Positions 1 through 64,000 of a stretch of 64,000 bases of DNA are shown piece by piece (positions within the stretch are counted from its first letter, which is position 1; each line of letters opens with the position of its first letter). The stretch comes from an uncultured delta proteobacterium. Lineage in GTDB: Bacteria; Desulfobacterota; RBG-13-43-22. The position numbers were made by a program, and so were the translations under genes. The DNA lies in assembly GCA_963843145.1 (NCBI GenBank), contig CAWJJC010000028.1, forward strand, positions 64,001 to 128,000, in the 5' to 3' direction. The notes under the pieces were generated by a model. The model had not been told where the DNA came from. It searched no databases and saw only the letters and a program-made list of their open reading frames with translations.

Positions 1-400
1 GGAAGAGGCCCGCCAGATGGGGATGGCCGCCATGGCGGCTATGTCCAAGGCCTCCCCGGAGGAGATCCAGAAAGGGCTGGGGCGGGTGAAAAACGAGATG
101 GCCAAGATCAAAGGCTACCCTATCCGGACTGTCATTGATTGGAATTTTGAAAGCGAGGGCCAGGAAGGAGCGGCTCGGGAGGATTCGGCTTCGCGGGATC
201 GACCCACGGATGTCTCCGGTGGACTGGGCGGACTGGTCAGCGGTCTTTTAGGAAAGGTCGTCCAAAAAAAGGCGGAAGAGAAAATGTCGGGGGGAAAGGG
301 CGCGCCCTTCTTTTCCAGCACCATGGAAGTAAAGTCGCTCAATGCCGACCCGGTTCCGGGAGAATCCTTTGAGATCCCGAGCGGTTATGTAAAAAAGTAG
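1..400 (+). CDS. C-terminal part of a DUF4412-like secreted protein (5' end outside the window)
   Basis: The frame is open from the window edge. KIKGYPIRT and the terminal FEIPSGY motif are typical of DUF4412 proteins. Confidence 0.55.
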   Translation, partial: EEARQMGMAAMAAMSKASPEEIQKGLGRVKNEMAKIKGYPIRTVIDWNFESEGQEGAAREDSASRDRPTDVSGGLGGLVSGLLGKVVQKKAEEKMSGGKGAPFFSSTMEVKSLNADPVPGESFEIPSGYVKK

Positions 401-497
401 GGAAGGGTGTTTATCCGGTTAGGAAGGATAGCCAAAGGGGCCCTAGGTAACTGGTTTATTTGAAACCAAAATAACCTTTTTCCCAGAGAAAGAAGAG

Positions 498-995
498 GTG
501 GGCCTTATGGATTTGATCGGATTTTTGGGACAGGTGGAAGTTTTTAGAGGTTTAGATTCCATTCAGTTAAAGGTCCTCAAACCCTGCTGCCAGGTGAAGT
601 TGTTTAAAGAGGGGGATAAGATATTCGGCGAAGATGACCATGCTTTTTTTCTCTGGGCGGTTGTTGACGGCCAGATCGACCTGCGTTTTGATCTGCCGGG
701 GCGGGAGAGTGCCGGAGAGATGTCTATTTCTAAGATACTCCCCGGGAAGGTTTTTGGCTGGTCCAGTCTGGTTCCGCCAAATATTTATCGGCTTTCCGCC
801 TATGCCCTCACTCCGGACGTTGAGGTCCTGCAGATAAATAGGAATTGTCTGATAACGCTTTTCAGCAAGGACTCCAAAATCGGTTACCTGGTCATGAGCA
901 ATGTGGCCAGCGTGATCAGTACCCGTTTTCAACAGTTGCAGGATGAACTGAGTCTAAAAAATGGAAAGAGCATGCTTTTTCAGAGTGACTGGTGA
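498..995 (+). CDS. Stand-alone cyclic nucleotide-binding (Crp/Fnr-type sensor) domain protein, no HTH
   Basis: VFRGL..., FKEGDKIFGEDD, PGKVFGWSSLV and YRLSAYA match the cNMP-binding fold. Confidence 0.8.
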   Translation: MGLMDLIGFLGQVEVFRGLDSIQLKVLKPCCQVKLFKEGDKIFGEDDHAFFLWAVVDGQIDLRFDLPGRESAGEMSISKILPGKVFGWSSLVPPNIYRLSAYALTPDVEVLQINRNCLITLFSKDSKIGYLVMSNVASVISTRFQQLQDELSLKNGKSMLFQSDW

Positions 996-1058
996 TGAGT
1001 TCGCGAAAAGTCGAAAAAACCCTCATTGCGACCCGAGGCCAACGGGTTCTGAAAATAA

Positions 1059-1550
1059 TCATCCCCCCCAGGGCATCTGGGCGTATTCTTCAAAGGCCCG
1101 ATCATGGAGGTTTTTGAATAGATTTTCATGACCTTTTTCCCAGAGGGCCAGCTTTTCCAGGGACTGTTTGGCCTTTCCTTCCACTCGATCGGCCGCCATC
1201 CGGTAGAATTCGGCAAAGTCTCGTTCGATGAGATAAGCCATTCGTAGAATCGGCAGGACCGGTACCATGGATTGAAGGACGGTCTGATCGATCAGTTCCT
1301 TTTCGGCTTTCTTGAGGAAAAAATTCGGATTCTCCACCTCCAAACCCGCGGGCGAGACAGAAGAAACCTCCTGATCCAGTTCCTGAAGCTGCCGATTGAT
1401 AAACTCGATATGTTTTTGTTCCTCCAGAGCCAAATTCTTAAAGACCCCCACGGCTGCCGCGTGTGCGAAGCGCTCGGCATTTTGTTCAAAAAAACGCTTT
1501 CCTTCTATCTCACGCTGCAGGGCGTATTCATAAATCTTTCGAATTTCCAT
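1059..1550 (-). CDS. Ferritin-like / rubrerythrin-family diiron protein
   Basis: Duplicated A-x-x-x-E ... E-x-x-H motifs (ALQRE...EEQKH; AYLIE...WEKGH). Confidence 0.85.
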   Translation of the reverse strand: MEIRKIYEYALQREIEGKRFFEQNAERFAHAAAVGVFKNLALEEQKHIEFINRQLQELDQEVSSVSPAGLEVENPNFFLKKAEKELIDQTVLQSMVPVLPILRMAYLIERDFAEFYRMAADRVEGKAKQSLEKLALWEKGHENLFKNLHDRAFEEYAQMPWGG

Positions 1551-1664
1551 AGAGTTCCTCGCTATTATTGATATTAATTATATATTAATCATTCCAGGAT
1601 TATAGTCAACGAGTATTTGAATATAAAAGGTTGTTCTTCCTTTCGGGGGGGTAAGACACAATAT

Positions 1665-1933
1665 GGGGTGGGTTGGTCTGAAATCGAAGCTCCGTGGCCG
1701 AGGGGTCTCGGCGAAAGGGTTTTCCAAAGGTACTCCGGACTTCGAACCCGGGCCGAACGTACTAATTTTATTTAAAGCAGGCCCATACTCAGAGGCTATT
1801 GACGTCTACCAGGCTGGCCCTGCCCCCTCGAAGATTTGACAAGATGGGGGCCGGGTTAGGACCGATAAAGCAATAGGGAAAACCCTTTCGCCGAGACCCC
1901 TCGGCCATACGAGTTATGGAAGGTACCCACCCC
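1665..1933. repeat. Inverted-repeat element (REP doublet or MITE-like)
   Basis: Perfect 31-bp inverted repeat at 1695-1725 and 1877-1907, each arm containing a GCCGAG-GGGT-CTCGGC hairpin. Outer GGGGTGGGT/ACCCACCCC at 1665-1673 and 1925-1933. Confidence 0.75.
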
Positions 1934-2033
1934 TGAGGGTGAAGCGATACACAAAAAAGCCCCCTCAACCAGGCCGGCGGAGACGGCAGAAGAGGGGGCC
2001 AAAAAAAGGGCTGGTTGAGATGATGGACCTGCC

Positions 2034-4817
2034 TCAGGTGGTTTCCCTCAGCGCCTCGACCCGCACGGCGCATATTTTGTATTCTGGAATTTTGGACACC
2101 GGATCCAGGGCGGAGTTGGTCAACTCGTTAACCGAGGCCTCCGGAAAATGAAAATTTCCATAGACCATCCCTGGGGGGACGCGGTCGGTGATCCAGGCAT
2201 CACTCTCGATCATTCCTCTTCGGGAAGTGACCCGAATCCGTTTATTTCCATTCAGACCCAGCTTCTTGGCATCGGCCGGATTGAGTTCAACCAACGGCCG
2301 GGGATAGATTTCCAACAGGCCCTTGGCCCTTCGGGACATCTGTCCGCCGTGCCAATGGTAGAGTACCCTTCCGGTGCTCAGGAGATAGGGATATTCACGG
2401 CTCGGCATTTCCGCGGCCGGGAGATTTTCGTTGACCGTAAATTTCCCTACTCCGCGGGCAAATTTTCCCACATGCAAGACCGGGGTCCCGGGGTCGGTGC
2501 TGTTCTTCACCGGCCACTGAAAGGTTTCCCCCCGCTCCAGGCGCTCGTGGGTCACCCCGGCATAACTGGGGGAAAGAGCGGCGATCTCTTCCATAATTTC
2601 CGAGGTGCGCTGATATTCCCATCCGCCGTAGGTCCCGTCACTCACCCGTCGCTCTCCTTTGGAGAGAAGGCGCCGGGCGAGCTCGGAGATGATGCGCCAA
2701 TCCTCGCGAGCCTCTCCCGGGGAGTCAATGGCCTTCCGGACCATTTGGATCCGTCGTTCGGTATTTGTAAAGGTGCCTGTTTTTTCAGCAAAACTTGTTC
2801 CAGGCAGGAGGATGTCGGCATAGGGTTCGGTTTCGGAGGAAAAGAGTTCCTGGAGTATGACCAGGGAACATTCCTTGAGGCAATGACGCACATGATTCGT
2901 ATCCGCATCGCTCATTATCGGATCTTCGCCTAATATGTAGAGGGCTTTGATCTTCCCCTCGGGAATGCCGGGCATCATCTCGGTAACCGTCATCCCCACC
3001 TTGGGTGACAAAGGGACCCCCCAGGCGGCTTCAAATTTCCGCTGGACCTCGGGGTCGGTCACGGCCTGGTAGGCCGGATAGACATTGGGCAGACCGCCCA
3101 TGTCGCAGGCCCCCTGGACATTGTTCTGTCCCCGCAAGGGGTTGACGCCGCCTCCGGGGATACCCATGTTGCCCAAGACCATTTGAAGATTGGCCAGCGT
3201 CTGGACGTTGCTGACCCCGGTGATATGCTGGGTGATACCCATGGCCCAGAGTACGGCCATGGGTCGGTTTTTGGCCATCAGTTCGGCCGCCTCCTGGAGT
3301 TGTGTCAGGGGGACTCCTGTAATCTTTGACACTATTTCCGGAGTATAGGTCAGGACCACTTTCTTGAATTCCTCAAAACCTTCCGTCCGCTCGGCGATAA
3401 AGGATTTATCTTCCCAGCCCTGAGAGAGGATGATATGCATCAGTCCATTAACCAGGGCGATGTCGGTGCCCGGATGATGACGCAGGTGCAAAGTCGCGAA
3501 ATCCGCCAGGGGGATCCGCCGGGGATCGGCCAGGATCAGCACGGCTCCCCGTTGTCTGACGGCCTGGCGGACCCGGAACCCGATCACCGGGTGCTGTTCG
3601 GTGGTATTGGAGCCGATCACCAAAAAGGCTCGGGCCTGTTCGGCAATATCTTCAATCGAATTGGACATGGCGCCCGAACCGTAGGAAATGGCCAGACCGG
3701 CCACGGTGCTGCTGTGTCAGAGGCGGGCGCAATGGTCTATATTGTTCGTCCCTAAAACCTGCCGGGCGAATTTATTCATCAGATAATTTTCTTCATTCAA
3801 ACACTTGGCCGAAGTCAGGACCCCGATCCGGTCACCGCCATCTTCGTCTCGAATCGTCCGTAACCGATTGGCAGTCAAGTCCAGGGCCGTGCCCCAATCC
3901 ACTTCCACCCAGGGATCGCCGAATCGTTTGGCGGCCCGCTCTCCTTCTAACAAATACTTGCGCACCCGGGGCTTGGTCAGGCGATCGGGATGGCTGACAT
4001 AATCATAGCCAAAGCGGCCCTTGACGCACATCCAACCGCGGTTGGCCGGAGATCCCCAGGAGGAATCCACTCGGACGATGGTATTATCTTTCACCTTCAG
4101 ATCAAGCTGGCAACCGACGCCGCAGTAGGAGCAGGTGGTCTTGACGCTCCGGTATTCCCAGTTCCGGCCTCGGCCGAGAGACATCTTGGCCGTCAGGGCG
4201 CCGGTGGGACAGATGGCCAGACAACTGCCGCAAAACTCACAAGGGCTCTGGGCCATCCCGGCCTCGGTGTCCTCGCCAAAAGCGATGACGGCGTTAAAAC
4301 CCCTTTCGATGATTTTCACCGCCTCGACGCCGTTTATATATTTGCAGGCCCGGACGCAGCGACGGCATAAAATACACTTATTGCGGTCCACTTGAATAAA
4401 GGGATTGGAGGTGTCGATGGGGAACTGTTGCCGTTCTCCCGTAAAACGGGTGCCTTTGACCTCATATTCATAGGCCAGGTCCTGAAGGAGGCAGTTCCCG
4501 GTGGCTTCACAGGTCAGGCAGTCCAGCGGGTGATTGGAAAGCAACAGTTCCAGGACGGCTTTCCGGGCCTCGATCACTTTGGGCGAATGGGTTTGGAGGA
4601 CCAACCCTTCCTCAACCGGAAAGTTGCAGGCCGTCTCCAGGGAACCCTGCGGCTCTCTTTCCACCACGCAAATTCGACAGGCGCCGTCCGGGGGGAGGGC
4701 CGGATGGTGGCACAGAACGGGAATCGTGAACCCGGCCTCCGTGGCCGCCTCCCAGACAGTTTTTCCAGCCAGGGTTTCAACTTGTTGACCGTTAATCGTT
4801 AGGTGAACTTTTTCCAT
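2034..4817 (-). CDS. fdhF: Selenocysteine-containing formate dehydrogenase alpha subunit (Mo/W-bisPGD, N-terminal 2Fe-2S and 4Fe-4S domains)
   Basis: ORFs 3717..4904 and 2034..3704 are in frame across TGA 3717-3719, giving IDHCARL-U-HSSTVAGL, the FDH active-site motif. N-terminal Fe-S Cys motifs are present. The likely start is MEKVHL at 4817, after an AGAAAGGAG RBS. Confidence 0.93.
3688..3719 (-). promoter_or_regulatory. SECIS element of the FDH gene
   Basis: UGA, then 12 nt, then GUGGCC-GGUCU-GGCCAU. The loop resembles that of the E. coli fdhF SECIS. Confidence 0.85.
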
Positions 4818-4994
4818 GGGGGTCAGAGACTCCTTTCTTACAATCGGCCCTGTGCCTTTTTCCCGAGGTATGACGGATGGGAACCTATAACTCTCTCGAA
4901 TCACTTAAGAAAATATTGAATACCGGGTCAGACTGAAAATCAGGTCGATTATAGTTTAAGGGGTAGAGGCGGTCAAGAAGAAAAAGTGTATCCA

Positions 4995-6635
4995 TCAGCG
5001 ATGGTCGGCCTGGCGCTCCTCAATAAGCGCTTCGAGTCGTTCCATCAATTCCCCAAAAGTCTGCTCTCGTAGCGCCGAGACCAGGACGGCCTGATAACGG
5101 GAACGCTGGATTTGGGCATATTCTTTAGTCACCCGGTCTATTTTGTTAAAAACACGCAAGTTGGGAATCGTGGAAAGCCCGAGTTGGTTAAGAAGATTTT
5201 CTACTACGGTCATATGTTCCTCGAAACGGGGGTTGCTGATATCCAGCACCTGGAGGATTAAGTCCGCATTCTCCAATTCTTCCAAGGTAGCCCTAAAGGC
5301 GGTCAGAAGATCTTTGGGCAGGTTTTTAATGAAACCCACCGTATCGGTGATGATCACTTCCCGGTCGTGGGGAAACTTGAGCCGGCGGCTGGTGGGATCC
5401 AACGTGGCGAAAAGACGATCCTCGGCCGCCAAACGGCTGTGGGTAAGGGTGTTCAGCAAGGTGGATTTTCCGGCATTGGTATAACCCACGATGGAAATAA
5501 CGGGAATGTTCCTTCGTTCCCGCTTCCCTCGCCGTTGTTGACGCTGGCTGCGAATGGCCTCCAGATCCCGTTGCAGACGGTGAATTTTTTCGCGAACCCT
5601 CCGCCGGTCGATCTCCAACCGGGTTTCTCCCGGCCCCCGACCGCCGATGCCCCCGGTTAACCGGGAGAGGGCGTCATCCCGGCCCTTCAACCGGGGCAGA
5701 ATATACTTCAATTGGGCCATCTCCACCTGAATCTTTCCCTCCCGGGTCCTGGCTCGCTGCGCAAAGATGTCCAGGATCAACTGGGTGCGGTCGATGACCT
5801 TCAGGTCGGTGAAATCCGTGATGGAACTGACCTGGGAGGGATTCAATTCCTGGTCAAATACCCACAGGGTGGCCTCCAGTTGCAAAGCCCGGATGGACAG
5901 GCTGCTCAAACGGTCCTTGCTCATTAAATACTTAGGGTTGACTTCTTTTCGGGTCTGGATAACTGTTTCCACAACCTCCAGGTTGGCGGAGTAGGCCAAT
6001 TCTTTCAATTCCTCGAGGGATTCCTGGGCCACGGATTTTGGCTGTGGGGTGATACTGATCAGCATGGCCCGCTCCGCCGAACGCCTCACCCGGCGGACCG
6101 AAAGCCTGTGCCCCCATTCTTCCTCCAGAGAGCGGACCAGGCTTTGCACTTCCAGTCGGGATTGTCCCAGTCTTTCGGGTTCCAAGACTCTAAAAGTCAG
6201 TCCCTCGGGGTTATCGGGAAGCAGGTGGGCGGTTTGCAGCCAGAGGGCGTTTCCGGACCGGTCCAGACCAAGGACGGTCACCAGATCCAGACGCAGGCGG
6301 GCCAGATCGGTCCGGTCTTCCTCATTCAGGGATTCCTCTTTAAAGTGCGTGTGTAGCAGACGCAAGCCTTTGAGACGGCCCTTAGCGCCTCGAAATTCGG
6401 ACAAATCGGGGATCAGCAGGGAATGGTCATGACCCACAATGACGTAGAGCAGGTCGCCTCGGCGGTTGATCAGCAGGCCTATTTGACGTTTTATCTCAAA
6501 GGAGATTTCCGCCAGAGATTGGGCTAATTCCAGCGTGATGACTTGCTGAGGGGGGAGGTGGCGGCGGTAAAGATACTGAAGTTTTTTCAGTTGGGAGGCT
6601 TTTAAACCGGAGGTATTCCCGAAGATGCGGCTGAT
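4995..6635 (-). CDS. hflX: Ribosome-splitting GTPase HflX, long form with N-terminal extension
   Basis: GGRGPGET, VGYTNAGKSTL, LFATLDPT and DTVGFI motifs. Start proposed at ATC 6635 after GGAGG; the ORF track start is TTG 6683. Confidence 0.93.
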   Translation of the reverse strand: MSRIFGNTSGLKASQLKKLQYLYRRHLPPQQVITLELAQSLAEISFEIKRQIGLLINRRGDLLYVIVGHDHSLLIPDLSEFRGAKGRLKGLRLLHTHFKEESLNEEDRTDLARLRLDLVTVLGLDRSGNALWLQTAHLLPDNPEGLTFRVLEPERLGQSRLEVQSLVRSLEEEWGHRLSVRRVRRSAERAMLISITPQPKSVAQESLEELKELAYSANLEVVETVIQTRKEVNPKYLMSKDRLSSLSIRALQLEATLWVFDQELNPSQVSSITDFTDLKVIDRTQLILDIFAQRARTREGKIQVEMAQLKYILPRLKGRDDALSRLTGGIGGRGPGETRLEIDRRRVREKIHRLQRDLEAIRSQRQQRRGKRERRNIPVISIVGYTNAGKSTLLNTLTHSRLAAEDRLFATLDPTSRRLKFPHDREVIITDTVGFIKNLPKDLLTAFRATLEELENADLILQVLDISNPRFEEHMTVVENLLNQLGLSTIPNLRVFNKIDRVTKEYAQIQRSRYQAVLVSALREQTFGELMERLEALIEERQADHR

Positions 6636-6645
6636 AGGGTCCTCC

Positions 6646-7998
6646 TCAGAACGGTTCCCCGTCGTCGCCGGCCAGATTTTCAAATCGGGTGTATTGATTT
6701 ATAAAGGACAGCGTGATTTTCCCGATCGGGCCATTACGCTGTTTGCCGATGATAACCTCAGCAGTTCCTTTCTGTTTCGAATTCTCATCATACATCTCGT
6801 CCCGGTAGATGAATAAAATCACGTCCGCGTCCTGTTCGATGGCCCCGGATTCTCTTAAATCGGCCATAAAGGGACGTCGGTCGGTACGATCTTCCACCTT
6901 GCGATTCAACTGGGAGAGGGCTACCACGGGTATGTTGAGTTCCTTGGCTAAGGCCTTGAGAGAACGTGAAATCTCCGAGATCTCCTGTTCCCGGCGGTCC
7001 GATCCTCCCCGACCGCTCATCAACTGGAGATAATCGACCACCGCCAGCCCCAATCCCTTCTCCGACTTTAACCGTCGGGCTTTGGCCCGCATCTGCAGCA
7101 CGGTGAGCCCCGGGGAGTCGTCGATATAAATCGGCGCTTCGGAGAGGAGGCCGGCGGCATTGGTCAACCGAGGCCAGTCCCGTTCTCCGATAAAACCGCT
7201 CCGCAGCTTGTAAGAATCCACTCGGGCTTCACTGCACAACATGCGGATAGCCAATTGTTGGCGGGACATTTCCAGGGAGAAAATGACTGCTGGGATTTCG
7301 GCCTGGGTAGCGGCGTTGCGGGCAATATCCAGGGCAAAAGCCGTTTTGCCCATGCTCGGGCGTCCGGCGATAATGATCAGGTCCGAAGGTTGAAATCCCG
7401 AGGTCAGTTGATCCAGTTTGGTGAATCCGGTGGGAACCCCACTGATGCGTTCTTTGCGCTCGTAAAGCGCTTCTATGGTCTGAAAGCTGTCTTTGATGAC
7501 CTCGCTCAGGGGGTAAATATGGGGGGTGATTTTGGCGGCGGTGATTTCAAAAATTGATTTTTCGGCCTGGTCTAAAATATCCTCCACCTCTCCGGAGAAT
7601 TGATAACTTTTGCTGGCGATTTCCGTGGTGATGTTGATCAGGCGTCGGAGGATGGCTTTTTCCCGGACGATCCGGGCATAGACTTCAATATTGACGGCGG
7701 AGGGGATGGCATCCGTCAGGGAGGTTAAATAACTGGCCCCCCCGATCCCCTCCAGATTTTGCCGGGAGAGAAGGGATTCGGTCAAAGTGATGAGATCGAC
7801 CGGTGTCCCTTTCTGGTAGAGGGCCACCATGGCGGAGAATATCTTGCGGTGGCCTTCTCGATAAAAATCATCTTCCTGCAGAATTTCTAAGATACGGGAC
7901 AGGGCCTCGGGTTCGAGGAGGATGCCCCCCAGGACCGATTGTTCGGCTTCAATGTTTTGAGGGGGTATCTTAAGGGCCGCTTCCTCAGAGGGGTGCAT
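6646..7998 (-). CDS. dnaB: Replicative DNA helicase
   Basis: PPQNIEAEQSVLG, GRPSMGKT, VVDYLQLM, LRESGAIEQDAD, KQRNGP. Confidence 0.98.
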   Translation of the reverse strand: MHPSEEAALKIPPQNIEAEQSVLGGILLEPEALSRILEILQEDDFYREGHRKIFSAMVALYQKGTPVDLITLTESLLSRQNLEGIGGASYLTSLTDAIPSAVNIEVYARIVREKAILRRLINITTEIASKSYQFSGEVEDILDQAEKSIFEITAAKITPHIYPLSEVIKDSFQTIEALYERKERISGVPTGFTKLDQLTSGFQPSDLIIIAGRPSMGKTAFALDIARNAATQAEIPAVIFSLEMSRQQLAIRMLCSEARVDSYKLRSGFIGERDWPRLTNAAGLLSEAPIYIDDSPGLTVLQMRAKARRLKSEKGLGLAVVDYLQLMSGRGGSDRREQEISEISRSLKALAKELNIPVVALSQLNRKVEDRTDRRPFMADLRESGAIEQDADVILFIYRDEMYDENSKQKGTAEVIIGKQRNGPIGKITLSFINQYTRFENLAGDDGEPF

Positions 7999-8004
7999 AA
8001 GAGA

Positions 8005-8451
8005 CTATTTTTCTTCAGACACCTTGAGGCGAAGTTGGGCTGTTATTCCGGTATGAATCTTCAAAGGGATTTCAAAATCCCCCAAGGTCCGGATCGGCTC
8101 TTCCAGAAGAATATTTTTGCGGTCAAACGTTATTTGGGCCTTGGCCAGGGCTTCGGCCAAGTCTTTGGAGGTCACCGAACCGAATATTTTTTCTCCATCG
8201 GAAACCTTCCGGGAAAGGGTCAGCTCCAAGGCGTTGATTTGTTCCGCCAATTTTTGAGCCCCTTCCAGGTCTTTGGTCGTTTTTTTGATAATCAAGCGTT
8301 TCTGTTCCTCCACCTCCTTGAGGTGATGGGCCGTGGCGTCGAGAGCCTTACCCTGGGGAACCAAAAAATTGCGTCCGTAGCCCCGGGCCACTTCCACTAA
8401 ATCGCCGGCTTTACCCAGGTGGGGCACATCCTCTTTTAAAATAAGCTTCAT
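8005..8451 (-). CDS. rplI: 50S ribosomal protein L9
   Basis: MKLILKEDVPHLGKAGDLVEVARGYGRNFL; KIFGSVT. Confidence 0.98.
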   Translation of the reverse strand: MKLILKEDVPHLGKAGDLVEVARGYGRNFLVPQGKALDATAHHLKEVEEQKRLIIKKTTKDLEGAQKLAEQINALELTLSRKVSDGEKIFGSVTSKDLAEALAKAQITFDRKNILLEEPIRTLGDFEIPLKIHTGITAQLRLKVSEEK

Positions 8452-8498
8452 ATACGGTCCTCCGATTCGAATCTATTGCCAGGGACTGAAGCCTCCGG

Positions 8499-8753
8499 TT
8501 AACTGGTCGTTTTGGACAAGTAGGGCAATAAGGCAATTTGACGGGTTCTTTTGATAGCTACCGTAAGTTCCCGCTGGTGTTTCGCGCAGTTGCCGGAGAT
8601 GCGCCGGGGAATGATCTTCCCCCGCTCGGTAGTAAAGTATTTTAGTGTCTTCATGTCCTTGTAATCAATATGCATGGTTTTGTCGGCGCAAAATCGGCAA
8701 ATTTTACGTCTGGTAAAAACGCGTTTTTTTCTTCTATTCTGGGGTATAGGCAT
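8499..8753 (-). CDS. rpsR: 30S ribosomal protein S18 (zinc-binding C+ form)
   Basis: [28 protein letters not shown]. Confidence 0.98.
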
Positions 8754-8755
8754 GG

Positions 8756-9184
8756 CTATTCTCCCTCCTCTTCCGCTTCAGACTTTTCTGGAACTTCGAC
8801 GGATTTTTCAGACCCTTCGTCCATTTCTTCAGGGGAGATCAGAGATTCCGGCTGAATCGCTTCTTCCTTTTCCTGCTCCAACTGGGCGGGGTCAAAGGGG
8901 TCTTTGATTTTAACCGTGAGAAACTTTAAGATTTTGTCGTCAATATTGAAATTACGTTCAATTTCCTTGATCATATTTCCAGGGCCGTAAAAATCAATCA
9001 GGGAATAAGCGCCTTTGGATTGTTTTTTGATGTCGTAGGCTAATTTCCTTCTGCCCCAGTCCTCGGTTTTGATGACCGTCCCTTTTAGGGACACGATCAT
9101 TTCGCCGTAGCGATCGCTGACCGCTTTGATCTCTTCATCCGTCAAGTCCGGATGAACAATAAATACCACTTCGTACCTGCGCAT
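8756..9184 (-). CDS. rpsF: 30S ribosomal protein S6
   Basis: [24 protein letters not shown], acidic C-terminal tail. Confidence 0.98.
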
Positions 9185-9187
9185 AGA

Positions 9188-9232
9188 ACCTCCTTACGGA
9201 TAGTATAGCCCCCCTCATAGGGAGCAAGGAGA
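9188..9232 (-). promoter_or_regulatory. S6:S18 ribosomal protein leader (autoregulatory RNA)
   Basis: The mRNA reads CUCCUUG...CCG-UAAGGAGG. The anti-SD pairs with the SD, with the characteristic unpaired CCG directly 5' of it and an internal hairpin. Confidence 0.7.
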
Positions 9233-9424
9233 AATTAATAGATTAAAATATTCTCATATTTTTGTCAATTAAAATAAGTTGTCGCTTCACCGTTTGGGGA
9301 TAGCGGCTAGGCTATCGGGTGTTTTTTCTGAAATCGGCCATACCAGATCTGCTGGGCGCCCACACCAAAGGCCGAAGCGACAATATTATTGGCACAAAAC
9401 CCGAGGGGAAAGTTGACTTTTTAG

Positions 9425-11979
<2,555 letters not shown>

Positions 11980-12011
11980 CTTCTTTTTCCAATGATTATT
12001 CCGAGGAATCC

Positions 12012-12602
12012 TTGACCGCTGCTAGAAATGATTTTCGACGAAAGGCCCGCGGGGTGGCGGTACTCCTGCTGGACGTGGACGGAGTTTTAACCGACGGACG
12101 CATTCAGTTGGATGAACGCGGGAAGGAAAGGAAAATTTTTCACGTTCATGACGGCCAGGGAATCCGCTGGTTGCTAAAAGCCGGAATAGAGGTGGGGATC
12201 ATTTCCGGGCGCTCCTCCGGGTCCGTCCTGACCCGGGCCGGAGAACTCGGAATTTCCTTGCTTTTCCAGAATATTCAGGATAAGTGGGCTGTGGTCCAAG
12301 CCTTGCTGAGGAATAAAGGCTGGAACCTGAAACAGGTGGCCTACATGGGGGATGATCTAGCCGATCTCCCGCTCCTTCAACGAGTGGGGTTGCCGATCGG
12401 GGTCCCGAACGGACATCCCTTGACCCATCGATCCGTGGGTTATGTGACCCGAAAATCTGGCGGTTGGGGCGCGGTTCGAGAGGTGGCCGAGGAAATCCTG
12501 AAGTCCCAGAGTAAATGGGAAGAGATAGTGAAAGGGTACGCCCTGGACCTTGAGGAGCAGCCTCCCGGGAATTGTCTCATTGACCTATCAACGGCATTGT
12601 GA
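12012..12602 (+). CDS. kdsC: KDO-8-phosphate phosphatase (HAD family)
   Basis: LDVDGVLTDG, YMGDDLADL, GGWGAVRE. The start position is approximate. Confidence 0.92.
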   Translation: MTAARNDFRRKARGVAVLLLDVDGVLTDGRIQLDERGKERKIFHVHDGQGIRWLLKAGIEVGIISGRSSGSVLTRAGELGISLLFQNIQDKWAVVQALLRNKGWNLKQVAYMGDDLADLPLLQRVGLPIGVPNGHPLTHRSVGYVTRKSGGWGAVREVAEEILKSQSKWEEIVKGYALDLEEQPPGNCLIDLSTAL

Positions 12603-12615
12603 GTATAATAACTGA

Positions 12616-13197
12616 ATGAAGAAAGTTAAAAATCTGCTGATGATCGGGATCCTGTGCGTGGTCGCTTTTTGGATTGGCCTGTACGCCTTCAGGACTCAGA
12701 AACCCACCATCGTTCCATCCCAAAAACCGGTCACCGGGCAAACACCCGGTAACGTGGGTTTAAAAGAAATCAATTTCTCTCAAGTCAAGGACGGGGTTAA
12801 ACTCTGGGAATTGAAAGCCGAGGAGGTGGAGTACCAGAAAGACCGGAATCTGGTTTCCTTCAAAAAAGTAACCATCCTTTATTTCCCCAAGGAAGATAAA
12901 CCCATCTCCTTGGTGGGAAACCGGGGGTACTTAGATACGCAGTCCAAAAATATTTATATGGAAGGCGAGGTCATCGTTTCATCGGAGAAGGGATATGAGC
13001 TAAAAGCCCCCTCCCTTTATTACCAGGATGAAAAAAGGGAGGTGACCACCGAGGGGGTGGTGACGTTCAAAGGCCCGGAAATAATGGTGGAAGGCCGGGG
13101 GGCGATTATGCAACTGGATTCCCAAAGATTGTTTATCAAAAATAAGGCCAGGACCACTTTTTATCAGGAATTTTTTAAGGAGCAGAACCGCGGATAA
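12616..13197 (+). CDS. lptC: LPS export periplasmic protein LptC
   Basis: N-terminal TM anchor, WELKAE beta-jellyroll pattern, and position between kdsC and lptA. Confidence 0.85.
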   Translation: MKKVKNLLMIGILCVVAFWIGLYAFRTQKPTIVPSQKPVTGQTPGNVGLKEINFSQVKDGVKLWELKAEEVEYQKDRNLVSFKKVTILYFPKEDKPISLVGNRGYLDTQSKNIYMEGEVIVSSEKGYELKAPSLYYQDEKREVTTEGVVTFKGPEIMVEGRGAIMQLDSQRLFIKNKARTTFYQEFFKEQNRG

Positions 13198-13262
13198 AGG
13201 CCAATTCCGTGGGGAGCCTTTAATTCATAAGCCCGACATCCGGGTTGGGTCAGGGAGGATCG

Positions 13263-13847
13263 ATGATTAAGACAGGCAAAATAGTGATGTCGGCCCTATT
13301 GGCGGGAATGCTGGGACTTCCCTTTTTACAATCCCCGGCCTGGGGGGCCGGGGAAAAGCCCGTGGGGGGTAGTAAGAATCCTATCGTGGTGACCTCCGAC
13401 ACCCTGGACGCCGATAATAAAGCCAAGATCGCTACCTTTTCCGGGTCCGTAGTGGCCAAACAGCTCCAGGAAAAGGAAACGCTTTATATCTACTGTGACA
13501 AACTGACTGTCTATTATACCGGCGACACGGAAAAAAAGCCCGGGCTGGGCCAGGCCCCCAAACCCGATAAGAAGGAAGGCTTGTCGCAACAGAGCAAGAT
13601 CGATAAGATAATCGCCACTGGCCACGTAAAGATCGTCCAGGGAGAAGATGTGGCTACGGGGGAAAACGCTACTTTCTTCAACGACGAACAAAAAATAGTG
13701 TTGACGGGGAATCCAAAGGTCTGGCAGGGGAAAAATTTGGTTAAGGGCGAGGAAATCACGGTCTGGATCAGGGAAAACCGCAGCCAGGTCACCAGTAAAG
13801 GAGCCAATCGGGTTCAGGCGATCATCCACCAAGAGGAAAAAAAGTAG
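13263..13847 (+). CDS. lptA: LPS transport periplasmic protein LptA
   Basis: Signal peptide, PIVVTSD, FSGSVVAKQ, IVLTGNPKVWQG (OstA-like). Confidence 0.88.
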   Translation: MIKTGKIVMSALLAGMLGLPFLQSPAWGAGEKPVGGSKNPIVVTSDTLDADNKAKIATFSGSVVAKQLQEKETLYIYCDKLTVYYTGDTEKKPGLGQAPKPDKKEGLSQQSKIDKIIATGHVKIVQGEDVATGENATFFNDEQKIVLTGNPKVWQGKNLVKGEEITVWIRENRSQVTSKGANRVQAIIHQEEKK

Positions 13848-13855
13848 TTCTTTTC

Positions 13856-14581
13856 ATGAAACAACTCGCTGTCCAGGAGCTGGTCAAGTTCTATCACCGT
13901 AAGGCTGTGGTGAATCGGGTTTCGTTGCAATTGACCCAGGGTGAGATCGTGGGGCTGCTGGGGCCCAACGGGGCCGGTAAAACTACTACCTTTTACATGA
14001 TCGTCGGCTTAACCCGTCCCAACCAAGGGCGGATCTTGTTCGACGGGGAGGACATTCGTGAACTGCCGATGTACCAGCGGGCCCGGAAAGGCATTAATTA
14101 CCTGCCCCAGGAGCCGTCGGTTTTCACCAAACTAACGGTGGCCGAGAATATTATGGCCATCCTGGAAACTCTGGATTTATCTTCTCTCGAGAGGGAAGAG
14201 CGTTTGGAGTCATTGCTCAAAGAATTGAAGCTCAGTCACTTGGCCCGGAATAAGGCCTATTCCCTGTCCGGAGGCGAACGGCGCCGGGTGGAAATAACCC
14301 GGGCCTTGGTCACGGCGCCTCAAATTATGCTGTTGGATGAACCTTTTGCCGGTATCGATCCCTTGGCGGTCAATGATATTCAAAACATCATCCGCCAATT
14401 GAAGGAAAAAAACATCGGGATCCTCATTTCCGATCACAACGTCCGGGAAACCTTGTCGGTTTGCGACCGGGCCTACATTCTGAATGAGGGGGTCATTTTG
14501 GAGGAGGGGAGTCCGGAGGAATTGGCCGAAAGCGAATTAGCCAAGAAGATTTACCTTGGCGAGAAATTCAGGTTGAATTAA
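13856..14581 (+). CDS. lptB: LPS export ABC transporter ATPase
   Basis: GPNGAGKTT, YLPQEPSVF, LSGGERRRVE, DEPFAGIDP, DHNVRETL. Confidence 0.97.
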   Translation: MKQLAVQELVKFYHRKAVVNRVSLQLTQGEIVGLLGPNGAGKTTTFYMIVGLTRPNQGRILFDGEDIRELPMYQRARKGINYLPQEPSVFTKLTVAENIMAILETLDLSSLEREERLESLLKELKLSHLARNKAYSLSGGERRRVEITRALVTAPQIMLLDEPFAGIDPLAVNDIQNIIRQLKEKNIGILISDHNVRETLSVCDRAYILNEGVILEEGSPEELAESELAKKIYLGEKFRLN

Positions 14582-16116
14582 TGGGTCTGGAAATTAAACA
14601 ACAGCTCAAGCTTTCCCAGCAGTTGATTATGACGCCCCAGCTTCAACAGGCGATCAAATTGCTGCAGCTTTCCCGGTTGGAGTTGCTGGAAACCTTGACC
14701 CAGGAAATCGAAGCCAACCCGGTATTGGAAGATTTGAATGCCGAGGAACCGGAGTATCTGCCGGGGGAAAAGGAAGGTCAGGAAGCCTCACCCGAGGTGG
14801 AAGCTCCGACCGGTGAGGTGGACCTCTCCGAAGGGGCCTTAGGCGCCTTGCAGGATTTGGACTGGGATAATTATCTGAATGAATACAGCGCCCCCCACCA
14901 AGATGAGGGGACCGAAGACCGGGAACTCCCCTCCTATGAAAATATTCTTACCCGCAAGGTCTCCCTGGCCGAACATTTAATCTGGCAATTATCCTTATCC
15001 GTTTTTTCTCCCGCCGAACAAAAGATGGGGACCGAAATCATCGGCAATCTTGATCGGAACGGCTACCTGTCCGCTTCGCTCGAAGAAATTGCCGCCGCGA
15101 CCCAGGAGACCCCGGAAGCGGTTGAAAAAGTCTTGCTGGCCATCCAAGAATTTGATCCGCTGGGGGTGGCCGCGCGGAATTTGAAGGAATGCCTGCTGAT
15201 TCAAATCCGACATCTGGGGGACCGGGTGCCCTGGGTGGAAGAAATAATTCAAAACCATATTCATCTCTTAGAAACAAAAAATTACCCCGCCCTGGCCAAG
15301 ATCCTGCAGGCCCCCCTGGAAGAAATTTTTCAGGCCGTCCGAATTATTCTGCAATTAAATCCCAAACCGGGACGGGCCTTCAGTACCGAAGAGCCGCAGT
15401 ATATCAGTCCGGATATTTTTATCTATAAGGTGGACGACGAATATATCATCGTCCTGAACGATGATGGCCTGCCCCGCTTACGGATCAACTCCTTTTACCG
15501 CAAGGCGTTAAGTGACAAAGAACAGATGCCGGAAGGGGCCAGGGAATATATTCAGGAAAAGTTGCGCTCGGCCCTCTGGTTGATCAAAAGCATTCAACAG
15601 CGGCAGCGAACCATTTACCGGGTGACCGAGAGCATTTTTAAAATTCAAAGGGGGTTTTTAGATCACGGCCTTTCCGGCTTGAAGCCCCTGATTTTGCGGG
15701 ATGTGGCCGAAGATGTGGAAATGCACGAGTCGACCGTCAGCCGGGTGACGACCAACAAGTATGTGCATACCCCGCGAGGTATTTTTGAACTCAAGTTTTT
15801 CTTTAATGGCTCGCTGCCCGGACCGGACGGGGAGGGTGTGGCTGCGGAAAGCGTCAAGGAAAAAATTCGGCAGTTCGTCGCCCGGGAGGACCACCGCCGA
15901 CCATTAAGCGATCAGGAAATTACCGAAATGCTCCGACGGGAAAAAATCCATATCGCTCGGCGAACGGTGGCCAAGTATCGAGAGATTCTTGGTATTTTGC
16001 CTTCCAGCAAAAGAAAACACCCGGATTTTGGCCCGGGCGGAATCAATGAAAAAAACAAAGTGCCGGATCATTCTCCAGAGGAAGATTCCATCATTCAATC
16101 AGAGGAGGGACTATGA
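14581..16116 (+). CDS. rpoN: RNA polymerase sigma-54 factor
   Basis: MTPQLQQAIKLLQLS, HESTVSR, and the RpoN box ARRTVAKYRE. Confidence 0.98.
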   Translation: MGLEIKQQLKLSQQLIMTPQLQQAIKLLQLSRLELLETLTQEIEANPVLEDLNAEEPEYLPGEKEGQEASPEVEAPTGEVDLSEGALGALQDLDWDNYLNEYSAPHQDEGTEDRELPSYENILTRKVSLAEHLIWQLSLSVFSPAEQKMGTEIIGNLDRNGYLSASLEEIAAATQETPEAVEKVLLAIQEFDPLGVAARNLKECLLIQIRHLGDRVPWVEEIIQNHIHLLETKNYPALAKILQAPLEEIFQAVRIILQLNPKPGRAFSTEEPQYISPDIFIYKVDDEYIIVLNDDGLPRLRINSFYRKALSDKEQMPEGAREYIQEKLRSALWLIKSIQQRQRTIYRVTESIFKIQRGFLDHGLSGLKPLILRDVAEDVEMHESTVSRVTTNKYVHTPRGIFELKFFFNGSLPGPDGEGVAAESVKEKIRQFVAREDHRRPLSDQEITEMLRREKIHIARRTVAKYREILGILPSSKRKHPDFGPGGINEKNKVPDHSPEEDSIIQSEEGL

Positions 16117-16652
16117 AAATTTCCGTAACTTTTCGGAATCTCGATCCGTCGGATCATTTGAAAAATTATGCCGAGACCCGGTTAAACCGGTTGAAAAAAA
16201 TAATGGAAGAACCGATTGAAGCTCATGTGGTGCTCTCCGTTCAAAAATTTCGACACCTGGCCGATGTTTCCATAAACGCCAACGGGATCAAAATCAAAGC
16301 CCAGGAGGAAACCGGAGACCTTTATGCGGCCATAGATATGGTCATGGATAAAATTGAAAAGCAGATCAAACGCCAGCGGGAAAAGATGAAAGACCATAAT
16401 CCCGAAAACTGGTCAAAGTCCGGCGATAAGGAGACGGAGTTCCCTGAAGAAGAAGAAACACCGGCCCTGACCCCGGAAGTGATCCGGACGGAAAGGATAT
16501 TTGCCAAGCCTATGGATGTGGAAGAGGCTTCCCTGCAGCTAAACCTGTCCAGCAGTGAGTTCCTGGTCTTTACTAATTCCAAATCCCGAGTCATCAACGT
16601 CCTTTATAAACGGAAAGACGGCAATTTCGGGCTGATCGAGCCCACCAATTAA
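16113..16652 (+). CDS. hpf: Ribosome hibernation promoting factor (long HPF)
   Basis: DLYAAID...KIEKQ; C-terminal KPMDVEEA...YKRKDGNFGLIEP. Confidence 0.95.
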   Translation: MKISVTFRNLDPSDHLKNYAETRLNRLKKIMEEPIEAHVVLSVQKFRHLADVSINANGIKIKAQEETGDLYAAIDMVMDKIEKQIKRQREKMKDHNPENWSKSGDKETEFPEEEETPALTPEVIRTERIFAKPMDVEEASLQLNLSSSEFLVFTNSKSRVINVLYKRKDGNFGLIEPTN

Positions 16653-17117
16653 ATGAAAATTAGTGATTTTCTAAACCCGGAACTCATCATTCCCGAACTC
16701 GCCGCCCGGACCAAGGAAGAGGTTTTAATGGAATTGGCCGATCGGATTGCTCGGAATTTCTCCGGGGTGTCGGCGGAGAAATTGCTCCAAATTCTCAAAG
16801 ATCGGGAAAAGTTGGGGAGTACCGGCATTGGCGACGGTTTTGCTATCCCCCATGGTAAGTCCAGGTCTATTAATCAGATGATCATCAGTTTTGGACGATC
16901 CCGGGCAGGGATTCCTTTCGACTCCATGGATGGGAAACCGGCACATTATTTTTTTGTTTTGATCGCCCCTGAAAATTCCGCCGGAGACCATCTTAAGGCC
17001 CTGGCCAAGATTTCCCGTTTTTTAAAAAACAGCCTTTTCAAGGAAAGCTTGGCCAACGCCAATGGCCAGAAAGAATTGCAAAAATTGATTCAGGACCAGG
17101 ATGACCTGACCCTTTAG
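16653..17117 (+). CDS. ptsN: PTS EIIA(Ntr)-type protein
   Basis: REKLGSTGIGDGFAIPHGK; located in the rpoN operon. Confidence 0.9.
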   Translation: MKISDFLNPELIIPELAARTKEEVLMELADRIARNFSGVSAEKLLQILKDREKLGSTGIGDGFAIPHGKSRSINQMIISFGRSRAGIPFDSMDGKPAHYFFVLIAPENSAGDHLKALAKISRFLKNSLFKESLANANGQKELQKLIQDQDDLTL

Positions 17118-17196
17118 TCGCATACTTATTTCAATAATTCTTGTTTAGAGTCTTTTTCCTCCGCGCGGGGCGGGAGGAGGGGACAGCAGCTACGGC

Positions 17197-18078
17197 ATGG
17201 CCTTCAAACCCACGAAAAATATCCGTTTGGTTATTATCAGCGGCCTTTCCGGGTCCGGCAAGAGTACCGCCCTTAAAGCCTTCGAAGACATCGGTTTTTT
17301 TTGCATCGACAACCTCCCCGTCACTCTGCTGCCGCGTTTCCTGGATTTGAAAGACGAAATCTCCAAGGAGGTTTTTAAAATCGCCCTGGTCATGGATCTG
17401 CGGGGCAAGGACTTCCTGACCAAATTTCCCAAGATCTATCAGGAAATCAAACGCAAGGGCTACCTGATCGAAATACTGTTCTTATACGCGGAAAACGAAG
17501 TCCTGGCCCGACGATTCAGCCAAACCCGTCGCCACCATCCTTTGGGCGATGGCAAAACCTTATCCGGAAACATCCAATTGGAACGCCGGAAAATGGCCCC
17601 CATCCAAAAGTTGGCCACCTACCGACTGGATACCTCCAATTTGAATGTGCACCAGTTGCGGGAGGAGATCCTGCGTTTGTTTTCTCGGGTGGCGTCCCCT
17701 CCCCCCATGGTCGTTCATTTGGTTTCTTTCGGCTACAAATACGGGTTGCCTTACGACGCCGATATAGTAATGGATGTCCGGTTTTTACCCAATCCCTTCT
17801 TTGTCTCCGAGTTAAAGGATCTGGATGGAAATCAAAAGTCGGTGGCCGATTACATCATGAAATGGAAAGAAACCACGACCTTCCTGAGGGATTTTTATAA
17901 ACTGATTTCTTTCCTGATCCCGGAATATCAAAAGGAAGGGAAATCCAATCTGACCATTGCCGTGGGTTGTACCGGCGGGCGCCATCGCTCGGTGGCCATC
18001 GTCAATGCCTTGGCGGTTTTTTTGAGGAAGCGGGATTTGATGGTCAATACCAAGCACCGGGACATCCAAATGGGGTGA
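17197..18078 (+). CDS. rapZ: RNase adapter RapZ / P-loop nucleotide-binding protein
   Basis: GLSGSGKS, SFGYKYG, DVRFLPNP, GCTGGRHRSV. Confidence 0.95.
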   Translation: MAFKPTKNIRLVIISGLSGSGKSTALKAFEDIGFFCIDNLPVTLLPRFLDLKDEISKEVFKIALVMDLRGKDFLTKFPKIYQEIKRKGYLIEILFLYAENEVLARRFSQTRRHHPLGDGKTLSGNIQLERRKMAPIQKLATYRLDTSNLNVHQLREEILRLFSRVASPPPMVVHLVSFGYKYGLPYDADIVMDVRFLPNPFFVSELKDLDGNQKSVADYIMKWKETTTFLRDFYKLISFLIPEYQKEGKSNLTIAVGCTGGRHRSVAIVNALAVFLRKRDLMVNTKHRDIQMG

Positions 18079-18080
18079 GG

Positions 18081-18164
18081 GTTTATTTCGTTGATTGGGT
18101 TCTTTTGGTTTCTTTGGTTTTCAAAACGAAACCAACGAAATAAAACCAAATCAACCAAATCAAC
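18081..18164. repeat. Low-complexity palindromic repeat (T/G-rich arm, A/C-rich arm, about 9-nt period)
   Basis: TTTATTTCGTTG (18082-18093) is the exact reverse complement of CAACGAAATAAA (18133-18144); tandem ACCAAATCA units follow. Confidence 0.65.
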
Positions 18165-18195
18165 GGTTAATCGGTTTTTGACGAGGTTATCCAAT

Positions 18196-18603
18196 ATGAT
18201 TGGTATCATTGTGGTAGGTCATTGTAAATTAAGTGAAGAATTGGTTAGGGCCGCTGAATTCATAACCGGGAAGATCCAAGGCGTACAAGCCGTGTCCCTG
18301 GACCCCAACGCGAAAGTGGACCTGCTGCGCCGCGAGGTAGCCTCGGCCATTGAGCAGGTGGACTCCGGCGACGGCATCCTGATCCTGGCCGATATGTTCG
18401 GCGGGACCCCTTCCAATATCAGTCTTTCCTTCTTGGAAGAAGGTAAGGTGGAGGTGGTGACCGGTGTCAACCTCCCTATGCTGATTCATCTCGCCACCCA
18501 GCGAGGCGGTAAATCCCTGAATCAACTGGCCGAAGAAGTACGGACCTCCGGAAAGCGAAGCATTTCCCTGGCCGGGGAAATACTAAGAAAAGAAGTGGCC
18601 TGA
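18196..18603 (+). CDS. PTS mannose/fructose-type EIIA component
   Basis: MIGIIVVGH, LADMFGGTPSN, VVTGVNLPML. Confidence 0.93.
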   Translation: MIGIIVVGHCKLSEELVRAAEFITGKIQGVQAVSLDPNAKVDLLRREVASAIEQVDSGDGILILADMFGGTPSNISLSFLEEGKVEVVTGVNLPMLIHLATQRGGKSLNQLAEEVRTSGKRSISLAGEILRKEVA

Positions 18604-18637
18604 CTCCCGGAGAGGATCGGCCCGACCTTTTTTCCCT

Positions 18638-19114
18638 TTGAACATCGTTCCCTCGGATTTTCTGGTTATTGAAGCGGCGCGGAAAAAAGACCTGGAGTCC
18701 GTTTGGGCCATCGAGCAGGCTTCCTTCCGCCATCCGTGGACCCGGGCCATGTTCCAGGAAGAGCTGGCCAAGTACCCGGCCACCCTCTTCGTCCTTAAGG
18801 AAATGCCGGGGAAAAGGGTGCTGGGATATAGCTGTTTTTGGACCCTGTCCGGGGAATTGCAATTGGTGAATATTGCGGTTCACCCGGACCTGCGGGGTAA
18901 AGGCCTGGGACAAAAGCTGTTGAATCATCTCCTCCAGGAAGCTGAAAGCCGCGCAGCCGAAAAAATATTTTTAGAAGTCCGCCCTTCCAACCAGGCGGCC
19001 ATTGGACTTTACGAAAGGTTGGGATTTAAGGTGCTGTACCACCGGCCCCGATATTATACCCCGGAAGGGGAGGACGCCTGGGTCATGGTCTGGGAGACCC
19101 CCTCCGGAAAATAA
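18638..19114 (+). CDS. rimI: Ribosomal protein alanine N-acetyltransferase (GNAT)
   Basis: IEQASFRHPW, NIAVHPDLRGKGLG, FLEVRPSN, RPRYY...EDA. Confidence 0.9.
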   Translation: MNIVPSDFLVIEAARKKDLESVWAIEQASFRHPWTRAMFQEELAKYPATLFVLKEMPGKRVLGYSCFWTLSGELQLVNIAVHPDLRGKGLGQKLLNHLLQEAESRAAEKIFLEVRPSNQAAIGLYERLGFKVLYHRPRYYTPEGEDAWVMVWETPSGK

Positions 19115-19129
19115 CTTGGGAGAAACGAA

Positions 19130-20185
19130 ATGTTAATGAATTTGGGAAAAGCCGACAGGCTGGAGTTCAGTGATGCCGAGCAGGCCCGGGACCACTTTTA
19201 CGACCGGGGCTGGACCGACGGCCTCCCGATCATCCCGCCGACCGAGGAAAAAGTAAGGGCTTTTCTGGCGGCGGCCCAACTGCCGTCAACGGAAATCTTG
19301 GGATCCATTCCGGAACGAAACCGGGTCTTCACGGCGGAAAAGGCGGCCATCAATGCCGTCATGGCCGGGTGCCTCCCGGAATATTTTCCGGTGGTGGTGG
19401 CGGCGGTGCGGGCTATGAGTCACCCCGATTTCGGTTTGCACGGTGTAACGGCCACCACGGCCGGGACCGCCATTTTAATGATCGTCAACGGACCGATCAT
19501 CCGGGAGATCGGGTTGAACAGCGGCCAAAATGTTTTCGGGCCGGGCCATCGGGCCAACGCCACCATCGGCCGGGCGATCCGTCTGATCCTGTTTAATTTG
19601 GGGGGGAGAGAATTCGATCGGGGTACCTTGGGGAACCCGGGAAAATACACCTATTGTATCGCCGAAGAGGAAGACAGCCGTTGGGAGCCGCTGCAGGTGA
19701 CCCGGGGTTTTTCCCGGGAAAGCGCCACGGTGACGGTTTTCGCGGCGGAAGGACCCAACCAGGTTCAGAATCACGGGGCCTTGAAACCGGAAAACATCTT
19801 GCTGACCATGGCCGACCGCATGCGCAGCCTGGGCAGCTTTAACATGTTGGGGGATACGGAAGGGGTGGTGGTCCTCTGCCGGGAACATTACCAGACGCTG
19901 ATTGAGGGCGGGTGGCAGAAAGACCGGGTCCGGCAGTTTCTTTATGAACGGGCCTGCCGACCCTTGGCCGATCTTAAACGGGGCGGCCTGATTGAAGCGC
20001 CGCTAGTCCCGGCGGATGAAACCACTATGATCAGGGCGGTATCCTCCCCGAACCATATTTTGTTGATTATGGCCGGCGGAGTAGCCGGGAGGTTTTCGGC
20101 CTTTATCCCGGGCTGGGGCGGGAGGCACATGTCCAAGGCGGTGACCTGGCCGATTGAGGCCGGCACCTGTTCGGGCGGGGGTTGA
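19130..20185 (+). CDS. Uncharacterised UGSC-associated protein; possibly a selenoprotein extending to 20266
   Basis: Conserved-looking blocks GWTDGLPIIPPT, AINAVMAGC, RANATIGRA and GNPGKY. It ends CSGGG-UGA followed by a SECIS-like hairpin and lies directly upstream of the UGSC gene. Confidence 0.75.
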   Translation: MLMNLGKADRLEFSDAEQARDHFYDRGWTDGLPIIPPTEEKVRAFLAAAQLPSTEILGSIPERNRVFTAEKAAINAVMAGCLPEYFPVVVAAVRAMSHPDFGLHGVTATTAGTAILMIVNGPIIREIGLNSGQNVFGPGHRANATIGRAIRLILFNLGGREFDRGTLGNPGKYTYCIAEEEDSRWEPLQVTRGFSRESATVTVFAAEGPNQVQNHGALKPENILLTMADRMRSLGSFNMLGDTEGVVVLCREHYQTLIEGGWQKDRVRQFLYERACRPLADLKRGGLIEAPLVPADETTMIRAVSSPNHILLIMAGGVAGRFSAFIPGWGGRHMSKAVTWPIEAGTCSGGG

Positions 20186-20292
20186 ACCCGCTCCCTGGCC
20201 CAGGTTAGGGCCGATAATCCTATAAGGATAAAATTCGAAACTCGAATTTCGGATTTAACTTTTTAAGTGTAAATAAATTAGAGAGGGAGACC

Positions 20293-20817
20293 ATGTCTTA
20301 TATTGTACTGGATCCGACCGACGGACCCATAAAAACCAGTTTTACCCTGGCCCCGCGACCGGAAAAACTTAAGGGAGTGACCCTGGGGGTCATTGACAAC
20401 GGCAAAAAAAATTCCGATTACCTCTTGAAAGGGATACTGGAAAAATTGCTGGCCCAGGAGGGATTGGCCGGTCACCGCTACGTTCGTAAGCCATCCGTAT
20501 CCCACGGCCTCCCGGCCGATCAAGCCCAAATACTGGCCGAGCAATGCCAGGTAGTTATTGCCGGGGTCGGGGACTGAGGCTCCTGCAGCTCGGGCAGTGT
20601 GCTCGATGGCATCATCATGGAGAAGCTGGGTCGACCCACGGCGGTGATTTGTACCGAACCCTTCCTGTCCTCCGGCAAGGCCATGGCCCTGGCCCATGGT
20701 TTCCCGGATTATCCTTTTGTCCTGATCCCTCATCCCATCAATGCCACCGCGAATGCGGTGCTGGACCAATGGGTGGACGGGTGTCTGGCGGAGATCCAAA
20801 GATTATTGACGGTCTGA
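20293..20817 (+). CDS. UGSC-motif selenoprotein (174 aa, Sec at codon 95)
   Basis: ORFs 20293..20577 and 20599..20817 are in frame across TGA 20575-20577, giving AGVGD-U-GSCSS. The hairpin UCGGGCA-GUG-UGCUCGA starts 12 nt after the UGA. Confidence 0.88.
20575..20606 (+). promoter_or_regulatory. SECIS element of the UGSC gene
   Basis: 7-bp stem (20590-20596 with 20600-20606), G-first loop, and the same 12-nt offset as the FDH SECIS. Confidence 0.75.
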
Positions 20818-20905
20818 ATTCCAGGGCCTATTATACCACGAGGGCAACGTTCAAATGGAGCCCTCGAAATGGATGAAATAGACCCACCTTTCTCCGGAAG
20901 GAGCG

Positions 20906-22081
20906 ATGAACATGACTGAGGATTACCGAGAATTTAGTCGGCGGGCCTTTATCAAGGCCGGGTTGTTGGGCGGAGCCGGGGTAGCGGCCGGCATCGGGGG
21001 ATGGCCGGATTTCGTTTCGGCGGCCGCTGGTAGTTCATCTGAACAGCCAGCACCGGTTTACCGGACCTTAGGCCGCACCGGCCTGAAAATCACAGTGGTC
21101 AGCTTCGGGGCCATGCTGACGCCGGAGCCGGAAGTCATCCGGGCCGGACTGGACCAGGGCATTAACTACATCGATACGGCCCGACGTTACATGAACGGTA
21201 AAAACGAGGGGATCGTGGCCCGGGCCATCAAGGGGCGGCGGGACAAAGTCTATCTGGCCACCAAAGCCCGACCCACCTCGGATACCAAAAAAGAAATCTT
21301 TCGGGACGTGGAGGAGAGTCTCACCGAGCTCCAGACGGATTACCTCGATGTGCTCCAGCTCCACAGCCTCAAAAGTAAGGAGCGGGCCTTCCTTCCGGAA
21401 GTGCGGGAGGCCCTGGTTCAATTGCGAAAGCAGGGCAAGGTCCGGTTTTTCGGGGTGACCACCCACACTAACCAGGCTGAAGTCGTCAATGCCCTGGCCG
21501 ACGACCCGGACCGCTTCTTCGACGTGGCCCTGGTGGGCTACAATTTTAAAAGCCCCCCGGAAATCAAGCAAGCCATCGCCCGGGCCTCCCAGGCCGGGAT
21601 CGGCATCGTGGCCATGAAGACCCAGGCCGGAGGATATCAGACCTCGGCTCTGGGACCGGTCAGCCCTCACCAGGCCGCTTTGAAGTGGGCTTTGCAGGAT
21701 ACCCACATAACGGCGGCCATCCCGGGCATGAAGGATCTGGCGCATCTCCAGGAGGATCTGGCCGTCATGGGGATGGCCCTGACACGGGGTGATGAGCAGA
21801 TCTTGAAAAGGTATGGTCAGGCCATCAGCCCCTATTACTGTCAACTCTGCGGAAGCTGCGAGGGATTCTGTTCTCGCGGAGTGGCCATCAGCGACATCAA
21901 CCGCTCCCTGATGTACGCCGAGGCCTACGGCAGTCTGGATCTGGCCATGGATACCTATCGGGAAATCCCCCAGCGGGCCTCCTTGAAGGCCTGTCTGGAT
22001 TGTTCGCCATGTACGGCTTCCTGTGTGAACGGGATCGATATTCCGGCCAAGCTGGAGCGGGCCAAGCGGTTTTTTGCCTAG
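20906..22081 (+). CDS. Tat-exported aldo/keto reductase with a C-terminal Fe-S (Cys-rich) domain
   Basis: SRRAFIK twin-arginine signal, YRTLGRTGLK, GINYIDTA, SLTELQTDYLD, and CQLCGSCEGFC...CLDCSPCTASC. Confidence 0.88.
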   Translation: MNMTEDYREFSRRAFIKAGLLGGAGVAAGIGGWPDFVSAAAGSSSEQPAPVYRTLGRTGLKITVVSFGAMLTPEPEVIRAGLDQGINYIDTARRYMNGKNEGIVARAIKGRRDKVYLATKARPTSDTKKEIFRDVEESLTELQTDYLDVLQLHSLKSKERAFLPEVREALVQLRKQGKVRFFGVTTHTNQAEVVNALADDPDRFFDVALVGYNFKSPPEIKQAIARASQAGIGIVAMKTQAGGYQTSALGPVSPHQAALKWALQDTHITAAIPGMKDLAHLQEDLAVMGMALTRGDEQILKRYGQAISPYYCQLCGSCEGFCSRGVAISDINRSLMYAEAYGSLDLAMDTYREIPQRASLKACLDCSPCTASCVNGIDIPAKLERAKRFFA

Positions 22082-22116
22082 AGCCCTCAAACCAAAGTAA
22101 AGAAAAGCCGCAGACC

Positions 22117-23019
22117 ATGAAGAAAATCCGAGGAATAATACAGGTGCTCTTTTTTTGTCTGATAGGGATCGGGTTGTTGCCGGAGGCGAAAGCCGACACG
22201 CGGCTACTGCCGCTTTCCGGATTATTGCCCGGGTGGACACTGGCAGGCCCGATCAAAACATATACCGGGGAAGATCTCTTCGAATATATCAACGGCGAGG
22301 CCGAGCTTTATCTCCAGTTCGGATTCAAAATCCTAACTTCCGGCCTTTACTTAAAAGAGGACCAGTCCAATCGGGGTATTGCCGCCGATGTTTACGAGAT
22401 GGGTTCAGACCTGGAAGCCTTCGGGATTTACGCCAACTATCGCCAGCCGGAGGCCGAACCGGTAAAGGCGGGTATCGAGGGTTTTGTCAATCCGTCGCAA
22501 CTGATGTTTTACCAGGGCCGGTACTTTGTTCAGCTCAACGCTTCCGGTGCTGCCACTCAAGACCAGGCGGTTTTTCTGAATTTGGCCGGCTTGATTTCCA
22601 GGAACCTACCTGCTTCAGCCCAAAGCCCACCGGATTTATCTTTGCTCAAAATCCCCGCCCTGATCCCCAAAACCGAAAAATATACCCCCCAGAGCGTCCT
22701 GGGCTATCCTTTTTTTAAAAAAGGGCTAACTGCCCAGGCCCTCCTTGACGGCCGCCCGGTCCGGATCTTTGTTCTCCTGGAGGGATCGATCGAGGGAGCC
22801 CGCCAGACGATACAGGCCTACGAAAAGGCCCTTAAAGAAAAGGGCGGCGCCCTGAAAAGGGAACCGGAATCCTCCGGTGAAATTCTTTGCGCCCGGGACC
22901 CCCTGTATGGCGGGTTGTGCCTGCAGCCGTCAGGGTCTTATGTTTTGGGCGTGGCCGACCTCCCGGATCTCGCCAAGGGACTCCCTCTGATCCGGCAGCT
23001 TCAAGATCGTATCCACTAA
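22117..23019 (+). CDS. Secreted protein, DUF6599-like
   Basis: Signal peptide; LFEYINGEAELYL, DVYEM...AFGIY and FYQGRYFV motifs. Confidence 0.65.
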   Translation: MKKIRGIIQVLFFCLIGIGLLPEAKADTRLLPLSGLLPGWTLAGPIKTYTGEDLFEYINGEAELYLQFGFKILTSGLYLKEDQSNRGIAADVYEMGSDLEAFGIYANYRQPEAEPVKAGIEGFVNPSQLMFYQGRYFVQLNASGAATQDQAVFLNLAGLISRNLPASAQSPPDLSLLKIPALIPKTEKYTPQSVLGYPFFKKGLTAQALLDGRPVRIFVLLEGSIEGARQTIQAYEKALKEKGGALKREPESSGEILCARDPLYGGLCLQPSGSYVLGVADLPDLAKGLPLIRQLQDRIH

Positions 23020-23083
23020 TTTTCCCGCGATCTTTTGCGTATTCCCCTCGCTTCTAAAAAGTCGGTAGCAGTCTAGAAAAGTC

Positions 23084-23111
23084 TTGACTTTATTAGACTT
23101 TGGTCTAAACT
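23084..23111 (+). promoter_or_regulatory. Sigma70-type promoter with an overlapping palindrome; probably a leaderless transcript
   Basis: TTGACT-16nt-TAAACT ends 6 nt before ATG 23118, with no SD. Palindrome TTAGAC-N4-GTCTAA at 23093-23108. Confidence 0.5.
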
Positions 23112-23117
23112 AATTTT

Positions 23118-24338
23118 ATGTTGGAACGGACCGCAATCGGTATTATCCGGGAGATTATTGAACAGTTTCACAAGATGGCGTTCGTCAGCGGGCCGCGACA
23201 GGTCGGAAAAACGACCCTGGCGAAGCAATATCAAAAACTGTTCGGCCAGAGCCTATACCTCAACTGGGATATACTCCCTCATCAAAAGGAGATCTTAACC
23301 GATCCCCTTTTTTTCGAGAAAAGAAACCGGGATCCCGGGAAACCCTTTCTGGTTATTCTCGATGAAATTCATAAATATGCCCGGTGGAAGAATTACCTCA
23401 AGGGGATCTATGATCACGGAAAGGAAGAATTCCGATTCTTGATAACGGGCAGCGGCCGCCTGGATCTCTTTAAAAAAGGGGGTGACAGCCTGCTGGGAAG
23501 ATATTTCAGCGTCCCCCTTTTCCCTCTTAGCCTTGGCGAGCTGAACGGAAAGCTGATCCCCCTTGAGGCCTTCAAGGATTCCCTGGAATCACCCCTTCCC
23601 GCTTCAGCAGAGACGAAGGAAGGATATTTACAGCTTTTCCGCTTCAGCGGATTTCCCGAACCTTTTTCCAGGGGAACCTCCGCTTTTTACCGGCGCTGGT
23701 CTTCAGAACGCAAAACGCTGTTGCTTCGGGAAGACATCCGGGACGCCAGCGCTATTCGAGAGATTTCCCTTCTTGAGCATCTGGCCCAGTTGATTCCGGA
23801 ACGAATTGGGAGCCCTCTATCGTTAAATGCGTTGAGGAGAGAAGTGGGGGTAGCCTTCGAGACCATCCGGGACTGGCTCCTTTTGCTCGAACAATTTTAT
23901 TACCTCTTTCGTCTATCCCCCTTTACCGGCCGTTTGGCACGAACCCTCAAGAAAGAAAAGAAAGCGTACCTCTTTGATTGGGTGGAAATTGAGGACGAAG
24001 GCGTACGTTTTGAAAACCTGGTGGCCTTGCATCTGCTGAAGGCGGTGCGCCTCTGGAAGGCTAGGGGGGAGGGAGAGCCCCGGTTACATTACGTCCGGGA
24101 CAAGGAAAAACGCGAAGTGGACTTTGTCCTTTCGGAAAAAGGGAAACCCTTTTGCCTGATTGAGTGCAAAACAAGGGATGAGACCTTGGCCCCCAGCCTG
24201 CTTCATTTTCAAAAGAAACTCATGGTGCCCACGGCGGTCCAAATCCTTCACCAACCCGGAATCTGCAAAAAAATGCGTCTCGAGGGATTAAGCCAATGGG
24301 TTATTTCTGCCGATCAATGGCTTTCTCTGCTCCCTTAG
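23118..24338 (+). CDS. AAA+ ATPase with DUF4143 domain (AAA_14 family)
   Basis: GPRQVGKTT, LDEIH, LITGS, SGFPEPF, KAYLFD, FENLV, REVDFV, LIECK. Confidence 0.9.
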   Translation: MLERTAIGIIREIIEQFHKMAFVSGPRQVGKTTLAKQYQKLFGQSLYLNWDILPHQKEILTDPLFFEKRNRDPGKPFLVILDEIHKYARWKNYLKGIYDHGKEEFRFLITGSGRLDLFKKGGDSLLGRYFSVPLFPLSLGELNGKLIPLEAFKDSLESPLPASAETKEGYLQLFRFSGFPEPFSRGTSAFYRRWSSERKTLLLREDIRDASAIREISLLEHLAQLIPERIGSPLSLNALRREVGVAFETIRDWLLLLEQFYYLFRLSPFTGRLARTLKKEKKAYLFDWVEIEDEGVRFENLVALHLLKAVRLWKARGEGEPRLHYVRDKEKREVDFVLSEKGKPFCLIECKTRDETLAPSLLHFQKKLMVPTAVQILHQPGICKKMRLEGLSQWVISADQWLSLLP

Positions 24339-24397
24339 GAAACAGGAACTTTCGGGATACGGAAGCTTTGAGCATCAACGACAAAGAGGATTAATGG

Positions 24398-26302
24398 ATG
24401 GCTTTAATCGGCGCACGAGACCTGTGCTGGGGATTCTCTAAGCCCCCGCTGCTTGAAAATATCACCTTTCAGATCGAAAAAGGGGAGCGTATCTGTCTCT
24501 TGGGTCGCAACGGGGAAGGAAAGTCTACCCTACTCAAGCTCTTGAACGGAGAAATCCTTCCGGACAGCGGGGAAGTATGGCGGCAGCAAGGCCTCACCGT
24601 TTCTGCCCTGGGCCAGGTTGTCCCCCGGGAATTCGAGGGAACGATCTTCGAGGTGGTGGCCGGCGGCCTGGGTCCGAAAGGGCCGGGCCTGGCCGAATAC
24701 CACCGTATCGGCCTAAAAGCTGAAGCCGGGAGAATCCCGGAAGTTCCTGGAAGTTGGGATGAACCGGCCGACCTTTCAAGGTCCGAGGATTGGATTGCCC
24801 TTTCCCAACGGATCGAAACTATTTTGTCCAGGACCCATCTTCCCCCTGAAGCCCAATTCGCCGACCTTTCCGCGGGGATGAAACGCCGCGCGCTTTTTGC
24901 CCGGGCCCTGGCCTTGGAGCCGGATATTCTGCTGCTGGATGAGCCCACCAATCATCTGGATATCGAGACCATCTTATGGTTGGAGGGCTTTATCCTGCGC
25001 TATGTGAAGACCCTGCTCTTTGTGACCCATGACCGGGCTTTTCTGAAGAAAATAGCCACCCGGGTGCTGGAATTGGATCGAGGACGCCTGATCTCCTATG
25101 ACTGTGACTATGGGACCTATCTGGAACGCAGGCAGGCGGTCCTGCAAGCCGAAGAAAACCAAAACGGGCTGTTCGACAAAAAACTTTCCCAGGAGGAGGC
25201 CTGGATCAGACAGGGGGTCAAGGCCCGGCGAACCAGAAACGAGGGGCGGGTCCAGGCCTTGTTCCGGATGCGCGAAGCCCGCCGGGCCCGCCGCGGGAAA
25301 ATAGGAAATGTCAAACTGCGGCTTCAGGAAGCGGAAAGGACCGGAAAACTGGTTATCGAGGCCAACCGGGTGAGCTTTGCCTATGGGCAGAGCCCCGTGG
25401 TCCGGGATTTTTCCACCCTGATTATGCGCGGGGACAAGGTGGGAATTATCGGGCCCAATGGGGCGGGCAAGACCACCCTGCTGAATATCCTTTTGAAAAA
25501 CCTGGCCCCCCAGTCCGGGAGCGTCCGCCACGGCACCCACCTGCAGATCGCCTATTTCGACCAGCTCAGGATCCCGCTCGATGAACAAAAGACGGTCTTG
25601 GAAAATATCGGTCAGGAGAATGACTTTGTCCTGCTGAACGGGCAGCAGCGCCACGTGATCGGCTATCTTCGGGATTTTCTCTTTTCAGCGGAGAAAATCC
25701 GCACGCCGGTACAGGTCCTTTCCGGGGGAGAAAAAAACAGGCTCCTGCTGGCCAAGCTTTTTACCCAGCCGGCCAATGTGCTGGTGCTGGACGAACCGAC
25801 CAACGACCTGGATGCCGAAACCCTGGAACTCCTGGAGGAGCTGCTCTTCGACTTTCAAGGGACCCTTTTGCTGGTAAGCCATGATCGGGCCTTTTTAAAT
25901 CAGGTGGTTACCAGCACGCTCGTTTTCGAAGAAAATGGGCGGGTCAGCGAATATGCCGGCGGATACGACGACTGGCTGCTTCAAAGGCCGGAGCCAAAAG
26001 AGGCGCCCCGTTCCGGGAAAAAAGGCCGGGGAAAATCAGGTCAAAAGCCTAAACCGGTGAAAGCCCGGAAACTGGGATTCAACGAAAAGCGGGAGTTTGA
26101 AGGACTGCCTCAACGCATCAGCGTCCTGGAATCGGAGCAGCAAAGACTCTATGGGGCCAGCGCCGATCCCTTGTTTTACAAAAAAGGGAAGGAAGAGGCT
26201 TTAAAGATTAAGACCCGGCTGGCCGAAGTAGAGCGTGAAATCGAACAGGCATACCTTCGCTGGGAGGAACTGGATAAAAAGACCAACATCGAAGGCGGCT
26301 GA
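24398..26302 (+). CDS. uup: ABC-F family ATPase, Uup-like
   Basis: Two ABC domains, the AWIRQGVKARRTRNEGRV linker and a C-terminal coiled coil ending RWEEL. Confidence 0.92.
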   Translation: MALIGARDLCWGFSKPPLLENITFQIEKGERICLLGRNGEGKSTLLKLLNGEILPDSGEVWRQQGLTVSALGQVVPREFEGTIFEVVAGGLGPKGPGLAEYHRIGLKAEAGRIPEVPGSWDEPADLSRSEDWIALSQRIETILSRTHLPPEAQFADLSAGMKRRALFARALALEPDILLLDEPTNHLDIETILWLEGFILRYVKTLLFVTHDRAFLKKIATRVLELDRGRLISYDCDYGTYLERRQAVLQAEENQNGLFDKKLSQEEAWIRQGVKARRTRNEGRVQALFRMREARRARRGKIGNVKLRLQEAERTGKLVIEANRVSFAYGQSPVVRDFSTLIMRGDKVGIIGPNGAGKTTLLNILLKNLAPQSGSVRHGTHLQIAYFDQLRIPLDEQKTVLENIGQENDFVLLNGQQRHVIGYLRDFLFSAEKIRTPVQVLSGGEKNRLLLAKLFTQPANVLVLDEPTNDLDAETLELLEELLFDFQGTLLLVSHDRAFLNQVVTSTLVFEENGRVSEYAGGYDDWLLQRPEPKEAPRSGKKGRGKSGQKPKPVKARKLGFNEKREFEGLPQRISVLESEQQRLYGASADPLFYKKGKEEALKIKTRLAEVEREIEQAYLRWEELDKKTNIEGG

Positions 26303-26517
26303 TCTGCGAGACCGGCTCAGTTCCGGTGCACTGGCGGCGTTCAGAGAGGAGATGAAACCGAGGGAGTTTTAGGGGGTCGCTTCGGACAGGTTGATAGTCA
26401 AGACCTCCTTGACGATTTTCTCACCAAGGCCGAGAAGGTTTTGGCGGAACGTCCCGAGTTGGCTTGTTTGGGAAGATGGGTTGATGAAAGGCTAAAAGGA
26501 AATTTTGGACAGGAACT

Positions 26518-27117
26518 ATGAGGAAAACGGTTCGAGAACTTTCCGTGCTGCTGTTTTTTTGTGGGATTTTTTTTATCTCCGGCGGAGCTTTTCCTCAAGA
26601 AGCCGCGGGAGGTTTGGGCCTTGGGCTTCAAGAAGTTGGATTTCTTACCGGTTACGGGAAGGGGGATTTAGAAAGGCAAAAAACTTTAGAGTTTATCCCC
26701 TTAGGGGTTCGTTTTGGTTTTGACCTCAAACCCTTGGGCAAGAAGTTGGGATGGGAACCCAAAGGGTTGCTGGAGTTCGTCTGTGAGCCCTATTTGGGTT
26801 ACAATCTCCAACCCCAGGACAATATGGAGTTCGGTGTGGCCTTCTTACTCAAGTATGGGTTCCCGTTGACTGAAAAGCTTTATCCTTTTATCGAAGTGGG
26901 AACCGGGCCTTATTACATGACCTGGTCTACTGATAGCCAATCCACCCAGTTTAATTTCGACAGTCAAGGCGGTCTCGGCCTCCTCTATTTTCTAGAAAGA
27001 CATTGGGTGGTCAACGCCGCCTTTCGATATCGCCATGTATCCAATGCGGACATTAAGAAACCCAATGGAGGCATTCAGAGTCTCGTTTATCTAGTCGGAT
27101 TTTCGTATTATTACTGA
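26518..27117 (+). CDS. PagL-like lipid A 3-O-deacylase / acyloxyacyl hydrolase beta-barrel
   Basis: Signal peptide, PFIEVGTG, QFNF, and the catalytic motif RYRHVSNADIKKPNGG. Confidence 0.8.
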   Translation: MRKTVRELSVLLFFCGIFFISGGAFPQEAAGGLGLGLQEVGFLTGYGKGDLERQKTLEFIPLGVRFGFDLKPLGKKLGWEPKGLLEFVCEPYLGYNLQPQDNMEFGVAFLLKYGFPLTEKLYPFIEVGTGPYYMTWSTDSQSTQFNFDSQGGLGLLYFLERHWVVNAAFRYRHVSNADIKKPNGGIQSLVYLVGFSYYY

Positions 27118-27160
27118 TCAGGAAAAATAAATAAAGTGAAGGAAAAGTGAAAGGAAGCCC

Positions 27161-27943
27161 ATGCAGGTCAAGGCCAACGGAATTTTATTGAATTACGAAG
27201 TAACTGGTAAGGAAGGGGCGCCGGTGGTGGTGCTCAGCCATTCTCTCGGGTCCAGCCTGGTTATGTGGGAGCCGCAACGGACTGCGCTGGAGCCCTATTT
27301 CCAGATTTTACGCTTTGATACCCGAGGGCATGGCGGGAGCGAAGCTGTGGACGGACCCTATACTTTTGAGCTTTTGGCCGAAGATGTGGTCGGGCTTCTG
27401 GACGGGTTGGGCCTTTCCAAGATCCATTTTATTGGATTGTCCATGGGGGGGATGATCGGGCAGGCCCTGGGGTTATATCACCCCGAAAGACTGTTGAGCC
27501 TCACCCTGTGTGACACGGCGGCCGCCAATCCACCCGGTTCCAGGGCTATCTGGCAGGAACGGATCGATCTGGTTCGGAAAGAGGGGTTGGCTCCAATAGT
27601 GGAACCGACCCTCGAACGGTGGTTTACTCCGGACTTTGTCAGGCCAGGCCCGCCAATTCTGGGAAAAATCCGCCGCCAATTCCTGAAGACTTCGATCAAC
27701 GGCTATGTAGGCTGCAGCCAGGCGATCATGGAGCTGGACTATCTGGAGAAACTCGGGCGGATCAAAATCCCCACGCTGGTTGTGGTTGGTGAGGACGATC
27801 CGGGGACGCCGGTCAGCGCCGCGCGGGCCATTCAGGAGCAAATAGTTGATTCGAAGCTGGTAATCCTTCCGGGCGCCCGCCACCTCTCCAACGTGGAGCA
27901 GGCCGGGGCCTTTAACCGGGCGGTGTTGGAGTTTTTATTATGA
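27161..27943 (+). CDS. pcaD: 3-oxoadipate enol-lactonase family alpha/beta hydrolase
   Basis: VVLSHSLG, RFDTRGHG, GLSMGG, HLSNVEQ. Confidence 0.85.
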   Translation: MQVKANGILLNYEVTGKEGAPVVVLSHSLGSSLVMWEPQRTALEPYFQILRFDTRGHGGSEAVDGPYTFELLAEDVVGLLDGLGLSKIHFIGLSMGGMIGQALGLYHPERLLSLTLCDTAAANPPGSRAIWQERIDLVRKEGLAPIVEPTLERWFTPDFVRPGPPILGKIRRQFLKTSINGYVGCSQAIMELDYLEKLGRIKIPTLVVVGEDDPGTPVSAARAIQEQIVDSKLVILPGARHLSNVEQAGAFNRAVLEFLL

Positions 27944-27984
27944 AATAGTTTCAGGCTTGGGGTACCCGTCGGGGGCAGGAGGGG

Positions 27985-28356
27985 TTAATACACCATCACA
28001 TTCTGCGCCTCCAAAAACGCATCCACCACGCTGGCGCCGGCCACGATTTTGGCTTCCGGGATGAGGTCTTCGGGTGCGATCTGGCGGGCCTGGATGCAGG
28101 GGGCGCAGACATAGATCACCCCTCCGCCCTCCAAATAAATGTCGAGCAATTCCTGCAATGGTGGAAATCCGGCCGCGTGGACGTGGCGGGCGTAATTTTT
28201 CATGGCCAGGTAAACGCCGGTCATCTGCAGGATGATAACCGGTTCCGAATCCATGGCCAAAGCTGTGTTGGCCAATACGAAGGGGATGGTGGCCTTGTCC
28301 GGGCTTTCCTCTGCCGCCGTTACCACAAAAACCAGTTTTTTATTCTGTTCGCTCAT
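27985..28356 (-). CDS. DsrE/DsrF-like family protein
   Basis: DKATIPFVLANTALA; GGVIYVCAPC. Confidence 0.8.
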   Translation of the reverse strand: MSEQNKKLVFVVTAAEESPDKATIPFVLANTALAMDSEPVIILQMTGVYLAMKNYARHVHAAGFPPLQELLDIYLEGGGVIYVCAPCIQARQIAPEDLIPEAKIVAGASVVDAFLEAQNVMVY

Positions 28357-28556
28357 AAAGTGCTATCCTCCTCGGGAAGTTAAAATCCTATCGAATCAGT
28401 TTCGGTTATTTATTTCAGATAGGCAACCCTAAAAACATCCTAATTTGACCCCCCCATCTGTTTCTTGTATTATGGACCAAAATTTTTCAACCGATCAATG
28501 AGACCCTGAGGTTAATCAGAAGGTTTGCCTCCTCACTCATCAGCCAAAGGAATAGC

Positions 28557-28862
28557 GTGGGTATCGGCATCATCACCAGCCGGGGCTGGGCGGAAATGGG
28601 CATGGACTTCATTTTTCATGAACTACAAGTCAACCGGTTGGCCGAGAAGGGGCTCGATCCGCTGAAAATAGCCCACCGGATGTTGAAGAATTTTACCCGA
28701 GGGCTGTATATTGAGACCGGTTTGGATGATGACCGGCGTTTATGGCTCCGGGCCCAGGATATTTCCAGGGAGTTTAACTTGCGTTTAGAACGTACGAGCG
28801 GTAGTCTCAATCTCTTGAAACAAACCATTGAAAAGTCGCTTGCGGGAGTTAACCGGTTATAG
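28557..28862 (+). pseudogene. Probable C-terminal fragment of a DUF1638-like protein
   Basis: SRGW...RGLYIETG...A...FNL...GSL resembles the DUF1638 C-terminal half. No N-terminal half or clear RBS is visible. Confidence 0.4.
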
Positions 28863-28912
28863 AAAAGGTAAAAATCGGATGAACCAGACACCCGAGCAAG
28901 AAGCCAGGGAAG

Positions 28913-28967
28913 TAATTTCTTTAAGGTAAACCCCCGGCCTAGCCGGGGGTTTACCTTAAAGAAATTA
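28913..28967. repeat. Perfect 26-bp inverted repeat with a 3-nt loop
   Basis: TAATTTCTTTAAGGTAAACCCCCGGC-CTA-GCCGGGGGTTTACCTTAAAGAAATTA. Confidence 0.95.
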
Positions 28968-29011
28968 TATTAAGAGTGCAGTAATTCACAAATTACAGGA
29001 CATATTTCTTA

Positions 29012-29067
29012 TTGATTATACTTTTTCAGGCAATTATGGTATATTGAATACGCAATAATTCAAATAT
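29012..29067 (+). promoter_or_regulatory. Putative abiE promoter and inverted-repeat operator
   Basis: TTGATT-17nt-TATGGT (29012-29040), followed by TTGAAT-N8-ATTCAA (29044-29063). AbiEi proteins are known to autorepress through inverted repeats. Confidence 0.4.
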
Positions 29068-29096
29068 TATATGAACTGCTACTCTCAGAATATACC

Positions 29097-29906
29097 ATGA
29101 AATCAATGGCTGGTTTAGGAAAAAAGGAAAGAGAACGGCTTTCGGCCATCCTCCGGGAAACGAAAGGGACAATTTCGGTCGAGGAAACCGGGAAAATTCT
29201 TGGGATAAATCAAATAATGGCGGCCAAGATGCTGTCCCGTTGGGTCGGGCAGGGATGGCTGTCCCGGGTCCGCCGTGGGTTATATGTTCCGGTCCCTCTG
29301 GAATCTCGAACCACGGACGTCCCTTTGGAAGATCCCTGGATCGTGGCTTCCCGGTTATTCAACCCTTGCTATATCGGCGGGTGGAGTGCAGCCGAGTACT
29401 GGGACCTGACGGAACAAATCTTTCGAACGATTATTGTCATCACCCTTCAACGTCCCAGAGACCGAAAACCAAAAATCAAAGATATTGAGTTCTGGGTCCG
29501 TTCAACGAAATCCGAAGGTTTCTTTGGTTTTAAACCTGTATGGAGAGGAGAGGTTAAGGTAAACGTCTCCGACCCAACCCGGACTATACTGGACTTGTTA
29601 GCCGATCCCGGTCTAGGAGGGGGGGGCCGTTCCGTAGAGGATATGCTGATCAATTATCTTAAATCCGATAAAAAGGATTTGAATCTCCTGCTGGAATATG
29701 CGGAGCGGTTAGGTATTGGAGCGGTATATAAACGTTTGGGATTTTTGCTGGAACGATATGCCCCCGAGGAACAAGAGGTCATTCGGAAATGCCGTGAAAG
29801 GCTTTCAGCCGGTAATGCCAAACTCGATTCGAACCTTCCATCCAACCGATTGATAACAAAATGGCGCTTATGGGTTCCCGGGCGAAACGGAGGCCAAGAC
29901 CCTTGA
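29097..29906 (+). CDS. Type IV toxin-antitoxin antitoxin / transcriptional regulator, AbiEi family
   Basis: N-terminal wHTH (GWLSRVRRGLY), YIGGWSAAEYWDLTEQI, VSDPTRTILD, KRLGFLLE. Its stop overlaps the start of an AbiEii gene. Confidence 0.88.
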   Translation: MKSMAGLGKKERERLSAILRETKGTISVEETGKILGINQIMAAKMLSRWVGQGWLSRVRRGLYVPVPLESRTTDVPLEDPWIVASRLFNPCYIGGWSAAEYWDLTEQIFRTIIVITLQRPRDRKPKIKDIEFWVRSTKSEGFFGFKPVWRGEVKVNVSDPTRTILDLLADPGLGGGGRSVEDMLINYLKSDKKDLNLLLEYAERLGIGAVYKRLGFLLERYAPEEQEVIRKCRERLSAGNAKLDSNLPSNRLITKWRLWVPGRNGGQDP

Positions 29907-31328
29907 TCAGTAGGCAGGAGGTACTGGAATTTGCCCATGAGCTAAGACTCGCTCCGAATATTGTGGAAAAAGATTATGTCCTGGGGTGGGTCTTGGCGGG
30001 AATTTATCAATACCCCGCTTTTGGGAAAAGCTGGGTCTTTAAGGGAGGGACTTGTCTTAAAAAGTGTTTTTTCGAAACGTACCGTTTCTCGGAGGACCTG
30101 GATTTCACATTAACCGACCCTGGCCATATTGACGAAGAATTTCTCAGGAACTCATTCGGTGAAATCGTGAATTGTATGACCAGGCCGGTATGTAATCCCA
30201 ATAGACGCGCTTCGTTTCGACGTTTATCAAAACCCGAGAGGGAACCAGTCGGCCCAGGGGAGGATCAGTTATAGAGGGCCTATGAGAAAAGGCGGGGATC
30301 TTCCTCGGATTAAATTGGATCTGACCAATGACGAGATTTTGGTATTGGATCCTGTCCAAAGGGAAATTCACCATCCCTACTCGGATAAGGCGAAAGATGG
30401 CTTCTGGGCTTATTGCTATTCATTTGAGGAGGTTTTTGCCGAGAAGATAAGAGCCCTAGCGGAAAGAGAAAGGCCCCGTGACCTATACGACGTGATCCAG
30501 ATCTTTCGTCATGAAGAATTAAGGCCGGACAGGATCGTCGTTTTCGAAACACTTGAGAAAAAATGTTCCTTCAAAGGAATTGCGGTTCCAACCATTGAAT
30601 CCTTAGGTAAAGAACCCGAGCGTTCCGAACTGGTGGCCGAGTGGGAAAACATGCTCGGCCACCAGTTACCGGCCTTACCACCTTTAGAGCAATTCTGGGA
30701 AGATCTCAAAGTCTTTTTTAAATGGCTGCTCGGGATTGCCGAATTAATCGTCAAGCCGAGTTTCCCAATTCCAGTCGCAAGGATTGATCCAGGATGGCGC
30801 CCTCCGGATATGTTTCAGGTCTGGCATGGTTCTACATCAATGGAGACCATTCGCTTTGCCGCTTCCAACCGGCTGTGCATTGACTTGCAATATAATGGCA
30901 GCCGAAGGCTAATTGAGCCTTATTCCCTGCGTCGTTCTCGGGAAGGGAATATCCTGCTATATGCGGTTAAACACAATACAGGAGAAGACCGTGCCTACCG
31001 AGTTGACCGGATTCAAGCCGCCGAAGTATCCAAGGTTCCTTTTGATCCTCGGTATCTTGTAGAACTTACATCTTCAGGCTCCCTGCACATCCCCCATTTA
31101 TCCCGACCCTCAAACGGACATCAAAGGCCCCGTACTAACCCGCAGGCAGGTCATTATAGATCTAGTAGATCCCTTTCTAGTTTCGGGGCAAAATTTATTT
31201 TCGAATGCCCCCTGTGCAATAAAAGATTTACGCATAATTCCAACCATTCATCCTTAAATAAACATAAGGATAAAAACGGCTATCCCTGTCCGGGAAGAAC
31301 AGGGCTTTATATAGACACAAAATATTAG
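29903..31328 (+). pseudogene. AbiEii nucleotidyltransferase fused to a WYL domain and a C-terminal Zn finger; frameshifted at about 30170-30195 (real lesion or sequencing error)
   Basis: VEKDYVL, FKGGT.LKK, RFSEDLDF, AEKIRAL...RPRDLYD; WYL-like Y...RRLIEPY...RAYRVDRI; CPLC...H...C. Confidence 0.8.
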
Positions 31329-31336
31329 AGGGATTC

Positions 31337-32818
31337 GTGAACTCAATCGATATTGTTCAAAAACTCTGGAATTACTGCAACGTCCTGCGCGACGACGGCA
31401 TGAGCTACGGCGACTACGTCGAGCAGCTTACCTATCTGCTATTTCTGAAAATGGCCAATGAAAGGGCCCGACCGCCCTATAACCAGCCGAGTATTGTTCC
31501 GGCAAAATATAGCTGGGAAAGTCTCCTGAAAAAGGATGGGGACGATCTGTTCGATCACTACCGACACCTCCTGGAGAACCTGGGCAATGAAAAAGGTCTG
31601 CTGGGGCTGATCTTCAATAAATCCCAGAATAAGTTCCAGGACCCGGCCAAGTTGCGCCGCTTGATCGTGGACCTGATCAACAAGGAAAATTGGTCCATGA
31701 TGAGCGCCGATGTCAAGGGGGATGCTTATGAGGGATTGCTGGAAAAGAACGCCCAGGACACGAAATCCGGCGCCGGGCAGTATTTTACGCCTCGCCCTTT
31801 GATCCGAGGCTATCATGGATGTAATGGTCGCCGAAACCCGGGGATACCATCTGCGACCCGGCCTGCGGCACAGGTGGTTTCCTGCTATTGGCCCACGATT
31901 ATATCGTGAAGCACTACCCGAATATGACCAAGGGCGAAAAACGGAAACTAAAGGAAAATACCTTTAAGAGTTGGGAACTGGTCCAGAGCACGGTGCGTTT
32001 ATGCGCCATGAACCTCATGCTCCATGGGATTGGAGGGCAGGAAGATCTACCGATCATCCCGGGAGATTCTTTGGCCTCGGACCCGGGGGATCGATTTGAA
32101 CTGGTTATGACCAATCCTCCTTTTGGGAAAAAGAGCAGCACCGCGATTGTGGCCGATGACGGAAAGGTGGTTAAAGAAAAAGAGATCATCGAGCGGGATG
32201 ATTTCTGGGCCACAACCACAAACAAGCAATTGAATTTCCTCCAGCACGTTAAAACGCTGCTTAAACCCAACGGCCGGGCGTCCATTGTCCTTCCCGACAA
32301 TGTCTTATTTGAAGGCGGGGCAGGGGAGACGGTTCGCCGAAAGCTGATGCATGAGTGTGACGTCCACACCCTTCTTCGCCTTCCGACCGGATTATTCTAT
32401 GCCCAGGGGGTCAAGGCCAATGTACTTTTTTTTGACCGCAAACCGGCTTCCGAAAATCCCTGGACCAAAAAGGTTTGGATTTACGATTTGAGGACCAATA
32501 AACACTTTACTTTAAAAACCAATCCCCTGAACCGGGAAGATCTGGACGAATTCGTCGGGTGCTATAACCCCTCCAACCGTCACAACCGCCAACCTACCTG
32601 GTCTGAAAAAAACCCTGATGGCCGTTGGCGGGCCTTTGACTATGAAGAGTTGATCAACCGGGATAAGACCAGCCTGGACATTTCGGCTGCGGGACGACAG
32701 CCTGGAAGATTCGGACAATCTTCCGGACCCGAATATTCTTGCGCTGGAGATTGTGGAGGATTTAGAGGCAGCTTTGGCACAATTTAAAGAGATAACCGAT
32801 GATTTGGGGGCCGCTTAA
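31337..32818 (+). pseudogene. hsdM: Type I restriction-modification methyltransferase HsdM; frameshifted near 31808-31830 and 32683
   Basis: KLWNYCNVLRDDG, AGQYFTPR, DPACGTGGFL (shifted frame), TNPPFG, IYDLRTN, and the C-terminus ...EDLEAALAQF in another frame ending at TAA 32816-32818. Confidence 0.9.
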
Positions 32819-32945
32819 TCTGTTGATGTTGGCTCCGGAGAAAACTACGTACGTTACGTAGCTTTAGTAAAGAACCATCTGTTTCTGTACTTGATATGAA
32901 TCGCGAAATTGCCAAATTGGGTTCGATTATACAGGGCTCACCGTC

Positions 32946-33731
32946 TCATTCTTGACCCCGCCAAATCCCTCCTTTCATGAGGGGAACCCTTCCAGAAAAA
33001 TATTCGAGCCTTCTCCTGATAAAATAGGTATGAACGACGGCAAAGACTACCAGCGGGGGATACAAGGCGATGATAATTCGAAAGACATGGATAAGGGCGC
33101 CTTCTCCGGGATAATGGGCGTAGAGGCTGAATATCCCATAAAGCCCGAAAACAGTCGGCATCAAAGTCCCGATATACTTCCCGATCATCTTAAGCTCTTG
33201 ATCCCTCCGGTTATGGTACCGAACCCCGAGATCGTCAAAAGTCCAGAGGGTTGATAACAGGAGGGAGATTACTATGGTGATACCTGCCGCGACCAGGAGT
33301 CTACTCGTCTGAAAATGACCGGGGGTAAAGGGAACAGAAGAGTTTGGAGAAGGGCCGGAGATTATTTGGATGACGGCCAACAGCTTGGTAGCAAAAATAA
33401 AGGCTATCCCGATTCCTTGAAACGGTCGGAAGAGCCAATGCTTAAGGCGGCTGATAGTTAATCTCCCGGCGGGCTCGATTTGGACAAAAACCAGACTCCC
33501 CTTCTTCAGGACAGAGTTATAGATCGGTTTTACCAGGTAGAGGGGCAGGCAGAGAAAAACGGCATAGCGGAAGAATCGAAGCAATACCCGGTAGACCACC
33601 CTCCAGCCGTCCATGGAAGGTTGGTTCCCCCAAAAAAGTTGAAAAACAAGGGAAAAAGACAAGACGAGGATAACGGGGACCAGGTCTTTGAACCATTGCC
33701 GGGCGGTTTCCCCTATCCCTGCTTTAGCCAT
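32946..33731 (-). CDS. Hypothetical multi-pass membrane protein
   Basis: About six hydrophobic segments, GAGG RBS, and co-oriented directly after the MBL hydrolase. Confidence 0.7.
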   Translation of the reverse strand: MAKAGIGETARQWFKDLVPVILVLSFSLVFQLFWGNQPSMDGWRVVYRVLLRFFRYAVFLCLPLYLVKPIYNSVLKKGSLVFVQIEPAGRLTISRLKHWLFRPFQGIGIAFIFATKLLAVIQIISGPSPNSSVPFTPGHFQTSRLLVAAGITIVISLLLSTLWTFDDLGVRYHNRRDQELKMIGKYIGTLMPTVFGLYGIFSLYAHYPGEGALIHVFRIIIALYPPLVVFAVVHTYFIRRRLEYFSGRVPLMKGGIWRGQE

Positions 33732-33745
33732 TACCTACCTCAAAA

Positions 33746-34642
33746 CTAAGACTGGTCCTGTAGATAACCCGCAAAACCGGCCAGGCTGTTTTGCATGAAG
33801 GTGCGCTCCCGCTGTTGAGCCTTTTCATCCATCAATCGGAAATTTTTCAGACAGGGGTCCTGATTCAACAGTGCTGTGGCGGCCGCTTCCAGCGGATCGT
33901 CGGGGTGGGATTCCAGGGCCTGCCGGGTAGCATTCAGCCAGCGGTAGAGCTGTTGCCGGTATTCCCTCAGGATTTCCCGGCTATGGGGAAATGCGCCCAA
34001 ATGAGCAAAAAAGATGGGCCGGTCCGCTAAAGCCAGCATTTGGTCGACACTGGCCACAGCCTGATCAAAAAAGAACCGGGGTGGGGTGGGGGGCCGGAGA
34101 TAAGGCCCGTCCCGGAAAGGGAGATAGATCCCGGCTCCTTCACCGGCGAAGAGCTTTCCCTGATAATCGAAGCTCAAATGATGGGGGGCATGTCCCGGCG
34201 TTTCCAGGATGGTCAAACCCGGAAGGAAAAAATCCGGATGACCGATTAAGCGCTCTTCCGGGACCGGCTCTATGGACCCATAGGCCAAGGCCATCTCTTT
34301 CAGGGTTTTTACACTTCCTTCCCACAATTTACCGGGGTCCAGCAAATGTTTCCGGCCCTGGGCATGGCAGACGGCCTTGGCCAGGGGAAATTCAGCTAAG
34401 AAAGGCCCCAGGCCGCCGGCATGATCGATGTGAATGTGGGAGAGCAACACATAATCGATCCGTTCCAGCCCTCGGGCTTTCAGATCCTGAATGAGCCCCT
34501 GGATCGAGGATCTGGGGCCTACGTCCACCACGATAGTTGGTGGACCGGGTATAACCCAGGCCCCGATAAACTGTTCCAGCCCGGGAACGGTTGGGGGAGA
34601 TCGATTAGAAAAGGGGCGCCGTCGCTTATGGGTTGTATTCAT
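33746..34642 (-). CDS. MBL-fold metallo-hydrolase
   Basis: SHIHIDHAGG, TPGHAPHH, FAGE, FAH. Confidence 0.9.
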   Translation of the reverse strand: MNTTHKRRRPFSNRSPPTVPGLEQFIGAWVIPGPPTIVVDVGPRSSIQGLIQDLKARGLERIDYVLLSHIHIDHAGGLGPFLAEFPLAKAVCHAQGRKHLLDPGKLWEGSVKTLKEMALAYGSIEPVPEERLIGHPDFFLPGLTILETPGHAPHHLSFDYQGKLFAGEGAGIYLPFRDGPYLRPPTPPRFFFDQAVASVDQMLALADRPIFFAHLGAFPHSREILREYRQQLYRWLNATRQALESHPDDPLEAAATALLNQDPCLKNFRLMDEKAQQRERTFMQNSLAGFAGYLQDQS

Positions 34643-34668
34643 TCGCTTAATGCCTTCCAGGGAGTTTT

Positions 34669-34853
34669 AAAAGATGAACATCGAACATCGAACGTCCAAC
34701 ATCGAATGAAGAATTAAAATCCCATCAAAGTATTGATGGTCTTGCAAAAAGTCGAAAGAACCGTCATCGCAATGACTGCCCTGGTGACTTTTTGCGAGGT
34801 CATCAAGATTCGATGTTGGATGTTGGACGTTCGATGTTCGACGTTCATCTTTT
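34669..34853. repeat. Composite palindromic repeat: heptamer (AACATCG)n arms enclosing a second inverted-repeat element
   Basis: Outer arms at 34669-34707 and 34808-34853. Inner TTGATGGTCTTGCAAAAAGTC (34733-34753) and GACTTTTTGCGAGGTCATCAA (34786-34806); single related ends at about 994-1012 and 51051-51069. Confidence 0.85.
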
Positions 34854-34861
34854 TCAGTGCT

Positions 34862-35509
34862 CTATGCTCCGCCTTCCCCGGCCTTCAGAATGCTTCGGGT
34901 GGTGACGTTGACCAAGGCCCAGATTACGTCTAACGGCAAATGGCGATCGATCGTCCGGTCAAAGGTAATGATCAGTTGGGCCGGGAATTCGTCGTCTTCC
35001 GCATAAAGAATATACTCCAAAGAAATTCGGGGGAGGGCGCGCAGTTCAAAGGCCCCATCCCCTTGATGAGTGGCTATTCCCCCCAGGGTAAGTCCGGCCT
35101 GCAGAAATCCCTGCGGATCCCGGGCAAATTTCTTTTCCAAGGGTTCTTTGGACAGGGCATGGGGCCCACGGAAAAAAAGAGCCCCGCCATTCAGCTCTTT
35201 CTCGTTCACCTTGATCCCCGAAAGCGGGATTTCCCGGGTCCGGAGCAGGTAGATCAGCGAAACCAGCGCTTCCTGAAAACTCGGACTTTTATGGGGAACC
35301 CTCTCCCACTGCAGTTGACGGGTATCCGGCCGGCAAAGCAGCCGATCGTTCAAAAAGGGGAGGGCATACCCGGTAGCGGGGTCATGGGTTACCAGGGACC
35401 GCCGGCAGACTTCTCCGGGGGATTGGTGGTTCAAATCCTCCCAGTATTCCGGGGGGATTTTGTCGAATTCCCGGTAGAGGGAAATGTCATTCGGGTCCAG
35501 CGGGGGCAT
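34862..35509 (-). CDS. DUF3786 family protein
   Basis: LNGGALFFRGPH, ALPRI...DDEFPA...FD...HLPLDVIWAL. The start position is approximate. Confidence 0.75.
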   Translation of the reverse strand: MPPLDPNDISLYREFDKIPPEYWEDLNHQSPGEVCRRSLVTHDPATGYALPFLNDRLLCRPDTRQLQWERVPHKSPSFQEALVSLIYLLRTREIPLSGIKVNEKELNGGALFFRGPHALSKEPLEKKFARDPQGFLQAGLTLGGIATHQGDGAFELRALPRISLEYILYAEDDEFPAQLIITFDRTIDRHLPLDVIWALVNVTTRSILKAGEGGA

Positions 35510-35520
35510 CAGGATCCATA

Positions 35521-35656
35521 AACCCGAAATTCGAAGCACGAAATCCGAAACAAGCACGAAAGTCCAAAATCCAAATGATCAAAACAAAAACATTTCGAAT
35601 TTTGAAATTTGGTCATTTGAATTTGTTTCGAATTTCGATATTCGAATTTTGAATTT
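35521..35656. repeat. Heptamer-based palindromic repeat (AAATTCG/AAGCACG/AAATCCG units with a complementary arm)
   Basis: GAAATTCGAAGCACGAAATCCGAAACAA ... TTGTTTCGAATTTCGATATTCGAATTTT. Related partial copies at about 20231-20256 and 48352-48572. Confidence 0.8.
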
Positions 35657-35695
35657 TAACCAATAACTAAGATATTATGGGTTAGGTTTTTCTGC

Positions 35696-37516
35696 TCAGG
35701 GAACAGCGGGCCGGTTCCGGTAATAAAATTCGATATATTTAACCAATTCCCGCTTCAGGTCTTTTCTTTCCGTCACGGTGTGGATCCCGCGAATGCCGTA
35801 GAAATAGTTCGGGTATTGAAATATGAGACCGGAAAGGGCGCACAGGGAATCGGAGCGGATTAATTTTTCATCCACTTCGAAGCCTCTGGATTTCATAACC
35901 CGGGGACCGGTGAAAATAACCAGGGCATTGGGCTCGGCAATGATCACGTCTCCCAGGGAGGCAAAACTGGCAATGGCGCCCCCGGTGGAGGGATCGCCCA
36001 GGATGGAAATAAAGGGCAGGCCCTCCCGTTTCAGCCGTTGAAGGGAGGCGATGGTCTTGACCATCTGCATCAAAGCCAGGATTCCTTCATAGAGTCGGGC
36101 GCCTCCGGAGCAGCACAGCGTGATGAAGGGATATTTTTTTTCGATGGCTCGATCCACCGCCTGCCGGAATTTTTCCCCGAAGGCTACGCCCATCGAGCCG
36201 CCACTGAAATAAAAATCCGAAATGGCCAGGATCACCGAATGGCCGTAAAGAGTGGCCTCTCCCGTCACCAGGGATTCCCGAAAATGGGACCGTTTTTTCT
36301 GTTTATTCAAAAAATCCTGGTAATAAGGGGTCATGTCCTCCGGTTCCAGTAATTGGCTGACGTCCAGGTCCCGGTTAAGCTCAAAGAAACTTTCCTTATC
36401 CGTCAGGCACTGGATCCAGCCGCCGGCATCCAGGACGGTCCGCCGGCCGCAGTGCGGGCAGACCTGATGGTTCTCCAGGTATTCCTCCAGTTTGATCAAT
36501 TGCCCGCAGCCGCTGGGCGGATTTTGCCCTCTTTCCCGGCCGCATTGAATATAGTCCTGTTGGGGTTCCAGGGCCTGTAAGTCGGCATACTGTTCGTTCA
36601 CCTGAGTTAAGCCGTCAAAATTGACCACCTGGATATCCGGGGGGAGTTTATAGAAAAACTTTTTAAAGGGTCGTTCCAGCAATTTCTTCAGTTCATGGAC
36701 CTTGCCCTGATGCTTGGGAAGGCCGAAAGATAAGGCCCTTCTTTCCCGCTGCTCCAGCAGTTTATTGATTTTTATCCGGGAGAGCTCCTGAGTCGATTTC
36801 TGAAGGTAGCGGCCGATGGAGGCGGCAAAACCCTCCAGGTCGGTAATCTCCTCGGGCACCGGAAGGATCTGGTCGATGACCCCTAGCCGTTTTAGATCCT
36901 TGGCCGTCGGTTTGGATATTTCCAGGGCTTCCTGGATACGGCCGGCGTCCCGAAAGATTATGGAAGCCATGGATTCGGGCGGGGCGGTAGCGTACAGGGC
37001 GTCCTCCATTTGAGCCCGGCGGTCCGTCATCTGCAGGGCCAGCGCGCCGCCGCTCCCGCCTTCTCCCAGGACTACCGAAATGGTGCGGATAGGTATGGTC
37101 AGGAATTCCCGGATCAGGTGACTGATGAAGTAGGCTTGAAAACGACGGGCCGAAGCCATGGAGATATCGGCGCCGTAGGTGTCGATCAAACAAAGAACGA
37201 AAAGATCGTTGGCATCCATGTACCGGGCCTGGTTCAACATGCCTAAAATTTGGGAATGTTCATCCGCCGAGAGCATTCCCAAATTCAATTTCCCGATGTT
37301 TTCCGATTTCCGCAGTTTTTCGAAGTTGGGCTTTTCCTGCCCGATGACCAGGATCCGTTTTCCATTGAAACGACCTTCCCCGCAAACCAGCGATTCCCCC
37401 GCGGGAGTAAAGTATTTAAAGTGATTAAACAGGACGCGGATAATATCCGCTGAACGGGGACGTCGGGGGTGTCGGGTGCGGCGCTTGAAAAGCTCGACCA
37501 AGTCTGAGGGTTTCAT
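35696..37516 (-). CDS. Fused acyl-CoA carboxylase carboxyltransferase, alpha (AccA) followed by beta (AccD)
   Basis: N-terminal half: IDTYGA, GEGGSGGALA, PPESMASI, LGVIDQI. C-terminal half: Zn-ribbon Cys, GGSMG, SGGARLYEG, DPSTGG..ASFA, AEP.A...FTGPRV. Confidence 0.88.
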   Translation of the reverse strand: MKPSDLVELFKRRTRHPRRPRSADIIRVLFNHFKYFTPAGESLVCGEGRFNGKRILVIGQEKPNFEKLRKSENIGKLNLGMLSADEHSQILGMLNQARYMDANDLFVLCLIDTYGADISMASARRFQAYFISHLIREFLTIPIRTISVVLGEGGSGGALALQMTDRRAQMEDALYATAPPESMASIIFRDAGRIQEALEISKPTAKDLKRLGVIDQILPVPEEITDLEGFAASIGRYLQKSTQELSRIKINKLLEQRERRALSFGLPKHQGKVHELKKLLERPFKKFFYKLPPDIQVVNFDGLTQVNEQYADLQALEPQQDYIQCGRERGQNPPSGCGQLIKLEEYLENHQVCPHCGRRTVLDAGGWIQCLTDKESFFELNRDLDVSQLLEPEDMTPYYQDFLNKQKKRSHFRESLVTGEATLYGHSVILAISDFYFSGGSMGVAFGEKFRQAVDRAIEKKYPFITLCCSGGARLYEGILALMQMVKTIASLQRLKREGLPFISILGDPSTGGAIASFASLGDVIIAEPNALVIFTGPRVMKSRGFEVDEKLIRSDSLCALSGLIFQYPNYFYGIRGIHTVTERKDLKRELVKYIEFYYRNRPAVP

Positions 37517-37633
37517 TTGGATTTTGGACCTTTGTGCCTGTTGGGGTTTAGGGATCGATAATATCTAGTATGTAAATAGCTTTCCGGGGCAAGGGGGTTT
37601 AGTACGAAAATAGCCTCCTAAAACGACACCAGG

Positions 37634-37677
37634 GCCAATAATCAATAATCAATTATCGATTATCAATTGATTATTAA
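37634..37677. repeat. AT-rich AATAATC/GATTATT palindromic repeat
   Basis: CCAATAATCAATAATCAATTATCGATTATCAATTGATTATT. Related copies at about 40265-40320 and 41310-41348. Confidence 0.7.
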
Positions 37678-37683
37678 GTTTTT

Positions 37684-37740
37684 CGTAGGGGCGGCGACCC
37701 CGTCACGCCCTAGGCGTGACCGGATTTGACCACCGTCGCC
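37684..37740. repeat. GTAG-type REP-like repeat with an internal insertion
   Basis: Near-identical to 41645-41700. Related units at 41750-41772, about 46768-46790 and 55704-55874. Confidence 0.8.
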
Positions 37741-37911
37741 TTAGCTTGACCTTGGATAGGGAGTGAACCCTGACGCTTGCCCATTCGGCAGGCTATGATT
37801 ATATTGTTTCAGAACAAATATAAAATAAGTATAAGAAAGAAAGTTGAAGCAAGTCAAGCAGAAAGGGTCTGGAGGTTTATACCGCTTGTTGGGAAAAAGA
37901 GAAAAAACTCC

Positions 37912-37939
37912 TTGCCAAATCTATTGATTTTGGTAAAAT
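37912..37939 (+). promoter_or_regulatory. Sigma70 promoter for tRNA-His
   Basis: TTGCCA-16nt-TAAAAT with a TG extension, about 18 nt upstream of the tRNA. Confidence 0.6.
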
Positions 37940-37957
37940 ATTCTATTTTTGACTTAT

Positions 37958-38035
37958 GGTGAGTGTAGCTCAGTTGGTTAGAGCACTGGGTTGTGGCCCC
38001 AGAGGTCGAGGGTTCGAGCCCCTTCACTCACCCCA
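37958..38035 (+). tRNA. tRNA-His (GTG) with G-1 and encoded CCA
   Basis: Acceptor GTGAGTG/CACTCAC plus G-1:C73, D arm GCTCAGTTGGTTAGAGC, anticodon arm CTGGG-TTGTGGC-CCCAG, T loop GTTCGAG. Confidence 0.97.
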
Positions 38036-38065
38036 ATTTTCTAATATCGGGATGGGAACCTCACG

Positions 38066-38725
38066 ATGAGACCATTCAAAGTCATCCAGTTGATCCTTTT
38101 GGGCCTGCTGTCGGTTTCCCTGTGGTCCTGTTCGGGAAGCAGCTCCGACTCCGGGGGTGGAGGATCGAACTCGGATTACCAATTTCTTTTCGACCACAAT
38201 GCCCAGCAATTGGACGGCCACACGATTCGCTGGCAATCCAATACGATAAAAGTATATACCGCGGGGATTCCCGGTGCCGAAACGGCCGTAAACCGCTGGG
38301 CCGGGCCGGTTAATTTCGTTTTTGTCGGTTCCCCCCCGTCCGACGGCATCTCCTTTTCTTTGGCCGGTTCCACCAGTTTTTGTGGTGTAACCAATACCTT
38401 CTATCTTAACTCCGGGAGGATTTCCAGGGCGGAAGTCTCCATCAATGCCAACCAGCAGTTTTGCCGGGGAGGATTGGATAATACCCTGACCCATGAAACG
38501 GCCCATGCCTTGGGCTTTTTCGGACACACCGCGGACGGGACCCTGATGGACCCCGATGGAGGGAACGGGAGCATTACCGGTACGCTTAGAAATTTCATGG
38601 GGCTCCTTTATTCCCATGAACCCGGCTGGGATATCAATTCTTTCCTGTCGTTGCAGCGAAAGATGCCCGACCGTGGTCGTTATCAGGCGAACGGCACTCA
38701 AATGAACGTCCGGGTGGATTACTGA
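38066..38725 (+). CDS. Lipoprotein metzincin (matrixin-like) metallopeptidase
   Basis: Lipobox LWSC, Ser/Gly linker, HETAHALGFFGH and a Met-turn (TLM). Confidence 0.82.
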   Translation: MRPFKVIQLILLGLLSVSLWSCSGSSSDSGGGGSNSDYQFLFDHNAQQLDGHTIRWQSNTIKVYTAGIPGAETAVNRWAGPVNFVFVGSPPSDGISFSLAGSTSFCGVTNTFYLNSGRISRAEVSINANQQFCRGGLDNTLTHETAHALGFFGHTADGTLMDPDGGNGSITGTLRNFMGLLYSHEPGWDINSFLSLQRKMPDRGRYQANGTQMNVRVDY

Positions 38726-38753
38726 TGACGGATAGGCGGCGAGGGGTTTAACC

Positions 38754-39167
38754 ATGCGACTGATCCTGCTTCTGGTCGTTTTGGCTTCCTTCGTCTCCGT
38801 GGCAGCGACCTGCCAGGAGGTCCGGCAGGAGTCGGGTCTTAACCTGATCGTCAGCGATATTCCTTGCGACAGCGTGGGGGATAAGCTCCAACAGGAGCTA
38901 AAACGGTTGCGAATTCCCGTCCTGAAAGTAGATCCGGCGCAGGGTCTTATTGAAACCGGGCCGGTACAAAATGATCCCCTGCCGGGTGATGGCTATAAAA
39001 GGGTTGAGGAACGGTACCGGTTGGAAATGAAATGCCGAGAGGCGTTGACGACTAAGATCACTTGCCAGGCTGTGGTCAAAGGCTTGAATCCGGATAACTC
39101 CTGGATCCAATTGTCGGAAACCGGACCTTACGAAAAGCGTTTTCTGGATCAACTAAAGATCCGATAA
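38754..39167 (+). CDS. Hypothetical secreted protein
   Basis: Signal peptide and GAGG RBS; co-oriented with the peptidase. Confidence 0.65.
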   Translation: MRLILLLVVLASFVSVAATCQEVRQESGLNLIVSDIPCDSVGDKLQQELKRLRIPVLKVDPAQGLIETGPVQNDPLPGDGYKRVEERYRLEMKCREALTTKITCQAVVKGLNPDNSWIQLSETGPYEKRFLDQLKIR

Positions 39168-39219
39168 ATCTCCTGGGCTTCCGCCCTTTCCGCCGGTCAA
39201 TCCCCCTCTTTATTGAACC

Positions 39220-39316
39220 TTTTTTGCCGCAGACGCACGCGGACAAAGGCGGACTATTCTTTTTAGCCGGGCAAGTCGCCGCGACCCTGGCTCCGCCTTT
39301 GTCTGCGGCAAAAAAA
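39220..39316. repeat. Palindromic repeat
   Basis: TTTTTTGCCGCAGAC ... GACAAAGGCGGA ... TCCGCCTTTGTCTGCGGCAAAAAA. Confidence 0.75.
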
Positions 39317-39366
39317 TTCCAAAATTTCGGCTGGGGTAATTCATTTTCTTAAGCGACTGAGCGACT

Positions 39367-40035
39367 ATGCACCATTTGACCAAGGCCCGGCTCGCAGAGG
39401 CGGACTGGAACATCATAAAGGAAATTGCCCGGAAGGCCGTTGGACCAGGTCCGGGCAGCCACGGTTGGGACCATGTGCGGCGGGTTTATGAATTGTGCCT
39501 GAAGATCGGCCGGAAAGAAAAGGCCGATTTGACCATACTGGGATTGGCCGCCTTGCTGCACGATATCGGGCGGCAGGAGGAGAAGGCCTCTAAGGGGAAG
39601 ATCTGTCATGCCCGGGTCGGCGCCCGCAAAGCCGCCGAAATCCTGGCGCCCCTTAACCTTGCCCCCGGTACCCGGCGGGCGGTGATTCACTGTATTCGCA
39701 GTCACCGCTTCAGAGGGAATCATCCCCCGGACAGTCTGGAAGCCCGGATCCTCTTTGATGCGGATAAGCTGGACTCCCTCGGGGCCGTGGGCGTGGGACG
39801 GGCCTTTTTGTTTGCCGGGGAAGTAGGGGCCAGGCTGCACAATGCCCATAAAGACCTTTCCCGGACCGTTTCATACAGTTGGGAGGATACCGCCTTCAGA
39901 GAATTTCAGGTAAAACTGAGGAAGGTCAAGGATCGCATGCAAACCCGGACCGGGAAGGCCCTGGCTGAAAGCCGGCACCTTTTTATGGTCCGATTTTTTG
40001 CCCGGCTGGATCAGGAGGTCAAGGCGTTGAAGTGA
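39367..40035 (+). CDS. HD-domain phosphohydrolase
   Basis: SHGWDHVRRV, ALLHDIGR, HRFR, DADKLDSLGAVG. Confidence 0.9.
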   Translation: MHHLTKARLAEADWNIIKEIARKAVGPGPGSHGWDHVRRVYELCLKIGRKEKADLTILGLAALLHDIGRQEEKASKGKICHARVGARKAAEILAPLNLAPGTRRAVIHCIRSHRFRGNHPPDSLEARILFDADKLDSLGAVGVGRAFLFAGEVGARLHNAHKDLSRTVSYSWEDTAFREFQVKLRKVKDRMQTRTGKALAESRHLFMVRFFARLDQEVKALK

Positions 40036-40069
40036 CGGAGCCACGAGAGGATTCATTTATTCGCTTTTT

Positions 40070-40246
40070 CGTAGGGGAGGGGACTTCGGCGAGCCCTTCG
40101 ATTGACTCAGGGCCTTGAGCTTGCCGAAAGGCTCAGTCGAGTTGTTAACCCCCTCCCGAGCTTGGGAATCGGGGATTCACATCTTTTTACAACAACGTGA
40201 TTTATGCCGGGTTGGGTGCGGGAGGGGATGAACCCCTCCCCTACAC
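40070..40246. repeat. REP doublet (GTAGGGGAGGGG...CCCCTCCCCTAC) with a nested insert; copy 1
   Basis: The first ~109 nt match 61318-61426 with about three mismatches; both copies end GCGGGAGGGGAT.AACCCCTCCCCTACAC. Confidence 0.9.
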
Positions 40247-40352
40247 TTTAGTAGCGATGAACCCAATTATTAATAATCAATTGTCAATTAATAATTAAGA
40301 ATTGATTATTGATTATTGGCCAAGGTGCAGGTTAAGGAGGTTATTTTCGTAA

Positions 40353-40396
40353 TAAACCCCCATGCCCGGGGGCGGGCACCCCGAAGCATGAAAATA
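40353..40396. repeat. Short dispersed repeat AAACCCCCATGC...CGAAGCATGAAAAT
   Basis: Other copies at 41379-41420 (reverse), 41792-41829 (reverse) and 61257-61300. Confidence 0.85.
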
Positions 40397-40412
40397 TGAA
40401 CCGGCCAAGGTT

Positions 40413-40501
40413 CGTCATTCCGGACAAGCGAAGCGCGATCCGGAATCCAGCCTCGGATAAGCACTGGAGGTCCTGGATCCCGGATCGAGTCCGGGATGAC
40501 G
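40413..40501. repeat. GTCATYCCG...GGRATGAC palindromic repeat
   Basis: Related copies at about 41469-41546, 41570-41597, 45243-45329 and 46649-46710; GTCATTGCG variants at about 42465-42507 and 51079-51112. Confidence 0.85.
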
Positions 40502-40543
40502 GCAAAAAAATACCTCAAAGCGGAGTTCGACTTTATTTACATA

Positions 40544-41194
40544 TTAAATCCAGCGGATCATTTGATCCACGTCGTCCCGATCGGATTTAAATTGGTTCAG
40601 GGGGGACTGGGGATCCCGGTAGCCTAAAGCAATCCCCAGGAGCATTTGTTTCTCCTCCGGGACGTTGAGCTGTTCTTTGATTTCTTCTTCATAGGCGTTG
40701 ATTAACCCTATCGGGCAGGTACCCAGGCCTTTGGCCTGAGCGGCCAGCAGGAAATAGCCCAGGGCCATCCCCACGCAGACCATCCGGGAAGCGGGGAAGA
40801 GACGGTCTAGAAAAACCAGCAGCACCGCCGGCGCTTCGTAAAAGCGGCAGCTCCCCTCGCCGATGAAGTGATTCAAATCCAGGGAAAGCTGTTCGGCGAC
40901 AGGTTTCATCCCGGCAAAAAGCCGGCGCTGGCGACCGATCCAGGGCTCCGGAAGAGGGCGAGACGTCCCGGCCCCGCAGGAAACTTGCTTTTCCCGGTGG
41001 GTCTGGAGAAGACGCTGGACCAGACGATCTCTTTCCCGGTCGGTGACCACTACGAATTCCCAGGGCTGGACATTGATGGCTGAGGGGGCTTTCCCGGCCC
41101 AGGAAAGCAGCTCCCGGATTAACTCCCTGGGAACGGGCTCGGGCAAAAAGACCCGGCAACTGGTGCGGTTTTCGATGGCTTGAAATAAGTCCAT
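40544..41194 (-). CDS. Nitroreductase family protein
   Basis: AIENRTSCRVF, APSAINVQPW, LAAQAKGLGTC, IALGY. Confidence 0.92.
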   Translation of the reverse strand: MDLFQAIENRTSCRVFLPEPVPRELIRELLSWAGKAPSAINVQPWEFVVVTDRERDRLVQRLLQTHREKQVSCGAGTSRPLPEPWIGRQRRLFAGMKPVAEQLSLDLNHFIGEGSCRFYEAPAVLLVFLDRLFPASRMVCVGMALGYFLLAAQAKGLGTCPIGLINAYEEEIKEQLNVPEEKQMLLGIALGYRDPQSPLNQFKSDRDDVDQMIRWI

Positions 41195-41855
41195 AAGGCC
41201 AAGTTCCTTTCGAAAACTAATTTAAAAAATACTAACTGAACGCTCGGCGATGTCAAGAGAATAGACCTGTTTAATACGAAAATAGAACTCGGCACCACTC
41301 GGGCATTCATCAATAATTAATAATGAACAATTGATTATTAATTATTAATGTCAAAAACTTAGGCTTATGTCTGCCCCTTATTTTCATGCTTCGGGGTGCC
41401 CGCCCCGGGCATGGGGGTTAGTATGAAAATAGAATTGATCACCGCTTTTTAGGCGTTTTGTTTTTGCCGTCATCCCGGACTCGATCCGGGATCCAGGTGA
41501 CCCAGGACCTTCACTGCCCTGGATTCCGGCTTTCGCCGGAATGACGGTTATAGGGCACATACCAAAGGTCGTCACCCCGGCGAAAGCCGGGGTCCGGACA
41601 TCAAGCATGGATGAAGCAGAAGGTTGTTCCAATAATGAGTTATTCGTGGGGGCGGCGACCCCGTCACGCCTAAGGCGTGACCGGATTTGGCCACCGTCGC
41701 CGTCGCCTTACCTTGGATGTGCAGGAAACCTTATCCTTCACCCAGCCGGCCGGCGGGGTCGCCGGCCCTACGAAAAACGAAAACTTGGGACATTTTCATG
41801 CTTCGGGGTATCCGTCCAGGGCATGGGGGAGGTATTAAGCAAAATGAGAGACCAA

Positions 41856-42442
41856 ATGAATCGTGTTCTTTTCTTAGACCGGGACGGGGTGATTTGCCGG
41901 GATCGGGCGGATTACGTCAAAAGCTGGGAGGAATTCCGGTTTATTCCCGGGGTCAAGGGGGCCTTGCGCGCAACTTGCGGGAGGCCGGAATACCCGTGCT
42001 GATCATCACCAACCAATCGGTGATCAACCGGGGGATCCTCACCCGGGAGGCCTTGGATAGCCTGCACGGCAAGATGATCCGGGAAGTCGCCCGGGCCGGG
42101 GGAGAAATAGCCGGGATCTATTATTGCCCGCACCGTCCGGATGAAGGCTGCGAGTGCCGCAAGCCCGGGACCGCCCTGTTGAAACAGGCCGCCCGGGAGC
42201 GCCGTTTGAATTTAAAAAAATGCGTCTTCGTGGGCGATACCCTGAAGGACCTGGAGGCGGGAAAAGGGGTGGGCTGCCGAACCATATTGGTTCAAACGGG
42301 GCAAGGCCGCGAAACATTGAAGAAGATATTCCAAACGGACCGTCCCGGCAGCAACTTCTTTATTGCCGGGGATTTGTTCCGAAGCGTTGATCTGATCATT
42401 CGATTGATGAATTCTGCCTTCACATACACACCAGGAGAATGA
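41856..42442 (+). pseudogene. gmhB: D-glycero-D-manno-heptose 1,7-bisphosphate phosphatase; frameshift near 41965 (likely sequencing error)
   Basis: FLDRDGVI in one frame; ITNQS, YCPH...CECRKP and FVGD in another. Confidence 0.85.
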
Positions 42443-42613
42443 AGCAACTAGTTACCATGGTGAGGGATTGCTTCACTCCGGATCAAGAAATCCGGGGTCG
42501 CAATGACAGGTTTTTGGACTTTTTGCCAACAGTTCAAGAATAAGGGGCTTGATAAAAATTGGAAAATTATTATGAGAAAAGGGTCGGAGGAAAGGGAAGG
42601 GGGGGCAAATAAA

Positions 42614-42645
42614 AAAGTGCCCGGGGAAGATTCCCCGGGCACTTT
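42614..42645 (-). terminator. Intrinsic terminator after the pilin gene (possibly bidirectional)
   Basis: AAAGTGCCCGGGGAA-GA-TTCCCCGGGCACTTT, with a U-tract on the minus strand. Confidence 0.85.
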
Positions 42646-42656
42646 GGATGGTTTTT

Positions 42657-43067
42657 TTATAAGGGCTTAATTACCCCGCCGACTGGCAACACCGTTCCAT
42701 CGGCGTTGATTTGATACGTATCGGCGGTCGCCTTCGCATTGACGGCCGTGACAATCCCTGCCGCCGTAACCGCGACAGTATCTCCCGGGCTGGCCCTGCT
42801 GGCCGAAGTATAGACTCCATAAGGCGCGCCGTTCGTGCTGGTATCGCCTACCAGGACGCCGCCCGGATTATCGGCGATACAGGCCTGAACCGCGGTGTAG
42901 AGATTCTTGGCATCAGATTTCATTGAGGCGATATAGGCTCTGCTCCGGTACTGGTTATACTGCGGAATGGCAATGGCGGCCAGAATGCCAATGATGGCGA
43001 CTACCACCAAAAGTTCCACCAGGGTAAAACCTTTTTGATTCCTCTTCTTGTTTAATTGCTTGATCAT
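42657..43067 (-). CDS. pilA: Type IV major pilin
   Basis: Prepilin cleavage site KG|FTLVELLVVVAIIGILAAIAIPQY, strong RBS, sigma54 promoter and its own terminator. Confidence 0.9.
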   Translation of the reverse strand: MIKQLNKKRNQKGFTLVELLVVVAIIGILAAIAIPQYNQYRSRAYIASMKSDAKNLYTAVQACIADNPGGVLVGDTSTNGAPYGVYTSASRASPGDTVAVTAAGIVTAVNAKATADTYQINADGTVLPVGGVIKPL

Positions 43068-43274
43068 TTTTTGTTCCTCCTTAGAATGGTTTTTTATTGT
43101 TTTATCGGTTTATTTTTTTAAGACTTTAAGGGCTACCAATGCTTACCAATTAAAGTGACCCTGTCCCCAACCCGATGGATCTGAACGCGCTGCCTGTTTC
43201 CCTCACCCCTTTCTATCATTTGGTTTTGCAATTTATCTATTAGGTATTAGACCGTTGCTTGTTGCCTTTCGTAA

Positions 43275-43292
43275 ATGCAAGACCAATACCAA
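43275..43292 (-). promoter_or_regulatory. Sigma54 (-24/-12) promoter of the pilin gene
   Basis: The minus strand reads TTGGTATTGGTCTTGCAT (GG-N10-GC). Confidence 0.75.
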
Positions 43293-43330
43293 CTTGGGCC
43301 GGCAGTCTAAAAAAATAAGATTTGTATTTA

Positions 43331-43343
43331 TATCAATTAGTTA
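43331..43343. promoter_or_regulatory. IHF binding site upstream of the pilin sigma54 promoter
   Basis: TATCAA-TTAG-TTA matches WATCAANNNNTTR, about 40 nt upstream of the -24 element. Confidence 0.6.
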
Positions 43344-43431
43344 AAATAACGGAAGGATTGGCCCCGGGGGCCGGAAGGGATGAGGACGCAAAAAGTTGAC
43401 GAGGGGCTGCCAATTTTTGGTGGGAAAGAAC

Positions 43432-45372
43432 TTACCAGCTTCCTCCGCCTCCTCCGCCAAAACCGCCGCCGGAGGAACCGCCGCCGAAACCACCTCCGGA
43501 ACCGCTTCCCCGGGGAGCTGAAATCAGGGCCGTGGTCATGGCAGCATTAGCCTGATTGATGGAATGAGAGAAGCTGGAGGTACTAAAGGTATGAAAACCA
43601 TCGGGGGAAGAATACCAGTCAGGGGGCTCCTGGTAGATACCTTTAAAGGCCCGGGCCCAGTTATCCACCACTCCCAGGGCCAGGGCGTAAGGGAGGTAGC
43701 GGGAGAAGAGGTGGGGGTCGGCCATTCGTTCCAGCCGGTCTTTTTCCGCCCGGCTCAAGAATTCCTGGAATCCTAAGGACTCCAGGCGAGTCCGGGCGCC
43801 CAAAATGGTTTTGACCGGCATAAAACGTGAGAAAAAGTAGAGCGGTAGTCCGCTCAGAGAAAAAGCCACAAAGGGTTTCCAAGAGGAATCCCAGGCCGCC
43901 ATCCCGGCCAGACCCAGCCCGATAACGACCAGGCCCGTATAACGATAACGGAGGCGGACCGTTTCCGGGCTTTGCAGGAAATATTTTTTCGCCACCAGAT
44001 CATTGAACAATTGATCCCGGAGAGGTTTCAAATGGGTATAAAATTTATTTTTAAGATCTGAAATCAGAATTTTTGGCCCGGAGGCGAACAGCCGGTCGAG
44101 CAGTTCCCTCTCGAAAGGACTCAGGGAGGAATCCGCCATCTTTAACCGGGACAAATCGTAATCGGTAGTGTCGAAGATCCAGCCCTCTTTTTTTATTTCC
44201 TCGACCTGAATGAACCCTTTGACCGCCAGTCCGATGAGGGAAGCGGTCAGATCGCGGGAGTCCACCTTCTCGTCTACCAGCGCCCCGATCTCCCCGGGAT
44301 TGAGGCTCTGTTCATTCGATTTCGGGGGTTGGTACTGGACCACCAGGGATTCCCGGACTTGGGGGTCACGCCCCCGGACAGCCCAGTGCCGGACCATGAA
44401 CAGGGTCATTAAGATCGGGAAGAAAAAGACCCAGTTCTCCCGAAAATTCAAAACCCAGGAAAACCGGCGCCAGGCGGAGGGCGGCGTCACCATTCCTTTG
44501 TCCCAGCCTAGGACGATGGTCAATCCTTCCCCGATATCGAGATTTTTTTTGGTAAAAAAGGCAGCGCCCCTCTGCAGCGGTTCCTGCCCGCAGACCGCCT
44601 CCCGTGACCCCGGGGGGCCGGTGTAACAGGCGGTACGAAAGGCACCCCCCTTCTTTTGTCCCATAACCAACACATTGGCGGCCGCCTCACGAATCGGGGC
44701 CGGCCATCCGTTTCCGGTTACGTTCCAGTAAAATTCGTCATGGTCCTCGAAATAGAGGAGTACATTCTCCACCCGGTAGGTGATGACGTAAGTTTGCCGC
44801 CCCTCCACGAATCTTTTTGGATCTCCGATCCGGATATGGACCATCGGGCCTTGTTTATCAATCTTATACTCCCAGGGACCCTGACTTTTATTGGTGACGG
44901 AAAGTATCCGGAGCGGCGTTTCCAGTGATTGGCCCTGGTCATCCCGGTAACGGTAGGGAATGTCCCGGTAGATCCCATGGCGGGGACGGTGGAATTCCAC
45001 CTCGATGGTTTCTTTAACATTTACCGAAGAGTCGGCCTCGATGAGTATGTCGGAGAAGAAACGGGTGATGGTAAAATCGGGAGGGCTAAGAGAAGGGGTT
45101 CGTCTTTTTAGCAGCTCGTCGATCCGGGGAAAATCATCCGTCCGTCCTTGCGGCCCGGCGGCAAAAGCGCTGCCGGCCAAAAGGGAAAATAGTAATCCTA
45201 TCCCGAGGAGAAGCATTAAGATAGGCCAATAATTGTTTTTCCCGTCATCCCGGACTGATCCGGATCCAGGACATTTCAGGCTTAATCGACCCTGGATTCC
45301 GGATCTCGCTTCGCTTGTCCGGAATGACGAGCTAATTTTTAAGCTTAAAAACAAATTTCTCGAAATGTTCAT
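43432..45372 (-). CDS. DUF2207 family membrane protein (start at 45372 or 45216)
   Basis: HGIYRDIP, DEFYWNVTGNGW, YLPYALALGV and a C-terminal GGGFGGGGGGSW; located downstream of lemA. Confidence 0.88.
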   Translation of the reverse strand: MNISRNLFLSLKISSSFRTSEARSGIQGRLSLKCPGSGSVRDDGKNNYWPILMLLLGIGLLFSLLAGSAFAAGPQGRTDDFPRIDELLKRRTPSLSPPDFTITRFFSDILIEADSSVNVKETIEVEFHRPRHGIYRDIPYRYRDDQGQSLETPLRILSVTNKSQGPWEYKIDKQGPMVHIRIGDPKRFVEGRQTYVITYRVENVLLYFEDHDEFYWNVTGNGWPAPIREAAANVLVMGQKKGGAFRTACYTGPPGSREAVCGQEPLQRGAAFFTKKNLDIGEGLTIVLGWDKGMVTPPSAWRRFSWVLNFRENWVFFFPILMTLFMVRHWAVRGRDPQVRESLVVQYQPPKSNEQSLNPGEIGALVDEKVDSRDLTASLIGLAVKGFIQVEEIKKEGWIFDTTDYDLSRLKMADSSLSPFERELLDRLFASGPKILISDLKNKFYTHLKPLRDQLFNDLVAKKYFLQSPETVRLRYRYTGLVVIGLGLAGMAAWDSSWKPFVAFSLSGLPLYFFSRFMPVKTILGARTRLESLGFQEFLSRAEKDRLERMADPHLFSRYLPYALALGVVDNWARAFKGIYQEPPDWYSSPDGFHTFSTSSFSHSINQANAAMTTALISAPRGSGSGGGFGGGSSGGGFGGGGGGSW

Positions 45373-45378
45373 GCTTGG

Positions 45379-45939
45379 TTACGAAAAGCTGACTTTCACC
45401 GGTTGACGTTCCGTTTCCGGCGACTGCAATTCAAAAAAGTCCGATTTTTCAAACTTGAATCCGGAGGCGACGAGGTTGGAAGGAAAAGACTCAATCAGGA
45501 TGTTGTAATCCCGAACGACGGCATTGTAGTAACGCCGGGCATTCTCAATATCGCCTTCCAGGGATTGAAGCTGGGACTGCAACTGGGTAAAATTGGCATT
45601 GGCCTTCAGGTCCGGGTAGGCCTCGGCCAGGGCAAAGAGGGTTTTAAGTGTGGCCTGGAACTGGGTTTCAGCCAAAGCTTTTTCAGCCGGGCCGGCGGTC
45701 TGCATAGCCTGGGAGCGGGCTTCCGTCACTTTTTGAAAGACCGATTTCTCATGGGCGGCGTATCCTTTAACGGTTTCAATCAGGTTCGGCACCAGGTCGT
45801 ACCGTTTTTTTAACTGGACATCCACATCCGACCAGGACGATTGGACGGTGTTTTTGAGCCGGATCAACTTATTGTAGATCACAATTATGGAAAGGACGAT
45901 TAGACCTGAAAGGGCCAGGACCACTACCAGGGATAACAT
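45379..45939 (-). CDS. lemA: LemA family protein
   Basis: WSDVDVQLKKRYDLVPNL, AEAYPDLKAN, ARRYYNAVV, FPSNLVA. Confidence 0.95.
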   Translation of the reverse strand: MLSLVVVLALSGLIVLSIIVIYNKLIRLKNTVQSSWSDVDVQLKKRYDLVPNLIETVKGYAAHEKSVFQKVTEARSQAMQTAGPAEKALAETQFQATLKTLFALAEAYPDLKANANFTQLQSQLQSLEGDIENARRYYNAVVRDYNILIESFPSNLVASGFKFEKSDFFELQSPETERQPVKVSFS

Positions 45940-46157
45940 GGGCACCTCCTTTTCACCGGTATTCGTGAATATACTTCCCAGTTATTTTAATTCTCGTCAA
46001 TCATTTTATCCAACGGCGATTCCAAAATATAGACAATATTTCATTAAAAATCGGAAATATTCCAAAAAATAGAAAAATAGCCCTTCCCGGAATACTCGTC
46101 TGAATCCGCCAATTTGATAAGATACCGATTTAGTTATAATTATTTATTATTGCCCAT

Positions 46158-46175
46158 TTGGCATAGTGATTGCTT
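46158..46175 (+). promoter_or_regulatory. Sigma54 (-24/-12) promoter
   Basis: TTGGCATAGTGATTGCTT, close to the TGGCAC-N5-TTGC consensus. Confidence 0.75.
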
Positions 46176-46258
46176 ACTGTATGATCAAAACACAAAATGT
46201 TCATAGCGCTTCACGGCTCATGAAATAGTTTAATTTAGAGGAAAGGAGGTGGAAATCT

Positions 46259-46549
46259 ATGAAAAAGTTATTCGCTTTAATGACGGTATTGGCATTTGCT
46301 TTGACTTTCTCGATGGCTGCTTTCGCCGCCGATAAGGCTGCTGAGAAAATGGCTCCGCCCGCCGCCGCTCCCGCTATTGCTGGTGAAAAGACGGCTGCCG
46401 AGCCCAAGGCTGAAGGAGAAATGAAGGCCCCGGCCAAGAAGAAGAAGGCCACTGCCAAAAAGAAGGTTACGAAGAAGGTCAAGAAGGCGGCTGAAAAGCC
46501 TGCTGCCGAGCCTAAGGCTGACGAGAAAGCCCCGGTGGAAAAGAAGTAA
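46259..46549 (+). CDS. Small secreted Ala/Lys/Pro/Glu-rich low-complexity protein
   Basis: Strong RBS AAGGAGGT, signal peptide ending AFA, a basic KKKKATAKKKVTKK tract and its own terminator. Confidence 0.8.
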   Translation: MKKLFALMTVLAFALTFSMAAFAADKAAEKMAPPAAAPAIAGEKTAAEPKAEGEMKAPAKKKKATAKKKVTKKVKKAAEKPAAEPKADEKAPVEKK

Positions 46550-46568
46550 TTCCTTTCCTCAGGTATTT

Positions 46569-46610
46569 AATAAAAAAGGGTGGATATTTATGTATCCACC
46601 CTTTTTTATT
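46569..46610 (+). terminator. Intrinsic terminator
   Basis: AATAAAAAAGGGTGGATA-TTTATG-TATCCACCCTTTTTTATT. Confidence 0.9.
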
Positions 46611-46875
46611 ATTAACGGTCTCTTAATTGTATTTACAGGTAATTTCACGTCATCCCCGAATGTCTTTATCGGGGATCCAGTGTTCCCTGAGAAAAGCCTG
46701 GATTCCCGCTCAGAAGCGCTGCGGGACGCGCTACTATGATTTGGAATGGGTTTGTTCCTCGGTCTGGACGGCGGGGTCGCCGACCCTACGAAAGACTCGA
46801 CCCTCTGACCCCTGGCGAGATTCTTCGTCCCTTCGCTCCTCGGAATGGCCTGTTGATCGGGCCTGCGGTTTTACC

Positions 46876-47141
46876 TTGACATCTACTCAAGCTTGTTGTA
46901 TTTTAGAAAATTAATAAATCAGTTCTTGCCTAAAGCTCCGGAAGCCTAACCCGTCAGCCTTTAGCCTTTGGCGCACTTCGCAAGACCAAGTGGAACAGCA
47001 GAGCCTGAACGGCGGCTTCACCGGCAATCCCTCCGTTTTTCTTTTTTAAAGTCCCACGACTTCCAAATGAACCAGCCGGATTAATCCCTCGGGCCGGACC
47101 TGCCTGTTCAGGTCAAGATTGCCCGTGGAAAAAGGAGAATT
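46876..47141 (+). promoter_or_regulatory. Sigma70 promoter and ~230-nt structured 5' leader of the DEAD-box helicase
   Basis: TTGACA-17nt-TATTTT (46876-46904); nested complementary segments at 46927-47027 followed by a U-rich tract. Confidence 0.45.
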
Positions 47142-48416
47142 ATGTCATTTACAGCTTTTGAACTTAATCCTAACCTATTGAAAGCCGTTGCGAAAAAAGG
47201 ATTCGAGCAGCCTACCCCGATCCAGCGGCTGGCCATCCCCCCACTGCTCCAAGGCCGGGATATCATGGCTACGGCGGTGACCGGAAGCGGCAAAACCGCC
47301 GCCTTCCTGCTCCCCATCCTCCACCAACTGATCGGGCAGCCCCGGGGGAAAACCAGGGTTTTGGTCCTGGTCCCCACTCGGGAACTGGCCGTGCAGATAA
47401 CGGATCACCTGCAGGACCTGGCCCGCTATACTTCGCTTAAGGCCATGGCGGTTTACGGGGGTGTCTCTCCCGTTCCGCAGGTACAAGCTTTTCGCCGGAA
47501 GGTGGATGCCATTATCGCCACCCCCGGCCGGCTCCTGGACCATATGCGGAGTGACTACGCCCGCCTTGACGGTATTACCCATCTGGTGCTGGACGAGGCG
47601 GACCGGATGCTCGATATGGGCTTTCTGCCCGATATTCGGCGTATCCTCGCAGGCCTCCCGGTAAAGAGGCAGACCCTTTTCTTTTCAGCCACCCTGCCGC
47701 CACCTATAGTAACCCTGGCCCGGGAGATGCTGAAGGATCCGGTTTCTCTAAACATCACCCCGAAACCCATGTCGGCGGCCGGGATTACCCAAGTGGCCTA
47801 CACTATACCTCAGGAAATGAAATCGAACCTCCTGCTGGCCCTCCTGAAGCAGGACCAGCCGAAGAGCGTCCTGGCCTTTACCCGGACCAAGCACCGGGCC
47901 AATCGTCTGGCCGACTTCCTGGAAAAAAAAGGAGTACGTTGCGGCCGGATTCACGGCAACCGTAGCCAGGGTCAACGGACCGAAGCCCTGGCCGGCTTCA
48001 AGGCGGGCCGCTTCCAGGTCCTGGTGGCCACGGACATCGCGGCCCGGGGCATTGACGTGGAAGCCATCGGGCTGGTCTGCAACTTTGACGTGCCGGGACA
48101 GGCGGAAGACTATGTGCATCGGGTCGGCCGGACCGGGCGGGCCAACGCCACCGGCGATGCCTGCACCCTCGTTGCGCCGGACGAAGAGAGAATGTTCCGG
48201 TCCATCGAGCAGATCCTTGGCCGGCGTTTGCCTCGCAAAACGGTCCCGGGATTCGATTATGAGAAAAGAATCGCCCACAAAACAGTCCCGAGTTTCGAGT
48301 ATGAAAAGAAATCTTTCGGAAGGAAGCCCGGTTTTATGGGTAAGGGGACCAATAAATTCGAAATAAGAAACACGAAATCGACTCGGCCGAGCCTTTCGGT
48401 AAACTCAAGGCCCTGA
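47142..48416 (+). CDS. DEAD-box RNA helicase, RhlE-like
   Basis: PTPIQ, TGSGKT, PTRELA, TPGRL, DEAD, SAT, HRVGRTGR. Confidence 0.95.
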   Translation: MSFTAFELNPNLLKAVAKKGFEQPTPIQRLAIPPLLQGRDIMATAVTGSGKTAAFLLPILHQLIGQPRGKTRVLVLVPTRELAVQITDHLQDLARYTSLKAMAVYGGVSPVPQVQAFRRKVDAIIATPGRLLDHMRSDYARLDGITHLVLDEADRMLDMGFLPDIRRILAGLPVKRQTLFFSATLPPPIVTLAREMLKDPVSLNITPKPMSAAGITQVAYTIPQEMKSNLLLALLKQDQPKSVLAFTRTKHRANRLADFLEKKGVRCGRIHGNRSQGQRTEALAGFKAGRFQVLVATDIAARGIDVEAIGLVCNFDVPGQAEDYVHRVGRTGRANATGDACTLVAPDEERMFRSIEQILGRRLPRKTVPGFDYEKRIAHKTVPSFEYEKKSFGRKPGFMGKGTNKFEIRNTKSTRPSLSVNSRP

Positions 48417-48572
48417 GCGACTCGACTGAGCCTTTCGGCTAGCTCAAGGCCCTGAGTCAATCGAAGGGCTCGCCGAAGTCTTGTCGAAGGGCTCGTCGCA
48501 GGCCTAAACAAGAACGTTTGGATTTTGAAATTTGACCAGTTAAGTTTGTTCCCCGGCCCAGATTTGGGGATT
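48352..48572. repeat. Heptamer palindrome interrupted by tandem CTCAAGGCCCTGAG/TCGAAGGGCTCG units
   Basis: 48421-48480 is the near reverse complement of the insert inside the 40070 and 61318 repeats; the flanks match the 35521-35656 family. Confidence 0.75.
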
Positions 48573-48641
48573 TAAGACAGCTAGAAGAAAGGCCAGGGTT
48601 CCCGGGCCGAAGGTGCGCCAATGAACCCTGGCCTTTTGCTA

Positions 48642-50966
48642 TCAGACCCCCGGGGCAAGGGTTATGGATACTTCCCCCTGGAGACCGTCCCGAGTGGCTG
48701 GGCAACTCCACCCTTTCGCTTTTTCCAGAATGCATTTTCTGGTACCGGCGTCGATCTTGGAGACAAAATCTACCGCCCTTACGGTTCCATCCGCGTTAAT
48801 GGTCAGCTTTATCATTAATCTTTCCGGGTGGGAACCGTTCGGGAAGCAGCTTTTTATTTCACGAATTTGCTTCCCCATGGTCCGAAGGACCTCCTCTTTG
48901 GCCAAATTTCCGGACACCTTGACTTCTTCCATCATAAATCCGTTTTTCTGATCCTTTTCTTCGTTTTTCAATAAAGCCCTTTTCAAAGGGGACGAGTCGG
49001 CGGACTCGGCCGGAGCGAATTGGGCGGATGGCCTGATAGGCGCAAATCCAGCCACTTTTCCATTCCCGCCCAGGGCATAGTCGGAAACCCCTTGGGGCAG
49101 GGGCAGGGGTTGTTTGACCGTAGAGGAAGTCTCGCCCTGGTTTCGGATTTGCGTATCCACGGCTACAAAAGAAGTATAGGCGGTTAAAAGGTTATAGGTG
49201 AGGCCGAGTTCGGTTATCTCCCGGATGCGACGGTCGTCGGACCGAAGCTGGTTAAAGTCCGACAAGATCGTTATTCGCTGTCGGGCCCAGAGGTAGCGCA
49301 GCGCCCGGTTGGTTGGCAGCGGAGTGATTCCTTTCACCTCGATGACCTCCCGAAAGGGACCCTCTCCCGAAAGGCCGGTTAAGGTAATCTTTCCCCGAGG
49401 CTGTCCGCGCCATTTGCCAAAAAGGATGATGGGGCGTTCGGCAAAAAGGTCGGGGACCCCGGCGGGTTCAACTTCGGCCACTGAAAATCCGTTGAAGTCG
49501 ACCTTGATCCGGGTCAGCAGCGGCGATTGGATCATTTCCCGAAACCGTTCAGCCCGGGAGGCGGCTTCTTCCGGGCGGGTGAGAATAAAGGGTTCTCCCA
49601 GCCCCACATGGGCCAGGCCTTCAATGAGGTGACGGTTGACGCTGCTGCCGATTCCAAAGGCAAAGAGGTTGGCCTGTCCGATATTTTTCCGGATAAGATC
49701 AAAGACTTCTTCTTCCACGGTGACATAGCCGTCGGTGGCGATTACCAGGGTTCGCGAATAGCCCTCAGGCTTTTCCAGGGAGAGGGCCCGCTTGAGGGCC
49801 GGCAGGAGCTCCGTGCCGCCGCCCCCCTGCTGGCGGTCGATGAGCCGGATCGCCCGGTCGATATTTTCCTGGCAGGCCGGGAGGGACTGTTCAGCCAACA
49901 GCGAGGACCCGCCGGAGAAGAGCAGGACATTAAAACGGTCCGTCGGACGCAGCCGGCCGATCAGATTTTTCAGCAACGTCTTGGAGATCTCCAGGGGAAA
50001 GCCGTGCATGGACCCGGAGACATCGACGATAAAAATATACTCCCGTCCAGGTATCTGTTCCTGGACCACCCGTTTGGGAGGCTGCATCATCAGCAGGAAA
50101 AAGTTTTCTTTCTCCCCTTCAGCGAGCAGCAGGCCGGATTGGATCCGCCCTCCGGCCAAACGGTAGCGCAGGATAAAATCCCGATCCCCGCCCCGGGTCT
50201 CGGAGCGATCCAAAGCCACTTTGGCCAGGGTAGGGTTGGGGAAATGGGTCTCCACCTTATGGGAAGGGCAAGACAGATCTGCGATGGGCATGCCGGCCGC
50301 CAGGTTGACGGAGAGATCAAAAGCATAAGGTGGATTTTCGCCCTGGTGAAGATAAGGGTTTTTCACCCAATGCTCCGAGGCCGGGGCCTTCTCGGTCGGC
50401 CGATTGGAATAACGCGGCCCGACCACCGTGGGATACACGAATTCATAAACCCGGTCCGTCGGCACCAATAATTCCGTATAGCTCAATTCCACCTGGATGG
50501 CTTCCCCCGGCAGGATATTGGCCACATTCATCTGAAAGACATTGGGCCGTTGCTGCTCAAGAAGAGAGGCCGTTTTCCCCTGCTCCCGGGCCTGTTCATA
50601 GGTCCGCCGGGCCTCCGCTCTTTTTTGGATCCGGGCCTCGATGACCCGTTTCCCGATGGTCATTTTCAGACCATAGACCGCCGCCCGAGTGGAGGCCGGA
50701 AAGATATAGATTGCTTCCAGGGGTTTTCGGCCTTCATTTTTATAGATTTGGGTGACCAGGACATCCGCCATGACCCCGGAGATGTTCACCTTAGCCGAAG
50801 TGGATTTCAGCGGCAATCGATCTACCTGCGGGTTGTCGCTTTTGATGAAGAAAAAGGGAGAGAGCGTCCGGTCCTCGTGTTCTCCGGGATCGGGGAAGGC
50901 GTTGCCTGAATAGAGAGATGTTAAAAGCAAGGTCAAAAACGCCAGAATTCGTGTGAAGCCTTTCAT
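48642..50966 (-). CDS. Secreted VIT-vWA domain protein with a C-terminal TonB-C-like domain
   Basis: Signal peptide, PLEAIYIFP (VIT), MIDAS DVSGS, TDG, YTSFVAVD, and a C-terminal LTINADGTV...C. Confidence 0.85.
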   Translation of the reverse strand: MKGFTRILAFLTLLLTSLYSGNAFPDPGEHEDRTLSPFFFIKSDNPQVDRLPLKSTSAKVNISGVMADVLVTQIYKNEGRKPLEAIYIFPASTRAAVYGLKMTIGKRVIEARIQKRAEARRTYEQAREQGKTASLLEQQRPNVFQMNVANILPGEAIQVELSYTELLVPTDRVYEFVYPTVVGPRYSNRPTEKAPASEHWVKNPYLHQGENPPYAFDLSVNLAAGMPIADLSCPSHKVETHFPNPTLAKVALDRSETRGGDRDFILRYRLAGGRIQSGLLLAEGEKENFFLLMMQPPKRVVQEQIPGREYIFIVDVSGSMHGFPLEISKTLLKNLIGRLRPTDRFNVLLFSGGSSLLAEQSLPACQENIDRAIRLIDRQQGGGGTELLPALKRALSLEKPEGYSRTLVIATDGYVTVEEEVFDLIRKNIGQANLFAFGIGSSVNRHLIEGLAHVGLGEPFILTRPEEAASRAERFREMIQSPLLTRIKVDFNGFSVAEVEPAGVPDLFAERPIILFGKWRGQPRGKITLTGLSGEGPFREVIEVKGITPLPTNRALRYLWARQRITILSDFNQLRSDDRRIREITELGLTYNLLTAYTSFVAVDTQIRNQGETSSTVKQPLPLPQGVSDYALGGNGKVAGFAPIRPSAQFAPAESADSSPLKRALLKNEEKDQKNGFMMEEVKVSGNLAKEEVLRTMGKQIREIKSCFPNGSHPERLMIKLTINADGTVRAVDFVSKIDAGTRKCILEKAKGWSCPATRDGLQGEVSITLAPGV

Positions 50967-51211
50967 CGGGAACCTCCTTAAACCTTGGAAATGAACTTCT
51001 TTCCTGGTTTAGAGCAGGGAGGTCTCCAAAAAGTTCCCGGAAATATTTTTGATGGTTTCGTAAAAAGTCCCTGGCGCTGTCATTGCGAGGAGTGAAGCGA
51101 CGAAGCAATCCCCAAAGCAGCAAAAGCTTTTTCCGGCCGTTGGTCCTGGGATCAATGGGGGAATCCTGGTCACACCCGGGAGATAAGTTATCCTCTAACC
51201 GACTGACCCGC

Positions 51212-51580
51212 CTACCTCAGATACAGCGGCATCAGGGTAAAGCTACCATCGATGCGGTCGGGGATATCCCGTAACGTCTGCCCCTTCCATAAGGACTGGC
51301 TCCAGATGAACGGGGTGCCGTTTACCTTGGCGGTCCCGTAGAGCATCCAGAAACCGGTGTTTGAGGCAGGGATATTCAAGATACCCGACAGCCCCATAAA
51401 AGAGCGAACCATCAGGTAGTCGGCGGTGACCATTTCACTGTCGTAATCGGTTGAACAGGCGTTGCCATCCAGCGATTTGCTGGTGACCGTGTAAGGGCCG
51501 CCGGTTGAACGGTAGTAAACAAAGCAACGGTAGGACATCTCTACCAGACCGGTTTCATTGATGTTGGCATCCACCAGCAT
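51212..51580 (-). pseudogene. Hypothetical protein, probably a 5'-truncated remnant
   Basis: The protein-like frame continues about 28 codons upstream of the ATG to a stop, with no RBS. No family was recognised. Confidence 0.35.
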
Positions 51581-51986
51581 GTAGCCGTTCAGGTAAGTGC
51601 CGGTATTATCCAGGGAGATGGCGTCGAAGAAATCCGAAATGGAACCAGAAAACTGTTCCGCTTGTTAGATAAGAATTTCTTTCGGTTAGGGCAGAGTTTA
51701 AATAGGCCTTGAGAAGGGTCAAGGGGAAAAAACAGGGGAGAATAAAGGACCTAAGCGCTTCTGACCCGATTTGACGGGCCACCTTGCAGCGAAAGTTGGA
51801 GCCTTGAACCATGGGCCAGTGAAGTACATATTATTTGTTCGAAAAATACTTACTTCCTGTTATTTATCTAAGACCATTAATAGAGAATAATATCCTAGAG
51901 AAAATCGAAGCCCTAAAAAGGCTGGCGATGAGCATTCTTTGAGGAAAGAAAGCCGCGAGGCTTCAAAAATTTCAGGGGAGGGAGTC

Positions 51987-52451
51987 ATGAGAAAATTAAA
52001 AATGGCCAGGAATTTGGTTGTGGCCGCCGCCGTAATCGGAATCGCCTTAACTTCGATATACGTAACGGCTGCGGAGCGAGGTGAGAAGGGCTTGACCAAA
52101 GAAATGGGAAAGACCTTCGGCATGACGGTACTGACTGGAGAGCTCTGGCAAAAGATGACGGAAGACTCCAAGGTGGCTTTCATCTGGGGACTCTGGCACA
52201 CGGTAGCCATCGAAGAATACCTGATGAATAAGTATCCGGACTTGAAAAAAGACAATTTTTCCTCGAAAATCATCGAAGGGTACAATAAATCGCCGCTCAC
52301 TATTAATCAAACAGTGGCCTTGATCGACCAATACTATCAAACGAATCCGGACCATATGGAAAAGCCCGTGGTCGGTGTGCTCTGGCACTCCGTGGTCAGG
52401 CCGAATATAACTACGGGGATAGACGGACGCCCATTGAGGCCAGAAAATTAA
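51987..52451 (+). CDS. Hypothetical secreted protein
   Basis: GGAG RBS, signal peptide, and conserved-looking GELWQ...KVAFIWG and IDQYYQTNP...PV motifs. Confidence 0.75.
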   Translation: MRKLKMARNLVVAAAVIGIALTSIYVTAAERGEKGLTKEMGKTFGMTVLTGELWQKMTEDSKVAFIWGLWHTVAIEEYLMNKYPDLKKDNFSSKIIEGYNKSPLTINQTVALIDQYYQTNPDHMEKPVVGVLWHSVVRPNITTGIDGRPLRPEN

Positions 52452-52469
52452 ACAAAAGGGGGATGAAAA

Positions 52470-52718
52470 ATGAAACGGATCTTTATTACCTCAACTATTC
52501 TCATTCTTATAGTGGCCTTGAGCGGGTGCGTCGGGATGTCCAGAACACAACAGGGCACTTTGAGCGGAGCAGCCATTGGTGCGGGGGGTGGTGCTTTGTT
52601 CAGTACGCTGGTAGGGGGGAATACCCTCGGAGGGGCCGCCCTTGGCGCGGGTATAGGTGCCCTGGGTGGATATTTAGTCGGTGAGTCCGCTGGAGGTTAC
52701 AGACATAGAAGAAGATAG
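52470..52718 (+). CDS. Glycine-zipper lipoprotein (OsmB-like)
   Basis: Lipobox LSGC; GAAIGAGGG...GAALGAGIGALGG. Confidence 0.85.
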   Translation: MKRIFITSTILILIVALSGCVGMSRTQQGTLSGAAIGAGGGALFSTLVGGNTLGGAALGAGIGALGGYLVGESAGGYRHRRR

Positions 52719-52827
52719 TAGAGGGGGACGATCCGATGTGGCGGGTTTTGCGTATCGGTTTTTCTCTATTGCAAATTTCTTCTGCTTCTGAACGTTTTGT
52801 TGAAAATAAATCAAAAAGGAGGACAGA

Positions 52828-53247
52828 ATGTCGCACAAGATCTGGCAGTTGATTCTAGGTGTAATGATTTCGGCTTTTGTGGTGGCAACAACCTTTGCCT
52901 ATACCCCCGAGCAGGCGTCAAAGGGAAAGGAGCTTTATGGTAAATATTGTGCCGTTTGCCATGGGGCCAATGGTGAGGGTGGCACGGTTCCCGAGCAATT
53001 CGGCAAAATGGCCGGTGTTAAGGTTTCTCCGGTAGCCGGTCCTGGATATTTACCGAAAATGAAGACAGCCGGTCAGGCCTATGAGTTCGCAAAGAAAAAA
53101 ATGCCGGCGAATAAGCCCGGCAGCTTGAAGGACAATGAATACCTTGAGATCATCTCCTTTGCCCTCCAGGCCAATAACGTCAAACCGGACGACAAGCCCC
53201 TTACCCCGGCTTCGGCCGAAAAGATAAAACTTGCCGGCGGGAAGTAG
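52828..53247 (+). CDS. Periplasmic monoheme cytochrome c
   Basis: Signal peptide, GKELYGKYCAVCHG and a distal MP. Confidence 0.9.
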   Translation: MSHKIWQLILGVMISAFVVATTFAYTPEQASKGKELYGKYCAVCHGANGEGGTVPEQFGKMAGVKVSPVAGPGYLPKMKTAGQAYEFAKKKMPANKPGSLKDNEYLEIISFALQANNVKPDDKPLTPASAEKIKLAGGK

Positions 53248-53348
53248 TAATTCTCCATCAGAGAATCCCTCTTCTCCCCGGAGCATTGGGGTTCTCTGAA
53301 ATCCTCCCACGGCAATTTCCCGGACAGCGGCCGATGAAGAGTCGTCTT

Positions 53349-53882
53349 TTAAATCAAATTTGCTAGAGCCCTTTCATAGGCCTGATAGGAAGAAGGGCCG
53401 AAAAGGACGAAGCCGACCCGGTCGAAGAAGGCCGGGTTTTCCTTGATGAACCCCACTACCGTTTTTAAGGCGATCCCCGCCGCCTCATCCAACGGGTATC
53501 CATAAGCCCCGGTGCTGAGCGACGGAAAGGCCAGGGAGCGAATGCCGTGTTTCCGAGCCAGCTTCAGACTTTCGAGATAGGCGCTGGCCAGGAGGTCGGC
53601 TTCTCCCTGGGTCCCGCCTCGATAAATAGGCCCCACGGTGTGGATCACGCGATGGGCCTTCAGTTTTCCGCCGGTGGTGATGACGGCTTGGCCGGTGGGA
53701 CAGCCCCCGATTTTTCGGCATTCATCCATGATGGCCGGGCCTCCGGCGCGGTGGATGGCCCCATCAACCCCGCCTCCTCCGGCCAGGCGGGAATTGGCGG
53801 CGTTAACGATGGCCTCGGTTTCCTGCCGGGTTATGTCACCCTCCTCCAGAAAGAATAAGGTCTCTCCGATTTTGACTTCCAT
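53349..53882 (-). CDS. Macro-domain O-acetyl-ADP-ribose deacetylase (YmdB-like)
   Basis: GDIT, AIVNAAN, GGGGVDGAIH, VIHTVGP, FPSLSTGAYGYP. Confidence 0.93.
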   Translation of the reverse strand: MEVKIGETLFFLEEGDITRQETEAIVNAANSRLAGGGGVDGAIHRAGGPAIMDECRKIGGCPTGQAVITTGGKLKAHRVIHTVGPIYRGGTQGEADLLASAYLESLKLARKHGIRSLAFPSLSTGAYGYPLDEAAGIALKTVVGFIKENPAFFDRVGFVLFGPSSYQAYERALANLI

Positions 53883-53902
53883 AAGTCCTCCCTTTTGCCG
53901 GT

Positions 53903-54659
53903 TCAAAATTTCTTCATGGCTTCCTTTAAACGCTCCCGAGCTTCTTCGCTATACCACATCTTCAAAAAGATCTGGACGTCTTCCTCCAGTTTTTGCCGGC
54001 CCAGGGCGGCTATTTCGGCCGTCCGATTGGTTTTGATGGTCTGGAAAGCTGCCCGGGGGAGACGGCCAAGGGTGCGGGCTTTGGAAACGGCTTCTTTGAG
54101 GAGTTCTTCGGGTGAGACCAAGGCATCCAGGAATTTTAATTTGAAGCGCGTTTTCGGCCGGCACCAGGGTGCCGGTGTACATGATCTCGGTGGCCGCCCG
54201 ATCCCCCACCAGTTGGCGGAGAATCAAATCGGCGATGTAGGGAACCGGTACCCCGATTTGAATCTCGTTCAAACCGCATAATTTTTTCCCCTGGGCCATA
54301 AATCGATAGTCGCAGCAGGAAGCCAGAATAAAACCACCGGCCACGGCGTGGCCGGTCAGGGCGGCTACCGTGGGCCGGGGCAGGGTGTAGAGGTCGAGGC
54401 AAATCCGGTTGAACGAATGAAAAAATTCTTTGAATCCCGAGACCTCCTGGGGATAGAGTTCGGGGAGATCAAAACCGGCAGAGAAGAACTTCCCGTTGGC
54501 GCTGGTCAGCACCAGGGCGGAGGATTCAGGATCGTTTCTGATTTCCACCAGGCAGTCTTCAAGTTCTTTTAAGAGTTCCCCATTGAGGGCGTTGGTGACG
54601 CCATGATTGAGTTCCAGAATTCGGACCGAATCTTCCGTCACCGCATTAATCCATTTCAT
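53903..54659 (-). pseudogene. Enoyl-CoA hydratase/isomerase; +1 frameshift in an A-run near 54135 (likely sequencing error)
   Basis: FFSAGFDL, GHAVAGG and GLNE. The C-terminus continues in ORF 53903..54121. Confidence 0.85.
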
Positions 54660-54690
54660 TTTAATTCTCCTTTTAACCAAATAATAGCTA

Positions 54691-55662
54691 TTAGAACTTA
54701 TGTTTAAATCCAAGTTGAAACGTGAAATCCGGCGCCCCGGTGGTGTTCAGGTCTTCGGTGAATGAGGCTTCCAGAGAATTCAGGCCGAAGATGTACCGGC
54801 CCCCCAAGGTCAGGATAACGCCGGTCTGATCGATAGCGGATATCCCGGTTTCCGGGAAGGGGGAGGTCTGGGCCAGACACTGGCCCAGGACTTCAAAGTT
54901 TTTCCACCAGGCCCACTCCGCGACCGCGCCGAAATAATAATAGGGTTGCAGGCCTATGGTTTCCCTGGCCCTTAAGTCCCCGGGCAGCACCAGACCCAAG
55001 GCGCCGGTCAGCTTGAACGCCCGGCCCAGTTTTCGTTCCCCGATGAGCGCCAGCCCCCAATCCAGGCTGCCGTTCCCGAAACCGGTATCGGGGTCCCCGG
55101 TCGGCAATTCCAGATCCGCCTTGACGGCCCAGAGCGTTTCTCCGAAAGAAAATTCTTTTTTCCCGGTCAGACGCAGGTCACCCAGCCCGACCTTGCCGCT
55201 TTCCCCCTCGACCAGGAGTTTTCCTTTTCGAAACAGCCGGTAGTGAAACTCGTTTTTCGGGTACCGGCTGCGGCCGTAGTCGGGGAAGCCAAAGGCGCTG
55301 TGATAGCTCTCCAGCGGCTGATCCAGGACCCCGGAGCTGAAGGCCAGCCAAGGGATCTCCAATCCCAGTTCGATCCACCCGGGTAGATTTTTTTTAAAGA
55401 CGAAATCTAATTCCGCCGATTCCAAATCGAGGTCAACCAGCCAGTCGGAGGCCCCTTTTTTCATGAAGGTACTGGAATAATGCAGGCTCAAGACGAGTGA
55501 ATTCTCCTGAGTGGCCTTTTCCAGGATGGGTGAATTCAAATGGAGGAAAAGAGGGAATTGATTTTTGAGCCTAAAGGGGCCTTCGAAGGCAGCGGACGAT
55601 AGAGGGGCCAGGAAAAGAGATATCAGCAAGCAGGATAGTGGAAGAGACCGGTTCTTGAACAT
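54691..55662 (-). CDS. Outer-membrane beta-barrel protein, DUF3187-like
   Basis: Signal peptide, GVLD...YHSAFGFP, GLGD, LPTGD...GNG, APDFTF and a terminal Phe. Confidence 0.7.
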   Translation of the reverse strand: MFKNRSLPLSCLLISLFLAPLSSAAFEGPFRLKNQFPLFLHLNSPILEKATQENSLVLSLHYSSTFMKKGASDWLVDLDLESAELDFVFKKNLPGWIELGLEIPWLAFSSGVLDQPLESYHSAFGFPDYGRSRYPKNEFHYRLFRKGKLLVEGESGKVGLGDLRLTGKKEFSFGETLWAVKADLELPTGDPDTGFGNGSLDWGLALIGERKLGRAFKLTGALGLVLPGDLRARETIGLQPYYYFGAVAEWAWWKNFEVLGQCLAQTSPFPETGISAIDQTGVILTLGGRYIFGLNSLEASFTEDLNTTGAPDFTFQLGFKHKF

Positions 55663-55703
55663 GCCCTTCCCATATCATATCCTTTCGGGATCAACAAGGA
55701 AAA

Positions 55704-55874
55704 GTAGGGCGGGCGTCCCCGCCCGCCGGTTTGGTGAGGGGAAGGGGTGCTTGCAGAGGGAATAGAACGATTAGTCTAAGGTGGTGAAACCAAATTCCGA
55801 GGTGTTCGGCGGGGACGCCGACCCTACGAAAGACGGGACAGAACGGTTGGGTGGAGCCGGCGTCCCCGCCCGCG
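55704..55874. repeat. Cluster of GTAG-type REP-like repeats
   Basis: GTAGGGCGGGCGTCCCCGCCCGCC, inverted CGGCGGGGACGCCGACCCTAC, and GTGGAGCCGGCGTCCCCGCCCGC. Confidence 0.8.
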
Positions 55875-55885
55875 AAACTGGAGGA

Positions 55886-56950
55886 TTATTCCAACGCATA
55901 CCGCCCGATCCGATCCGCGTGCAGGCTGCCCAGGTATAGATAGCCGCCGTATTCGCGGGCCGAGGTGATTTCCCAGAGATGTTTCCCGGTAGGCTCCTGG
56001 AGGCTTTTGATTATCTTGCCGTTTTCGTCCAAGGCCAGTACCAGGCCATAGGGCTTAGGTTTGGGCCAGAAGGCCTTGGGCAGTTTGGACAACAGGGACT
56101 TAATGAAGGGATAAGGGTGCATCTTGTCGACCGCGTCGTTGCGTACGGTGAAACAGGCCAACCAGAAGGTCCCCCGGCGGTTAGAGGTGATGTTGTCCGG
56201 AAAGCCGGGCAGGTTGTCGATAAACAGCTCGCTGGTTCCGGCCTTAGGGCCTTTCAGCCAGTAGCGGGTGATACGGTAGCGGTAGGTCTCGTTGACCAGG
56301 ACGAAATCCTCCTCAGCGGAGAGGGCCACCCCGTTGGCGAAAAACAGTCTATCGAGGAGTACGTTGATTTGTCCGGTGGCCGGGTCCAGGCGGATCAGTC
56401 GTCCGTGGGGCCGGGCTTCCAGCAGGTCATAGAGGTATTCGTTCTGGCCATATTTGGAACTGGCATCGGTGAAGTAGATGACGCCTTCCCGGGAGATATC
56501 CAGGGCATCGGTAAACTTGAAGGGAAGGCCGTTGATGGACGTGGCTAAAATAGTAATCTTCCCGGCGGGATTGATGGATAACAGGCCCTGATAGGAGTCG
56601 CAGACGATGAGATTTTGTTCTCGATCGAATTGCATTCCCAGGGGGCGCCCTCCTGTTCGGGCAAAGGTTTCCAGTTGCCCGTCGGGCCGGAGACGCAGGA
56701 TCTTTCCATCCTGGGTCCCGCCATAGACACGACCCTGGCGGTCCACGGCCACTTCCTCCGGCCCGTTGATTTTCCCTAAGGCCAAAAGATCGGCTTTTTT
56801 CAACAGATCATTGGGTGCCAGCACGCCGGTCATCGACGGTTTGAGCGGCGGGTTATAAACCGCCGGGTCGATGGGGGCCTTTTGGAGAAAAAGGCCTATT
56901 AATAGTAGGACCATGAGGATGGCGGCGCCGGCGAAGGTTTTCTTAATCAT
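55886..56950 (-). CDS. SMP-30 / strictosidine synthase-like beta-propeller protein
   Basis: GPEEVA, GGRPLG, IYFTDAS, LFFANGV, NLPGFPDN. Confidence 0.9.
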   Translation of the reverse strand: MIKKTFAGAAILMVLLLIGLFLQKAPIDPAVYNPPLKPSMTGVLAPNDLLKKADLLALGKINGPEEVAVDRQGRVYGGTQDGKILRLRPDGQLETFARTGGRPLGMQFDREQNLIVCDSYQGLLSINPAGKITILATSINGLPFKFTDALDISREGVIYFTDASSKYGQNEYLYDLLEARPHGRLIRLDPATGQINVLLDRLFFANGVALSAEEDFVLVNETYRYRITRYWLKGPKAGTSELFIDNLPGFPDNITSNRRGTFWLACFTVRNDAVDKMHPYPFIKSLLSKLPKAFWPKPKPYGLVLALDENGKIIKSLQEPTGKHLWEITSAREYGGYLYLGSLHADRIGRYALE

Positions 56951-57971
56951 GGTTTCCTCGGTCCGTCTCGGTTCCCTCGATCCTTCCTTGAATGATTCCG
57001 GAATCATTCGGCGTTTGAACGGGGATTCGCCGGAGTTCCCGGACCCCGGCCTGGACCAGCATCTCTCGGAGTTGACGATCGGAATAGGACTGGCCGTTTT
57101 CCGTTCCCAAGAGCATATTCAGGGAAAAAAGGGCCGGGAAGACCGGGCCGTCCATTTCGTCGTTCAAGATGAATTCGTGGATCAAAATTAATCCGCCGGG
57201 CGCTAAGCTGGAAACGGCTTTCCGGATCATTCGCTGACAATCCTCCGGTCCTTCCCCATGGAGAATATGGGACAGCCAGACCACATCAAAGGTCCCCTGA
57301 ATCGCTCCCTCCAGGTAATCGCCTTCCTGGAATTCAATGCGATCGGACAACCCGAAACGAGCGATGGTTTTTTCGGCAAAGGACCGGGTGGTGGGCAGGT
57401 CATAGACCGTGGCCCTTAACCCGGGGTTCTTCAGGCAGAAATGGATGGCGTAGGTACCCGGACCTCCCCCCAGATCCAGCAGGTGTTTGCGGCCGGAGAG
57501 GTCTATCTGCGGAACGATCCGGGGGGCCAGGTTCATGGCCATATTGAACATGCCCATGAGAAAACTTTCCCGCACCACCGCTTCTTCGAAGCCGGACCGG
57601 GACCGGGTCGCCTTGCCGGTGATGACCCCTTGGTCCAGTTTGCTCCAGGACTCCACCAGGTGGTGATGGTGCATGACCATATAGCCGAGATACTGCGGCG
57701 AATCCTTCTTCAGGAAGGTTTTACTGATATCCCTGTTGGCATAGACGTTTTCCTTTTTGGACAACAGTCCCAGGGCGGAGAGGGCGTTCAGCAGCATGGT
57801 CACTCCCCTGAGATCGCCTTTCAGGTCATCGGCGATATCCTGGGCCGTGCGGGATCGGTCCCCCATCAGGGAAAAAATTCCGAGCTTGACGCCCGCGTGC
57901 AGGGTGCAGGCTTTCCAATAGCTTCCCGAGACTTCCAATAGTTTTCCCGGATTCCATTCGGTCGTTTCCAT
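56943..57971 (-). CDS. SAM-dependent O-methyltransferase with a dimerisation domain
   Basis: LHAGVKLGIF, LLDLGGGPG, YDLP, LSHILH, FSLNML. Confidence 0.9.
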   Translation of the reverse strand: METTEWNPGKLLEVSGSYWKACTLHAGVKLGIFSLMGDRSRTAQDIADDLKGDLRGVTMLLNALSALGLLSKKENVYANRDISKTFLKKDSPQYLGYMVMHHHHLVESWSKLDQGVITGKATRSRSGFEEAVVRESFLMGMFNMAMNLAPRIVPQIDLSGRKHLLDLGGGPGTYAIHFCLKNPGLRATVYDLPTTRSFAEKTIARFGLSDRIEFQEGDYLEGAIQGTFDVVWLSHILHGEGPEDCQRMIRKAVSSLAPGGLILIHEFILNDEMDGPVFPALFSLNMLLGTENGQSYSDRQLREMLVQAGVRELRRIPVQTPNDSGIIQGRIEGTETDRGNHD

Positions 57972-58057
57972 TAGGGTCCTCCTCCGTATTTGACTCTTTC
58001 CATAAAATACAATAAGATTCATTGAAGTTCAATTTGAAATAGTAATTTTTAGATTGG

Positions 58058-60475
58058 GTGTCCTTGGAACAGGGCAAATTGTTCGAAGTCCTCGAGCTAT
58101 TGATGAATCATTGGACTAAGGAAAACAGGGAAGATCAGGAGCAGACGAGCAGCGAAATGATAGGGGAAGTCGAGGAATTGCGCCGGCGGATAGCTCTATT
58201 GGAGGCCCGTATGGCGCAGCAAAAAAAAAGCGAAGAAGCGCTCCGTTCCAGTGAGGAGCGTTTTCAAGTTTTATTTGAAACCTTGCCTCTGGGGGTGGTT
58301 TATCAAAACCGCCACGGGGAAATCATCCGCGCCAACCCGGCGGCCGAAAGGATCCTGGGACTGACCCTCGATCAACTGCTGGGACGCGCCTCCGTGGATC
58401 CCCTCTGGCGGGCCCTTCATGAGGACGGATCCGATTTTCCCGGAGAAACCCACCCGGCCATCAAGGCCCTGGAGACGGGCGAGGAAGTGAAAAATGTAAT
58501 CATGGGGGTCTATCATCCCGCAACAAAAGATTACGTCTGGATCAATATCCATGCCGTCCCTCAATTCCGGACGGGAGAGGATCGGCCCGGCCAGGTCTAT
58601 TCGATCTTTGAGGAGATCACCGAAAAGAAACGAACCCAGGATGAGATCAAAAAATTGGCCAGGTTCCCCGGTGAGAACCCCAATTCCGTAATGCGGATCC
58701 AGAAGGACGGGACCCTTTTATATCACAATCAGGCCAGTGAAGCCCTGTTGCGACACTGGAAAAAGGAGACCGGGAGCCAAGTCCCCAAGGAGTTGGATAA
58801 GGCAATAAAAGAGGTTTTGTCTTCGAGGACGTCCCGGCAATGGGAAGACCGGATACAAGACCGCACTTTTTCCTTTACGGTGGCTGCGGTAACCGAAGAA
58901 GCGTGTGTCAATGTGTATGGGTTGGAGATCACCGAACTGAAAAGAGTGGAGGAGAATTTAAAAAGAGAAAAAGAAAGATTTCGGATCCTGGTCGATGCCT
59001 CCCCTTTGGGCGTTTCGTTGATGGGCCCGGACGGCCGCTGCAAATACATCAACCCCAAATTCACTGCCATTTTCGGCTATACGCTGGAAGACATCCCGGA
59101 CGGACGGGCATGGTTCCGGAAGGCCTATCCGGATGAGGCTTATCGGCATGAAGTCATAGCCCAGTGGCTCAAAGACCTGCGGGATTTTCCCAGCGGCGAG
59201 TCCCGTCCGAGGACTTTTAAGGTGATCTGTAAGGACGGGGAGGAGAAGGTCGTTCATTTCAGCCCGGTATCCATGGAAACCGGGGACCAATTGGTCATTT
59301 ACGAAGACATCACCGATCGAAAGAAACTGGAGATTCAGCTTATCCAGGCCCAGAAGATGGAGGCTGTGGGAACCCTGGCCGGTGGGATCGCCCATGACTT
59401 TAACAACCTGCTGATGGCTATCCAAGGGAATGTTTCCCTGATGCTGATGGACCTGCCTTCCCCTCACCCGGACCGGGAGCGCTTACAGCATATCGAAAGC
59501 TGCGTGCGCAGCGGGGCGGACCTGACCAAACAATTGCTGGGGTTTGCCCGAAGGGGGAAATACCAGGTCAAAGCCACCGATCTCAACGACTTGATCGACA
59601 AGGCTTCCGCCCTGTTTGGACGGACCCAAAAGGGCCTGAGAATTCATAGAAAATTAGCCCAGAGGGTGTGGACGGTGGAAGTCGATCGAGGGCAGATGGA
59701 ACAGGTCCTCCTTAATCTGCTGGTCAATGCCTGGCAAGCCATGCCCCAGGGAGGGGATCTCTACCTGGAAACCCAAAACGTTTTCTTAGATGAACATTAT
59801 GTCCAGCCTTTTGAGGTCAAATTGGGACATTATGTGAAGACCTCGGTGACCGACACCGGGATCGGGATGGATGAGGAAACCAAACAAAGGATCTTCGAGC
59901 CTTTTTTTACCACCAAGGAGCGAGGGCGCGGGACCGGCCTGGGACTGGCGACCGTTTACGGGATCATTAAGGGACACGAGGGATTCATAACGGTCTACAG
60001 CGAGCCGGGCCGGGGGACCACCTTTAATTTCTATATTCCCGCCTCCGCCAAGTTGGCCGAAGAAGAAAAAAAAGAGCAGGCCACCCTCATGACGGGCCAG
60101 GAAGGGATCCTGCTGGTGGACGACGAGGAGATCATCCTCCAGGTGGCAGCCCAGTTATTGGAAAGATTGGGGTATACGGTATTTGTGGCCCATAACGGCC
60201 GAGAGGCCCTGGATCTCTACTCCCAAAAAGCGAAGGAAATCGATCTGGTGATCCTGGACCTGGTCATGCCGGGCATGGGCGGCGGGGAAACTTTCCAAAA
60301 CCTGAAAAAGCTGAATCCTAAAGTCAAGGTGCTTCTTTCCAGCGGCTACAGCATCAACGGCCTGGCCAGGGAGATCATGGACCAGGGATGCCGGGGATTT
60401 ATCCAGAAGCCCTTTAATCTGAAGGAGGTTTCCGTGATAATTCGGGAGATCCTGGATCAGGAAGACTCTGGTTAG
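58058..60475 (+). CDS. Cytoplasmic PAS-domain hybrid sensor histidine kinase / receiver
   Basis: Three PAS-like regions, [36 protein letters not shown] and a C-terminal receiver domain. The start is uncertain. Confidence 0.93.
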
Positions 60476-60576
60476 TTGCCAACATGAAGGGTTAATTTTC
60501 GCCGGGACCCAAGCTTCCATAGCAGAGATGGGGGGGTACCCACCCAAAAGGACAAGGCGCCGATAAAGAAAACGCC

Positions 60577-61215
60577 TTAGTCGTGGACGGAGACGATGGG
60601 AGGACCGGCGGCCCTGAGTTGCTCCTTAAGTTTTTTTAAATCCGTGGGCTGAACGCGGAAGACCGTGGCTCGGGTTAGACCTTCGGTTTTGGGCAGGGTG
60701 ACCGCGCTGACCAGATAGAGCCCCAAGTCCTTGATGATCTTGGCCGCGTCGGCCAGGGAACCGGTACGGTTCTCCAGTTCCAGTTCGATGCGGACACTGG
60801 GCTCATTGATGCCCAGGACCTCGATGAATGTTTCCAGAATATCCGAACTGGTAATCAACCCCACCAATTCGCCGTTTTTTACCACCGGCAGGGAACCGAT
60901 CTTGTGGTCATAAATCTGCTTGGCCGCCACTTCGATGGGTTCATCAGGATCCACGGTAAAAACCTTCTTGGTCATAAACTGGGAGACCTTAATCTTATCC
61001 AGCAGGTAGTTCAGCTCATAGATCGACAAAGTGGAGGAATCCGAGGCGCTCATCCGCCGGATATCCCGTTCGGTAACCATACCGACGACCTGTTTTCCTT
61101 GGATAACCGGCAAATGGCGGATTCCCTTCTGCTGAACGATGGTCATGGCTCGAAGCATGGTGGTATCCGGGGTCAGGGTGGTGATGTCGGTGGTCATTCT
61201 ATCTTTAACTTTCAT
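60577..61215 (-). CDS. CBS-pair plus ACT domain protein (AcuB-like)
   Basis: IRHLPV, KIGSLPVV...GLITSSD, and ENRTGSLADA (ACT). Confidence 0.88.
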   Translation of the reverse strand: MKVKDRMTTDITTLTPDTTMLRAMTIVQQKGIRHLPVIQGKQVVGMVTERDIRRMSASDSSTLSIYELNYLLDKIKVSQFMTKKVFTVDPDEPIEVAAKQIYDHKIGSLPVVKNGELVGLITSSDILETFIEVLGINEPSVRIELELENRTGSLADAAKIIKDLGLYLVSAVTLPKTEGLTRATVFRVQPTDLKKLKEQLRAAGPPIVSVHD

Positions 61216-61317
61216 CGGTCGGCTCCTTTTTTCGAGATAATCCCCTCGTTTAGTATTAAACCCCCATGCTCGGGGCGGGCACCCACGAAGCATGAAAATA
61301 GTACAACCTTTTTTTAT

Positions 61318-61493
61318 CGTAGGGGAGGGGACTTCGGCGAGCCCTTCGATTGACTCAGGGCCTTGAGCTTGCCGAAAGGCTCAGTCGAGCCGTTAACCCC
61401 CTCCCGAGCTTGGGAATCGAGGATTCGGATTTTTTCGAGGAGCGTGTACTAGGCTTAGCTGGTTGCGGGAGGGGATAAACCCCTCCCCTACAC
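61318..61493. repeat. REP doublet with a nested insert; copy 2
   Basis: Near-identical to 40070-40246 except for the spacer. Confidence 0.9.
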
Positions 61494-61557
61494 GCGCCCC
61501 CTTGAACTCTGTTTCTGCTTATTTTTTATTAAGAATACCATATAACAGATCGGATTA

Positions 61558-62865
61558 TCAAATCCATTCTTTCAATTGCTCGGCCAGTATCCCTTTTCCG
61601 TCCCGTCCGGTGATTCGGACCCGGAGACGAGTGTTCTGGCGGAAAAGTCCCTGGACTCGAATGGGCAGATAATTGCCGGTCAATCCTTCACACCAGCCAT
61701 CCGGGTCGGTTGAACGGAGCACCAAGGCCGAGAACTCTCGTCCGACACATCGCCGGTAAAATTCAGATCGTTTGTCTTGATCCAAGGCCCGGAGCCGCCG
61801 GGCGCGCTCTTTCTTCTCCCCGGCCGGGACCTGTTCGGCAAAAAAGGCGGCCGGCGTTCCGGGCCGGGAGGAATAGGGGAAAACGTGGAGATAGGCCAAA
61901 GGCAGACGAGCGATAGAATCATAGGTTCGTTGAAAAGCGTTTTCATCTTCCCCGGGAAATCCCACGATGACGTCCGCCCCCAGGGCCGCGAAAGGAAGTT
62001 CGGCGTGGAGCCGCTGAAGGAGTTCTGTGTATTCAGCGGACGCATAGGGGCGGTTCATTCGATTAAGGATGGAGTCGTCGCCGCTTTGCAGCGGGATATG
62101 CAGATGCGGACACAACCGCGGTTCCTTTTTAAACAGAGAAATCAGGGGGGGCGTTATCTCCTGCATCTCCAGGGAACTTAAGCGCAGAAAAGTTCGTCCG
62201 GGAGTTTTCAGGACCTCTTGCAGTAATTCGGTCAAACTCCAGGGAGGCTGGAGGTCTCGTCCGTATTGACCCAAATGAATACCGGTCAGGATAATCTCCT
62301 GGATCCCCGACGCTCCTAAACGGAAGAGGCCCTCTTGGACCCGCTCGGGCGACAGGCTGCGGGAAGGCCCGCGGGCCTGCGGGACGACACAGTAGCTGCA
62401 GTGGGCGTCGCAGCCTTCCTGAATACGAAAAACCGCCCGGGTGCGAAAAAAGGGATTCGGGCATTCCAGGGATAAGGGCGGAAAGGAAGAAACCGGTTCA
62501 AGCCGGATTTGAAGAGAAGCGGGTTTTCGGGAAAAATCATCGCTGGAAGGAAACCGCAATTTATTCCCGGTCCCGAAGAGGTAGTCCAATCCGGCTATCT
62601 GGCTGAAATAGTCCGGGAAGAGTTGAGCGGCGCACCCGGCGGCGGCAATCAGGGCCTCCGGAGAGCGACGGACGGCCCCGCGCACGGCCTGGGCCGACTG
62701 GCGCTGGGCCTCGGCGGTCACGGCGCAGGTATTGATCAGATAGAGGTCGGCGGCTTCCTGGAAAGGCACCGGATTCCAGCCCCGTTCCTGAAAGGCCCGA
62801 ATCAGGGCCTCGGATTCGAACTGGTTGACTTTGCAGCCAAAGGTCTGAATGGCGACTTTTTTCAT
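61558..62865 (-). CDS. mtaB: tRNA t6A37 methylthiotransferase (radical SAM)
   Basis: TFGCKVNQFES, INTCAVT, EGCDAHCSYC, LHVFPYSSRPGT. Confidence 0.92.
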   Translation of the reverse strand: MKKVAIQTFGCKVNQFESEALIRAFQERGWNPVPFQEAADLYLINTCAVTAEAQRQSAQAVRGAVRRSPEALIAAAGCAAQLFPDYFSQIAGLDYLFGTGNKLRFPSSDDFSRKPASLQIRLEPVSSFPPLSLECPNPFFRTRAVFRIQEGCDAHCSYCVVPQARGPSRSLSPERVQEGLFRLGASGIQEIILTGIHLGQYGRDLQPPWSLTELLQEVLKTPGRTFLRLSSLEMQEITPPLISLFKKEPRLCPHLHIPLQSGDDSILNRMNRPYASAEYTELLQRLHAELPFAALGADVIVGFPGEDENAFQRTYDSIARLPLAYLHVFPYSSRPGTPAAFFAEQVPAGEKKERARRLRALDQDKRSEFYRRCVGREFSALVLRSTDPDGWCEGLTGNYLPIRVQGLFRQNTRLRVRITGRDGKGILAEQLKEWI

Positions 62866-62875
62866 TTTCACTTTT

Positions 62876-63922
62876 TTAAAAATTGGATTCAATCCAGCCG
62901 CCGCCCAGCACCGTGCCGTCCAAATAGATCACAGCGGCCTGGCCGGGAGTGACGGCTTTCTCGGGATGGTCAAAGTGAACCCAGAGGTTTTGATCCGATT
63001 TCAGGGAGAGGTTGGCTGAAGCCGGAAGGTGGCGGTAGCGGATCTGCACTTGGACCCTCAGTCCGTCGATTTGCGGGGGACGGCAAAGCCAGTGGACCTT
63101 CCCCAGCCGGCAACTTTTCTGTTCCAAGTCTCTTTTAGATCCAATAACCAGCTCATTTTTTTGGGGATCCATCCGGACCACATAGTAGGGTTCTTTCCCG
63201 GGCAGCCCCAGGCCCCGGCGTTGACCGATGGTGTAGGCGTATAATCCCTGATGCTCCCCCAGCTTTCGGCCCTGTAGGTCCACCATATTTCCCCGCCGTA
63301 TCCAGGTAGGCCCCGCTTCCCGGATCAAGAATTCCCGGTACCCGCCCGGCGGGAGGAAGCAGGCATCCTGGCTTTCTTCCCCTCCGAAAACAGGAAGCCT
63401 TAATTCCCGGGCCAGGGTTTTTACTTCGGTTTTAGTCCGGTCACCCAAAGGAAACAGAAGGTGCGGGAGGACATCCCGGTTAAGGCGGTGCAAAAAATAG
63501 GATTGGTCTTTAGCGGGGTCAGCCCCCCGCCCGATAGTGGACCCCTGGCCCCAGGGGCAGAGGACAGTCCGGGCATAATGGCCGGTGGCGAATTTTTCAG
63601 CCCCCGATTCCCGGGCGGCGCGGAAGAGATGTTCGAATTTGACGGTTTGGTTGCAGACCACGCAGGGGTTGGGGGTCCGGGCCCTTTGGTATTCCGCCAT
63701 CAGGTAATCCATGACCTGCTTCCGAAAGGCCTCCTGCAAGGGGATGATTTCCAGACGGATACGGAGAAAGTCCGCCACTTTCCGCAGGAGGGCGGTCTTG
63801 GCCGGATCGGTCAATCCCAGGTCGGCATGCAGGCCCAGGACCTCAAAACCCTGTTCCCGGAGCAGCCAGGCGGCCGTGGCGCTGTCCACCCCGCCGCTCA
63901 GGGCGATGGCCGCACTTTTCAT
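62876..63922 (-). CDS. mnmA: tRNA-specific 2-thiouridylase
   Basis: SGGVDS, TPNPCVVCN, ATGHYA, KDQSYFL, ESQDACF, YTIGQRRGL, AVTPGQ. Confidence 0.97.
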   Translation of the reverse strand: MKSAAIALSGGVDSATAAWLLREQGFEVLGLHADLGLTDPAKTALLRKVADFLRIRLEIIPLQEAFRKQVMDYLMAEYQRARTPNPCVVCNQTVKFEHLFRAARESGAEKFATGHYARTVLCPWGQGSTIGRGADPAKDQSYFLHRLNRDVLPHLLFPLGDRTKTEVKTLARELRLPVFGGEESQDACFLPPGGYREFLIREAGPTWIRRGNMVDLQGRKLGEHQGLYAYTIGQRRGLGLPGKEPYYVVRMDPQKNELVIGSKRDLEQKSCRLGKVHWLCRPPQIDGLRVQVQIRYRHLPASANLSLKSDQNLWVHFDHPEKAVTPGQAAVIYLDGTVLGGGWIESNF

Positions 63923-64000
63923 GGAAGCAACAGCTTGGGGGGGGTTAATGGGTGAATTTTTTCATGACCCTTTCGAAGCCCGGCAGGGAACGTTCGATCA

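Follow-up and report, generated by a model that had tools for sequence, protein, structure and literature searches.

A nucleotidyltransferase toxin of the AbiEii type fused to a WYL domain and a zinc-binding tail is a real and widespread kind of protein, and a copy of its gene, paired with the antitoxin gene abiEi, lies in a 64,000-nt stretch of DNA from an uncultured delta proteobacterium (the window, meaning the whole stretch analysed). The locus probably belongs, as a decayed copy, to a known and widespread branch of the AbiE/MenAT systems, with the mechanism proposed below. Decayed is said here of the toxin as assembled, the assembly being what this reading is based on. The window locus itself adds little, being one more member, and a broken one, of an architecture published together with its hypothesis in 2014. 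The features of the locus are as follows:

28357..32934, no strand: islet of 4,578 nt (4.58 kb) between a DsrE-like gene and a membrane-protein gene
28557..28862, + strand: DUF1638 gene fragment (PF07796; residues 9-90 match profile positions 86-160 of 161)
28913..28967, no strand: perfect 26-nt palindrome, a terminator-like hairpin upstream of abiEi
29036..29098, no strand: perfect 10-nt inverted repeat (arms 29036-29045 and 29089-29098), the second arm covering the abiEi start codon
29097..29906, + strand: abiEi, antitoxin/autorepressor gene, open, 269 aa (Pfam AbiEi_4)
29903..30169, + strand: toxin gene, frame piece 1, with the N-terminal helices and motifs I and II (residues 1-89 of the homologue P0003, 79% identity; AbiEii profile 3-54)
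30038-30052, + strand: motif I, FKGGT, in frame piece 1
30083-30103, + strand: motif II, RFSEDLD, in frame piece 1
30170..30194, + strand: break zone of 25 nt in three reading frames (30 nt in homologues, P0003 residues 90-99)
30195..31328, + strand: toxin gene, frame piece 2, with the rest of the nucleotidyltransferase, the WYL domain, the disordered linker and the C2HC tail (P0003 residues 100-476, about 78-79% identity)
30441-30491, + strand: motifs III and IV (AEKIRALAER, RPRDLYD), in frame piece 2
about 30819-31058, + strand: WYL domain (Pfam WYL and fold)
about 31191-31325, + strand: C2HC zinc tail, CPLC-x15-H-x7-C (CxxC-x15-H-x7-C), with invariant Cys and His
31337..32812, + strand: hsdM (type I methylase) pseudogene in three frame pieces, 31352-31807, 31828-32682 and 32681-32809 (HsdM_N and N6_Mtase)

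The fused toxin and its family

The AbiEii motifs that a preliminary description of this DNA had read in the toxin (FKGGT, RFSEDLDF and EK...RPRDLYD) are all present in the sequence, and the AbiEii profile PF08843 matches the two pieces of the gene with 52.7 bits (profile 3-54) and 67.1 bits (profile 96-232), above its cut-off of 22.5. Motifs I and II of the DUF1814 family have been defined as hG[G/S]-x15-DhD with an arginine in motif II, motif III as a lysine in a hydrophobic setting and motif IV as +DxxD (Dy et al., 2014; PMC3985639). In the window toxin FKGG is followed by 15 residues and then by DLD, and R61 is the motif II arginine. A model of the homologue P0003 made with AF2 (pLDDT 80.3, pTM 0.79) is matched in Foldseek by TglT/MenT3 (6j7o) at 1.8e-6, with a TM-score normalised to target of 0.61, and also by MenT4 and JHP933.

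The WYL-like segment has likewise been borne out. PF13280 reaches 28.4 bits against a cut-off of 21.8 over profile positions 3-70 of 70, and in the structure model this domain (pLDDT 90-96) is a Sm-like barrel with a preceding helix. Compared with solved structures, the C-terminal model of the window toxin scores Z 12.6 with PafBC (rmsd 1.8 over 79 residues), 12.1 with CapW in complex with ssDNA and 11.6 with DriD in complex with ssDNA, the next unrelated fold standing at 8.5 and Hfq and Lsm proteins at Z 5-7.5. With a WYL/Sm-like barrel predicted for the C-terminal part and the fusion retained in homologues, the preliminary description stands as to both fold and fusion. When the WYL segment was searched by sequence in PDB, no match was significant (best E 0.3); its kinship to solved domains is seen by fold comparison only.

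The linker and the CPLC-x15-H-x7-C tail are both found in the sequence, the linker being disordered. The expectation that structure prediction would confirm three domains holds for the MenT/TglT-like N-terminal part (in the P0003 model) and for the WYL barrel. The zinc tail appears in the models as strands only (it was modelled within larger constructs) and matches no Pfam zinc-finger model above cut-off: the best are Zn-C2H2_12, with 20.5 bits against 23.2, and zf-C2H2, with 17.6 against 25.2. In a phmmer search the tail matches the fingers of ZBTB20 at 5.3e-6, a value summed over repeats. The pattern of its metal ligands, C437, C440, H456 and C464, all four invariant in 115 of 115 sequences, is C2HC and not C2H2. 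The tail departs in this pattern from a classical C2H2 zinc finger, the Pfam models of which all fall below cut-off.

The fused family is large and conserved. Both PF08843 and PF13280 are carried by 106 of the best 120 homologues, 115 of which measure 449-488 aa, and in 57 of the 80 genome loci kept for analysis one unbroken gene encodes all three domains. Among 1.84 billion cluster representatives, 4725 matched at E ≤ 1e-3 and, at the stricter limit of E ≤ 1e-30, 518. Of the 601 pattern-matched stretches, taken from species genomes of many phyla, 579 encode a relative. Invariant throughout the 115 aligned sequences are G48, G49, R61, S63, D65, K183, R194 and D198 in the nucleotidyltransferase part and Y367, R368 and D370 besides the four ligands of the tail; D67 occurs in 90% of them or more. 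The linker is long, disordered and variable. There are also shorter close relatives, of about 390-407 aa without the tail and of about 275-285 aa without WYL and tail.

The antitoxin and its predicted interface

The N-terminal winged-helix domain of AbiEi (residues 13-65) is matched by PF13338 (AbiEi_4) with 34 bits against a cut-off of 25; its C-terminal region (residues 82-219) is matched along profile positions 8-141 of 142 by PF09407 (AbiEi_1) with 16.8 bits, below the cut-off of 22.2. Homologues of AbiEi are usually 267-272 aa long. A 99%-identical metagenome contig has one base fewer than the window at 29885, an extra base that may alter the last residues of AbiEi, with the stop a few codons later and the overlap with the toxin start kept. 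The translational coupling by a TTGA overlap that had been read here is confirmed: the toxin start, TTG at 29903, overlaps the abiEi TGA at 29904-29906, and the alignment of P0003 residues 1-89 begins at 29903. AbiEi lies directly upstream of the toxin gene in all 80 genome loci, and among the 40 junctions listed the abiEi stop and the toxin start overlap or are a few bases apart.

AbiEi has been reported to bind inverted repeats of its own promoter (Dy et al., 2014; PMC3985639), and the 10-nt inverted repeat at 29036..29098 is a candidate for such an operator. The AT-rich region upstream of abiEi had been described as a promoter. This finds no support in a scan with the sigma-70 consensus, which gave no promoter-like site on the + strand there; its one site, on the - strand, compares with 1.2 expected by chance.

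How does AbiEi meet the fused toxin? For the toxin of an intact locus (L006) and its own AbiEi, the predicted complex scores 0.67 as against 0.01 for the best of three controls; resemblance to solved MenAT-type structures may have contributed to the score of the pair. Of 157 solved complexes 116 attain this mark of 0.67, as do 2 of 215 mismatched pairs, rates that are only approximate here because own alignments were used. At least 82% of the contacts agree between runs, and the pLDDT of the partner is at least 85. Contacts on the toxin fall only at residues 4-20, 61-65, 122, 131-139, 192-194 and 239-258, so that the predicted interface involves the nucleotidyltransferase domain only and includes the region of the conserved Ser63.

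In a recent preprint, AbiEi is reported to neutralise AbiEii by inducing its auto-phosphorylation, with T65 as the phospho-acceptor (a type VII control), and the toxin to act in tRNA modification (Arrowsmith et al., 2026 preprint). In the fused family S63, within R61-F-S63-E-D65, stands two residues before the first Asp of motif II, at the place of T65 of the Streptococcus agalactiae AbiEii, and is invariant in all 115 sequences. The idea that the sensor would switch the toxin on instead of this happening through antitoxin loss therefore needs new wording: the control against which it is set is, according to that preprint, an induced auto-phosphorylation whose equivalent Ser is invariant here.

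The state of the locus

The borders of the islet follow from a sister genome of the same genus (G002), the flanks of which match the window up to 28356 and again from 32935, with 173 unrelated nt at the islet position in the flank alignment. The DUF1638 fragment covers its family profile in the C-terminal half only, and the missing half has too little room upstream because the DsrE-like gene ends at 28356. The hsdM pseudogene is 72-84% identical to the HsdM of another abiE locus (L013), and a related contig, with two extra T at 32680 and 32684, keeps its frame open. A search of the islet and of 57 ORFs of the window turned up neither hsdS nor hsdR.

Elsewhere hsdM lies 6-523 nt downstream of the pair, on the same strand, in 10 of the 80 loci, and in three (L002, L006 and L028) hsdR-hsdS stand upstream and hsdM downstream of the abiE pair. 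This neighbour survey comprises Pfam matches of 150 of the 385 neighbour ORFs (loci L001-L034) and tblastn searches of the other 235 for subunits of type I restriction-modification systems. An hsdM next door, as first described, is present in the window. With the toxin a pseudogene as assembled, hsdM in three pieces and hsdS and hsdR not found, the islet appears as a remnant rather than an active defence locus, and only abiEi looks functional.

As assembled there is no single open reading frame for the toxin; the pieces 29903-30169 and 30195-31328 are 5 nt short between them. The motifs do come together after frame repair, as had been stated, but at least two events are required, since three frames succeed one another over 30170-30194, and the gene previously read as a working system after repair is in the assembly a pseudogene beside a broken hsdM.

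The frameshifts may instead be errors of assembly or consensus, in which case the toxin, and perhaps hsdM, would be intact in the organism and make up a working AbiE-WYL module. We consider this rather unlikely. In its favour, every break is a small indel in a short run, and related low-depth contigs show single-base differences right at two of these places (32680/32684 and 29885), as seen in Logan contigs of four runs (the best sharing 0.26 of sampled words), a comparison that covers sites outside 30072-30205. The assembly is of metagenome style (32 contigs, 6.9% contamination), and indel errors in it are possible because a gmhB-like gene of the same window, outside the islet, is frameshifted too. 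However, most other window genes scanned match NCBIfam models full-length (among them CTP synthase, DnaB, RpoN, Uup, MnmA and MtaB), and the 3.7 kb that run from abiEi to hsdM contain three break sites or more. The pair of database sequences closest to the window toxin is likewise truncated or shifted, though not at the positions affected here: P0001, 97% identical, is shifted at its C-terminal end, and P0002, 85% identical and from a contig of 83.9 kb, begins at that same internal Met and is shifted at its end. Early stops occur in 5 of the 80 genome loci as well, one of them (L011) adjoining a fragmentary hsdM, and the failure to find hsdS and hsdR in the islet is consistent with a remnant.

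Programmed recoding, by which the two nearby frame changes would let the gene be expressed as one protein, has next to no chance and was rejected: its sole support is that three frames join within 25 nt, whereas the region is in one frame in 57 of the 80 loci and in 115 of the best 120 homologues, the window is 5 nt short there, the conserved Trp91 has no codon in any joined frame, and hsdM is broken in like manner. Decay of the toxin gene, as assembled, remains the preferred reading.

The WYL and zinc parts and related systems

An outline of the mechanism proposed for intact members is as follows: abiEi, of the COG5340 group, which encodes a winged-helix N-terminal domain and a C-terminal neutralising domain, would be translated in a coupled manner with a toxin of about 476 aa built of four parts, a DUF1814/AbiEii nucleotidyltransferase with four motifs, a WYL Sm-like barrel, a disordered variable linker and a C2HC zinc-binding tail. 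By homology with AbiEii and MenT, the nucleotidyltransferase would add nucleotides to the 3′ ends of tRNA and so stop translation. AbiEi is predicted to dock on the face of the active site and keep the toxin off, probably by inducing auto-phosphorylation of Ser63, the presumed equivalent of T65 in the S. agalactiae AbiEii. In the complex model the WYL and zinc-finger parts stay outside the AbiEi interface. The most likely ligand of these two parts would be a single-stranded nucleic acid, which would serve as a trigger or be gripped as substrate.

It is plausible that a sensor joined to the effector could switch the toxin on, and we tentatively favour the WYL and zinc part as such a trigger, as a possibility short of even chances. 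The WYL domains of DriD, CapW and PafBC bind ssDNA, according to abstracts and titles of PDB entries. A more specific version, which in all its detail seems improbable, would have the WYL-C2HC part act in cis as a sensor of single-stranded nucleic acid that overrides the Ser63 phosphorylation imposed by AbiEi, so that a ligand bound by the toxin itself, and not antitoxin loss, fires the toxin, and so that the recurrent position between hsdS and hsdM couples this trigger to type I restriction. If this were true, the in-cis sensor might detect DNA ends or ssDNA made by restriction or by phage replication. An AbiE system need not confer defence: according to the 2026 preprint of Arrowsmith et al., that of S. 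agalactiae left E. coli unprotected against 32 coliphages.

Alternatively, the two parts may be a module for substrate recognition that holds tRNA or another RNA, or sets the range of targets, rather than a sensor of infection. This we regard as unlikely, if a serious contender. The WYL fold is Sm/Hfq-like, as the Z scores of Hfq and Lsm proteins indicate; the tail contains a C2H2-like knuckle, as nucleic-acid binders commonly do; and the MenT toxins and AbiEii, all of which act on tRNA, do not choose the same targets (Arrowsmith et al., 2026 preprint). The close relatives lacking the tail or both parts suggest, moreover, that the role of these parts is accessory and not essential. On the other hand, the solved WYL domains nearest in fold are described as binding ssDNA as an allosteric signal, and characterised DUF1814 toxins modify tRNA without an extra domain. 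A linker so long, disordered and variable would serve a substrate grip and a tethered sensor or anchor equally well, and so favours neither the substrate module nor the trigger.

Both the three-domain architecture and the sensor hypothesis have been known since 2014. Makarova, Anantharaman, Grishin, Koonin and Aravind (2014; PMC4012209) listed a class 'AbiGII-like-nucleotidyltransferase+WYL+C2H2' and proposed WYL as a ligand sensor regulating Abi; their supplementary DataSheet6 gives five proteins, of 486 and 476 aa, of 407 and 393 aa (labelled DUF1814+WYL) and of 333 aa. That class and the present family have identical three domains in the same order, the same length classes and the same proposal for WYL, whereas the 2014 paper gives no genomic context, structure or experiment. 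Full-text literature searches for bench work on the fused branch returned the 2014 catalogue only. What is added here is AbiEi as a strict partner of the toxin (in 80 of 80 loci), the recurrent linkage of abiE with hsdM, the fold models, the invariance of Ser63, an interface with the antitoxin that is predicted to leave WYL and zinc finger free, and a window copy that is broken as assembled. Because WYL domains are described as binding ssDNA and AbiE has been reclassified as controlled by phosphorylation, the fused family is a ready test case for the switching of Abi toxins.

AbiE of S. agalactiae and Lactococcus lactis resembles the present family in the overlapping bicistronic abiEi-abiEii arrangement, in DUF1814 motifs I-IV and in the winged-helix N-terminal part of AbiEi, and the family has a Ser at the place of the S. 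agalactiae T65 phospho-acceptor. Unlike the fused toxin, which is about 190 residues longer, classical AbiEii is described without WYL or zinc finger in the text of the 2026 preprint, where 'WYL' occurs 0 times. Among structures, the Mycobacterium tuberculosis toxins MenT3/TglT, MenT4 and MenT1, of the DUF1814 superfamily, come closest to the N-terminal 300 residues (Foldseek 1.8e-6 to 2.4e-3, with a TM-score normalised to target of about 0.6); they differ in being single-domain proteins with only 11-18% identity to the fused toxin. To our knowledge, MenA1 is not a COG5340 antitoxin.

DriD, PafBC, CapW and BrxR are transcription factors of HTH-WYL-WCX build, whereas the WYL domain of the fused toxin is attached to an enzyme, and no HTH or WCX family is among the Pfam matches of the window toxin pieces. 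Such matches were obtained for true WYL-WCX regulators in two neighbouring loci (L004 and L005). The WYL barrel itself superposes on those of the four regulators with Z 10.5-12.6 and rmsd 1.6-3.7 Å over 75-85 residues, and their R-x-[FY]-R-x-D-R-I strand is kept in the fused toxin.

The antitoxin gene and the split toxin gene

The pair occupies three stretches, the toxin pieces being placed by P0003, an intact homologue of 476 residues:
29097..29906, + strand: abiEi, open, 269 codons
29903-30169, + strand: first piece of the toxin gene, aligning with P0003 residues 1-89
30195-31325, + strand: second piece, in a different frame, aligning with P0003 residues 100-476

The N-terminal part of AbiEi matches the Pfam model AbiEi_4 (34 bits against a cut-off of 25), and its C-terminal part reaches 16.8 bits with AbiEi_1, under the cut-off of 22.2. 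The toxin gene starts with the TTG at 29903, within the abiEi stop codon and exactly where the first residue of P0003 aligns, in agreement with the overlapping, coupled genes of the preliminary description. An AbiEi homologue is encoded directly upstream of the toxin gene in all 80 loci kept from other genomes, and in the 40 junctions listed the abiEi stop and toxin start share bases or are separated by only a few. In low-depth metagenome contigs that share 98-99% identity with the window, there is one base fewer at 29885, near the abiEi stop.

The few residues between the two toxin pieces are carried by a third frame, and the gap of 25 nt falls short of the 30 required for ten P0003 residues; therefore at least two events have affected the gene. 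A repair of the frame is needed, as had been assumed, but a single one does not suffice. Both pieces match AbiEii (52.7 and 67.1 bits against a cut-off of 22.5), the second also matches WYL (28.4 against 21.8), and the protein ends in a C-x2-C-x15-H-x7-C pattern, which bears out the three parts originally described. Motifs I-IV, which define DUF1814 and are each required for toxicity as reported by Dy et al. (2014; PMC3985639), are all present.

An AlphaFold2 model of P0003 (mean pLDDT 80.3, pTM 0.79) contains a disordered stretch at residues 397-428. Foldseek relates its first 300 residues to TglT/MenT3 (1.8e-6), MenT4 and H. pylori JHP933, and its C-terminal part to PafBC, DriD, CapW and BrxR. 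The last 181 residues of the window's toxin, modelled with 101 aligned sequences, reach a pLDDT of 90-96 in the WYL part and of 79-97 in the tail. In a structural search against representatives, this model retrieves PafBC first (Z 12.6, rmsd 1.8 Å over 79 residues), CapW bound to ssDNA at Z 12.1 and DriD bound to ssDNA at 11.6, the first unrelated folds following at 8.5 and Hfq-like proteins at about 7, so the predicted WYL/Sm fold of the C-terminal region holds. All C2H2-type matches to the tail are below threshold and the models give it strands only; by its conserved ligands it is a putative, conserved C2HC metal site.

Relatives and earlier reports

A word-indexed search with the large toxin piece scored 8000 candidates, 6544 of them at E<=0.001. 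Among the best 120 of the 6544, length is 449-488 aa in 115, PF08843 and PF13280 occur together in 106, query coverage is 98-100% in all but one, and identity is 56-61% except for five closer relatives at 76-97%. P0003 was also compared exhaustively with 1.84 billion cluster representatives: 4725 matched at E<=1e-3, of which 2102 reached E<=1e-10 and 518 reached E<=1e-30. The best 150 of the 4725 fall into three length classes, matched to the end of P0003 (about 450-490 aa), to about residue 392 (about 390-400 aa) or to residue 277 (about 275-285 aa).

With one genome taken per species, 601 stretches match the pattern and 579 of them encode a relative; these belong to Nitrospirota, Desulfobacterota, Alpha-, Beta- and Gammaproteobacteria, Acidobacteriota, Actinomycetes and others. 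The intact homologues that had been called for exist: the toxin gene is uninterrupted and keeps the Cys/His tail in 57 of the 80 kept loci. In the remainder the toxin has 380-454 aa without the tail (15), ends before 380 aa (5), runs off the contig (2) or is long without the tail pattern (1). The genome of the window has no other copy, and among 30 relatives only one genome (G017) encodes a full-length fused homologue, at 58% identity. G48, G49, R61, S63, D65, K183, R194, D198, Y367, R368 and D370 are invariant in 115 aligned full-length proteins, as are the metal ligands C437, C440, H456 and C464; these are the catalytic and putative ligand-binding positions. Judged from the sequences, the fusion is real, conserved and common.

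Makarova et al. (2014; PMC4012209) described WYL domains combined with an 'AbiGII-like nucleotidyltransferase (DUF1814)', and their DataSheet6 has a class 'AbiGII-like-nucleotidyltransferase+WYL+C2H2' of five proteins (486, 476, 407, 393 and 333 aa), with the same architecture and length classes as the relatives found here. They also proposed that WYL serves as a ligand sensor controlling an Abi nucleotidyltransferase. Thus both the architecture and the sensing hypothesis were already in print, and the initial interpretation is partly supported, in its domains, fold and conservation, and is not novel. No experimental study of an AbiEii/DUF1814-WYL fusion was found in the full-text literature, drawn mostly from outside subscription journals.

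Possible mode of action of intact members

According to a preprint (Arrowsmith et al., 2026), AbiEii of S. agalactiae no longer transfers nucleotides to tRNA once AbiEi has bound it and caused it to auto-phosphorylate on T65, and AbiE is reclassified as type VII. T65 lies two residues before the first Asp of motif II, where the fused family has the invariant S63. For the toxin and AbiEi of one intact locus (L006), complex prediction gave a score of 0.67, and the best of three controls one of 0.01; among solved complexes 116 of 157 reach 0.67, among mismatched pairs 2 of 215, counts that are only rough here because our own alignments were used. Contact agreement between runs was at least 82% and partner pLDDT at least 85. 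Confident toxin contacts in this model involve residues 4-20, 61-65, 122, 131-139, 192-194 and 239-258, with none past 258, which places the predicted interface on the active-site face, where Ser63 and motif IV lie. The prediction supports AbiEi-toxin binding, although its score may owe something to the resemblance to solved MenAT-type structures. If the predicted interface is correct, antitoxin binding would leave the WYL and zinc parts unoccupied. The WYL domains of known structure closest to this one are reported to bind ssDNA as an allosteric signal, and therefore nucleic acid is, by analogy, the most likely ligand; bound at the WYL and zinc parts, it might trigger the toxin or help to hold substrate RNA.

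Gene neighbourhood and state of the local copy

Compared with a genome of the same genus (G002), which matches the window as far as 28356 and resumes at 32935 after 173 bases of unrelated sequence, the window has an islet of 4,578 nt, in which lie abiEi, the broken toxin gene and:
28557-28862, + strand: DUF1638 gene fragment, profile positions 86-160 of 161 only
28913-28967: perfect 26-nt palindrome, 3-nt loop, followed by an AT-rich stretch
31352-31807, 31828-32682, 32681-32809, + strand: broken hsdM, three frame pieces relative to the intact HsdM of locus L013

The DUF1638 fragment, at the islet's left edge, is a 5′-truncated gene remnant, and the palindrome just inside the islet resembles a bidirectional terminator. 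As first noted, hsdM is adjacent, starting 8 nt after the toxin stop; the islet and the 57 ORFs scanned in the window yielded neither hsdS nor hsdR. Type I R-M parts lie within 8 kb in 12 of the 80 loci, and in 11 of the 45 that have 3 kb or more of sequence on each side. In 10 loci hsdM is downstream of the toxin gene on the same strand, 6-523 nt away, giving the order abiEi-toxin-hsdM seen in the window, and in L002, L006 and L028 the pair lies between hsdR-hsdS and hsdM. A Pfam survey, without background control, of 150 of the 385 neighbour ORFs listed (loci L001-L034) found the toxins HipA, BrnT, PIN, Fic, HEPN and Zeta, a type III R-M set, a reverse transcriptase, WYL-WCX regulators, integrases and transposases, the defence and mobile labels being our own assignment.

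In two Nitrospirota loci (L004:4212-6923 and L005:4528-6921) a divergent HTH-WYL-WCX regulator gene stands beside the pair, so these neighbourhoods have two different WYL proteins; an LRAT-like gene and a patatin or PycTM gene are there too. A DUF6119 protein (1e-87) is encoded between hsdS and the pair, within the type I R-M operon, at L006:5407-6999. An Actinomycetes MAG (L011:6741-8876) has a second decayed example, in which the toxin is cut short after codon 362 and the ORF behind it encodes no more of HsdM than its HsdM_N part.

The toxin and hsdM breaks are fairly probably real decay: the breaks are concentrated in the islet, as most genes in the rest of the window match curated models over their full length, and the two closest database relatives (P0001 and P0002) are also truncated or shifted, at other positions. 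An assembly error, the rather unlikely alternative, would account for the single-base differences of low-depth related contigs exactly at two break sites and for a frameshift in a gmhB-like gene outside the islet, and no read or contig covers the toxin break. With decay as the preferred reading, the local copy is probably dead. The contigs that share 98-99% identity with the window have two extra T at 32680-32684 of hsdM, which keep the frame open; copies with less damage are probably present in close relatives.

Two interrupted genes lie outside the islet:
41541-42442, + strand: gmhB-like heptose-bisphosphate phosphatase gene, N-terminal FLDRDG part in one frame and TNQ... part in another
2034-4904, − strand: formate-dehydrogenase-alpha-like gene with a NuoG-like N-terminal part, in two ORFs

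The former is relevant to the reliability of indels in this assembly. The latter is split by one in-frame TGA at 3717-3719 (context ...HCARL*HSSTV...), its two ORFs matching Fdh-alpha profile positions 1-128 and 135-672, and this TGA is most likely a selenocysteine codon rather than a break.
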